Shown here piece after piece: positions 1 to 64,000 of a stretch of 64,000 nt of DNA. The position numbers and the translations under genes were made by a program. The notes under the pieces were generated by a model. The model saw only the letters and a program-made list of their open reading frames with translations, ran no database searches and was not told where the DNA came from. The stretch comes from Eledone cirrhosa (lineage: Eukaryota), in NCBI GenBank assembly GCA_964016885.1, contig OZ024741.1:364994001-365058000 (forward strand), given 5' to 3'. Position 1 is the first letter of the stretch. Every line of letters begins with the position of its first letter.

Positions 1-907
1 AACATTCTATAGAGGGCTGGTACGCAGCAGGTGCGACGACGCCCTCGGAGAAGCCCTAGACATGGAGGAGGACGAACTGGCCAGCCTGTTCGGTAGGACA
101 TTCAGCCCGGGACCTATGGACAACTTCCAGAAGTCCCTGGCCTGGCAGTGCTACCGAGGGGCTTTACCCGTTCGAGAAAGGCTCTACAGACACGGGCGCC
201 CGGGTAGGGACCCCGCCAAAAAGATCTGTCCCAGATGCGTGTGCGACGAGGAAACCGTTGCACACGCATTAGTACACTGCTCGGGCGTAGCCGATCTGTG
301 GGGCTATGTCGAACAACTGCTGTCAAGGGTGGGACCGATCCGGTTGACCACCGAGTCTATTGTAATGATCAAGCCGCCTCCCCCCTTCAAAGATGAAGCA
401 GAGGCGGTGTTTCTGTGCGTAATAGCCATGGCGAAAGAGGTTGTATGGTGGACGCGTCTGAAAGGACTGAGGTCGGGCACCTTTCTCTCTGGCCAACAAC
501 TGGTCCGTTTCTTCCGATATCATTTCGGAAGAAGGATCAGGATGGAGAGAGAGGTGCTGCACCCCAGCCGTTTCTATGAAAGATGGGTGAAAGTGGCGAG
601 AATGGCCCGTGTGAATGGGCCTTCACTCTACATCAGACTATAGGTGAGGAAGATGAAAGACCAAGGGAGCACCCCTTCTCTGTGCTCCTGAGGAGTAGGG
701 TTGCACACTTTTTTCGGGGGTGTGTGCGACCCCCCAAGGCGCCTCCTCTCTATTCAGGATTTTGTTAAAAATTTTATTTTTTGTTATATCTTATTTTATT
801 TTTATATTTTGTTATTGCCTTCTCCTTATTGAGGACGCCTTTTTGTGTAAACTCCCCCCTTTGTACTTGTCCCACTTTTGATGCCCTAGTGGCAAATAAA
901 AGAAATA
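1..907 (+). mobile_element. Tx1-clade LINE copy A, 3' part (ORF2 C-terminus with CPRC..H...HC zinc motif, 3'UTR, AATAAA); continues beyond window start
   Basis: ORF 62..643 is the same as the C-terminus of ORF 1011..2939 (offset 2296); ends GTGGCAAATAAAAGAAA before (TATC)n. Confidence 0.93.

Positions 908-1005
<98 letters not shown>
908..1005. repeat. (TATC)n microsatellite: tail of copy A and insertion site of copy B
   Basis: About 24 TATC units read directly. Confidence 0.98.
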
Positions 1006-3204
1006 CGCTAGTGAGGAAGGACGAGAACAAGGGGGACGAAATAAGTAACTTCAGGCCCATAACACTGCTAAATACAGAGTTACAGATTTTGGCCAAGGTG
1101 CTAGCAAAGAGGTTGGCGCTTGTCGTGGGCAACCTGGTGGGAGATGCGCAGACATGCGCTATCCCGTCCAGGTCCATCCATGACAACCTCCACCTCATGC
1201 GATACATCATAGAGAGGGTTGGGAACGAACCCGGCTTTGGTGGGGCTCTGATCAACTTGGATCAATCTAAGGCGTTCGATAGGGTCGACCATGGTTACCT
1301 GGATGCGGTGCTAGCGGCGGCAGGCTTCGGACCCGTTTTCAGGGGCTGGATCACTGCTATGCACAGCAGCCGCATCTGCTCTAGGGTCAAGGTGAACGGC
1401 TACCTCTCGGAGCCGTTCAAAATCGCGCGGTCCATCCGACAAGGGTGCCCTCTCTCCTCCCTTCTGTATGTATTGACTCTCGAGCCACTACTGCGGAAGT
1501 TGGAGTTGTTGCAGGGCATCCCTTTGGAACCGGGATTGCGGAAAGCGGTGTCGGCCTACGCCGATGACGTGACAGTAATGGTGTCGACGGCCTCCGAAAT
1601 CGAGGCGGTCGGCACCTTACTGGAGGAGTACGAAAAGTTCACAGGGGCTAAGCTGAACCGGGACAAGTCGATCGGTTTGCAACTCGGCACGTGGAGGGGC
1701 AGACCGATGCCCTCCGATAGCGTCGTCGGACGCTGGACGGAGGGCCCGGTGAAGTTGCTCGGGGTCTGGTTCGGACCGGACCTCCAGGTGGAGAAAAACT
1801 GGGCGGAGGTTACGAACAGAGTGTTTGCACTGACCCAGAAGTGGGCCAGTTGCAAACTATCCCTGAAAGGTCGGGCGGAGGTGGCGAACACCTACATAGC
1901 GTCCGTCATCTACTACCGCCTGACCGTAGTGCCCTGCCCAAGGGAAACCCTCACCAAGATGGAGCGCGCGCTCTTCCAATTCCTTTGGAAGAGGCGGGCT
2001 CCTATGGTGAGGAGATCCATCTGCTGTCAACACCCTTCGAAAGGAGGGCTGGGGATGCCGTGGCTAATGATGCGTAAACACGCATTAAGGCTACGGCACC
2101 TCTACGTATTCCTCACCGGACAACCGGTGTGGGCCTCGTTTGTGAGACGAACCTTTCCCAGACTCGTCTCACTCACCGAGCTGCAATCCTGGGTCAAGCA
2201 AAGACCGAGAAAACTGGGCGCCTGGCACACTGAGTGTGCCCAGGCGCTCACCGCCCTCTGGCAGGCGGATCCGGTTATCAGTGGAGACTCCACCGCAACA
2301 TTCTATAGAGGGCTGGTACGCAGCAGGTGCGACGACGCCCTCGGAGAAGCCCTAGACATGGAGGAGGACGAACTGGCCAGCCTGTTCGGTAGGACATTCA
2401 GCCCGGGACCTATGGACAACTTCCAGAAGTCCCTGGCCTGGCAGTGCTACCGAGGGGCTTTACCCGTTCGAGAAAGGCTCTACAGACACGGGCGCCCGGG
2501 TAGGGACCCCGCCAAAAAGATCTGTCCCAGATGCGTGTGCGACGAGGAAACCGTTGCACACGCATTAGTACACTGCTCGGGCGTAGCCGATCTGTGGGGC
2601 TATGTCGAACAACTGCTGTCAAGGGTGGGACCGATCCGGTTGACCACCGAGTCTATTGTAATGATCAAGCCGCCTCCCCCCTTCAAAGATGAAGCAGAGG
2701 CGGTGTTTCTGTGCGTAATAGCCATGGCGAAAGAGGTTGTATGGTGGACGCGTCTGAAAGGACTGAGGTCGGGCACCTTTCTCTCTGGCCAACAACTGGT
2801 CCGTTTCTTCCGATATCATTTCGGAAGAAGGATCAGGATGGAGAGAGAGGTGCTGCACCCCAGCCGTTTCTATGAAAGATGGGTGAAAGTGGCGAGAATG
2901 GCCCGTGTGAATGGGCCTTCACTCTACATCAGACTATAGGTGAGGAAGATGAAAGACCAAGGGAGCACCCCTTCTCTGTGCTCCTGAGGAGAAGGGTTGC
3001 ACACTTTTTTCGGGGGTGTGTGCGACCCCCCAAGGCGCCTCCTCTCTATTGAGGATTTTGTTAAAAATTTTATTTTTTGTTATATCTTATTTTATTTTTA
3101 TATTTTGTTATTGCCTCCTCCTTATTGAGGACGCCTTTTTGTGTAAACTCCCCCCTTTGTACTTGTCCCACTTTTGATGCCCTAGTGGCAAATAAAAGAA
3201 ATAT
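1006..3204 (+). mobile_element. Tx1-clade LINE copy B, 5'-truncated at the RT start, remaining ORF uninterrupted
   Basis: Starts immediately after (TATC)n; 3'UTR nearly identical to copy A; short TATC tail 3204-3215. Confidence 0.94.
1011..2939 (+). CDS. Tx1/L1-type ORF2 fragment: reverse transcriptase + C-terminal zinc finger (no native start; endonuclease missing)
   Basis: Motifs NFRPITLLN, LDQSKAFDRV, IRQGCPLS, AYADDV, KLLGV, KGGLG, CPRC..EETVAHALVHC. Confidence 0.95.
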   Translation: MRKDENKGDEISNFRPITLLNTELQILAKVLAKRLALVVGNLVGDAQTCAIPSRSIHDNLHLMRYIIERVGNEPGFGGALINLDQSKAFDRVDHGYLDAVLAAAGFGPVFRGWITAMHSSRICSRVKVNGYLSEPFKIARSIRQGCPLSSLLYVLTLEPLLRKLELLQGIPLEPGLRKAVSAYADDVTVMVSTASEIEAVGTLLEEYEKFTGAKLNRDKSIGLQLGTWRGRPMPSDSVVGRWTEGPVKLLGVWFGPDLQVEKNWAEVTNRVFALTQKWASCKLSLKGRAEVANTYIASVIYYRLTVVPCPRETLTKMERALFQFLWKRRAPMVRRSICCQHPSKGGLGMPWLMMRKHALRLRHLYVFLTGQPVWASFVRRTFPRLVSLTELQSWVKQRPRKLGAWHTECAQALTALWQADPVISGDSTATFYRGLVRSRCDDALGEALDMEEDELASLFGRTFSPGPMDNFQKSLAWQCYRGALPVRERLYRHGRPGRDPAKKICPRCVCDEETVAHALVHCSGVADLWGYVEQLLSRVGPIRLTTESIVMIKPPPPFKDEAEAVFLCVIAMAKEVVWWTRLKGLRSGTFLSGQQLVRFFRYHFGRRIRMEREVLHPSRFYERWVKVARMARVNGPSLYIRL

Positions 3205-3417
3205 ATCTATCTATCTCGGAGAAGATAGACGTGTTTTTGTTTCGCTCCTGCATGTCGGAATTTATTACGAGAAGCGGTAGGTTTGTTTAAGTAACTTGTT
3301 ATTTGTTGTGTTTAAACCCTCGCCTAGGCCTGCAGACGTTGGGTAAAATAAATTTCGCCCCTTTTTGGGGCGAAATTTAATAGTTATAAGTTGTCGATAA
3401 AAAGTCGTTTAGTGACA

Positions 3418-5094
3418 ATGGCGCCATTAATACGACGCATGCTCCCCCCCCCCCCCAGGAAAGTGATAGAGCGAAGGTAGCAGAACAACGCTGTAAGCCT
3501 TCCCTCCTCACTCCCGCAAAAGACACCACGGAATCAAAATAAAAAATTGTGGAAATGGGTGAAAACCCCAAAAGTAACAATTACACAAACAAGAACAACA
3601 ATGACAATAACAACACAACCAACAACAGCAACAATGACAATAACAACACAACCAACAACAGCAATAATGACAACACCAACAAAGGAAAAAAGCAAGCCAA
3701 CACGAATAACAACAACAATGATAACAACACGAAAGAAAACAGACCCACAGCCGCAGTCTCCTTCGCACAGGCAGTCCGAGAAACGCAGACATACAAGGCA
3801 CTGGACATCTCGAATGCCAAGAAATTGCTGAAAGAAGCAAGGAATTGTGTAAATTTCGGGGAAGGTGGGGAATTCACAATTACCTCCCCCGAAGAAATTA
3901 GAAGGGACCCAGTCCTCAGGACCGTAATCTATAGAGGACAGTTTCGAACACGACTAGGAAACCGGCTCAGTTGTCCCAAAGCGAAATTGAGCTGGTCCTA
4001 AGTAGTGCCTGGAAGGAATTCGCTTTCATACAGAAAGGGAAACTGTATGGAAGCATATCTGTTTTAATGCAAGATGAATTGGCGGCACGGAAATATTCTG
4101 TGTCGCCAATTGTATCCAAAGCATACACCTTTTTCCCCACATATTTGGGGAAAATAACTCAAAAGATAAGAATCTCGGGCATCAGGCCAAATGCGAGCAT
4201 TTGGTGAGTGGTAATGGGATTCTTAGAAGATGAGGACACAATGCTTTCGATAGGCGAATCCACCGCGGGCGTATTCGGCGGCAATAGCCTTGAAGTTCTG
4301 GTCCAAATGAGACCAGAACGGATAGTAAGAATACCGCAGCGTGTGTCCCTGGATGGAGTCGCCTTCATAAATATTTCTGTTGAGGGCAGGCGGCCTTCAT
4401 GCTAACACTGTTCAAGAAGTGGTCACCTGAGGGCTTCCTGTCCCCTTTTCTATGCCCCCCCCCAAAAAAAGTCACCCAGTGACGACGAGGGAGAACCCTT
4501 TCAAACTGTAAAAGGAAAGAAAAGAAGGCACCACATTAACAAAAATGCAATAATCACACAACCACCAGTACAAACAGAACAAACATCACAAACAAAAAAA
4601 CCAACCCCTCCCGAAAACATAACACATACTACAAAACGCAAACAAACACGAGAACAACAAACAAAAACAAACACAACACAACAAAAACAGTATACATACA
4701 TCAACACAAACAACAAAACACTTGTGCAAACAATAGACAAAGACCCTTCGGTGGAAACCGAAGGGAAAATGTTCACCAACGCGGCGACTAAACCGCATTT
4801 AAAAATGATTAGGGTCCCAAGATACACCTACGCAATGCTCAAACAGAACTTTCCCGAAGACGTGGGGAACCCCTGTACTAGACCTAGCAACCGCGTCCTC
4901 TTGAAATGTTTCCCCACCACCACCCCAGAAACCCTCCCCCACCAAACACCCCCACTCAACCACACACAGATGTCCCCACCACCCCACCAAACAACCCGCC
5001 GACACCCCCATGGAAATTGTGCAGCCTGGTCCCCAGGAGAAGGACAGGTAGGTGTCTTTTCCTTTTTCTCCACTCTAAACTCTTCACCACCAAC
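3418..5094 (+). pseudogene. Tx1 ORF1 (gag-like) with Asn-rich N-terminus and CCHC knuckle, disrupted
   Basis: ATG at 3418; VSFAQAVR; VEGRRPSC*HCSRSGHLRASC at 4400-4441; homologous to copy E ORF1; end boundary approximate. Confidence 0.8.
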
Positions 5095-8000
5095 ATGGCT
5101 GTTATAAGAGTTGGATGTTTAAATGTGCGCGGCCTGGAAGCAGGGCAAACTCTTAAATGACTTCAGGTCGCACAAAATGGATGTGATAGCTATTTGCGAG
5201 TCCAGGATCAGCAGCGAGCACCAACTGGCCCCCATCTTCGACGACTTTGAGATCTAACACCTGGACTCGCAACACGGAAGGTACACCTGGACCCAGAGGG
5301 TCGACTGGTGGTTCTAGACGTAGGCAGTAGTGAAGATGGAGCTTTCAGGCTGGTGGAAGTGTATGCCCCAACTGGGACACCACGACCGGACTTCTCCAAC
5401 GCCTAGAGACTTTTCTGGGAACGTCTCGCTCCTTGCTTTTAGTGGGGGACTGGAATGTTATCCTGGATGCACGTTGGGACTATGTAGGGGCATCTCCCGA
5501 TAGAGGGGGTGTAACAGCCTCGAACGGTTAATTGGCCGATTTGATCTGGCAGATAGATATCGACTAGATTTTCCGACTGTGCCACTGTGGACGTGGACTA
5601 ATCGTAGCGGAACATCTAGTTAGAAATAAGGATAGGGACATATTAAGCTGTCCACGAATGTTCATGGTTGACTATTCGGATCACAAGTTGGTGACTGGAG
5701 TGGTCAACATTGATAGAACCCTACAGACAAGGTCCCGGTTACTGGAAGCTAAATTTGTCCTTACCGACAAACAAAGCTTACAGTAAGCAGATTAGCACTC
5801 TAGTTAAGCAGCGGTTGGCGGGGGAAATTGTCAGCAGCAGGTGGTGGGGCTCTCCAAAGAGAGAAATTAGAATAGAATCGATAGGTTTTAGTCAGGAATT
5901 AGCATCAGATAGGAATAGAACTGAAAGAGAATTGATAGATAGAGTAGAAGAGGCGATTAGGAGTGGCAACGTGGCCCGCGCCTGGCGTCAAGAACGGCCC
6001 TAGACCAGTTCTTTGACGCGGAGCACGTGGGTTGTGTTGTCAGGAGTAAAATACGTGATCTGGGTAACGAGGGAGCCAAAGCTGTTAGCTGGGTCCGAGT
6101 GGCAGAGGCAAAAAGTGGAAACAAGTCCACGATTCGGTCTTTGAAGGACCAGGATGGACGCGTGATCCTTGAACGTGAGCGGATGTGCGCAGCCTTTCAA
6201 CGGCACTTCGCACGACTGTTCGGTAGGGGTGGCGGGCCGGGTGAGGCCATGGATTTCGGTCCATACCTCGACAATCTGCCGCTGTTCTCGGACGGGGGGG
6301 GGGGGGGGGGGGGCGTCGTTAGAAAGGCCGATTTCAGCCGCTGAAAAAGGGGAAGCGCTGAGCCAATGCGGCAAACGCAAATTTCCCGGTCTCGATGATC
6401 TACCATACGAACTTTTTGTAGCGATGCCGGACTTGTTCTCCGATCTCCTCGAGGTGGTCTACTGCAACTGGCAACAGAACGGGAGAATTTCCAGTTCTGT
6501 GACCAAGTTCGTAGTCACGCTGGTGAGGAAGGACGAAAAGAAGGGGGAGGACATAGATAACTTCAGGCCCATAACTCTGCTAAACACAGAGTTAAAGATT
6601 TTGGCCAAGGTGTTAGCGAAGAGGTTGGCGCTTTTCGTCGGGAACCTGGTGGGAGAAGCGCAGACATGCGCAATCCCGTCCAGGTCCATACACGACAACC
6701 TCCACCTCATGCGATACATCGTAGAGAGGGTAGGGAACGAACCCGGCTTTGGTGGGGCCCTGATCAACTTGGATCAATCTAAGGCGTTCGATAGGGTCGA
6801 CCATCGGTACCTGGATGCGGTGCTCGCGACGGCAGGCTTCGGACCCGTTTTCAGGGGCTGGATTGCTGCAATGCACAGCAGCAACACCTGCTTGAGGGTC
6901 AAGGTGAACGGCTGCCTCTCGGAGCCGTTCCAACTCGCGCGATCCATCCAACAGGGATGCCCTCTCTCCTTCCTTCTGTATGTGCTGGCTGCTCTCGAGC
7001 CATTACTGCGGAAGTTGGAGCTGTTACAGGGAATACCCTTGGAACCGGGATTGCGGAAAGCGGTGTCGGCCTACGCCGATAACGTGACAGTAATGGTGTC
7101 GTGCGCCTCGGAAATCGGGCAGATCGGCACCTTACTGGAGGAATACGAAAGGTTTACAGGAGCCAAGCTGAACGGGGACAAGTCCGTCGGTTTGCAACTC
7201 GGAACGTGGGGAGGCAAACCGATGCCCTCCGACGGAGTCGTCGGACACTGGGCGGAGGGACCGGTGAAATTGCTCGGGGTCTGGTTCAGACCGGACCTTC
7301 AGGTGGAGAAAAACTGGGACGAGGTAACGGCAGGGTGTTTGCACTCGCCCAGAAGTGGGCCGAGTGCAAACTATCCCTGAAAGGTTGAGCGGAGGTGGCG
7401 AACACTTATATAGCGTCCGTCATCTACTACCGCTTGACTGTCGTGCCTTGCCCAGCGAAAACGCTCGCCAAAGTGGAGCGCGCGCTCTTCCGATTCCTTT
7501 GGAGGAAGCGGGTCCCTTTGGTGAGAAGATCCATCTGCTGTCAACACCCTTCGAACGGAGGGCTGGGGATGTTGTGGCTGACGATGCGTAGACACGCATT
7601 AAGTCTACGGCACCTCCAGGTATTCTTCACCGGTCAGCCGGTGTGGCCCCTATTGTGAGTCGAGATTTCCGAGACTCGTCTCACTCACCGAGCAGCAATC
7701 CTGGGTCAAGCAAAGACCGAGAAAAGTGGGCGACTGGCACATTGAATGTGCCCAGGCGCTGACGGCCCTCTGGCAAGCGGATCCGGCAATCACCGGAGAC
7801 TAAACCTCAACATTCTATAGAGGGTTGGTGCGCAGCAAGTGCGGCGACACTCTCGGAGAGGCTCTGGGCATGGAGGAAGACGAGCTAGCCAGTCTGTTCG
7901 GTAGGATGTTTGGCCCGGGACCTATGGACAACTTCCAAAAGTCCCTGGCTTGGCAGTGCTACCGAGGAGCTCTACCCGTTCGGGACAAGCTCTACAGACA

Positions 8001-8447
8001 CGGGGCCCGGGTAGGGACCCCTCGAAGAAGATCTGTCCGAGATGCGTGCGTGACGAGGAAACCGTCGCGCACGCATTCGTATACTGCCCGGGCGTTGCTG
8101 ACCTGTGGGGATATGTGGAACGACTACTGTAGCCGGTGGGACCAATCCGGTTGACCACCGAGTCCATTGTTACGTCAAACCGCCTCCCCCTTTCAAAAAC
8201 GAAGGAGAGGCGATTTTCCTCTCTGTGATAGCTATGGCAAAAGAGGTTGTATGGTGGACAAGGTTGAAAGGGCTGAGGTCAGACACTTTTCTCTACGGTC
8301 AACAACTGGTCCTTTTTTTCAAGTACCATTTTAGAAGAATGATCAGAATGGAGAGAGAGGTGCTGTACCCCAAAGTTTATGAAAGGTGAGTGAAAGTGGC
8401 GAGAATGGCCCGAGTGAATGGGCTTTCTCTCTATATCAGCCTGTAGG
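5095..8447 (+). pseudogene. Tx1 ORF2 (APE endonuclease-RT-zinc finger), disrupted
   Basis: MAVIRVGCLNVRGL start; GDWN, SDHKLV, GPGYWKLN and RT motifs spread over shifted frames. Confidence 0.9.
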
Positions 8448-8698
8448 TGAGAGAGGAGAAGAAGGAGGAGAGGAAGGGAGCACCCGCTCTTTGTGCTCCT
8501 GAGGAGGAGGGTTGCACATTTATTTCGTCGGTGTGTGTGACCCACGTCAACGCCCCCTTCCCTATTGAGGACTTCGATTGTCGAATTTGATTTGTTATAT
8601 GTTTTTACACGTCCTTTGAAATGTATGTAAACTTCCCCCTTTGTATTTGTCCCAATCTTTGATGCCCTGGTGGCAAATAAATAGAAAATTATCTATCT

Positions 8699-9385
8699 AC
8701 GCCCTGGTAGGGATCCTGCCAAAAGGACGTGTCCAAGATGCGAGCAGGACAATGAAACCGTTCTGCACGCAATTGTTCAGTGCGCAGTGGTGGCAGACCT
8801 GTGGAATTATGTCGAACAGCTACTCTCCCGCATGGGACGCAACCAGTTGTCAGCCGAGTCCATCAAGCTGATCACCCCGCCGCCTTCAGTTAAGAATGAA
8901 GGAGAGGCGGTTTTCCTGTGTCTAGTGGCTATGGCGAAGAGGTAATATGGTGGACGAGGTTAAAAGGACTGAGGGAAAACACCTTCCTCTCCGGACAACA
9001 ACTCATCCCTTCTTTAAGTACCACTTCAGAAGGAAGGTGAGTGTGGAGAGAGAGAGAGAGAGAGGTGCTACACCCAAGTAAATTCGCTGAAAGGTGGGTG
9101 AATGTGGCGAAAATGGCCCGAGTGTATATAAACCTATAGGTTGAGGAAGACAAAAAGAGGGATGACGGGAACACCTACGAAACGTGTTCCTGGTGTTGAT
9201 GGTTGTTCTATATACGAGGTGTAAAAGAACCACGCAGTTACGTTCCCCCCTTTTGGGGATTTCGATTGTTATTATATTTTATATATAATTTATTGTTATT
9301 CATTAATGTTATATGATTTTTATGTAAAACCCGCCGTCGCGTCTTGTAATATCCCATTTTTGTACGCCCTTGTGGCAAATAAAGA

Positions 9386-9430
<45 letters not shown>
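8699..9430 (+). mobile_element. Tx1 copy D, 3' fragment (different 3'UTR variant) with (TATC)n tail 9386-9430
   Basis: Homology to ORF2 C-terminus; GTGGCAAATAAAG then TATC repeats. Confidence 0.88.
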
Positions 9431-9431
<1 letters not shown>

Positions 9432-11289
9432 ATATATATATACAATTCATAAATATAATTTTGTTGTAGCTTGGTGAAGAAACTGAATATAGCTTATTTC
9501 AATAGTAAAACAAACGTACTTTTAGCAATAATTGCAACAGCGTAAACTTGTTAAATCTATTATTCGTGTTTTCCCCGATCCAGTAACGGATATGTAAAAT
9601 TTATTTTTCATTTGGTTTGACTTTACCTCTAGGTAAATAAATTATAGGTACATATATTACTTTCCAGCGGCAGGACATTGCTGTTTCATTATATAAAATC
9701 TGAAAAGATGTGAGTTTCTCATTATAATCTCATTATAGTTTCTCATTATAATCTCATTATAATCTCGCGCAAATCTCACGTTTCTCGGCAGTAATAGTAA
9801 TATCCTGATATACGGAAAATATATTGACCAATAAAGTATCATGCTAAGAGCTTTAAGTTAGTAAACTCATGATAATGATCGAAAAAAAAAAAAGAAAGAA
9901 ATCCAATGATTTTGGAAAGTAACGACTATACCTTATATAATATAATATACATGATGTTCTAGATTTTATCGAAAAATTAATGACGATAGATCCTTCGTCG
10001 GTTTTAGTAAGGTGCATATTCAATGTTTCGACCGACTGAATGTCTAGCTCATGGATTTATGTGTAAGTAGGTTGAGCATTCCACGTGATAAAATATATAC
10101 CAAAGCTGGACTTTTGAAGTACAATTCATCTGACGGACTTCTACACGGTTTTTGTGCATGTGTTCATTTTAACTGACAAGACTGAATCGATCACTTAGTA
10201 ATGGCTGCTTCAACAGTAGCAATGATATTGTGACTGTTCATATTAACTTGAATATCAATAGGCTGATACATGAAGGGCAAAAGCTTGAAAAACAACAGAA
10301 TAAGAGAGGACTGTAAAATAGGCAGGAAAATCTGAAGGAAATGTAGAATGCAAAATTTAGAAGGCAGGAAAAGTATAGGTGATGAACATAGAAGTACGGA
10401 CATCAGGTCAACTTGGAGAGAGATAATATGCCACTTGTTTGTTCAGATTTGTAGTCGCGTTAAATTGGCACAATTGTTAAGGCGTCGGATTAAAAGAAAA
10501 ATTGCCTCAGCATTTGTTCACAGCACTCTGAGTTCAAACATCACCGAGGTCAATTTTAACTTTCATCCGTTCAGGATCGTTAAAGCAGTACCAGTCCAAG
10601 AGTCGTGTATTGGCAAACCCTCTGTGCATTTTAAGTTGAAAGAACTCGTGCTTCCTGCCAGGCTTTACGACCGGCATATAGTAACAGCAGTGGGGAAAAA
10701 AACAAAAACGATGGAAACATTGTTTTCTTGGTCAAACATGACGAACGGCTTCTTTGATTTTGTTTTTCTAAAGTTGGCATTGTATTAAATAGAACCTAAT
10801 AAATATCATGACAAATTTAACAGACGAATAATACTTGAATATTCCTTCTAACTGAATCTACTGATGCCTTCTCCAGCTTTTAGTGGTATTTTGGAACTAA
10901 TGCTGTCTGCTTAATCACAATTATTTATTTTAAAGAATGGAACAGAAGGAGACTTAACTATGGAGGCTATGCTTTTACAACCTGAGTAAATACAATTATA
11001 GCAAGGATAATTGTCAGTCGATATAAATACGTTACAAACATACAGTTGGTTGTTGTAATAATATTATTAGCGGTCGATTTGGTAATATTGTGAGAGAACA
11101 AAAATTAATAAAGCTGAGCGTGGCTTATTTTTTTTTTCTTTCAGCTTATTTCCATTGCTCTTTTGTGACATTGAGCTGGAAATAAATACAGAACGGTAAA
11201 TAGAATTTAATATTCAGCTTTTCTTTCATATCGACCAAATATTTTATTGCTATATATTGAATGGGTTAGAAAGATCTCGAGTGACAAAG

Positions 11290-11378
11290 AAGTAGAACAG
11301 AGGAAGATAGATGGAGAAAGAGGGAGAACAAAAGAGAGAGGGAGAGAGAAAGAGAGAGGTAGGGGGAGAGAGAAAGAC

Positions 11379-11442
<64 letters not shown>

Positions 11443-11526
11443 TACAAGCAAAAGAATCAAGAAAAGAGGAAAGTAGAAAAATGGGAGTGAAAACTACACA
11501 CACACACAGACTCACACAGACTCTCT

Positions 11527-11559
<33 letters not shown>

Positions 11560-11586
11560 GTATATATTCAATATCTATATCTATAC

Positions 11587-11643
<57 letters not shown>
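11290..11643. repeat. Compound (GA)n/(CA)n/(TA)n microsatellite block
   Basis: Direct reading. Confidence 0.95.
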
Positions 11644-11648
<5 letters not shown>

Positions 11649-12217
11649 CGGGTAAAATTCCCGAGATCCTTGGACGAGTTCTCTTCAGCGGTCTCTGTCC
11701 CTCATTATCGCTGCCATGTCCTGCGTCTCCAACAGACCAGTGTCTGTCCTTAGGGCATCAACATACGTTAATCTTGGTCTTCCTCTTCCAGTGTGTCCAT
11801 GTAGGGGCTCTCACAGGAGCACTGAGTGCAATGTCAACTCTGGATGTCGGTGACCATGTCCAGCTAACCTCAGTCTCCTCTGTGTCACTTTTGAGCTGAC
11901 TTTTGGGAGGCTCCCATACAGCTCTGAGGATGAACAACTCAGAGCTGTATGGGAGCCTCCCAAAAGTCAGCTCAAAAGTGACACAGAGGAGACTGAGGTT
12001 AGCTGGACATGGTCACCGACATCCAGAGTTGACATTGCACTCAGTGCTCCTGTGAGAGCCCCTACATGGACACACTGGAAGAGGAAGACCAAGATTAACG
12101 TATGTTGATGCCCTAAGGACAGACACTGGTCTGTTGGAGACGCAGGACATGGCAGCGATAATGAGGGACAGAGACCGCTGAAGAGAACTCGTCCAAGGAT
12201 CTCGGGAATTTTACCCG

Positions 12218-12222
<5 letters not shown>
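11644..12222. mobile_element. Palindromic RTE-clade LINE 3' end: arms 11644-11928 (-) and 11938-12222 (+), 9-bp spacer
   Basis: Arms are reverse complements (ORFs 11558+ and 11967- end in the same peptide); + arm encodes LAGHGHRHPE..GRGRPRLTYVD and matches 60932-61217. Confidence 0.92.
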
Positions 12223-12316
<94 letters not shown>

Positions 12317-12451
12317 AGTTATATATATATATATATAAAGAATTAATATCTAGTAACATACATATACATACAGATGCATTTCAATGCTAGCAAATATATA
12401 GGTTTTGTCTTAGTAACTTTGTGGTTCAATGCATGGGGTTGCAGAACAATA

Positions 12452-12648
12452 ATATGAGAGACGTAAAATAAGAAAATTATAAAATTAACTTACTTACTAA
12501 AATTTCACTCCCAACTAATTAGTTTCTGAAATGGAATAAATATACTTTCCGAAGAAAATATTGAGAAGCATTTCGTCGTCAGGGAAGACTATTAGTTGGG
12601 AGTGAAATTTTAGTAAGTAAGTTAATTTTATAATTTTCTTATTTTACG

Positions 12649-12658
<10 letters not shown>
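12452..12658. repeat. 68-bp inverted repeat (12452-12519/12591-12658) enclosing a degenerate minus-strand HHR core
   Basis: Arms are reverse complements; minus strand reads CTGACGA-cgaa..ttcg-GAAA (12546-12582) but stem I does not pair. Confidence 0.8.
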
Positions 12659-12718
<60 letters not shown>

Positions 12719-12858
12719 CGTTTCATTTTTTCCGTTTATCGTTTTCGGTGCCCCCGGCCGATTAACTCACTCGATATGAAAATTAGGCTGCTCAGCCGTT
12801 AATATGCATAAAGAAAGTATATACTTTCAGACGTTCAATCATCTGGCAGGAAGGTATA

Positions 12859-12899
12859 CGTTGCTGACGATAGCTAATAAGCTTGAAACTAGTACAGCG
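12859..12899 (+). ncRNA. Minimal type I hammerhead ribozyme, unit 1
   Basis: cgttg-CTGACGA-tagct/aata/agctt-GAAA-ctag-TA-cagcg; palindromic stem III ACTAGT; GUA triplet. Confidence 0.85.
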
Positions 12900-13288
12900 T
12901 TCCTTTGTCAGTGTTGAACAAAAGAGCAACGATGGTTGCTAGACACTGTACGGCTTAATTTGGGATGTTTGTTTACAAAAACACCGAGCATTATAATAAA
13001 TGTTCGGTGAATCCATACGTACATATATATATGTGTGCATGTATGTATATATATATACATACTACTGTACGTCTGTATACATATATGTATGTACGTATAC
13101 ATACTTATATTTAAGTAACAGCCGTACTAAGAGTGATAAATGAAATTTCGTTTCATTTTTTCTGTTTATCGTTTTCGGTGCGCCCGGCCGATTAACTCAC
13201 TCGATATGCAAATTAGGCTGCTTAGCCGTTAATATGCATAACGAAAGTATATACTTTCAGACGTTCAATCATCTGGCAGGAAGGTATA

Positions 13289-13329
13289 CGTTGCTGACGA
13301 TAGCTAATAAGCTTGAAACTAGTACAGCG
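13289..13329 (+). ncRNA. Minimal type I hammerhead ribozyme, unit 2
   Basis: Same sequence as unit 1. Confidence 0.85.
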
Positions 13330-13720
13330 TTCCTTTGTCAGTGTTGAACAAATGAGCAACGATGTTTGCTAGACACTGTACGGCTTAATTCGGGATGTTT
13401 GTTTACAAACACACCGAGCATTATAATAAATGTACGGTGAATCCATATGTACATATATATATATATGTGTGTGTATGTATGTATATATACGCACTACTTT
13501 ACGTCTGTATACATATATGTATGTACGTATACATACTTATATTTAAGTAACAGCCGTACTAAGAGTGAGAAATGAAATTTCGTTTCATTTTTTCCGTTTA
13601 TAGTTTTCGGTGCACCCGGCCGATTAACTCACTCGATATGCAAATTAAGCTGCTCAGCCGTTAATATGCATAAGGAAAGTATATACTTTCAGACGTTCAA
13701 TCATCAGGCAGGAAGGTATA

Positions 13721-13761
13721 CGTTGCTGACGATAGCTAATAAGCTTGAAACTAGTACACCG
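13721..13761 (+). ncRNA. Minimal type I hammerhead ribozyme, unit 3 (one stem I mismatch)
   Basis: Same core; cagcg changed to caccg. Confidence 0.8.
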
Positions 13762-14150
13762 TTCCTTTGTCAGTGTTGAACAAAAGAGCAACGATGGTTG
13801 CTAGACACTGTACGGCTTAATTTGGGATGTTTGTTTACAAAAACACCGAGCATTATAATAAATGTTCGGTGAATCCATACGTACATATATATATGTGTGC
13901 ATGTATGTATATATATATACATACTACTGTACGTCTGTATACATATATGTATGTACGTATACATACTTATATTTAAGTAACAGCCGTACTAAGAGTGAGA
14001 AATGAAATTTCGTTTCATTTTTTCCGTTTATAGCTTTCGGTGCACCCGGCCGATTAACTCACTGGATATGCAAATTAAGCTGCTCAGCCGTTAATATGCA
14101 TAAGGAAAGTATATACTTTCAGACGTTCAATCATCTGGCAGGAAGGTATA

Positions 14151-14191
14151 CGTTGCTGACGATAGCTAATAAGCTTGAAACTAGTACAGCG
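14151..14191 (+). ncRNA. Minimal type I hammerhead ribozyme, unit 4
   Basis: Same sequence as unit 1. Confidence 0.85.
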
Positions 14192-14321
14192 TTCATTTGT
14201 CAGTGTTGAACAAATGAGCAACGAAGGTTGCTAGACACTGTACGGCTTAATTTGGGATGTTTGTTTACAAACACACCGAGCATTCGGTGAATCTATACGT
14301 ACTTATATATATATGTGCATG

Positions 14322-14356
<35 letters not shown>

Positions 14357-14392
14357 TATGTCTGTATACATATATGTATGTACGTATACATA

Positions 14393-14491
<99 letters not shown>

Positions 14492-14539
14492 AATTAGTAT
14501 ATCTACTAACATATATATACAGATGTATACCTATGCAAG

Positions 14540-14583
<44 letters not shown>

Positions 14584-14690
14584 TATATTTATTAAAATAA
14601 CAGATTTCTCCACGGTTCTTATCTATTTGATATATATTTATCTTTATCGAGCCCTCTTTGGATTTTAGTCTTCAAATTTATTATTATTAC

Positions 14691-14767
<77 letters not shown>

Positions 14768-15222
14768 TAAGTGCGTTAGAAGCCGAGTTGTACTATAAAG
14801 TTATATCTGTAACCATACAGAGTGGATAACCACGACCACACCAATGTGTATATCAATATAGACATGTTTATGATATAAACATGCCAGATTATATGAATTT
14901 TCCAGTAAATTAAAAGAAAAATGATAAACATCAATAATCGATTTCCTAATCTAGTTGGCACCTCATCAGAAGGTGTGTATATCATCCAAACAACCACAAC
15001 GAAACGCGTACTTAATGGGCTTATATACCCATTCGCTATTAGAATGATTTTGAAATGGATGACTAATTTGAATATAACAAACATTAACAGTGGAAGTGTA
15101 TGATAAAGTTATATCAATAAACATATAGAGTGGGAAATCTTGACTGCAACACAGTATGTATGTATATATATATATATATGTGTGTGTGTATGTGTGTGTG
15201 TGTGTGTGTGTGTGTCAGTGTA

Positions 15223-15361
15223 TAGTTATGTAATAAACAACACAAGACAACCACTCCATCCACCAAAGGTTCCACGAAGACAGACAAGCCCGACACAGAC
15301 GTCCGAAACGCTCGTCGCTGGTGGATGGAATGGTTGTCTTGTGTTGTTTATTACATAACTA
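15223..15361. repeat. 43-bp inverted repeat mini-element (15223-15265/15319-15361) with an HHR-like 3' half in the loop
   Basis: Arms are reverse complements with one mismatch; loop has GAAACGCTCGTC but no intact CTGANGA. Confidence 0.7.
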
Positions 15362-15586
15362 AATAGCTCAGTAGCCTACATAGAGCACTCTCTTTTCCTT
15401 TACCTTTCGTACGGAAACACGAAAGAGAGCCTCGGACAGAAACATAAACTTTCCTCTCTAAATATGTATGTAAATACCTAATAATTTTTCTTCTCCATTT
15501 TATTATTACTCGTATAACTATGCAATTATCTGCACTTTATACTTCCGTCGTTGAAAAAGCATATTATGCTGAAATCGGTAACCCGA

Positions 15587-16027
15587 AAAGCATTTTGAAG
15601 ACCATACGCTATTGCTTTAAAGTAGCGACATTGTAGCTTACTTAAATTTTCGGCAGACAGGGGGAGATAATATACATTCATGTATATATCGCTTTTTCAG
15701 AGCACCAATTGTAATTTTCAATTTCTGCTGGGCCTGCGACCGCTCTGTAAAATCAGTGCCTGATTGTTACGGGAATTCTATAAGAATCCAACACACATAA
15801 TTTTCGGCAGATGGGGAGAGTAGTGAGTTCTGATAAGTACCAAAAAGTACGAAACAGCGCTGTCAACTTATCTCTCCCTGTCTGCCGAAAATTTAAGTAA
15901 GCGACAATGTCGCTACTTTAAAACAATAGCGTATGGTCTTCAAAATGCTTTAATTAAGCATGCAGTGTATTGCAAAATACACTATATATACATTCATATG
16001 TATATCGCTATTTCAGAGCACCAATTC
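15587..16027 (+). mobile_element. PLE-pLTR-like mini-element with ~84-bp inverted arms (15587-15670/15868-15951) and an HHR; relative at ~61835-62030
   Basis: Arms read directly; shared GCCGAAAAT..AAGTAAG..CTACTTTAAAAC..ATGGTCTTCAAAATG at 61920-61985. Confidence 0.75.
15824..15870 (+). ncRNA. Type I hammerhead with G8A core substitution
   Basis: tgagtt-CTGATAA-gtac/caaaaa/gtac-GAAA-cagcgctg-TC-aactta; stem I extends further (TTTTCGGCAGA/TCTGCCGAAAA). Confidence 0.8.
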
Positions 16028-16035
16028 TAATTTAT

Positions 16036-16099
<64 letters not shown>

Positions 16100-16122
16100 C
16101 ATCAGTCGCAAGTGTGAGCGGG

Positions 16123-16167
16123 ATCGTCCTGATGAGAATCCAGTTAAGTTCGAAATGCATCGACGAT
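16123..16167 (+). ncRNA. Minimal type I hammerhead with canonical core
   Basis: atcgtc-CTGATGA-gaat..gttc-GAAA-tgca-TC-gacgat; 6-bp stem I; palindromic ATGCAT; downstream sequence recurs at ~19478-19595. Confidence 0.85.
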
Positions 16168-16328
16168 TGTCCCCCTTACTTCTGCTGAACACCAGCAGAG
16201 GACGTTAGACACGGTGTTTTGCATAGCTACGGCTTTCTAAGTGTTTACCTGTAAACATACCGTATTTCTTTAGAAATACGAGATTATAATACATATCTAT
16301 ATACAGCTATGCATGAGCTAAATCCTAA

Positions 16329-16390
<62 letters not shown>

Positions 16391-16401
16391 TCTCTCTCTC
16401 A

Positions 16402-16460
<59 letters not shown>

Positions 16461-16461
<1 letters not shown>

Positions 16462-16842
16462 TAATAATAAAAAATAACGAAGTATTAGGCCTTCATTACG
16501 TTTAATGGGTAGTGACGCGCGTTTCGCGATTGATCAGCTTAAGGCTCGATCTGTATCGATCTGCCCCGATTCTGGAATCAATAAACGTAATAAAGACCTA
16601 ACACATCGTCTCTTTTATTGTTAGTAAATCTCGCCGAAGTTAACTTTGCCTTTCATCCTTACGGGGTCGATAAAATGAAGTACCAGTAATGCACTGGGAT
16701 AATTGCTGGCCTTGTGCCAAACATAGAAACAATTATTAGTATTACACTCTGCTTAGTACTACAACAATATACCTACTGGAAACTATGCATCGAGTGCTCA
16801 CTTTGGTGAACCTATAATAACTGAACTTTACAATCCTTGAAT
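16461..16842 (-). mobile_element. Small dispersed element family (also ~19195-19405, 54735-55092, 57962-58315); this copy is interrupted by a SINE fragment (~16630-16738)
   Basis: Shared GCCTTCATTACGTT..TGACGCGCGTTTCGC.ATTGATCAGCT and GAGCACTCG blocks; (TA)n flanks. Confidence 0.75.
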
Positions 16843-17039
16843 ATATATATATATAGACATGTATGTGTGTGAGTGTGTGTGTGTGTGCATGTATGTATGT
16901 ATGTATGTATGTATGTATGTATGTATGTATGTATGTATGCTTTCATGCATGTATGTATGCATGTATGTGTGTATATGTGTGTAGTTGAAAAAGGGAGTAA
17001 AAATCCATACAAAACGGAGGTTATAGCCAAAAAGTAAAG

Positions 17040-17480
17040 GTGAAAGAGCGCAGAACTCTATTTAATGATTATTTTATCTTTAATCCGACAGAGTGAATAA
17101 TTTTATAATTGTTGCATTACATATGAGCGGTTTCGGTTGGTAGAACAATCTTAACAAATATTAAAAAAAAAAAAGAATTTCATATAGTCTGTGAGAAGTT
17201 CGAATATATGTGAATTCTCTGTCGAAATGCCTTCTTATAAATATGTTCTTTTTGAAGGTATGGTAGTGAAGGTGGAAGTGGGGTTGAATAGGTAAGGATT
17301 CAATTGATTCACTTGGTTTAAATAGAAAATGCTCCCACCAGATGCCATTTTTGATGCGTGTGATTTTTGGGTGAGTATTTATGTGAGACTATATTGTGTT
17401 AAAAGGTCAGGATTTGTGAAAGGAGCTGAAACAAGTTAAGAGCGGATATAGAATTTTTCTTTTGCCTAGTGATATAGACG
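17040..17480 (-). pseudogene. Possible very decayed PLE endonuclease remnant
   Basis: Composition and scattered words resemble 56400-56700; no intact motif. Confidence 0.25.
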
Positions 17481-17653
17481 CACGCACGTGTATGTGTGTG
17501 TGTATGTGCGTGCGTGTGTGTGTGTGCGTGTGTGTGTGTACTGATTTTGTCTAGAGATCAACATTATTTTTAGGGTGTGCAAGCATAAAACTATAGATAT
17601 AAACAGGATTGAAAGGGTTCTTGGGGGTGTAGTGGTTTGGATTTTGGAGGATT

Positions 17654-17690
<37 letters not shown>

Positions 17691-17886
17691 TGTGTTCGCT
17701 TTTCACGTGAAGATGCGTTCATGAACGCGGTGCGTAAATCAAATTCGCATAATTCAAGTCTAATTTTCCCATGAATAAAAAAAATTAAAAAACACCAGCG
17801 TTAAAGCGTGTTATTTGCGCATAGTGAATATTTAAGGATATTTTTTCAAGAAGTGTTAAAGCAAAGTCGCGTAAAAAGCAAAACGA

Positions 17887-17959
<73 letters not shown>

Positions 17960-18455
17960 TTATCCCTGGTTCAATCGGGGGTAACCACAGTAAGTAAGGT
18001 ACTCAATACAAAGCAGAGTATCAATGTTTAATATAGAAAAGCTTCTACAGGACTAGAACTGTTTCATTCGTGAGAAATCATCAGGAAGCTGACTGTCCAA
18101 GTAAATATGGTGGTATTTATATATTTTCTGGTGGTAGGAGAGGGTGGGGAGTGGGATGGGTGGAGGTCATTGGTTGATGGGTTTAAAGAAAAGGGAATTC
18201 TTTAAAAGCTAATTCTTTAAAGCTATAATTTATATTTAGAGTGAGTGACAAAGGCAGAAAGAATTCTATAAACAAGTTCAAATTGGAATACCACTCCTTA
18301 TTTTTAAGTTTCTCTTAAACTAACAATGCCTATATTTCAGGTGTCTATAAGATAGGTGGAAGTCATTGGTTGGTGGGTTTAAAGAAAGGGGAATTCTTTA
18401 AAAGCTAATTCTTTAAAGCTGTATTTAGAGTGACAAAGGCAGAAAGAATTCTAAT
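17960..18455 (-). mobile_element. pLTR-like element with HHR and an internal ~105-bp direct duplication; relatives at 19725-19905 and 59795-59877
   Basis: Shared GGTT.AATCGGGGGTAACCACAGTAAGTA; duplication ~18159-18269/18355-18453. Confidence 0.7.
18040..18090 (-). ncRNA. Type I hammerhead with canonical core
   Basis: Minus strand: agcttc-CTGATGA-tttc/tcac/gaat-GAAA-cag/ttctagtc/ctg-TA-gaagct. Confidence 0.85.
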
Positions 18456-18504
18456 GACAGATGATTATGCAGAGATCTTAAAGATGTTCTAATGGTTATT
18501 CACA

Positions 18505-19108
18505 CAAAGTAACTGTGATGGTTCTGGGAGTCGTGAGAAACATAAGAGATACCGCCTCACTTCTTTCCTCAAGACTTAAAGGTCAATGTTGCTGACTATA
18601 AGAAGGTGTTAGAGAGGTTTATGAAGCCTTGGATAGAGAACGTAAGCAAAGGAAGCCCGTATGACTGCCAACAAGACTACACCATCTCATATGGATAAGA
18701 CGATCCAAGAATGAGTGAGTTACAATCTGCACCATCACGTCACCCCAAACATATGAGCGCCTAGCTCTATAGATTTGAATCCATTTGACTAGACCGTATA
18801 GGATGTAGCCTAAAGAGAGAGAAAGAGGGAGAGAGAGAGGGAGATAAAAAGAGAGAGATTTAAAAGAGAGAGAGAGAGAGAGTTAATAAACACTGACATA
18901 AACAATATAAAATCTATGACATTCGCTATAACCAACACAATGTCCGAAATAGATAGAGATCATCTGATTCGGGCATGTCAACATTTGAGACACCAACGTC
19001 GGGTACATTGAATAGATACGTAAAGAAGAGTCTCAATTTCTTCTCAAATAAAGTTCTTCTTTCCTGATTTATGCGTCGTTTACTAAATTCATGCAAATAT
19101 CCTCCGTA
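18505..19108 (+). mobile_element. Decayed Tc1/mariner (probably DD37D/maT-like) transposase 3' half
   Basis: Reads VMVLGVV..PPHFFPQDLKVN..YKKVLERFMKPWI..QQD..PSH..*APSSIDLNPFD* (WPPxSPDLNPLD-like) with stops. Confidence 0.75.
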
Positions 19109-19140
19109 CAAATATATGTATATATCATTATACATATATG

Positions 19141-19193
<53 letters not shown>

Positions 19194-19401
19194 TTAGGGA
19201 TTGTAACGTCCAGTTACTGGAGGTTCAGCAGAATGAGCACTCGGTGCGTAGTTTCCAATTGGTTATTACCATAACAGAATTCCGACGAGCTCTTGATTCC
19301 AGAGTCGGGCCAGATCGGTAATAAAGATTGAACCATGAGCTGATCAATCGCGAAACGCGCGTCATACCTCAATGAACGTAATGAAGATTTAGCACTTCAT
19401 G

Positions 19402-19467
<66 letters not shown>

Positions 19468-19609
19468 TCGATAGCCCGGTGTCTTTCATAGCTACAGCTT
19501 TCTAAATGTTTACTTATAAATATACCGTATTTCTTTAGAAATACGAAATTCCAATACATATCTGTATACAGCTATGCATGAAGCTAAATCCTAATTATAT
19601 ATACATACA

Positions 19610-19723
<114 letters not shown>

Positions 19724-19800
19724 TTTATACCGGGTTCAATCGGGGGTAACCACAGTAAGTAAGGTACTCAATCAAAGCCGAGTATAAATATTCAATATAG

Positions 19801-19904
19801 AAAGGCTTCTACAGGACTAGAACTGTTTCATTCGGGAGAAAACATCAGGAAGCTTCCTGATGATTTCTCCCGAATGAAACAGTTCTAGTTCTGTAGATGC
19901 CTTT
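19801..19904. ncRNA. Head-to-head palindromic pair of hammerheads centred on GGAAGCTTCC
   Basis: + copy 19851-19901 CTGATGA-tttctcccgaat-GAAAcag..ctgTA; - copy has CTGATGT; same family as 18040-18090. Confidence 0.82.
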
Positions 19905-20017
19905 ATATATATATATATATATATATATATGTAAAAATTCTATTTAAATTGTTGGGATGCAACAAGCAAATATTTTTATAACTGATATAAAGCACTCAAC
20001 AAATAATTGGAGTAGAG

Positions 20018-20335
20018 ATACGATATTAACAAATGGAAACTATATTTATAAAACCATATTTATTTCATTATACATATTTCAAGGACACCAAGTTAAATTA
20101 TGGTGTGCTTTCATCAGATAAAATATAATATAGAGCAGTTAGATAGTCCTATCCGGGAGCTTCCAACAGTAATGGTTGCATTCTTTAAGGGTACGTCAAT
20201 ATTGATTTATAAAACTGCTCTATATTATATTTTATCTGATGAAAGCACACCATAATTTAACTTGGCGTCCTTGAAATATGTATAATGAAATAAATATAGT
20301 TTTATAAATATAGTTTCCATTTGTTAATATCGTAT
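20018..20335. mobile_element. 123-bp inverted repeat element (20018-20140/20213-20335), each arm with an HHR core; relative at ~27370-27440
   Basis: CTGATGA-aagcacacca/taatttaact/tgg(c/t)gtcctt-GAAA-tatg-TA at 20236-20282 and its mirror; stem I weak. Confidence 0.8.
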
Positions 20336-20659
20336 ATATATATATATATATGAATATGAAGAAAGGTAAAGAAGCAAGTTAAAGAGAGACACAAGAGAAA
20401 AGCCAGTTTTGAAAGAAATGCAAAGAGATTCAGAAATAATAAAAGAGGAGGTACAGTAAAATCAACCTCATGCAAATATTGGTATAGTCGTCGTCAGGAT
20501 CGACGGAGGTCCAGCAATAATACTTCGTAATATTCAATTCAGTGGTTTACTAAACACATTAATTTATTCCGCCACACCTTACTTCACAGACAAATGATTT
20601 ATTGTAAACCTGAAATCTGAATGGAAGAAGAAATTGTAGCATAAGGTCGTTGTTTAGAA

Positions 20660-20933
20660 AAGAAAGCAAGAGAAGGAGAGAGAGGAAGAGGGAGAGAGAG
20701 AGAGAGTTAGAAAGATAGAGAGACGAAATAACGAGGGACAGAGAGAGAAAGAGAGAGAGAGCGGGGGTGGGGGGTAAAGAGGAGCGAGAGAAGAGAAAGA
20801 GAGGAGCGAGAGAAAAAAAGAAAGTTCGAAAGATATATATATATATATAGAAAGAGAGAGAGGGAGAGGAAGGAGAGAGAGTGAATGAGGGGGGGGGGTA
20901 AAGAGGAGCGAGAGAAAAAAGAAAGTTCGAAAG

Positions 20934-20964
<31 letters not shown>

Positions 20965-21085
20965 AAGAGGGTGAGAGAGAGGAGGGATAGAGAGGAGAGA
21001 TAGAGAGGAGAGAGAGGAGAGAGAAAGAGAAAGGAATTTAGAGAGATAGAGAGAGCGAGAGAAAGAAAGAGAGAGAGAGAATTCT
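20660..21085. repeat. GA-rich low-complexity block with an internal duplication
   Basis: Direct reading; GGGGTAAAGAGGAGCGAGAG..GAAAGTTCGAAAGATATA occurs twice. Confidence 0.9.
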
Positions 21086-22309
21086 CTTTGGAAAACAGAC
21101 AATCCAATCATAAACAGAAACACATACACAAACAAAAACATAACAAAACAAATAAACCTATCTAATATTGATAGAGATACAATTATTACTGAAATAATGC
21201 TTAGTACAATATTCGGGAGAATATAAAACTAGACATTTTTAGAAAAATACAAAAAAATTATAAAAAAACAGCAGCAAAAAACAAACAAAAAAAAAACAAA
21301 CAAACAAAACACACACGCACACACAAGACAAGAAAATTAAAAGAAATTGTACGGAAAATAAATGTTGTAAAAACAAACGTGCAAAGATAAAGTAAAGAAT
21401 GTGTGTGTGTGTGTGTGAGAGAGAGAGATAGAGAGAGCGAGAGAGAGAGAGGGGGTGAGAAGGAGAGAGAGGAGAAGAGGACGAAAAATGGATTTAACAT
21501 GTCGTCTGCTTATATAACAAATGGAAAAACTAAATGTATTTAACGTAACATTAATAGTTACTTTCCAAGTTTCTTATTTCGTTCCAAACTTTCGCAGTAT
21601 AGTTTCTATTATGAATAATATATTATTAGTTTTTGTATTTGCTTTGCAAGATTCTTGATGAGAAATCGTTTGTTGAAACAGATATTGTTAGACTTTGGGA
21701 CGATCATGCTGCCAATAAAAACACGCGCACCGGTTAAATTCTACTTCAGATATTTTTTTTATTCACCAGCTAACTATGGTGGTGCATTAGCAGAATCCTT
21801 AGAGCAGTGGAAAAAATGTATTAACCCAGGTACTCTGTGCTCTTCCACGGTTAACCACGGTTGCCTTTCGTTTGCCTTTCATCCTTCCGGTTTAGGAAAA
21901 CATAAAGTACCAGTCAAGTACTGGTGTCGATAAAATCGATTTTTCCCGCCACTCATTATTGATGAGCTTGTAATAACTTAGAAATCCTTATTAATCTGGG
22001 GACTAGTCCATCCATCAGTTGGTGCAAACAACCAATAGGTTATTTACTTAATTGTCAAAGCTCTTATATCGCACATTTTTTATCTTCTATGTCTCCTCTC
22101 CGTCTCGACCTGGCATCCAGAGTACTCCATCTCTTTTCTCATTGTATTGTCTTTCTGAAAAGTGTGCATTATAACACTGTCTAGTATATTATGCATGTGT
22201 TCAGAGACTGAATGACGCATAGACGCCATCTTCTCAAAATACAATGCTTCTCCAACCTAAGCCATGTTGCAAAGAAGTATTGGAAGATAAATTTAGAAAT
22301 ACATACAGA

Positions 22310-22870
22310 AAGAATAATAGGGAGATGTGTAGGGAGAATGATAGGGTGAAGTGTAAAGAGAATGATAGAGAGAAGTGTAGAGAGGAGAATAGAGAGAAGT
22401 TTATGGAAAATGAGAGAGAAAAGTTTAGGGAGATTGATAGAGAAAAGTGTAGGGAGAAGTGTAGGGAGAAGTGTAGCGAGAAGTGTTAAGGGAAGTGTAG
22501 GGAGAATGACAGAGAGGAATGAGCGAAGTATAATGGAAAGAAGTGCTGAGAGATGATAGAGAGAAGTATAGGGATAGAGAATTGTAGGGAGAATTGTAGG
22601 GAGAATGATAGAGGGAAGTTTTGAGTGAATGAGGGAGAGAAGTTTAAGGAGAATGATAGGGAGAAATGTAGAGAGAAAGATAGAGGGAAGTGTAGGGAGA
22701 ATGATAGAGAGAAATGCGAGGAGAAAGATAGGGAGCAGTGTAGGGAGAATTATAAAGAGAAGTGCAAGGAGAATGATAGAGATGAATGTGATGAGAATGA
22801 GGGAAGAATGATAGAGAGAAGTATAGGAAAATGGACAGAGAGAAAAGTAGTAAAATGTTATAGAGAAATA
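22310..22870. repeat. Degenerate 12-bp purine-rich minisatellite (GGGAGAATGATA / GAGAGAAGTGTA)
   Basis: Periodicity visible in the DNA and in the repetitive translations. Confidence 0.88.
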
Positions 22871-23700
22871 TAGGAAGAATAGCGATATATTAGAAGAAAA
22901 TATAAAAGCGAAGGAAAATAGTCGGAAGATTAAAGAGAAAAATAAAAAGAAGGTTATGAAGAAGACGAGGCTGAATATACACAAATAGAAAATATAGGGA
23001 AATGAAGCATAAGTAAAAAAAAGGAATGATATAAAAGGAACGAAGAAAATAAAAAAAACACAAGAATAAGTATAGAAATTATATATTTGATTTTTTACAT
23101 ATCTTAGTTTAATTTTTAGCAAAATACTCTGCCATATCCGTCACAGCATTAAAACACATAACACTACAAAACAAAGAAAGAAACAAACAAGCGGTACAAA
23201 TTATATTTCAAGAATAGTTGACATATAATGATCGATACCATTATCTTTAGATTTACCAAAATTCTTCGAAACGGCTTCACTCTTCCATAGTTCCGTACCT
23301 CTGCATGTTTGTACCAAACGTTTTCACTCTACTACACTCTTACAGAATTACATCTGTCTAGAATGACCTTCCGTCGGTTTCGACGATGAGTGTTCCAGCT
23401 GTTGGATCAACAGAACAGCTTGCTTGTGAAAATAACGTGTAAGTGATTGAGTATTCAATAGTCATGTGTACCGTTAACGTAATTCTCAGGGAGATTCAAT
23501 GTGACACACTGTGTGCCAAAACTGTCCTATAGGTACAGTTAGGCCAACGGGCTTCCACATAGTTTCCGGCTATCGCATTTTACTCACAAAGCATGGGTCG
23601 AATTGTGGCTCAGTTATATGACACATGTCCAAAATATCAAATAGTGGGATTTAACCAGGGACATAATGATTTACACACACACATACATACACAAATATAA

Positions 23701-23737
<37 letters not shown>

Positions 23738-23739
<2 letters not shown>

Positions 23740-25978
23740 AGGGTGTTAAAGTTTGCTTGAAGCATTGTGAAATATGTGAAATATGTAGTTTAGAAAGCCA
23801 CAACAATGCAGATGGGAAATCTCGAGGTAGGAAGTGAGTGAGAAATAGGAGAAAAGTGAAAATTGAGAGAAACGAAAATGAAAACAAAACAAAGGTAGAA
23901 GGGTTACCGTAGTGGAGATTTAATCCCAATATTTCGGGCTCACGCCCATCAACGGGGGAAAGTTCCAAAAGGGGGGGGGAACAGGCTAAGCCGGAGAAAG
24001 TTGTATTGTTGTTAAAACATAGGAATGCCGTTATGGGGAAAATTCAAACGAGGGAAAGAATGCGCGTGCGCGTGATAGGCTGTGGCAAAAGCTACTGACC
24101 AATTGGGTTAAATCAATAGGGTGCGCTAGCGTGTGAAAGCCGTAAAATATGTGTGTGTAAATATATATGTGTGTGTAACTGTGTGTGTATATGTGTATGT
24201 GTGTATGTATGTGAGTGTGTGTGTGTGAAAGAAAGTGGGCCGTAGAAGCTGGAAATCAAAGGGTGTGAAAGGTGGTAGGTTGTATAAACATGTGTGCGTG
24301 TATAAATATAGATGTGTGTGTGTATGTGTATGGGTATACATATAAGTGCGTGTGTGTGAAAGATAGTAGGCCGTAAGGGCTGTTAATGGTCACTATGGTT
24401 AAATTAGCCATGTCAGCTCATTTCTCTCAGCCCGGTTGTTAAGTGGGGGTCTGAGGTTCTTAATAACAAGTGCTTCCTTTATCCTTAAGGATTCGATGCT
24501 GCGTTCAGTCGCTAGGACTGTGACCAAGGGTCTGCCCTGTGGGTTTCCGCATTTAAGGATGTGTTTACGGAAGGAAGATGCGTTGGTGTTGACATGTTCC
24601 TTGATACGAACATGTAGGGGTCGGATGTAAATCTACCTATAGTGCTACCTATGTAAATCTTGTTACATTTATCGCATTGAATCTTATATACGACATAGGT
24701 GCGTAGGCAATCTGCCCCCCGTATCGGGCAGTTGCTGAGGGAACACGTCCCATCTGACTCGTCGGGTTTGTTGGAGAGGCATCTTCGGAGCGAAGGTCCT
24801 GTGTGGGCCAAATGTATGTCAAGTCCCTCCCTCCGTATGGCCCTGCGGATGGCGTTCGTGGTATATTCACTCAGGTAGGGGATTTTAAAGAAGCACCTGC
24901 TTTTATCTAAGTTTCTAGTGGGTGTCAGTCTACTGGGTCTGGGGTCTCTAATTCCGTTAATCAGTCGCTTGGTATATCCATTAGACTTGAGTAGATTACG
25001 GAATTGCGTGGTATGGGTGAGACCACCCATCGGGTCGCTGCATCTATTAGTGATCTGTGTAAGTTCATTTAGGACATAGCCTCTCTTAGCATTGTTAGGG
25101 AGGGCTGAGTTGTAATGCACAAATAAGTCCTTGCACGCTGCCTTGTGGTAGAAGGTGGTGTTTATGTCTCCTTCTTCCGAGATGTTGATACGGAAGTTGA
25201 GGAGGGCGAGTGACCCGTCTTCTCCAGGGTGTTCGATGGTGAAATCGACGTGATGGTCAGTGTCGTTGAAGATTTGGTGAATTTCATTCGCCATCGCCCG
25301 GGAAGAAGTGAGTATCAGTATGTCATCAACGTATCTGGAGTAGAAGGCGACGGCGTTGGGTTGGCAGGTGTTGAGTGCCTTGCGTTCCAGGTGGTCCATG
25401 TACGAGATTGCAAGTATGCCGGACAGACTAGAGCCCATAGGTAGCCCAGAGATCTGTTTGTACGTGTGGCCGAGGAAATTGAAGAATGCATTATCCACAA
25501 CGAAGGAGAGGAGTTGGTGGATGTCCGTGTGTGTGAATCCGAAGCAGTGTAAGTTAGATGCTCGGACTCGTTCGGTCAACAGGTCGACGGCTGGGGATGC
25601 TGGTACGGAGGTATAAAGGGCGACCACATCAAGACTGAAGGCATATCCGTTGTCCTTTCTGGTGTTGGGCGCCAGATGGTGTAGTCGCTCCAAGACCTCC
25701 TTTGAGCTACAGACGTGGGCTGGTAGTGTGTGTAGAATGGGTTTCAGCAATGTGGAGAGCAGCCACGATATTTTGTAAAGTGGGCCCTCCACGCTAGAGA
25801 CAATGGGCCTGATTTTTAAATCGGCTCCTTGTTTATGGGTTTTCACCAGGTGGTAGAAGGTGGGTAGTTTGCTGTTTCGAGTCATTTTCGTTTCTCTCAA
25901 TTTTCACTTTTCTCCTATTTCTCACTCACTTCCTACCTCGAGATTTCCCATCTGCATTGTTGTGGCTTTCTAAACTAC

Positions 25979-25988
<10 letters not shown>
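23738..25988 (-). mobile_element. Penelope-like element, 5'-truncated, with an inverted 105-bp pLTR segment (23777-23881/25882-25986), inserted in (TA)n
   Basis: RT + GIY-YIG ORF; terminal segments are reverse complements; degenerate HHR-like motif at 23924-23960 (-). Confidence 0.93.
24399..25881 (-). pseudogene. PLE RT-GIY-YIG ORF with one frameshift at ~24625-24640
   Basis: IRPIVS, SLDVVALYTSVP, GLPMGSSLS, RYVDDIL, VVYKIQCDKCNKIYIGST; the next frame continues RPLHVRIKEH..KEALVIKNLRPPLNNR to a stop at 24399. Confidence 0.93.
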
Positions 25989-26039
<51 letters not shown>

Positions 26040-26201
26040 ATATATATATATGCATATATATGCATATATATATGAGTGTGTATACATGTATATATATATA
26101 TATATATATAAATATTTATATATATATATACATACACACATATATATATAGACATGTATATATATATGCGTGTGTATATATGCATATATATATATATATA
26201 T

Positions 26202-26507
26202 ATATTGTTATACTTGGGGAGGGTCATATTATCATAATATTGCCAGAAATAATAACAGAACACACTCACTGTTTGGCTTGGGTTGGTTTTCGCTTCTGTA
26301 TCTTTTATATCTCCACAGTTAATTTATATATATTTATATCTGTATTTTTAACTGTTGGTCAATCAATGATAAACATTGATTGCAAAATAAATTAACTATG
26401 GAGATATAAAAGATGCAGAAACGAAAACCAACCCAAACAGTGAGTGTGTTCTGTTATCATTTCTGGCAATATTATAACAATATGACCCTCCCCAAGTATA
26501 ACAATAT
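26202..26507. mobile_element. ~120-bp inverted repeat element (26202-26325/26389-26507); same family as ~59290-59520 and, more distantly, ~27100-27275
   Basis: Arms are reverse complements; shared spurious peptide [15 protein letters not shown] between loci. Confidence 0.82.
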
Positions 26508-26758
26508 TTGTTTCGACACACGATTTCATATTAAAAACCTTGCAAAACAAATATATATATATAGAGAGAGAAAAACCACAGACCCTCCATCTCAACTCAC
26601 CTTTTGAAAAGCAGAAGAACTGCGAAACCGGTAAAGGAACCAAATAAATATATATATTTAAAAAAATAAGACCCCAGTTGCATTTTTGATTTCATCTCTT
26701 TTTCTTTATACTTTCAGGACACCTCGGTTATTTTTCATTTTGTAAAAAAAAACCTCAC

Positions 26759-26799
<41 letters not shown>

Positions 26800-26804
<5 letters not shown>

Positions 26805-27057
26805 AAAGAGTCAGGACCCGACGGCTGAGCTCCGGCCGTTTCGACAGCTAGAGCCAAACCTAGCTGTCGAAACGGCCAGAGCTCAGCCGTCGTGGTCCTG
26901 ACTCTTTTCCTATTTCCCACTCCAGTACCCTAAGTATTGAGTACTCAGGTGCGTTATGGTCCACGTGGTATCGTACCAGGTCCTCTTTGTTATATATATA
27001 TATATATATACATATGAAAAGATTCAGGACCCCGACGGTTGAGCTCCGGCCGTTTCT
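26800..27057. mobile_element. Hairpin mini-element (52-bp arms 26800-26851/26860-26912) with a partial third arm copy; relative at 49763-49917
   Basis: Direct reading; (TA)n flanks. Confidence 0.82.
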
Positions 27058-27125
27058 GCATCTAAATGGTTGCTTATTTCTTCTGTATAGGACAAAACAA
27101 AGCATAGACACAGCATAAAATATTA

Positions 27126-27184
27126 GCCACTGAAGACGTCACAAAACCTTCTCAGTGAATAATTTATAACGAAAGAGCTTTGAC
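27126..27184 (+). ncRNA. Degenerate hammerhead-like motif
   Basis: CTGAAGA...GAAA-gagc-TT-tga; same stem III style as 59710-59754; stems imperfect. Confidence 0.45.
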
Positions 27185-27266
27185 AATACACAAATACTCA
27201 ATAATAATTTGAAGTGAAAACCAACAGGTGCATGTGTTTTTATTGGAAGCATGACCATCCCAAAGT

Positions 27267-27319
<53 letters not shown>

Positions 27320-27332
27320 TATACGTGTATAC

Positions 27333-27367
<35 letters not shown>

Positions 27368-29282
27368 CAATGATATTAAATAAATGGAAACTATATTTAT
27401 AAAACCATATTTATTCTATTATATATATTTCAAGGGTACCAAAATTTTGGTAAAATACGAAGTGTGTTTTATAAATTTTGACATAACCAAAGAGAATATA
27501 CCTTAACGCTTCAAGTTATCCTTGGATAGTGAAGGAATAAGAGAAGAAAGGTAGGATATTTCAAATTATTAAAATGAGTATGCAAATGAGGTTTAGGTAA
27601 AAGGGCTGAAAAAAACGTTATTTTAGACGCTATGGAAAATTTAAATAATTATGATAAGTTATTGTATGCGTAGGAAAGAAGAGAAAGGAAGAAGAGCTAG
27701 CGTTTACGTTAATTTTGTTGAAAAAATTTATTTACCTATATTATGAGTTATAATATTGTATATATAATCAATTAGATTATATGAAGAATTTTGGTTGTAA
27801 GTATTTTTATCTTATTACATTACGATAGATTATATGTATATAAATATCTATATATATATTAATAACTGCGTATGTATTAGTATTATAGAGATAGAGATAA
27901 TTTATAATTATTAGTTGTTTATATATCAAATATGAGTTACGAAAGATGTTGAATTTGTATTTTACTTAAAAATAGGTGGTTCAAGTTGTGAGAGTAGAAG
28001 AATGTGTGGATTCAAAAGTTTTGTTCAACATTGAAAATGTTTTCAGAATATTGTTAATTTAGCGAAGCTAAATGTTGTTAGAGATGACATCTCCCCGTCT
28101 CTCTCTCTATATATATATCTTTATTTTTTTTCCATCTTCCTTTCTTCCTTTCTCTTCCTGTCTTTTAATGTATATTATTATGTATATATTTCTTATTTCA
28201 GTTTCTATCTTGTCGATTTGACCGTAAAGTTGTGCACTGCCGCTCGTAACGCAGAGGCGCGAAATGAATTCAAATACTGTGACTTAACCGACCGCTACTA
28301 TTTAGTGTCGGTCGCCGCCAAGAGCTCTGGTCTACTCTGATGTACACTGCTCTAGACAGTTGTTTTCCTCCGTATAATCGGAGAAGCTCCGTGAGGTGGT
28401 ATGGCTGTTGCATCTCCCGTAGCACAGCTTCGACATACAACCTAGACAGGGAGGTAGAGTTTCATTTCTTTTTTCCCTTTTGTTTTCATTATTTATTTCC
28501 TCATTATCTCTCTTTTAAATATTTTAATGTTTTTTCATCAAATAACTTTTCAAAAATAAATTCAAGGTTGCTGCTCTTCCGCTTTTGATACTAAAAATGT
28601 TGAAATTGCCTCTGGTTCTGTGGTGCAAATCTCTTTTCAACACTTTCGTAACTTAATGTCTAATGAAACACACTTCATTCAATTGATAATTGAATAATTC
28701 TGAGTGGTTTAGTAAAACTATCATATATTTCATTGGTAGTATAGTAATTTAACATATGGTACTTATATAAATCTACGTTGGAAAATTTGAATTTGAATAG
28801 TGGTTTTATTTTATAGAACCAGAGCCGGTTATGGCTGGGTTGATATCTAATGTTGTTTATATACAAAAGGTTCTTTCATAATTTTATATTACAACCTTTG
28901 TTAAGTTATGCTCCAAACACCAGGTCAATAATGACATATTAAATCATTCGAAACACTTAATTATTTTCCAATTATCAAAATCGCAGCCAGAATATTTTAT
29001 TAAAGAAATGGTAATAAAGCTGTCCAATGGATGGATACTAGTTTGTTACTTAGTAAGTTTAACGAGTTGCTGGCTGTCTTATTTGTTTTAAATTCTTCTT
29101 CTGGTGGTGGGTGGTGATGATATTTTTCTCTTTTCCTACATATATTTATAAAAACTATAAGTATTAATGTGGAGTGGTACATAAATATATACATATAATA
29201 ACGGGTCCGAACACAAAGGAATAAAACTCCCCTGTCATTGCCTACATCTCTCCAGCTCTCCCCATCTCTCACTTTAATAAGC

Positions 29283-29461
29283 AAATGGGGCCCACCCCAT
29301 GGCCCCGGCAGACAGATTAGAGAAGCAGACAAGGCGTTTCCCAAAGGATGGTGAGGGAGACGTGCTGGAAGAGTCATTCCAGCTCGCGAGGTTCACACCT
29401 GCGGGTAGCCAACTCTGTGCCGATGGTTGTGAGTAGCTAGGTGGACCTAGGGTCAAGGACA
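29283..29461 (-). mobile_element. Decayed 3' fragment of a CRE-type (restriction-like endonuclease) non-LTR element
   Basis: Aligns by eye to 46450-46620. Confidence 0.7.
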
Positions 29462-29506
29462 CAATATTTTGTTTCCATTTTGTGTGTTGTCCGTCATTCT
29501 CTATCT

Positions 29507-32500
29507 CCGGATGGTATAGACGTTCTTCACATCGGCTCCTCGAGTATTGGAGATATTACGTGTTAACAATAAGTGTTTGTCTGTATTCTTGCGTTATTGT
29601 GTTAATTAACCCCCTTGCCTGGGTCTTCGGACACTAGGGTTATTTTATTTCACCCCTTTAGGGGTGACATTTTTCATCCTAAAAATCTTGTAATTGTCTC
29701 TACGCTAGTGGTAATGGAAGCCATTACCACAGGCAACGATGACACGCCCACTAAACAAACTGAAGGAGAGCGGGTAGCGGAGGCAACAAGCCTCCCTACT
29801 GAAAGAATAATGATTATTAGAAACATTGAAAAAATGGAGCCTAACCCTAATGAAAAAAATGTGAAAAAAATTGACTCGGAGAAATTACCAACATTAATGG
29901 ATGCCGGTTGGACTTTTCACGGTGCCACCAACAAAGGTGAAAGAGAAGTAGTAGATGTGACGAGAAGTCTCTCGGATACTGAAAATATAAGTGAACATTT
30001 TGAAAAAATGGAGTCTAACCCAAACTTTTAAAAAAATGTGAACGCATACACCAACATAAATAACACACACACAACAAAAAATGAAAATTGTAGTAACAAA
30101 AAACAAGAAAACCACATTTCTACAAATGTAAACAGAGAGGGGGCGAACAAAATGACGTTCGCGCAAAGCATAAAAAAAACTATTGTGTATGAACCTATTA
30201 ACATTTCGAACATGGCCCAGCAAATGGAAAATGCACGGAAGTATATAACTTTGAGGAGAATGGTCTATTTTCTTTAAATTCTCCCCCAGATTTAAAAAAG
30301 GAAAATAGCTTACAAACTATTATTTATAGGACAATATCAAACAAAACCCGTAAGCCAGTACAACTCACACAGACAGAGATTGAACTGGCTTTAAAAGATC
30401 ATCTGAAAAACATTGAAGGATAGACTCTACGGTAGTCTATCCATCCGAATGAAAGATAAATTGACGGCCGAAAAACATTCCCTGGCCCCAATTGTGTCCC
30501 CCTTACTTACCTTCTTCCCCATTTATTTGGGAAGAAAAACACAAAGATTGACCATACACAGTATCGATCCAGATATTGATTTCTGGGCGGTACTGTGTGG
30601 CCTCCTCAACTTGAAAGAGGATGCAGTAATTTCGGTAGGTAAGTCTTCTAGCAACGTGTTCGGTGGAACTAGCCGGCAAGTTCTGGTGCAAATGCAGCCA
30701 GAACGAATTCCTAGGATCTCCGACCGCATATTGCTGGATGGGCTTGCCTACTTACACATCACAGTGGAGGGTAGACGACCCGCTTGTTACCTATGTGGTG
30801 GCAGAGGTCACCTGAGGGCTTCCTGTTCCGAAGCAAACAAAAAAAAACACCGATTTTGTCCACACCAACAACTACAACACTACCAACACAACCTCCACCA
30901 CCACCACAAAAACAACTAACACCACAAGTTAAAACACAACTGAAAACAATCCCACCCATCCCTCCACACAGAAAACAAATAAAATAACACCCACACCACA
31001 AACACGAGCCGAAAATGATCCCCTCCCCTCGAATACTGGCCCCCACCTTTGATGACTTTGAGATGCACGCATCTCTCTGTCAGCCCGGAGGTGGGGGTGG
31101 GGTTGTCGTTCTGCATGAAAATCATCTGGGTCTCGCTACACATTTGGGCCCGGAGGGTCGACTAGTGGTTCTGGACCTTGGCAGTGGTGAAGGCGGAGCT
31201 TTTAGGCTGGTCACCGTCTACGCCCCTTTCGAGTTAACGCGGCTGGACTTCTTCCATCGTCTGGAGTCTTTTCTAGGGACGTCCCGCTCCTTGTTTTGAG
31301 TGGGGGACTGGAATGGTATCCTAGATGCACGTGGGACTATGTAGGGCATGTCCTGATAGAGGGGGTTGTAACAGCCTCAAGGGGTTAATCGGCCGATTTG
31401 ACCTGGCCGATAGATATCGACTAGATTTTCCGACTGTGCAAACCTGGACTTGGAGAAACCACAGCGGTCAATCTAGATCGTACCTAGATAGGTTCCTAGT
31501 TAGAAATAAGGATAGGGACATTTTAAGTTGTCCAAAAATGTTCATGGTTGGCTATTCAGACCACAAGTTAGTGACCTCCATGGTCAACCTTGATAGAACG
31601 CATAGAGAGGGATCCGGTTACTGGTAGCTCAACTTGTCCTTACCGGCAAGTAAAGCTTACAGGAACCGGATTAGTACTTTAGTTAAGGAGCGGTTGACGG
31701 GCGCCATCGTCAACAGCAGGTGGTGGGGCTCTCTCAAAAGAGAGATTAGAGTAGCTTCAATAGGAGTTAGTAAGGAGTTAGCCTCAGACAGAAATAGGAA
31801 GAAAAGGGAGTTGGTAGATAGTGTAGAAGAGGCAATTAGAAGCGGCGACGTAGCCAGAGTGCTAGCGTCGAGAACGGCCTTGGGCCAGTTCTTCGACGCG
31901 AAACATGAAGGCTGCGTTGTCCGAAGCAAAATACGTGCTCTGGGAAACGAGGGGACCAAAGTTGTTAGCTGGGACCGCGTGACAGAAGCCAAAAGTGGGA
32001 TTAGATCCACTATCCGGTCTTTGCGAGACCAGGATGGATGGGTGATCCTTGAACCTAAGCAGATGTGCGAGGCCTTTCAAAGGCAATTTGCCAGATTGTT
32101 CGGAAGGGACGAGGGGCCGGATGGGGATGTGGACCTCGGTCCATACCTCGACGGCCTGCCGCGTCTTTCGGACGAGGAGGCGAAGTCCTTGGAGAGCCCG
32201 ATCTCAGCTGCTGAGATAGGGGACGTGCTGAGCCAATGCGGCAAACGCAAATCTCCAGGCCTCGATGGTCTTCCATACGAACTGTATTTAAGTATGCCGG
32301 ACTTGTTCTTCGATCACCTCGAAGCGGTCTACTGCAACTGGCAACAGAACGGGAGAATTCCCTGTTATGTGACCAAAGGCGTAGTCTCGCTAGTGAGGAA
32401 GGACGAGAACAAGGGGGATGAAATAAGTAATTTTAGGCCCATAACACTGCTAAATGCAGAGTTAAAGATTTTGGCCAAGGTGTTAGCAAAGAGGTTGGCG

Positions 32501-34540
32501 CTTGTCGTGGGAAACCTGGTGGGAGATGCGCAGACATGCGCCATCCCGTCCAGGTCCATTCACGACAACCACCCATCTCATGCGATACATCATAGAGAGG
32601 GTTGGGAACGAACCCGGCTTTGGTGGGGCCCTGATCAACTTGGATCAATCTAAGGCGTTCGATAGGGTCGACCATCGTTACCTGGATGCGTGATAGTGGC
32701 GGCAGATTTCGGACCCGTTTTCAGGGGCTGGATCACTCCCATGCACAGCAGCCTCATCTGCTCTAGGGTCAAGGTGAAAGGCTACCTCTCGAAGCCGTTC
32801 GAAATCACGCGGTCCATCCGACAGGGATGCCCTCTCTCCTCCCTTCTGTATGTATTGGCCCTAGAGCCACTGCTGCGGAAGTTGGAGTTGTTACAGGGCA
32901 TCCCTTTGGAACCGGGATTGCGGAAAGCGGTGGCGGCCTACGCCGATGACGTGACAGTAATGGTGTCAACCGCCTCGGAAATCGGCATCATCGGCACCTT
33001 ACTGGAGAAATACGAAACGTTTACAAGGGCTAAGCTGAACCGGGACAAGTCAGTCGGTTTGCAACTCGGCGAGTGGAGGGGCAAACCGATGGCCTCCAAC
33101 GGAGTAGTCGGACGTTGAACGGAGGGCCCGGTGAAGTTGCTCGGGATCTGGTTCGAGCCAGACCTCCAGGTGGAGAAGAACTGGGGTCAGCTATCGAACA
33201 GGGTGTTTGCGCTGACGCGGAAGTGGGCTGAGTGCAAACCATCCCTGAAAGGTCGGGCGGAGGTGGCGAACGCTTATATAGCGTCCGTCATCTATTACCG
33301 CCTGACCGTCGTGCCTTGCCCAAGGGAAACGCTCACCAAAATGGAGCGCGCACTCTTCCAATTCCTTTGAAAGAAGCGGGCTCCTTTGGTGAGGAGATCC
33401 ATCTGCTGTCAACACCCTTCGAAAGAACGCTGGGGATGCCGTGGCTGCTGATGCGTAAACACGCATTAAGGCTACGGAACCTCCAGGTATTCCTCACCGG
33501 TCAACCGGTGTGTGTCCCGTTTGTGAGGCGAGCCTTTCTGAGACTCGTCTCGCTCACCGAGCTGCAATCCTGGATCAAGCAAAGACCGAGAAAACTGGGC
33601 GCCTGGCACACCGTGTTTGCCCAGGCGCTCACGGCTCTCTGGCAGACGGACCCGGCTATCGGTGGAGACTCCACCTCGTCATTCTATAGAGGGCTGGTGG
33701 TTAGTAGGTGCGACGACGCCCTCGGACAACCTTTAGGCATGGAGGAAGACGAACTGGCCAGCCTATTCGGGAGGACATTTGGCCCGGGACCTATGGACAA
33801 CTTCTAGAGGTCCCTGGCCTGGCAGTGCTACCGAGGGGCGCTTCCCGTTCGAGAAAAGCTCTACAGACACGGGCGCCCGGGTAGGGACCCCTCTTAAAAA
33901 ATCTGTGCCAGATGCGTGCGTGACTAGGAAACCGTTGCGCACGCATTGGTACACTGCTCGGACGTTGCCGATCTGTGGGGCTAAGTCGAACGACTGCTGT
34001 CACGAGTGGGACCAATCCAGTTGACCACTGAGTCCATTGTAACGATCAAGCCGCCTCCCCCCTTCAAAAATGAAGGAGAGGCGGTCTTCCTCTGTGTAAT
34101 AACCATGATGACTGAGGTGGTATGTTGGACACGTTTGAAATGGCTGAGATTGGACACCTTTCTCTCCGGCTAACAACTGGTCCTTTTCTTTAAATACCAT
34201 TTTAAGAGAATGATCAGAATGGAGAGAGAGGTGCTCTATCCCAGCAAGTTTTATGAAAGGTGGGTGAAAGTAGCGAGAATGGCCCGTGTGAATGGGCTTT
34301 CTCTCTTTATGAACCTGTTTGTGGAAAGGTGGAAGTTCAAAGGATCACCCCCTTTCTGTGCTCCTAAGGAAAAAGTTGCACACTTTTTCGGGGGTGTGTA
34401 TAACCCCTAAAACGACTCCTCCCTATTGAGGACTGCATTGTTAATTTTATATTTATTTGTTTTTTACTCGTTCCTTTATGTAAACTCCCCCCTTGTATTT
34501 GTCCCCTTCTTTTCTGCCCTCGTGGCAAATAAATAGAAAC

Positions 34541-34576
<36 letters not shown>
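29507..34576 (+). mobile_element. Tx1 copy E, near full-length and decayed, with a deletion across the ORF1/ORF2 junction (~31010); TATC tail 34542-34576
   Basis: ORF1 from ATG 29714 with CYLCGGRGHLRASC (30785-30826); SRSYLDRFLV, YSDHKLV and RT motifs; preceded by CTATCT. Confidence 0.92.
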
Positions 34577-34811
34577 ACAAACTCTTCGTACTCCTGGAGA
34601 TGAGGGTTGCACATTTTTTTTCAGGGGTATGTGTTACCCATATAAACTGTCTCCCTCTATTGGGGAAAAATCGACTAACTTTTTAAATTCCATCTGTGAT
34701 AACATTTTACACGTTTTTATTGTATGTAAACTTCCCCCTTTGTATTTGTCCCCTTCTTTTGTGCCCCTGTGGCTAATAAAGAAATATATCTATCTATCTA
34801 TCTATCTATCT
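34577..34811 (+). mobile_element. Tx1 copy F: 3'UTR only, with TATC tail
   Basis: Near-identical to 39290-39500. Confidence 0.88.
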
Positions 34812-36881
34812 TCTTCCGGCCCATAATTCTGCTCAACACAGAGTTACAGATTTTGGCCAAGGTGTTGGCAAAGAGGGTGGCGCTTGTCGTCGAAAACTGG
34901 TGGGAGAAGCGCAGACATGCGCAATCCCGACCAGGTACATACACGACAACCTCCACCTCATGCGATATATCATAGAGAGGGTAAGGTGTAAACCCGTCTT
35001 CAGTGGGGCCCTGATCAACTTGGATCAGTATAAGGCTTTCGATAGGGTTGACTATCGTTACCTGGATGCGGTGCTTGAGGTGGCAGGGTTCGGACCCGTG
35101 TTCAGGGGTTGGATTGCTGCAATGCACAGCACCAACATTTGCTCAAGGGTCAAGGTGAACGGCTACCTCTCGGAGCCGTTCCATTTCACGCGATCTATCC
35201 GTCAGGGATGGTCTCTCTCCTCCCTTCTGTACGTACTGACTCTCGATCCACTACTGGGGAAGTTGGAGCTATTGCAGGGCATCCCTTTGGAATCGGGACT
35301 GCGAAAAGCGGCGTCGGCCTACGCCGACGACTTAACAGTAATGGTGTCGAGCACCTCGCAAATCGGGGAGGTCGGAACCTTACTGGAGGAATACGAAAGG
35401 TTCACAGGAGCGAAGCTGAACCGGGACAAATCCGTCGGTTTGCAACGCGGAACGTGAAGAGGCAAAGCGATGCCTTCCGATGGCGTCGTCGGACGCTGGA
35501 CGGAAGGACCGGTAAAGCTGCTCGGAGTCTGGTTTGGTCCGGATCTCCAGGTGGAGAAGAACTGGAAAGAGGTGACGACCAAGCTGTTTGCGCTCACCCA
35601 GAAGTGGGCCGAGTGCAAACTATCCTTGAAAGGTCGAGCGGAGGTGGCGAACACTTTTATAGCGTCCGTCATCTACTACCGCTTGTCACCAAAATGGAGC
35701 GCGCACTCTTCCAATTCTTTTGGAAGAAACGGGCTCCTTTGTTGAGAAGATCCATCTGCTGCCAACACTCTTCAAACGGAGGGCTGGGGATGTCGTGGCT
35801 GACGATGCGCCAACACGCGCTCAGGCTGCGGCACCTCCACGTATTCCTCACCGGACAACCGGTGTGGGCCCCGTTATGAGGTGAGCCTTCCTACGACTCG
35901 TCTCGCTGACCGACTGCAGTCCGTGGGCGACTGGCACATCGAATGTGTTCAGGCGCTCACAGTCCTCTGGCAAACGGACCCGGCGATAAGTGGAGACTCC
36001 ACTTCGACATTCTATAGAGGGTTGGTTCGCAGCAAGTACGACGACGGGATCGGAGAAACTCTAGGCGTAGAGGAGGACGAACTGGCCAGTCTGTTCGGTA
36101 GGACATTCCGCCCGGGACTAATGGACAACTTCCAAAAGTCCCTGGCCTGGCAGTGCTACCGAGGAGCTCTACCAGTTCGAAAGAAGCTCTACCGACATGG
36201 CGCCCGGGTAGGGACCCTTCGAAAAAGATCTGTCCGAGATGCGTGCGCGACGAGGAAACAGTCGCGCACGCATTTGTACACTGCCCGGGCGTTACCGACC
36301 TGTGGGGCTATGTGGAACGACTATTGTCGCGGGTGGGACCAATCTACTTGACCACCGAATCCATTGTCATGATCAAACCGCCACCCCCCTTCAAAAACGA
36401 GGGAGAAGCGGTTTTCCTATGTGTTATGGCTATGGTGAAAGAGGTTATACGGTGGACGAGGTTAAAAGGGCGAGGTCAGACCCCTTTCTCTCCGGCGAGC
36501 AACTGATTCGTTTTTTTCAGATATCATTTTGGAAGAAGAATCAGGATGGAGAGAGAGGTGCTGTACCCCAGCAAATTTTATAAAAGGTGGGTGAATGTGG
36601 CAAAGATGGCCCGAGTGGTTAGGCCGTCTCTCTATATAAGCCTGTAGGTTGAGGAAAAAGAGGAAGGGAGTACTCACTCTTGGTGCTCCTGGAGATGTGG
36701 GTTGTACATTTTTCCGGGGTGTGTACAACCCCTGTGTAACGCCTCTCCCCTATTGGGGATTTCAATTGTTATTTGTTATTTTATTAATAGTTTTATTTTC
36801 ATATACCTGTATGTAAACTCCCCATTTGTATTTTTCCCCTTCTTTTGTGCCCTTGTGGCTAATAAAGAAATTTATCTATCT
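34812..36881 (+). mobile_element. Tx1 copy G: RT to 3' end, decayed
   Basis: RT motifs in ORFs 34900+, 35470+, 36153+; GTGGCTAATAAA + TATC. Confidence 0.92.
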
Positions 36882-36882
36882 G

Positions 36883-37315
36883 TTTCTCTCCTGACAACAA
36901 CCCATTCCCTTCTTTAGGTACCACTTCAGAAGGAGAATCACAGTGGAGAAAGAGGTACTGCACCCCAGTAAATTTCCTGAAAGGTGGGGGAATGTGGCGA
37001 GAATGGCCCGAGTGACTGGGCCTTCTTTCTATATAAACCTGTACGCTGAGGAAGATAAACAGAGGGAAGACGGGAACACATACAAAACGTGTTCCTGGTG
37101 TTGAGGGTTGTTCTATCCACGGGGTGTAAAACAACCCTGCAGTAACGTTCCCGTCCTATTGGGAATTTCAATTGTTATTTTATTATATATTATAATAGTT
37201 TATTGTTATTTATTAATGTTAAAGTTATTTTTATTTAAAACCCCCGCCGTCACGTCTTGAAATGTCTCATTTTTGTACGCCCCTGTGGCAAATAAAGAAA
37301 GATATCTATCTATCT
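36883..37315 (+). mobile_element. Tx1 copy H: short 3' fragment (D-type 3'UTR)
   Basis: Homologous to 8990-9385; TATC tail. Confidence 0.88.
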
Positions 37316-37664
37316 TTCTTTCTTTTATTCTTTTGCGCATTCATATTTACTTTTTCCTTCTTTTGTTTTACATATTCTATTTCATTTCATTCATTCATTC
37401 ATTCCTTCATTACAACACATTAATCATTCATTAACCATTTATTCATTATACTACTCATTAATCATTCAAATTCACGGGCATTATTTAATCGTTCGACAAT
37501 CGGTCATTTCTCTCTATATTTATATATTGACTTTTTATTCATTTTTTTCTTGTCTTTCTGTTTTAATTTTCATAATTTCGACTTCTTTTTTTTTCATTTT
37601 TCTCTCTCATATCTTTTTCTCCTTTTTATCTCCTCATGTTTAATAAATACATTCATTATTATAC

Positions 37665-38306
37665 ATCTGCAGTGGATTGGCATTATCGGTAGAGCGTCAG
37701 TCACCATGGTTTGCAGCATAGAGTTATGGGCCTTTACGTTCTGAGTTCAAATCCCGCCGAGGTTAACGTTGTCTGTCTTTCATCCTTACAGTGTCGATAA
37801 AATAAAGTACCAGTAATGCACTGGGGTAATTGCTGGCCTAGTGCCAAAAGTAGAAACAATTATTGAATATCTGCGGTGGATTGGCAGAATCGGTAGAACG
37901 TCAGTCACCATGTTTTGCAGAATAGAGTTATGGCCGCTTACGTTCTGAGTTCAAATCCCACCGAGGTTACCTTTGATTTTCATAATTACGGGGTCGATAA
38001 AATAAAGTACCAGTAATGCACTGGGATCGATTTAATCAACTTCCTCCCATTCAAATTACTGGCCTTGTGCCTATATAAGAAACCATTATTATATATCTGC
38101 GGTGGATTGACAGTATCGCTGGTAGAGCGTCAGTCACCATGCTTTGCAGCATAGAGTTATGGCCCATTAAGTTATGAGTTCAAATCCCGCCGAGGTTAAA
38201 GTTGCCTGCCTTTCATCCTTACGGGGTCGATAAAATAAAGTACCAGTAATACACTGGGGCATTTGCTGGCCTTGTGCCAAAAGTAGAAACAATTATTAAA
38301 TATCTG
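37665..38306 (+). mobile_element. Three head-to-tail tRNA-derived SINE copies (starts ~37665, 37869, 38095)
   Basis: A-box TGGCAG.ATCGG, B-box GAGTTCAAATCC, conserved TTTCATCCTTACGGGGTCGATAAAATAAAGTACCAG body. Confidence 0.88.
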
Positions 38307-38460
38307 TTGAAACAAAGTTGTCTATTCAGTCTCTCCATATTGCGTTAGTCTGTCTTATTTGCTTTATTGTTAGGTTCTTTTTATCTTTCTTTCTTTCTTA
38401 AAACTGTCTTTCTTTTCTGCTTTCTCTCTTATATTTCTCAATTTTTGTGCCTATCTATCT

Positions 38461-38870
38461 CCGAGGACAGATGCCTTTCTCTCCGGACAACAATTGATTC
38501 CCTTCTTTAAGTATCACTTTAGAAGGAGAATCAGGGTGGAGAGAGAGCAACTGCACCCCAGTAAATTTACTGAAAGGTGGGTGAATGAAGCGAAAATGGC
38601 CCGAGTGATTGGGCCTTCTCTGTTTATAAGCCTGTAGGTTGAGGAAGAGAGCAAAAGGAAGAAAGGAGCACTTGCACAACACGCTCCTGGAGTTCAGGGT
38701 TGTTTTATCGACGGGGTATTAAACAACCCATTTGTGGCGCCTCCCCCCTATTGGCGATTTCGATTGTTGTAATTGTTTGTTTTTATATTTTTTACACGAC
38801 TGTACGTAAAATCCCCGGCATGTTTTTGTATTGTCCCCTTTTCTTGTGCGCCCTTGTGGCTAATAAAGAA

Positions 38871-38933
<63 letters not shown>
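38461..38933 (+). mobile_element. Tx1 copy I: 3' fragment; TATC tail 38871-38933
   Basis: Preceded by CTATCTATCT; same 3'UTR type as copy K. Confidence 0.88.
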
Positions 38934-39504
38934 GTCTCAAGAGAACAATTAGAGTAGAGTCGATAGCTTTTAGCAAAGAACTAGCCTTAGAGAAAAACAA
39001 AACAGAAACGAAGGAGAGGCGGTTTTCCTTTGTGTGATAGCTATGGCGAAAGAGGTTGTATGGTGGACAAGGTTGAAAGGGCTGAGGTCAGACACCTTTC
39101 TCTCCGGCCAACAACTGATTCTTTTTTTCAAATACCACTTTGGAAGAAGAATCAGGATGGAGAGAGAGGTGCTGTACCCCAGCAAGTTTTATGAAAGGTG
39201 GGTGAAAGTGGCGAGAATGGCCCGAGTGAATGGGCCTTCTCTCTATATCAGCCTGTAGGTTGAGGAAAAGGAGGAGGAGAGGAAAGGAGTACAAGCTCTT
39301 CGTACTCCTGGAGATGAGGGTCGCACATTTTTTTTCGGGGGTATGTGTTACCCATATAAACTGTCTCCCTCTATTGGGGAAAATCGACTAACTTTTTAAA
39401 TTCCATTTGTGATAACATTTTACACGTTTTTATTGTATGTAAACTTCCCCCTTTGTATTTGTCCCCTTCTTTTGTTCCCCTGTGGCTAATAAAGAAATCT
39501 ATCT
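38934..39504 (+). mobile_element. Tx1 copy J: chimeric (73-bp mid-ORF2 piece fused to the 3' end)
   Basis: 38935-39008 matches 39532-39605; then ORF2 C-terminus and 3'UTR. Confidence 0.85.
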
Positions 39505-42294
39505 ATCGTCAACAATAGATGGCAGTACTCTCTCAAGAGAACAATTAGAGTAGAGTCGATAGCTTTTAGCAAAGAACTAGCCTTAGAGAAAAACAAAACA
39601 GAAACAGAACTAGCAGCCAGGGTAGAGGAGGCACTTAGGAGTGGCAACGCAGCTAGAATGCTAGCAACGAGAACGGCACTTGACCAGTTCTTCGATGCGA
39701 AACATGAAGGCTGCGTGGTCAGAAGTAAATCACGTGCTCTAGGAAACGAGGGAACAAAAGCTGTAAGTTGGGCCCGAGTGGCAGAGGCGAAAAGTGGCAA
39801 CAAGTCCAAAATTCGGTCTTTGAAAGACCAAAACGGACGCGTGCTACTTGACTCCAAGCGGATGTGCACGGCCTTTCAGCGGCACTCAGTGCAACTGTTC
39901 GAGCAGAGCGGCAGTGCGCCGAACGGGGCAATGGACTTTGGTTCATACCACGACGGCCTGCCGCGTCTCTCCAGCATGGACGCCGAGTTCTGCAAAAGGC
40001 CGAGCACGTCCACTGAGATACGGGACGCTCCGGGCCGCTGCGGGAAACGCAAATCACCCGGTCTGGATGGTCTACTCTATGAGTTTTACATAGGCATGCC
40101 GGACTTGTTCTCTGGCGTCCTCTAAGCCGTCTACTGCAACTGGCAGCAGAACGGGAGAATTCCCAGTTCTGCACACAGGGGCGTAGTAACGCTGATCAGG
40201 AAAGACGAGAACAAGGGGGACGAACTAAGCAACTTTAGGCCCATAACTCTGCTCAACACAGAGTTAAACATTTTGGCCAAGGTGTTAGCAACGAGGCTGG
40301 CGCTTGTCGTCGAGAACCTGGTATGGAAAGAGCAAACGTGTGCAATCCCGACCAGGTCCATACACGACAAGCTGCACCTCATGCGATACATAATAGAGAG
40401 GGTGGGGTGTAAACCTGGCTCCGGTGGGGCTCTGATCAATTTAGAACAGTCTAAGGCGTTTGATAGGGTCGACCATCGACACATGGAAGCGGTTCTCAAA
40501 GCAGCCGGTTTCGGACCCGTCTTCAGAGGCTGGATCAAAGCAATGTACATCAAGATATGCTCGACGGTCAAGGTGAACGGCTACCTATCGGAGCCGTTTG
40601 CAATCACGCATTCCATTCGACAGGGATTCCCCCACTCCTCCATTCTGTACATACTGACTCTAGAGCCAATACTTCGGAAGTTGGAGCTTCTACAAGGCAT
40701 CCCGTTGGAACCGGGACTGCGGGAAGCAGCGTCGGCTTATGCCGACGACGTGACAGTAATGGTGTCGGAAATCGGGGCAATCGGCAACTTACTGCAGGAA
40801 TACGCAAGGCTCACAGGAGCAAAACTGAACCCGGACAAATCTGTCGGTTTGCAACTCGGAACGTGAAGAGGCAAACAGACGGATTTGCCTCTTCACGGTG
40901 AAATTGCTCGGGGTCTGGTTCGGTCCGGTCCACAAGGGGCAGAAAAACTGGAACGAGGTTATGGCCAAGGTATTTTCGCTCACCCAGAAGTGGGCAGAGT
41001 GCAAACTATCCTTGAAAGGTCGAGCGGAGGTGGCGAACACTTTCATGGCGTCCGTCATCTACTACCGCTTGACCGTCATGCCTTGTTCCCGTGAACACCA
41101 AAATGGAACGCATGCGCTTCCAGTTCCTTTGGAAGAAGGAGGCTCCACTGGTGAGGAGGTCCGTCTGTTGTTAGCACCCTTCCAACGTGGCTGATGATGC
41201 GCAAACACGCGCTGAAGCTACGGCATCTCCAGGTATTCCTCACCGAACAACCGTTGTGGGCACCGTTTGTGAGACAGGCCTTCCTGCAACTTGTCTCGCT
41301 GACGGAACTGCACTCTTGGGTCAAGCGGAGACCGAGGAAAATGGGAACCTGGCACATTGAATGCGCTCAGGCACTCACAGTCCTCTGTCAAACGGGCACA
41401 GCAATCAGTGGAGACTCCACTTCGACATTCTATAGAGGGTTAGTACGTCACAGTTGCGACGACATGCTCGGTGAAACTCTGGGCGTCGAAGACGACGAGT
41501 TCACAAGTCTGTTCAGCAGAAATTTCCGCCCGGGACCTATGGACAACTTCCAGAGGTCCCTGGTTGGCAGTGCTACCGAGGAGCTCTACCAGTTCGAGAT
41601 AAGATCTACAGTCACGGACGCCCCGGCAGAGATCCATCCAAGAGGACATGTCCATGATGCGAGCAGGACATTGAAACCGTCCTGCACGCAATTGTACACT
41701 TCCCGGGCGTATCCGACCTGTGGAACTACGCAGAACAACTGCTGTCGCGTATGGGCTAAATCCAGTTGGCTGCCGAATCTATAGTAAGGATCAAACCGCC
41801 AAATTCTTTCAAAAGTGAAAGAGAGGCGGTTTTCCTCTGTATAGTGGCTATGATGAAAGAGGTTATATGGTGGAGGAAATTGAGAGAACTGAGGATGGAT
41901 GCCTTTCTCTCCGGACAATCACTCATTCCTTTCTTTAGGTACCACTCTAGAAGGAGAATCAGAGTGGAGAGAGAAGCACTGCACCGTAGTAAATTTACCG
42001 AAAAGTGGGTGAATGTAGCAAAAATGGCCCGAGTGATTGGGCCTTCTCTGTATATAAACCTGTAGGTTGAAGAAAAGAACAATGGGAAGAAAGGAGCACT
42101 TGCACAACACGCTCCTGGAGTTGAGGGTTGTTCTATTGCAACGCCCCCCCCCCTCTATTGGGGATTTCGATTGTTAAATTTGTTTTAATAATATTTTTAC
42201 ACGATTGCATGTAAAATCTCCGGCATGTGTCTTTGTATTGTCCCCTTTTCTTGTGCGCCCTTGTGGCAAATAAAGAAATCTATCTATCTATCTA
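39505..42294 (+). mobile_element. Tx1 copy K: linker-RT-3' end, decayed
   Basis: ORFs 39658+, 40273+, 41194+, 41766+ carry ORF2 motifs; TATC tail 42278-42294. Confidence 0.92.
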
Positions 42295-42349
42295 ATCCCT
42301 CCACTTATATTTCCGCATGTCTGTCTCTCTGTCTGTCCTTCCATTCAAC

Positions 42350-42428
<79 letters not shown>

Positions 42429-42517
42429 ATATCTATGTTTATATATATGTCTGCATGCATGTATGTATGTATGTATCTCTATGTCCGTCCGTCTGTTTGT
42501 CTGCCTATCTATCTATA

Positions 42518-44927
42518 TGGCGTACCACGACTCGCGAACACGGATACGGAGAGCTGCGAAAGGCCGATCACAGCGGGCGAAATAGAAGATGCCCTAGGGC
42601 GCTGTGGGAAACGCAAATCACCCGGTTTGGTCTACCCTATGAGTTTTACATAGACATGCCAGACTTGTTCTTTGGCGTCCTCGAAGCGGTCTACTGCAAC
42701 TGGCAGCAGAACGGGAAGATTCTGAGTTCTGTAGGCAGAGGCGTAGTAACGCTGATCAAGAAAGATAGAGAATAAGGTGCATGACATAAGCAATTTCAGG
42801 CCCATAACTCTTCTCAACACAGAGTTAAAGATTTTGGCCCAGGTGTTAGCAGCGAGGCTGACGCTTGTCGTCGAGAATCTGGTAGGGGAAGCGCAAACGT
42901 GTCCAATCCCGACCAGGTCCATACACAACAACCTCCACCTCATGCGATACATCATAGAGAGGTTAGGGTGTAAACCTGGATTCGGTGGGGCCCTGATCAA
43001 TTTAGATCAGTCTAAGGCATTTGATAGGTTGACCATCAATACTGGAAGCGGTTCTCAAGGCGTCCGGCTTCGGTCCCCTCTTCAGAGGCTGGATCGCTGC
43101 CATGCACACCAGAATCTGCTCGGCAGTCAAGACGAATGGCTACCTATCAGAGCCATTCCAAATCATGCGTTCCATCCGTGAGGGAAGCCCTCTCTCCTCC
43201 ATTCTGTATGTACTGACTCTCGAGTCATTACTGCGGAAGTTGGAGCTGTTGCAGGGCATCCCGATCGAACCAGGACTGCGGAAAGCAGAGTCGGACTATG
43301 CCGATGACATAACAGTAATGGTGTCAAAAACCTCGGAAATCGGTGTAATCGGCAACCTATTACAGGAATACGAAACGTTGACAGGAGCAAGACTAAACCC
43401 AAACAAGTCTGTCGGTTTGCAACTCGGCACATGGAGAGGGGCAAACCCATCACTTCCGACAGTGTCGTTGGACGCTGGACTGTGAAATTGCTCGGGGTCT
43501 GGTTCGCTCCAGACCTCCAGGTTGACAAGAACTGGAACGAGGTCACGGCGAAGGTGTTTGCACTCACTTAGAAGTGGGCTGAGTGAAAACTCTCATTGAA
43601 AGGTTGAGCGGAGGTGGCTAACACTTACATAGCGTCCGTCATCTACTACCGCTTGACAGTCGTGCCTTGTCCCCGCGAACACCTCACCAAAATGGAACGC
43701 CTACTCTTCAAGTTCCTCTGGAAGAAACAGGCTCCATTGGTGAGGAGATCCATCTGCTGTTAACACCCTTCTAACGGAGGGCTGGGCATGCCGTGGCTGA
43801 TGAGGCGCAAACACCCGCTGAGGCTACGCCATCTCCAGGTGTTCCTGACCGGCGAACCGGTGTGGCTGTAGTTTGTGAGACGAGCTCTTCCACAACTCGT
43901 ATTACTAACAGTGCTGCAGCCCTGAGTCGAGCAAAGACCGAAAATAGGCGCCTGGCACCTCGAGTGCCTTCAGGCGCTCACAGCCCTCTACCAAGCGGAA
44001 ACAACAATCAGCGGAGACTCCACTTCGATATTCTATAGGGGATTAGTGGAGGATAAGTGCGACGACGTTCTCGGGGAAACTCTAGGCAACGAGGAGGACG
44101 AACTGACCAGTCTGTTCGGGAGGACTTTCCGTCCAGGGCCTATGGATAACTTCCAGAGGTCTCTGGTCTGGCAGTGCTACTGAGGAGCTCTCCCTTTTCG
44201 AGTCAAAATCTACAGGCACGGACGCCCTGGCAGAGATCCTGCCAAAAGGACCTGTCCAAGATGCGAGCAAGACATCGAAACCGTTCTACACGCAATTGTT
44301 CAGTGCCCAGGGGTGACCAACCTGTGGAATTATGTCGAACAGCTACTGTCACGTGTAGGACGCATCCAGTTGTCAGCCGAGTCCATCGTGAGGATCACCC
44401 CGCCGCCTTCATTTAAGAATGAAGGAGAGACGGTCTTCCTCTATCTGGTGGCTATGGCGAAAGAGGTAATATGGTGGACGAGGTTAAAAGGACTGGGGGC
44501 AAGCACCCTTCTATCCGGACAACAACTCATCCCCTTCTTTAAGTACCATTTCAGAAGGTGAGAGTGGAGAGAGAGGTACTACTCCCCAGTAACTTGAACA
44601 GTGGGTGAATGTGGCGAAAATGGCCCGGGTGAATGGGCCTTCTCTGTATATAAACCTGTAGTTTGAGGAAGATAAACAGAGGAAAGACGGGAACACCTAC
44701 AAAGCGTGTTCCTGGTTTTCAGGGTTGTTCTATCCACGGGTGTAAAACAACCCCGCAGTAACGCCCCCCCCCCCCCTAATGGGGATTTCAATTGTTTTAT
44801 TTTCATATAGTTTATTGTTATTTATCATTGTTAGAGATTTTATGTAAAACGCCCGCCGCCACGTCTTGTAATGCCCCATTTTTGTACGCCCCTGTGGCAA
44901 ATAAAGAAAGATATCTATCTATCTATC
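42518..44927 (+). mobile_element. Tx1 copy L: RT to 3' end, heavily decayed (D-type 3'UTR)
   Basis: Preceded by CTATCTATCTAT; RT motifs; TATC tail 44912-44927. Confidence 0.92.
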
Positions 44928-45261
44928 AATCTGGCTTTCTTTCTCTCTTTCTTTCGTTTGTACGTCTTTCGTCTGTCTTTCCTCTACACTTTTCTTCCCT
45001 CCTTCCTCACTTCCTTCATCTAAACTGCACCAATCATCTAGTTAGCATCATTTAAACCATATGACGAGACACCAATCGATAGTGTTTCTCCATTCTGTCC
45101 GGCATAACTGGCAGCACTTCCTCTCAGCCTTCTATATTCAAGCTTCCATATTCCGTCCACCCCTCACCTCCTTCCTCTCATTATCCGCTGTTCTCATTGA
45201 CGTCATACATACATACATACGAAGTAAATCGATTGATTCCTAATGTTACATCATCTTCCTT

Positions 45262-45527
45262 ACCCCCACCACCCCCACCAACACCACCACCACTTTCACG
45301 ACCATCACCAGTACCACCGCCACCAGCACCACCAGTACCACTAGCACCAGCAGCAGCAGCAGCACCACCACCACCACAACCACCACCATCACATCACCAC
45401 CTCCACCACCATCACCACAACTAGTTCCACCACCAGCACCAGCACCACCCGTACCACAATACTAGCACTACCACCACCACTACCAGCACTACCAGCACCA
45501 CAAGCACCACCACCACCACTGCCACTA
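45262..45527. repeat. (CCA/GCA)n trinucleotide low-complexity tract
   Basis: Direct reading. Confidence 0.92.
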
Positions 45528-45533
45528 CAAAAC

Positions 45534-45600
<67 letters not shown>

Positions 45601-45689
45601 ATGTACGCGCGTGTGTGTATGTATATATATGTGTGTGTGTGTGTATGCGTGCACTTGTGCGCATATGTATGTACGTATATATGTACGTT

Positions 45690-45889
45690 NNNNNNNNNNN
45701 NNNNNNNNNNNNNNNNNNNNNNNNNNNNNNNNNNNNNNNNNNNNNNNNNNNNNNNNNNNNNNNNNNNNNNNNNNNNNNNNNNNNNNNNNNNNNNNNNNNN
45801 NNNNNNNNNNNNNNNNNNNNNNNNNNNNNNNNNNNNNNNNNNNNNNNNNNNNNNNNNNNNNNNNNNNNNNNNNNNNNNNNNNNNNNNNN
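45690..45889. other. Assembly gap (200 N); true distance unknown
   Basis: Run of N. Confidence 1.
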
Positions 45890-46435
45890 CATATAAGGTA
45901 TAGATATGTGTGTGTGTGTGTGTGTGTCTGTGTGTGTGTATGTGTGTATGTGCATGTGTGTGACTGTGTTTTGTTTTGATGTTATCCGGCAATTGGCGAA
46001 ATCAGGTGTGAAAGTGTGTGTGTGTGTGTGTTACTTATGCGAGCGACGACAGAAAAGGTGTGTGGGATACATACATTATTATATTTGTTTGTATTTTCGT
46101 TCTGCAACCATTATATTATGATATTTGTATCCAATGATTTTAGATGTATGTATTACCTGCTTGCCCGTCCTTCTGTTTCTCTTTCCCTGTCTCTCTCTCT
46201 CTCCTCTCTCCTCTCTCTCTCTCTTTAGATGTGTGTGTGTAGTTTTCCTAATCTGTCTCTTTCACTCTATGTCTTTCTAAGAGGGTTGCCTTTTGATGTA
46301 TGTATTACCTGCTTGTGTGTTGACCGAATTTGAAGGAGGTTATCCTTTTGAAATAAACATACATATGACGCTCATCTCTATGTTGATATATGATATAAAT
46401 AATGGGATTGATGAGTTAATATCTGTATACAACAA

Positions 46436-46721
46436 CTACAACAGTACGCGATTGGGCCCACCCACAGCCCCCGTGGACAGAATGGAGAAGGCGTTTCCCC
46501 GGCGGACAGCAAGGGAGACGCGCTGGAAAAGCCACTCCAACTCGCGGAGCTCACACCTGCGGCTGGCCAGCTCAGCGCCTATGGTGGTGAGTAAGGAGGT
46601 AGCCCTGGGGCCGAGGATACCAGAAGTTTCCACTGCCAGGGGTACGACCGCTAACCTGTCGGAGAGCAACCGGTAATTAAAGAGTTTGGCCCCCTCAGCT
46701 CGACGTGCAGCAGAACCTGGG
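46436..46721 (-). mobile_element. CRE-clade non-LTR element 3' fragment (restriction-like endonuclease C-terminus)
   Basis: PGSAARRAEGAKLFNY..VVPLAVETSGILGP..WLFQRVSLAVRRGNAFSIL matches the typical CRE C-terminal pattern. Confidence 0.8.
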
Positions 46722-46749
46722 TATATATTGATATATTGAAGGTAGATAT

Positions 46750-46819
46750 GGAAAGTAAAAGAGTGTTTTCATATAGAGAGTGAAGAGAGACAGAGAGTAA
46801 AGCAGTTAAATTATAGAGA

Positions 46820-46867
<48 letters not shown>

Positions 46868-47342
46868 GATGCTCAGCTTTATAATATTAGAGAGTGAAGA
46901 GCGACAGAGAGAGTAAAGCAGTTAAATTATAGAGAGAAGGAATGATCTATTATAGAGAGAGGGAAGAGCGACGGAGAGAGTAAAGCTAAGAAACTATAGG
47001 GAGGTTTGTAGGATACATACGTGTTGACCGAATTTACATACGACGCTCATCTCTACGGAAAGTAAAGGAGTGTTTTCATATAGAGAGTGAAGAGAGACAG
47101 AGAGTAAAGCAGTTAAATTATAGAGAGGGTGAAAGCGGGAGAGAGAGAGACGACGCTCAGCTTTATAATATTGAGAGTGAAGAGCGACAGAGAGGGTAAA
47201 GCAGTTAAATTATAGAGAAGGGGAATGATCTATTATAGAGAGAGTGAAGAGCGACGGAGAGAGTAAAGCTAAGAAACTATAGGCAGGTGTGTAGGATACA
47301 TACATAATACACACGACACTCAGCTTTATAATATTCTAGATG
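46750..47342 (-). repeat. ~300-bp GA-rich tandem duplication with three Helitron-5'-end-like motifs
   Basis: Units start ~46750 and ~47057; minus strand TC..AATATTATAAAGCTGAG three times; Helitron assignment is tentative. Confidence 0.55.
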
Positions 47343-47499
47343 AACATATGTCTGCTGGAATACTCAGCCACTAATTTAACAAGTAGGACGCTCAGATGAT
47401 CAATCAATTGAATACTCATTGTGGAGGTTCCATGAAAGGAAATATAAAATTGATTTTTCATGAGGTTTGATTTTAGCAATCATGCTTTTATTGGCTCTG

Positions 47500-47630
47500 A
47501 AGCATAGAGTTACGCCTCTTTACGGTCTGAGTTCAAAACTTTGCCTTCCATCCTTACGGAGTCGATAAAATAAAGTACCAGTAATACACTGGGCTGATTG
47601 CTGGCCTTGTGCTAAAAATAGAAACAATAT
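47500..47630 (+). mobile_element. SINE fragment (37.7-kb family); further copies at ~21775-21985, 50238-50395, 50910-51098, 54165-54300 (-), 60321-60507
   Basis: B-box plus shared GTCGATAAAATAAAGTACCAG body. Confidence 0.8.
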
Positions 47631-47814
47631 GTATTATATTCCGTCAATAGGGCATTGATGTCACAAGTTTGAGCCAAGTGCCTGGTCTCTTCAGCAAGTG
47701 TCATTTAGCATAGCTTTGGGTCGACACAACACTTTTGAGTGAAATTGGATAGATGGAAATTGTGTGGAAGTCCCTGGACGGATTACATTGTGTGTATGCA
47801 TTGACACCATTCAA

Positions 47815-48115
47815 TCACGACGAGTCATCCAGTTGTTAAACCACCGGAACAATCTGCTCATGAAATTAACATACAAGTGGCTGAGAATGCTACCAACACG
47901 TGTACATTTAATGTAATTCTTAGGGAGATTCAGTGTGAAACAGTGTGTGACAAGGCTGGCTATTAAATTTACAAGAAGAATACAACTTTTCCCAGCTGAG
48001 TGGACTGGAACAACATTAAATAAATTGTCTTGCTTTAAGACACAACTGCTATCAGGAATGGAATTCACGATCTTATGATTGTGAATCAAACACCCTAACC
48101 AACAAGCCATGTGTT
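47815..48115 (-). mobile_element. Second tRNA-derived SINE family (CORE-like); relatives at ~23370-23525 and 52177-52295
   Basis: Minus strand TGGCTTGTTGGTTAGGGTG head, then GTGTC.T..AGCAAGACA.TTTATTT..GTTG.TCCAGTCCACTCAGCTGG. Confidence 0.65.
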
Positions 48116-49404
48116 TTCACAAGGCAGTTATGTAACAACAGAATAGACAGTGAGCCAGATGGTAGAGTATAATGGAAAATGAGCTTTTGTGAATCAATTC
48201 AGAATCCTATAATGTGGAAGCAATACTGTGTCTCTTGCTTGAGTTTTTAGAGGGTCAGAAACATATCACAGTTGAAGTATATTATAACCCTGGAAAACGA
48301 AGGATAGCCATCGTAATATAAATATATATTTTAGCTAGCTATGTTATTTACATATGGATTGACAATCTTAGCTATGTTACTGTATTTGAGTTTAGCAGGA
48401 AAGATCTTCAGTGATTGTGAATCATAACAATTCTAGCAACACTAAGGATGTTAATTGCATGTTGTTGAAGCATAGAATGGTTTGAGGGGAACATTGTTTC
48501 TTTGATCTGAGCAATAACAACTCATGTTTTGTGTTGGTGAAAGGGACTAAATCATCACCTCCCAATTTATAGAGGAAGCAGAGGTCTGACACGACGGTGT
48601 CAAGGCTTCAAGTACATGAAACCTGTATTAAAAAAATTAAGTTGTGTGATGTTTGATATCAACCACATGGCTGTCAACGCTATTAGAGATTACATCAAAA
48701 CGCTTCGTTAATGAACTGGATGGAGAATATGTTCGTATCAAGGTTACACAATAATACAGCTCTGAGAACATATAATGTGTTTCTAATGAAAATGGTGGTG
48801 CAAAACATATGTATATAGAGAATGGGAGAGTGACAGAGTGAGAAAGAGAGAAGTAATCCTGTTATCTATTCTAATAAGCAGTCACAATACCACGTTTAAG
48901 TAAAAAAAAAAAAATCCAATAATTGAAATGGAGACTGTCTTGCCTTTCATATTAGCAGCATAAATGAGGCAAACTATTTTCAGGAATGATTCGAAATTGA
49001 ATCATAAATGACTTGCTGAAATATTGCAGAGATTTTATATACATAATTGCACATATAGACATATACAGATGCACCCTATAGTCGCACATATTCCTGCATG
49101 TACACTGTGACAGACATATAAGGACAGCAGTTTATTTGAACGACTATATCACATACATCAACCTAGTTACGCATGTCGCCTCGGTGGTATATAAAGTGAC
49201 AGATTGGTTATTTCGTCCACCACTGATCAATTAAAATACCAAATATTCGTGAAGTCAGTAAAAACTAAATAACAGTTACATGTATACTTGTCCTTTTCCC
49301 AACAGCAAGTTGACACAGTGAATATTGACCGAAAGATTTCAAGAGCTTAAGAGGTAGCATTTAAATAGTCCATATTTGCATTGTGGTATATTTGAGCCAA
49401 CCCA

Positions 49405-49710
49405 TACGGGTCATGAATCTTGACTGAAAGAATACGATCACGAATACAAGCGGCCTAAATGGGGTTCGTCGGAAGGGTCTTTGGAGTAACATTACCCAAT
49501 AGAGTGAGTAGCCCGGAGATCAGAGAGTCATTCCAGGTAGAGTCGCTACTTCTCCGAATTGAGAGATCACAGCTCCGGTATATTGGGCATGTGGTTAGAA
49601 TAACTCAGGAAAGAAACGCTGGACAGATTTTACGGACAGAACCAAGTGGCAGGAGACCCAGGGATAGACCGCGAAGAAGATGGTTGGATAACATCCATGA
49701 ATGAGCTTGG
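49405..49710 (+). mobile_element. RTE-clade LINE 3' fragment (a different family from the 60.7-kb copy)
   Basis: RIQAA*MGF..IERSQLRYIGHVVR..GRRPRDRPRRRWLD. Confidence 0.85.
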
Positions 49711-51277
49711 CTGATCTCGCTTGAGGATTCATTTCGATCAGATAATCGGATAATATATATATATAGGAAAAGAGTCAGGACCCCGACGGCTGAGCCCTGG
49801 TCCTTTCGATAGCTAGATCCGGATCTAGCTGTTACCTATTACCCACTCTACTACACTAAGTATTGAATACTCTGGTGCGTTATGGTCCACCTGGTATCTA
49901 ACCACACCCTCTTTGTTTATATATATATATATATATATATATACATACATATAAGAGAGTGTGTGTGTGTGTTTGCAAAAAGTAAACACATGTAACAAAG
50001 AAAACGAGACAGTACAATGAGAAATATATTAGTTTAATGCTTGATATAGTTAGAAAAGAGTCTAAGTTTGATTCACTTGCTTTTCATCAGAAGATAGAAC
50101 GAAAAACTAAAGATGAAATAAAAAGATAGAAAGTGAGAAGAGGAAGGAACGGAAAAAAAATTATTTCGAAAATAAAACATCCGAGCGTATTCAGCCAGCC
50201 ATTTTGGAGAAAAATATATATGTATATATATACGAGAGCGGTGAATTGGCAGTATCGGACGAGCGTCGAACAACAGGCTTTGCGGCATAGAGTTCAAATC
50301 CCTCCGAGGTTCACTTTGTCGATAAAATAAAGTACCAGATTTTATCGACTTTTCCCTTCAAATTGCTGGCCTCATGCCTAAAGTAGAAATAATAATATGG
50401 CCAACTTAATAATTAAGGAAGCCTTGCCCTTACGTAGACTCAACCCGCAAATAAATAATAGATTAGAACTCAGCACACAGTACTTAACATAAAAAGACAA
50501 ACCCACAGACACACGAACTAAACATATACAAAAAAGAAAATTGATTTCGCGAAATACTATATTGGCAATTGACGTCATTCACTGGGAATGCGAAGTAACC
50601 ATCGAAAAACACTTGAAAAGACTTAGAAAAAATTTAAATCAAAATCACAATTTTATCCCAAAAGAGAGGAAATTGGAACGTTATCCACTGAAGGTTCCTT
50701 AAACCCCAATGATGGGGATTTTAGGTCCCGAAATATTGCACAGATAAAAGAACAACAAAACAAAACAAAACAAAGATTACCAGGTAACTTTTACTTTTCG
50801 TTACCTCATCTTATATTCTGCATAGTTCAGGCTTCTGTCTCTTTCAACGTTATATATTATATACAATGCTTCAAGCAAACTATAACATTTTAATAATTAT
50901 TATATATAGGGCGGTTGATTGGCAGTATCGGTAGAGGGTCGGACGCCATGCGTTTCAGCATAGTTTCGTCCCTTTACGGCCGGAGTTCAAATCCCGCCGA
51001 GGTTAACTTTGCCTTTCATCCTTACGGGGTCGATAAAATAAAGTACCAGTAATGCACTGGGGTAATTGGCGGCCTTGTGCCAATAGAAGAAACAATTATA
51101 TATAGCAGTAGTTCTGGTTTAGTAAAGATATTTAAGCCTTAGATTCTAAGGTACAGAGCACTCAGTCTATGAGATGAGTCTTTGATATATTATTAAATTT
51201 AATACTACAGCGAAGACATAACATGGAGAAACACAGGACACGCGTTTCGTTGAGCGAACTCAATTTATTCAGGTTGA

Positions 51278-51482
51278 ACACACACACACACTCACACACA
51301 CACACACACACACATACACACACACACACCCGCACACACACACATCCGCACACACGCACACGCACACGCGCACGCACACACACACCCGCACACACACACA
51401 CACACCCACACACAGCACACACACACACTCACCCACACACACACACACACATGTATGCATGTATGTATATACGTATGTATGT
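51278..51482. repeat. (CA)n-type microsatellite
   Basis: Direct reading. Confidence 0.95.
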
Positions 51483-52636
51483 GAGGTCGCTCTTCAGCGC
51501 TACTGTTAACATGTAATCCAGTACAACCTGTGCATGGTCGGGACATCAGCGACTAAACCGGCAACGCCAACAAGCTTTCTTAGTGAGTTGGGTGATTTTG
51601 GACACCTATCGAGATGAAAAACAAAACCTGTCAAAGGACGGAGGAACTCAGGAGTGTCAACGGCCATCCAGTAAAGATTTTTTTTTTTTTTTGGACGAGT
51701 GACACCAAATCTTCATTAAGACATCTCGGAGAAGGTCACTCTGATATAAAACCTGCGACTTCGTTTGCATCCAATTATGTAGATCAGTTCTACTTGTGTG
51801 GAAAATGCATTCGATGTTCGGAGAGTGGGATTGGCACCGCGCAAAGTTTTTTCTCACTTAAAAAAGCTTCAAGTACAGACATCACTTGATATGCGACATT
51901 TTTTGCATGTCCCTAGCAGGATTTAAAAGCCACGCCCGTGATGCTCATGCTTAAGTATCAATTGGTATTATTCGAAATCGAGTTGCAGCAATCATGTACA
52001 ATATGTATGTGTATGTATTTATGTGTACATGCACATATATGTGTATATATGTATGTGTTTATATATATATATATAGACAGTCGATCGACTTTCGTCAAAT
52101 CAGACCGAGGAAACAATGTTTCCATTGGTCTTTCCAATTGTTAATACTATCTATCGGTCCCATCTCCATGTAGAAGGAGCAACGTGAAATAAAGTGTCTT
52201 GCTCAAGGACATAACACATCACCTGGTCCGGGAATCGAATGCACAACCTCGCGATTGCTAATCCAATTCTCTTACCACTCAGTCACGCGCCTTCATATAC
52301 ATATATATATAAGTGTGTGTGCGTATATATATATATGTGTGTGTGTGTCAGTGTCTGTGTGTGTATTTATGTATGTCTCTATAAGTGTGGTGTATAAAGT
52401 CGATATATGTTGTGTATCTTGTTTACTAGTAACGATTTTATACTAAAACATTAAGTTATATTAGATTTCAATTTAGAATATTCTTTATTATTAGAGCGTA
52501 TTTGAATTCTATTTTCTCTAAAATCTATATAATAACGTACTGGCGTTACATGTCTGCCTCCAATTTTATTTATTTATTCATTCATTTAAATTAAATTGAT
52601 ATTTTCTGTCTTAGGCGTAAGCAAATAGCTGCACTG

Positions 52637-52637
<1 letters not shown>

Positions 52638-52667
<30 letters not shown>

Positions 52668-53045
52668 TGTATGTATGTATGTATGTATGTATGTATGTAT
52701 GTATGTATGTATGTATGTATGTATGTATGTATGTATGTATGTATGTATGTATGCATGTATGTATAGGTGCATGTATGTATGGTTGGATGTATGGGTGTAT
52801 GTATGTATGTATGGTCGGATATATGTATGTATGAGTGGATGTATATATGTATGTATGTATTTATGTATGTATGTAGGTGTGTGAATGTATGTATGCATAT
52901 ATGTATGCATCTTTGTATGTTTGGATGGATGTATGTGTTTTTATGTGGGTGTGTATGTATTTGTATGTATGTATGCATGCATGTGTATATTATGTATGTA
53001 TGTATAGATGGATGTGTTTGTATGGGTGTGTGTATGTGTGTCTGT
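52638..53045. repeat. (ATGT)n microsatellite, perfect then degenerate
   Basis: Direct reading. Confidence 0.97.
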
Positions 53046-54410
53046 GTTGCTGTAGCGGCTAGAAATAGTAGTTAAATCTAATCTTAAATTAAAGATAACA
53101 AAGCTAGAAAACATTGGATAATATATATTTGGATGGGATTAAAATGGCTGGAACACCATACTTAAAATAGCGCTGTCATGTGACTAATCATCCACAACAA
53201 TATGAACAATTACAAGCAGCTTGAATCTTGAGCTCTTTTGTTTCAATCATCTTGGTGTATTTGGGTGTTTACTTCTGTTGATGTTTACCCTTAAATCAGA
53301 GCAGATCATGCCCATCTATATCTATAGGCGTTCCTGCTATAACCATCCCAGCCTCTGAGCCACAAATGAGTTGTCCCGCCTTGTGCTTTTTCTACCGTTC
53401 TATTGGGTCGTCAAGTATGACATTTATGGAAATTTGTTTCCTTTCCTACAAATTTCTACAAATTTCATACTTGACGAATCATTACAATGGTCTCCTACAA
53501 ATTTCTACAAATTTCATACTTGACGAATCATTACAATGGTCTCTGCTCCTTAAGTCCCACTGAAACCATGTTACCACCCTTCAGGCATACTTGACTCGTT
53601 TTGTGTCTTATCATCACCAGTGTTGTGTCCAACCTCCACGCCTAGGTTTCGCACTAACCACTACGCCCAATACTTTCTATGCAGAACATATGTCCTCTGG
53701 GTCGACCTCTATGATCATGTCATTTTCAATGGAGTGGACCTTCAACCAATTTAACAGAACACCAACGGCATCGATTAATCTCGTTTTGAGGGGTTGCGAA
53801 TTTCATTGCTGCTGTCCCTTTCTACCGACATATCAAAAACAAAATGTCTAACTATTGTGTTATCTCATTTGTATGGCAGTATAGTTTGGGTGATTTGTGG
53901 GTGATTTATTTGCTATCTTGAGCAAGCAACACGACCACTTAGATGCTAAACACTTCTTTGTCTCTGTACGTGAGATTAAGACGATTGAGGGGAAGCAGTG
54001 AACATATATCGATCACTGGAATGGAATGGACTGAAACCATTGTTTTATGAATGAAAATAATTGTATTAATCAATAATCAGTAAAACGTTATATAAAATAT
54101 TTCTGTAATCATAAAGAATTTCATTTTGATATGGGGGAAGGGGAGGTAATAGTTGTAAAGTAGATAATTGTTTCTACGTTAGGCACAATGCCTGCAAATA
54201 CCCAGTGCATTACTGGTACTTTATTTTATCGACCCCGTAAGGATGAAAGGCAAAGTTAACCTTGGCGCGATTTGAACTCAGAATGGCAAGGGCCGTAACT
54301 TTATACGTCAAAGCGAAGTAGTTGTCACTATTCACTCTGACTGCAGATATACATTTAAATACATCGTATAAACACACACAGGCAAATATGTATATATATA
54401 TCTATATCGG

Positions 54411-55089
54411 TTGTGTCGTTAAATATTAATAGTTGTCGAAATGATCAGCTAAATCAAGGCAGCGACGTAGCATGTCTGCAGTTTAATGATTGAGACCAGT
54501 AAAAGAATAAAACAAAGAATAAAATAATATGTAATTCTGTACAGCAGAGATAGAAGACCAGAATATGTCAGTAGCTGTCACCTAGCTTGCAAATAGACAC
54601 ACACTCCACACACACACACACACGTGCGCGCACACACAGAAACATATATATATATATATGCGTGTGGGTCTCTACGTGTATGTATGTGAGTGCGCGCTTG
54701 TGTCGATGTGTATATATATATATATATATATAATAATATAATAATAGAAGGACGATTTTTAAGCCTTCATTACGTTAATTGATTGATGACGCGCGTTTCG
54801 CTATTGATCAGCTCAAGGTTCGATCTGTATCGATATGGCCCAACTTTTGAATCAAAAGCGCGTCGGACCTCTTCTGTTGTAATGACAGAGTGAGATACAG
54901 ATCAAATCTTGAGCTGAGCAATAGCGAAACGCACGTCACCAATCAATAAACGTAATGAAGGCTTAAGAAATTGCCTTTGTATTATTATATTATTACATTA
55001 CACTCTGTCCAGCTCTACACCTCGCCACTGACCCGAACCTAAACATCGAATGCTCACCTGGATGAACCTACTGTAACTTCACACTCCCT

Positions 55090-55124
<35 letters not shown>

Positions 55125-55555
55125 TAAAAGGAAAAGAAAATGCTGACAAATTTAACATTCACGTGACCTCTACCGACCAATCAAAATTGTTTTGACTACA
55201 AGAATTTTTGCAACACGAATTGGCGCGAAATTTATAATACTCATTCACGTGACATTCAACAACCAACCAAATCTTAATACCTCTGGAGCCACTTTTTTCA
55301 CATAAAACAGGTAGAATTTCCAAAACTGATCATATTAGAGCAAACATCACGGGCGCTCTATCTCAAAATTATTTTTGAAAGCATTAGAAATGAGCAACCG
55401 GTAAAAACTTAAAGCTAAAACTGAATACTAACCAAAACTTATTACTAATTTTTACTTATTCCTAATTAAACTATTTTTCACTGGGAAAAATTTGTCAGCA
55501 TTTTCTTTTCCTTTTACTAATATATCACAACTCGTGTGTTACACCTCTATTCTTT

Positions 55556-55616
<61 letters not shown>

Positions 55617-55760
55617 ATAATAAAATGCGGAGAGGAGGCACACGAGTTAGGATATATATATATAAAAACAGGGAGAAAGAGACGATTATGAGGAAGAGAG
55701 AGAAAAATAAAAGGAAAAAAAAAAAATTTTTCTTCCTAATAATTCTCTCTTTCTCCCTGT

Positions 55761-55791
<31 letters not shown>

Positions 55792-56066
55792 CGTATATCC
55801 ACATATCCACACACAAGCATACACACACATACACGCATACCCATTCCCCAACATGGTCGATTGAATACGCACGTTTGGTTTCTTTTTTTCTTCCCAACTT
55901 TCTTTCTCCTTTTCCCCGTTGCTTCCTCTCATGCCTCTTTACTTTCTATTCATCTTCTATTTCTAACTCTATCTTCTGACGAACGACTAGTGTCCGAAAT
56001 GTTAAAACACTCTTCCTACTATTTCAAGCGTTTAATTATTATATTTCTTCCATGTACTGTGTTGTT

Positions 56067-56114
<48 letters not shown>

Positions 56115-57911
56115 GTATCCACTGTAAGTTGTGGGGTCTATTCTGTATGAAGAACTCAGTGTAATCCATATATTGAAAATGTTGTAGGTTAAGATAAATC
56201 TCAGAAAACAATAAAACATTAAAAGGAAAACAGAGTCGTGATATAAGTTAAAACAATGAAATAAAAAAATCAAGTCATTAGAGATATACTTCACTGCTTT
56301 ACGATCGTTTCTAGATGGTGATAATACATTGTATCTATACTCAGTTATTGATCTATGTAAGTTTACAAACTATCAGATAGAGAGAATATTTACTTACATG
56401 CATATCACCAGCTGTTTTCAAAAGCAATAATAATTTTATTCAATAATAATTTTACTCAGAATTAGTATCATGCCCATATTTGGAGGTAGTTGAAGAACTA
56501 ACGAATCATTGTTTTTTTCATATGGTGTTAAGATGAAAAGTAAACACTTTAGTTGAGGTCATGACCCTTTGAAAGGAATGGTTGAAAGGTGTTAGTAGAA
56601 ATGGCATACAAATCTATCAGGAAGGAATGGGATTGTCAAACTGATAGTTGAATGTATCTTGTATAGTGAATTTAAAAGGAATGTCAAAATAAATGGGGAT
56701 TAGTGTTGTATTGAGTTTTAAGGTGAATATAAATTAATGTTATGGCTAGGGAAGATAGTATATTAAAAGATGAAAATTATAATAAGATAATGTGATATAG
56801 TAATGCGATAATATACAACTTAACCAACAGAATATAGTACGGTGTGGTAAATTGCACTCAGTATAATATAACATATACGCTCTAAAATATTACTAAGTAT
56901 GTTTATGCATAAACAATCAAACTCAGATAAGTACATGAGACTGTGCGTAAAATCTTTTCTTAAATGTGTTTGATTTAGATCCTATATATGTTTTGTTGGA
57001 GTCTGTAGTAGACACAGTGCATTTATATACTACATTATTAATCAAACAGTTTCCATTTAAGGGGCAAATGCTTCTATTTCTGCAATTACAGCCATACGTA
57101 AGATGGTTTTGTGGGGTGCCTATACTATTCTCGTTTATCCTTGAGCTATTCCTATTGTAATTAATGATAGCAGGAGAATGAAGGTTGCTTTGTGGGTGGT
57201 TTGGTGCTAGAGTTGTATTGTAATTTTGTGTTCTGTTGTTTTTGTGTTGGTGATTTGGGTGGTTGTGTTTTCTAGGTTGAAGGATTGTATTATTTGTCTT
57301 TTTACATCAAACACATTTAAGAAAAGATTTTATGCACACTCTAGTAGTTTCAACAATACTAAACAAGCAAACACCACATCTTTAGCTGAAGCGGTAAATA
57401 ATTATAAAAAGAAAAAAATAGACTTTAAGTTATCGTAGAACGCCATTCTACAAAACACTCCATATCTTGGAAACAGGAGGGAATGCGGATTATGTTCAGG
57501 AGAGATCTTGGAAATTACTAAATCTAAGGACGATTTATTAAATAAAAGACAGGAATTGATCATAGACTGTAATCACCGTATACGAAAAACATTTAAATAC
57601 TATAAACCTAATTAAATACTATAAACCTAATTAAATACTAATGCTTTTCAAAAATAATTTTGGGATAGAGCTCCCGTGATGTTTGCTCTAATATGATCAG
57701 TTTTGGAAATTCTACCTGTTTTATGTGAAAAAAGTGGCTCCAGAGGTATTAAGATTTGGTTGGTTGTTGAATGTCACGTGAATGAGTACTATAAATTTCG
57801 CGCCATTTCGCGTCAATTCGAGTTGCAAAAATGCTTGTAGTCAAAACAATTTTGATTGGTCGGTAGAGGTCACGTGAATGTTAAATTTGTCAGCATTTTC
57901 TTTTCCTTTTA

Positions 57912-57964
<53 letters not shown>

Positions 57965-58636
57965 AGGGAGTGTGAAGTTACAGTAGGTTCATCCAGGTGA
58001 GCACTCGATGTTTAGGTTCGGGTCAGTGGCGAGGTGTAGAGCTGGACAGAGTGTAATGTAATAATATAATAATACAAAGGCAATTTCTTAAGCCTTCATT
58101 ACGTTTATTGATTGGTGACACGCGTTTCGCTATTGCTCAGCTCAAGGTTTGATCTGTATCTCATTCTGTCATTACAACAGCAGAGGTCCGACGCGCTTTT
58201 GATTCAAAAGTTGGGCCACATCGATACAGATCGAACCTTGAGCTGATCAATAGCGAAACGCGCGTCATCAATCAATTAACGTAATGAAGGCTTAAAAAAT
58301 CGTCCTTTTATTATTATATTATTATATATATACAGACACCGACACAAGCGCGCACTCACATACATACACGTAGAGACCCACACGCATATATATATATATA
58401 TGTTTCTGTGTGTGCGCGCACGTGTGTGTGTGTGTGTGTGGAGTGTGTGTCTATTTGCAAGCTAGGTGACAGCTACTGACATATTCTGGTCTTCTATCTC
58501 TGCTGTACAGAATTACATATTATGTTATTCTTTGTTTTATTCTTTTACTGGTTTCAATCATTAAACTGCAGACATGCTACGTCGCTGCCTTGATTTAGCT
58601 GATCATATCGACAACTATTAATATTTAACGACACAA
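54411..58636. repeat. Large inverted duplication: arms 54411-55387 and 57638-58636 around a ~2.25-kb spacer
   Basis: Arms are reverse complements with few differences; both ends checked by eye. Confidence 0.93.
56940..57915. mobile_element. Rearranged PLE GIY-YIG region: N-part on - (56940-57300), C-part and 3'UTR on + (57305-57915)
   Basis: Minus: CNCRNRSICPLNGNCLINNVVYKCTV..KTYIGS.SNTFKKRFY; plus: SNTFKKRFYAHSSSF..CGLCSGE..LLNKRQELIIDCNHR. Confidence 0.85.
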
Positions 58637-59495
58637 GCGTGCCTGTGCAAAATATGCATACAATTCTCAATTAATTTTCCTCCTCCGGACTTGTGTCCTG
58701 TTTACTTAAGCATATTACATGTTATCTTTCTTTATCCAACTTAATGTATTGAATTTTATTTTTCCTGCTTTTAGAATCGATACAAAATAAAGTACCAGTC
58801 CTGGAGTGGGGATTGTTGGGGTTGTTAAAAACTCGAACGGGATATTTTGCGCTCTGATCCAGCTATGTGTATTCTGAGTACACATCCCGCTCCCTTCTGA
58901 CAGAGTCAGCAATGGAAAGACCAATTGAAACATAGTTTCCTCGGACCCATATGAGGAGTGGATCCTTTCATACATACACAGCAGAATGCATGTACTTTGT
59001 ATTAAAATGTTTCTTGTTTATTGCTTATTCTATAGAAAGTAAGGATTATTTCAGTGATGTGAATAACTGTGCCTTCTTACCAATTGTCTGACAAACAAGA
59101 AATCTACAATCTGTTAAAAACGTAGATGTAATGGATCACAAATATATTTTAAGTAACCCCACTTTGGTGGGTACAATTTTTCTGAAGTTTTCTGTGCCAT
59201 TGATATTATTTATCTCTGTTTCTCTCTATTTGTCTATCTGTATTTATTTATCTGTGTGTGTGTATATATATATATATAAATATTCGGCGATGAATTTGTT
59301 TTGCAAGGTTTTTTATATAAAATCGTGTCTTGAAACAAATATTGTTATATTTGAGGAAGGTCATATTGTTATAATATTCCCAGAAATAATAAGAAAACAC
59401 ACTCACTGTTTGGTTTGGATTGGTTTTCGTTTCTGTATATTTTATATTCCAATAGTTAATTTAGTTGGCAATCAATATTCATAATTGATTGACCA

Positions 59496-59792
59496 ACAGT
59501 TAAAAATATAGATATAAATATTTATATATAGTCTATCAAAGTTCTTTCATCACACATCTGTGACATCATCAGTGGTATTATTATGTTTCCTCCCGTTCTA
59601 TTGCCATGACTATTCTATTCTATTCTATTTTTTTTATTTACACTTGTCTTCATTTGCCCATGCGTTTGTGTGTTTGTTTTCTGTTTGGTGTGTGTTCGAA
59701 ACATAATAGTATCACTGATGATGTCCTCAGGTATATGATGAAAGAACTTTGATAGATTATATATCAATTTTTATATCTATATTTTTAACTGT
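59496..59792. ncRNA. ~94-bp inverted repeat with a hammerhead in each arm (59534-59577 -, 59710-59754 +)
   Basis: tatca-CTGATGA-tgtc..gat-GAAA-gaac-TT-tgata; the - copy has the better stem II (gtcaca/gatg/tgtgat). Confidence 0.75.
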
Positions 59793-59969
59793 CATATTCA
59801 AAATAGAAAAGGCTTCTACTCTGCTATGTATTGAATACCATACTTACTGTGGTTACCCCCCGATTAAACCCGGGATACACACACACACACACTTATATAA
59901 ATTAAATTAGAATTTAATTTCTCGCACAGCGGATACATAAATGTAAGTATGCATACACACACACACACA

Positions 59970-60018
<49 letters not shown>

Positions 60019-60040
60019 GTACGTATGGGTTACATCGAAT

Positions 60041-60320
60041 ATTAATAATAATGTTCGATTCGGTTGTAAACAAACGACCCGAAACTCGCTCTGTATGCAA
60101 ATAAGGCTACTCAGCCGACGTGTACTTAAGAAAATACTATATATTTTCAACCGTTCAACAGATTGGCAGAGGTATACAGTCCTGATGAAGTGTAATGACT
60201 CAGAAACATGTTGATTGTTCCTCAAAGCCAGTGTTGAACAAACAGGGGACAATCAGTCACCAGCACAGCACAGCTTCAAATCGGCCCGTTTGTTAACAAA
60301 CAAATCAAACATTATTATTA
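60041..60320 (+). mobile_element. Solo diverged relative of the 430-bp unit, bounded by ~35-bp imperfect inverted repeats; octamer at 60095-60102
   Basis: Collinear blocks ATGCAAAT.AGGCT.CTCAGCCG, CGTTCAA, GGTATAC, CAGTGTTGAACAAA, GTTTGTT.ACAAA. Confidence 0.8.
60176..60218 (+). ncRNA. Minimal type I hammerhead
   Basis: acagtc-CTGATGA-agt/gtaatg/act-ca-GAAA-catg-TT-gattgt; palindromic ACATGT. Confidence 0.78.
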
Positions 60321-60590
60321 GCGGTGGATTGGCAGTATCGGTAGAGGGTCGGACGCCATGCTTTCCAGCATAGTTACGTCCCTTTACGATCTGAGTTCAA
60401 ATCTCGCCGAGGTTGACTTTGCCTTTCATCCTTACGGATAAAATAAAGTACCAGTAATGCACTGGGTAATTTGCTGGCCTTGTGCCTAAAGTAGAAACAA
60501 TTATTAATGTTGGATATAACCCATACGTACATATGTATATGTATAGATGTGTGTGTATGTATATATATATATGTGTGTGTACATGTACAT

Positions 60591-60681
<91 letters not shown>

Positions 60682-60722
60682 TATATTTATATATGCACGT
60701 GTGCATACTTACATTTATATAT

Positions 60723-61217
60723 ATGTGCCACAGCTTGAGCTCGGTGTGGAAGTCGGACCTTCGTAAAGACCTGAAAATCCGCCTCTTCATTGCTGTAGTG
60801 GAGTCTGTGCTGCTGTACTGGTCTGAGACTTGGACATTGACCAAAAAACTCACTCAGATGGTGGATGGCTGCTACACGAGAATGCTGAGGATGGCTCTGA
60901 ACACTAATCAGTATACACTGAGGATGAAAAACTCAGAGCTGTATGGGAGCCTCCCAAAGATCAGCTCAAAAGTGACACAGAGGAGACTGAGGTTAGCTGG
61001 ACATGCTCACCGACATCCAGAGTTGACATTGCACTCAGTGCTCCTATGGGAGCCCCTACATGGACACACTGGAAGAGGAAGGCCAAGGTTAACGTATGTT
61101 GATGCCCTAAGGACAGACACTGGTCTATTGGAGACGCAGGACATGGCAGCGATAATGAGGGACTGAGACCGCTGGAGAGAACTCGTCCATAGATCTCGGG
61201 AATTTTACCCGCCCTAG
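60723..61217 (+). mobile_element. RTE-clade LINE 3' fragment in (TA)n; non-palindromic relative of 11644-12222
   Basis: [44 protein letters not shown]; premature stop at 61164-61166. Confidence 0.9.
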
Positions 61218-62044
61218 ATAGATATATATATATATATTTACATATATGTGTGTGTACGTCTGCGTATGTGTGTCTGTGTTTGTATACACAATCCATAATC
61301 GTAGAATTCTTACAATTGTAAAGAATATCTGAAATGAAGATTTTGTTTCTGAAATGGATATTCTTTGTGACAGTTATATCGCTTGCAAACATTGTCAAAT
61401 ACTAGGTCACGTATTGCAGATCAGAACGTTCCAGCTTGATCAAATCTGAAGTATCTACATATAAACAAATTACTATCCTGTGTAATAAAACACTCTCTAT
61501 AACACCTAGAAGTGTGAATAACACCACTTGCAACAAAATATATTTTATGTCTGTAGGTCAGTTTTCTTCTTCTACAACACGATCACTACGATGTGTCAAA
61601 AACGTTTTAAAAGTTACATTTAGAAGTCATAGATAATAAATGTAAGGCAAGAAAGCGGCAAGACAAATATTCGAAATGATCTGAAGTACATTCATTCATG
61701 CCACTCTCCGACTAAATGATATTAAGTTATCCAAGTGAAATACTGAACTCAATCGATCATGATAAACTTGAAATTTTATCATTTCCAAACATATGAAATG
61801 AAATTTACGACCCATATATATATATATATATTAGTATTGGTGCTCTGAAATAGCGATGTATACATGTATAAACGCAAACAAGCGAGAAACACACTGTCGA
61901 TCACTCTCCCTTTGTTTTTGCCGAAAATAAGTAAGTGAAATAGCCACTACTTTAAAACTCATAGCTGATGGTCTTCAAAATGTTTTTAATTGACATACAG
62001 TATATTGCCAAATATACTATACATACATTCACATATATATATAT

Positions 62045-62158
62045 ATAATTACAACAGTGACATAAACAAGTACTCACTTTTTTCATGAGAGGCTGAAAAA
62101 ATTGGGGCCCAGAACCGAACGAAACTTGAGTACCTGTTTATATCACTGTTGTAATTAT
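62045..62158. repeat. 32-bp inverted repeat mini-element (62045-62076/62127-62158)
   Basis: Arms are reverse complements with 2 mismatches; adjacent to (TA)n. Confidence 0.7.
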
Positions 62159-62788
62159 TTATACTAAACTAGCCCTATGGACTGAGTGCTCTTACTCTTG
62201 GATATTTCCACTTAACTTTTCCTTCAGTATATATATATATGTGTGTGTGTGCGTGTGTGCGTGTGTGTATGTGTGTGTGTGTGAGTGTGTGTGACCTTAG
62301 CTGACCTCTTAGGATGTTGCATGTCATAGAACGTTTCTTTGGAGCCTTAATGATAGGGAGCTCCAGTCCTATTATGAAAACGAACGTAAATTGAACGGTC
62401 TAGCTCATGAAGACAAAACATATGACCTTATGATCGAGAGTTCAACACCCTAACCCCTAGGCCTCATATGTTGTCATCCAGAAACGTGTATGGTCAATTA
62501 AAGTAGCCAACGGTTTCGCTAATTTAATTTCTCTTTTATTGGCCTCAGGATTGCCCATTATTTTCAAGTTACTTCGATTATCGTTCTGTTGTTTTCTTAA
62601 TTTTTCAGTTGTTCTGCTGCCAAGTAATTAAAGAAGGAATTAACCAGAGGTGGGGGGGGGGGGATAATATTTTCTACATCTTTTACTCATATATCAAAAC
62701 CATATAGAAAATCGACTACAATAATACGCCATTAGTGTTTGTATATATCAATGTCTGTAACTCTTTGGAACTTACCTGCAAATACACA

Positions 62789-62819
<31 letters not shown>

Positions 62820-64000
62820 GCACACATACTCCCTCACGCACATATCTCTCTCTATATATATACAAGGCATTTTCTATCTCAGTCAGGTTGCTACAATATG
62901 TTCACTTTCCAGCTATATTTCAACTGTAAATAGTTATTTCTCTAAAGTTACTCACATATATTTTAATCGTGCATGTAATTTGTATATAAATGCGGAAATT
63001 TATGCATTTATTTCCTAGAAATAAATTACCAAAATATTTTAAGCACTTCCACGTGTCAGAAATCAACATAAAATATAGGATATCTCTTATGCAAACCATC
63101 ATTTTATCAAATCTTAAATTTCACAGTTTGTATGATTGTTTATATATCCGTAATACTGGTATATGTGACATGTAAATCCTGGACTCCAAACATTAAGTAC
63201 ACCATTGATGGTAGATTCTCACTAGTCTTTATATAGCATATAACTATAACACTAGATAGAACATGCTAATATGAATAAAATCGCATCCTAATTAATTATG
63301 AACAAATAAAAATGAGAAATAGTTTAAAGAAAAAAAATAGATTAATATTATTTACCAAACATATCCACGAGGAGTGAAGGTGTGGGGTTTTGTAGTCTTA
63401 CTTAGGTCACAATCCTAAAGTCAGAAGTTCAATTTTCAGATGAGTGCTGCGTTGTCTTTCAGTATGACATTTTATTGCAGGTTTCACCAATCTAAACAGT
63501 TAGAAAAAATGAGTTTCAAAGACATTTGTACTAAGTTATATCGGGATTTACCTTTCTGTTGCACAATATCGGTGATGGGTGACTGCTTGTTCTTAACAGA
63601 ATACCTTCCCCAGGCATATCCCAGCACATAATCTTTCTAGGTGTGGAGCCATTGTCAATTATGATAAAAGGGAGCCAATTTATCAACGTGGAAAGGGCTT
63701 TTTTTTCAGCTATTAGACTTGAAACAGTAATCACAGAATAATAGTTAAATATATTTAAAAGTAGAATCTACTCTCAATTTTGCACTTCATTAGCAGTCTG
63801 GTAACTACTAGGCTCCATGTTAATGGAAAGATAAGTAAGTTTCCGTGATGTTAATTTATTTAAATTCATATTAAAAGTGAATTAAAGTTGTTTGGGAGAA
63901 CCATTTGGACAAATGAAAAATAAAATAAAAATAAAATGAAAAATAAATGCCTTCCAGTAGTGCCCCTTCCGTGACCAATTATGAATCCTAATGACTATCT

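Follow-up and report, generated by a model that had tools for sequence, protein, structure and literature searches.

The locus at positions 59895-60720 of the window, the 64,000-nucleotide stretch of the 3.0-Gb Eledone cirrhosa genome analyzed here, is very likely a decayed member of a high-copy, non-coding repeat family whose type I hammerhead covaries, and the repeat would be a non-LTR retrozyme mobilized in trans to (TA)n sites by the reverse transcriptase (RT) and GIY-YIG endonuclease of a Penelope-like element (PLE). Directly observed are that the locus belongs to a family whose lineages covary, that copies occur as partial tandems and with head-to-head arms, that the 3′ ends fall at two fixed sites with the tail on one arm, and that autonomous PLEs of this genome have the same ends. 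Judged from sequence, the locus belongs to a superfamily of type I hammerhead non-LTR retrozymes with three families, which we call A, B, and C. In the proposed mechanism, tandem transcripts would fold and be cut by the hammerhead, probably as dimers in families A and B and as monomers in family C, and cleavage would perhaps yield circles of ~430 nt. A PLE protein would bind a domain closed by a long-range 8-bp helix, cut AT-rich DNA, and prime cDNA on both strands from two internal starts, one giving rise to a short end and the other to a tail. Copying around a multimeric or circular template would generate insertions of 1.1 to 7 or more units, which would then decay neutrally, the window copy included. 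Covarying subfamilies of a hammerhead retrozyme are textbook material, and the added value here is mechanistic; the copying of animal retrozymes has so far been argued from co-occurrence and sequence kinship.

Anatomy of the locus and size of its families

The window contains a family-B insertion and a family-A array, with the following features.

59895-60082, minus strand: inverted 5′-truncated arm, the 3′ part of a family-B unit (outer boundary approximate)
about 59895-59937, minus strand: long end with a tail of ~43 nt, inside the inverted arm
59924-59931, minus strand: 3′ strand of the 8-bp helix, in the tail; its first letter differs from the commonest family form
60083-60320, plus strand: first part of the forward family-B unit, 5′-truncated
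60153-60239, plus strand: type I hammerhead with its outer helices (hammerhead itself 60169-60223)
60169-60172 with 60220-60223, plus strand: upper helix, with internal loop TAT / U1.7 (60219)
60176-60181 with 60213-60218, plus strand: stem I
60182-60212, plus strand: catalytic core CUGAUGA...GAAA, as read from sequence (CTGATGA at 60182, GAAA at 60203)
60190-60201, plus strand: stem II, broken here by changes at 60191 and 60200
60206-60211, plus strand: palindromic hexamer, followed by the GUU triplet
between 60212 and 60213, plus strand: predicted cut site
60268-60275, plus strand: 5′ strand of the 8-bp helix in the window copy
60314-60320 and 60500-60506, plus strand: 7-bp duplication flanking the SINE-like insertion
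60321-60499, plus strand: later insertion of 179 bp, a presumed SINE-like repeat
60500-60720, plus strand: remainder of the forward unit with its short end (no tail), then TA; end near 60720
12715-14402, plus strand: family-A array, 3.9 units of 430 bp, short end, then (TA)n
12864, 13294, 13726, and 14156, plus strand: cores of the family-A array

The original prediction described the family-B copy as collinear with the 430-bp unit, which holds (66.9% over 242 nt, E = 2e-9); the flanks also align when the core is set aside, and in none of three tests (5′ flank, 3′ flank, and sequence beyond the insertion) did a shuffle reach the observed score (0/2000 each). It also described a solo copy, a monomer bounded by inverted repeats, and this picture had to be abandoned. 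Family B has at least 290 copies (exact pattern matches, against 0 for the control), the left boundary is an inverted arm, and on the right the element continues past the insertion to about 60720. The locus is a head-to-head insertion with one tail.

The pattern common to A and B has 21,322 matches in the genome versus 11 for its control, and 1,404 of these matches lack the G typical of A. Family A, with its 430-bp unit, has about 20,000 core matches, and a stem II pattern common to B and C has 2,891 (control, 0); family C was first met beside PLE loci. Close relatives of the window region number at least 40 at 89-93% identity, with 40 scored of 2,202 candidates. Throughout the families, insertions are made up of incomplete tandem runs of a circularly permuted unit and frequently have a head-to-head arm, and either another unit or unrelated DNA lies upstream of a unit. 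Same-strand cores one unit apart occur in 9/30 family-A loci (two of the nine being the window array), 0/30 family-B loci, and 1/25 family-C loci. Among the first 100 A/B-pattern matches, neighbors within 1 kb were head-to-head in 14 cases and tail-to-tail in 1, as counted by eye. No open frame with RT plus GIY-YIG was found in or beside the unit. Contigs of unknown kind with family sequence carry the same subfamily variants only.

Several minor observations concern individual loci. A tandem array at L151:7286-9000 represents a longer A subfamily with a spacing of about 490-510 bp and TAA in the stem I loop, and three near-identical loci (L025, L026, and L027) about 32 kb apart on one contig are a segmental triplication. 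Runs filed under three other organisms contain low-depth family-A contigs, which may reflect contamination, diet, or relatives. The SINE-like repeat of ~180 bp has 8 further copies within the 64-kb window, and no tRNA gene was found in the insert. This repeat sits in a ~35-bp zone around an ATTATTA hairpin loop in 7/30 family-B loci, at differing positions (L001, which is the window locus, L002, L003, L012, L017, L018, and L021; oriented positions about 1720-1760), and the zone is an apparent insertion hotspot for it. The equivalent site in some family-C copies apparently carries the repeat too.

By all sequence features that can be tested, the element is a metazoan non-LTR retrozyme: a non-coding unit of 150-450 bp with a type I hammerhead and many dispersed and tandem copies. 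The metazoan retrozymes described by Cervera and de la Peña (2020, PMC7229834) share the type I hammerhead and the low-GC tandem repeats of 150-450 bp, and are likewise described with thousands of copies, no ORF, and a short palindromic helix III; the helix II base of axolotl HHR_Amex2, too, is a U·U mismatch. The present element differs from those in its triplets, GUA or GUU, and in the non-standard stem II base of every subfamily. We found no description of inverted arms that carry a tail on one side in the text of that paper, whose supplement may show cephalopod or inverted examples. In the freely accessible literature searched, we found no report of this family or of a one-tail retrozyme signature. 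The kind of element is already known, and the family members are new.

Hammerhead features and predicted self-cleavage

The motif has the CUGANGA...GAAA core with A15.1-U16.1 and an NUH site. The cleavage triplet is GUA or GUU in family A, GUU in B, and GUC in C. In hammerheads, position 10.1-11.1 at the base of stem II is a standard pair, usually G-C. Here every subfamily has U·U, C·A, or A·A at this position (A·A in the window copy), never a standard pair. A U·U variant of the stem II base is reported to cleave (PMC7229834), so a non-standard pair does not exclude hammerhead membership, and cleavage at GUU sites has been described as well (PMC9217987). The combination of a non-standard stem II base with GUU in family B may mean low activity. 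In Xenopus, 1/9 retrozyme dimers is described as cleaved in vitro (bioRxiv 10.64898/2026.07.22.740005). The Rfam hammerhead models gave no match at the gathering score in the window, nor any match up to E = 5 in 59900-60600; the missing match is a limit of the models and not a defining trait.

In the place of helix III, families A and B have a self-complementary hexamer, with self-duplexes of -4.8 and -4.6 kcal/mol. Family C has a 3-bp stem III with a tetraloop and no palindrome, and it is favorable as a monomer (-13.9 vs -12.7); the family-B stem III is that of family C minus four loop letters. Lünse et al. reportedly published a study of hammerhead dimers in 2017. For the minimal dimer hammerheads of PLEs, an unstable palindromic helix III is taken to indicate folding as a dimer (Cervera and de la Peña 2014, PMC4209133), and the stem III pattern of A, B, and C plausibly fits that dimer model. 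Unlike the hammerheads of that paper, those of A and B keep a 6-bp helix I, an internal loop, and a short helix II, and that of family C has its 3-bp helix III closed by a tetraloop. The change of palindrome from A to B is one event, and it would be seen about 1 in 3 times by chance once both letters change. Selection on the palindrome for dimer cleavage is plausible, as it would fit known biology and the palindrome-less family C, although none of 30 family-B loci has tandem cores. Families A, B, and C provide a natural series for monomer versus dimer cleavage and for tolerance of a non-standard stem II base.

The window copy departs from the commonest letter of 20 other family-B copies at 60163 (C in 17/20 copies, T in 2, and G in 1), 60191, and 60200. 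The changes at 60191 and 60200 place a U·U in stem II (0.0 vs -3.7 kcal/mol), a break that probably leaves the window copy crippled and dead.

How much cleavage matters to the element is where the best-surviving alternative parts from our reading. It is a doubtful but serious possibility that the element is mobilized by a PLE and yet keeps its fold as a protein-binding or folding scaffold, with self-cleavage weak or dispensable and no circles. Such a role would agree with the non-standard stem II base in all subfamilies, with GUU in B and one A subfamily, with the absence of tandem cores in B (0/30 loci), and with fixed ends that do not lie at the cleavage site; hammerhead cleavage is also dispensable for PLE insertion in vitro, where PAc hammerhead mutants still insert (PMC11167929). 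A scaffold sits less well with a catalytic core, A15.1-U16.1, and U1.7 that are identical in all 12 aligned A, B, and C copies, and related elements from mussel, coral, and axolotl are reported to cleave and circularize (PMC7229834).

Insertion ends, a long-range helix, and Penelope-like elements

The outer ends of insertions fall at two fixed sites, mostly followed by (TA)n. The long end lies 35-60 nt beyond the short end. In the head-to-head loci of families A and B, 26/31 have one tail, 4 have none, and 1 has two (expected with one tail, 15.4; p = 8e-5); these come from 120 loci, of which 15 overlaps or duplicates were removed and 36 were head-to-head, with 5 that had an unresolved end left out. 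Family C gives 16/17 with one tail, from 55 loci with 18 head-to-head and 1 duplicate left out. Together, the tail is on exactly one arm in 42/48 head-to-head insertions (p = 4e-8), where a "short" end means that no tail was found and includes decayed ends, and where the loci are best matches or the first along one chromosome and not a random sample. At both outer edges of an insertion lies the 3′ end of the element itself, in its short form on one side and its long form on the other. Arms with one tail beside (TA)n are the signature of PLEs. Partial tandems, an inverted 5′-truncated copy, and a tail usually at one end are described as PLE features by Craig et al. (bioRxiv 10.1101/2021.04.23.441226), and Frangieh et al. 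(2024, PMC11167929) found that the PLE tail lies between two internal RT start sites, a property "unique to PLEs", and that the PLE extends both target strands.

The genome contains such elements in number. GIY-YIG matches were obtained for 150/150 scored of 10,597 PLE candidates; one autonomous example has a 937-aa frame with RT and GIY-YIG, and further long frames are present. A Cx4CxxC linker occurs in 7/8 PLE proteins, and a Zn-finger-like linker has been tied to microsatellite targeting (bioRxiv 10.1101/2021.04.23.441226). Two autonomous PLE families insert into (TA)n with the same pair of ends, short and long; their tails measure about 63 and 40 nt. Canonical EN+ PLEs with a Neptune/Nematis-type linker (Craig et al. 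2021; PMC11167929) are described with partial tandems, an inverted 5′-truncated copy, a tail at one end, microsatellite or AT-rich targets, and a hammerhead in the repeat, all as here. The present element differs from them in having no RT-EN frame, a full stem I internal loop in place of a minimal hammerhead, and tails of about 35-60 nt. Among 40 PLE loci (of 10,597 candidates), none had a terminal repeat with homology to family A, B, or C, the matches being separate insertions; 175 family loci gave no such homology either. A family-C-like hammerhead beside a PLE in L153 and L149 was considered as a part of the PLE and proved to be a separate insertion.

A joint fold of 4 A and 4 B full units has 80 predicted pairs, 15 of them changed on both sides, and several of these lie outside the ribozyme. 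Among its elements, an 8-bp long-range helix connects the beginning of the tail with a stretch 3′ of the hammerhead. It pairs GTACGGCT with AGCCGTAC in family A (382/408 cells paired), GCACAGCT with AGCTGTGC in family B (59/64), and ACATGGCT with AGCCATGT in family C (248/264), and with three different sequences it covaries across all three families. Its 3′ strand lies 6-9 nt after the short end and 20-50 nt before the long end. The helix probably marks the binding site of the PLE protein. In minimum free energy folds of two autonomous PLE ends, nothing clearly comparable to this helix reaches into the tail. Taken together, tails on a single arm and a helix that covaries in all three families are direct genomic support for PLE mobilization that is new here, and with the two-start-site tail, the helix makes trans-mobilization of retrozymes directly testable with an existing in vitro assay. 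More tentatively, the helix could be a minimal PLE recognition module between two RT start sites, in a non-coding RNA that a Neptune-type protein copies on both target strands in trans; families B and C would then record a natural switch, made by one 4-nt stem III loop, in whether the hammerhead is monomer-competent or dimer-only.

Li, Clavereau, and Pollet (2026, bioRxiv 10.64898/2026.07.22.740005) describe retrozymes as non-autonomous PLE derivatives, the same conclusion on the mobilizer as ours, and report solo, dimer, and multimer copies. Their evidence, as presented, is co-occurrence and pLTR homology, mostly in vertebrates, whereas ours is insertion anatomy with no pLTR homology found. 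Their main text has no mention of a tail, covariation, palindromes, or molluscs.

Ends and targets that are the same as those of PLEs could also be expected if the units were 5′-truncated insertions of coding PLEs, that is, solo pseudo-LTRs, in arrays that grew later by unequal crossing over. The Xenopus data lend this some weight, since 24/57 retrozyme families there are described as homologous to known TEs, mostly PLE termini, with local amplification proposed (bioRxiv 10.64898/2026.07.22.740005). Here the explanation is unlikely. Upstream of the units, one finds another unit or unrelated DNA; a same-strand PLE C-terminus upstream of a detected family core was found in 0/175 loci (13 with PLE fragments); and inverted arms that contain several units (L048 and L080) suggest a multimeric template.

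Mobilization by a LINE, with twin priming as the origin of the inversions, is far less probable still. LINEs can produce 5′ inversions, and a LINE-like 3′ fragment adjoins both window loci. A LINE origin is at odds with insertions that are bordered on both sides by the element's 3′ end, once at each of two fixed sites, and the LINE fragment is present in only 3/30 family-B loci (the window locus, L015, and L023) and itself ends in TA repeats. Trans-mobilization by a PLE remains the preferred reading of these ends.

Covariation between lineages and further motifs

The covariation of the hammerhead between lineages is real. Genomic copies decay neutrally, so the comparison was made between lineages, using one A copy and one B copy with a gap-free 55-nt core and 16 pairs. 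Ten of the 16 pairs are the same, 6/16 changed on both sides with all 6 still paired, and 0 changed on one side; one of the 6 is the middle palindrome pair, which can form only between two hammerheads. When 12 random changes are placed on 30 paired positions, all pairs are kept in 6/1,000,000 trials, and with the positions of change fixed, in 5,778/1,000,000. Across 43 copies of A and B, selected out of 127 cores, 93.3% of cells are paired versus 27-41% for slid partners, and in 12 hand-picked A, B, and C copies the figure is 99.1% (slid controls, 23-45%), with 9/19 pairs changed on both sides; the shuffle tests ignore the relatedness of copies, and the tested structure was drawn from the same sequences. 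With 8 better-kept copies, RNAalifold found stems I and II as well as the outer helices. All 43 copies gave 7 weak pairs and missed the hammerhead, a failure that we attribute to decayed copies given the result with the better-kept ones.

These comparisons also settle the helices named in the original prediction. The changes of stem I from cgttg:cagcg to cagtc:gattg and of the stem III hexamer from ACTAGT to ACATGT are as claimed, and the outer GTTCAA:TTGAAC helix is kept. The proposed change of ggaa:ttcc to gagg:cctc was misregistered: TTCC is present in both, and the homologous helix AGG:CCT is unchanged, its fourth pair falling at an indel. In the ttggc helix, a one-sided change from G·U to G-C does occur, but the first T (60163) is private or rare in family B, and the helix therefore shows a one-sided change only and no two-sided one. 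The stem II covariation, AGCT:AGCT versus GGGT:ACCC between families, and its break in the window copy are additions to that account. Helices I and II are thus backed by covariation in the families, stem II being broken in the window copy, and selection on the RNA fold is borne out for the master lineages (6/6 changed pairs compensated) but not for the window copy, where stem II pairing is lost. There is no GGTATA bulge; the unpaired part is TAT opposite one T. The bulge had been proposed to form the tertiary contact, but it varies itself (TAT, TAA, or TGA), whereas U1.7 is unpaired and invariant and the stem II loop region always ends in A. In full-length hammerheads, U1.7 is described as forming a Hoogsteen contact with the final A of loop II (PMC11875169), which makes this pair the likelier tertiary contact here.

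That the paired differences arose by chance divergence between two repeat families is next to impossible: the events are few, relatedness inflates shuffle tests, and the 43-copy fold missed the hammerhead, but the lineage-level nulls, the slid controls (23-45% versus 99% paired), the new pair types in a third lineage, and the recovery of stems I and II from 8 copies refute it for stems I and II, with the single palindrome pair excepted.

One pair of the weak 43-copy fold (alignment columns 37-48, in a 3-bp hairpin over the core) covaries in A and B; it is not kept in C and was taken as a coincidence. Beside both retrozyme loci of the window lie LINE-like 3′ fragments of one family, 96% alike, at 60732-61217 and 11644-12222, which we take to be RTE-like; no Pfam match was found for them, and the copy at 11644-12222 is a head-to-head pair that ends in (TA)n. 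One PLE family (L144, L145, L150, L154, and L155) has a compact hammerhead-like motif about 350-410 nt past the stop codon. The L144-type motif has a U·U at the stem II base, a palindromic stem III hexamer, and a U at the cut site, the same oddities as in A and B without sequence homology. Further hammerhead-like motifs in the window lie at 16129, 18084 (minus strand), 19857, 20117 (minus), 20236, 55976, 59572 (minus), 59715, 12582 (minus), and 14969 (minus), with head-to-head pairs at 59572/59715 and 20117/20236. Since some of them are found at many other loci as well, several more families are present in the genome.
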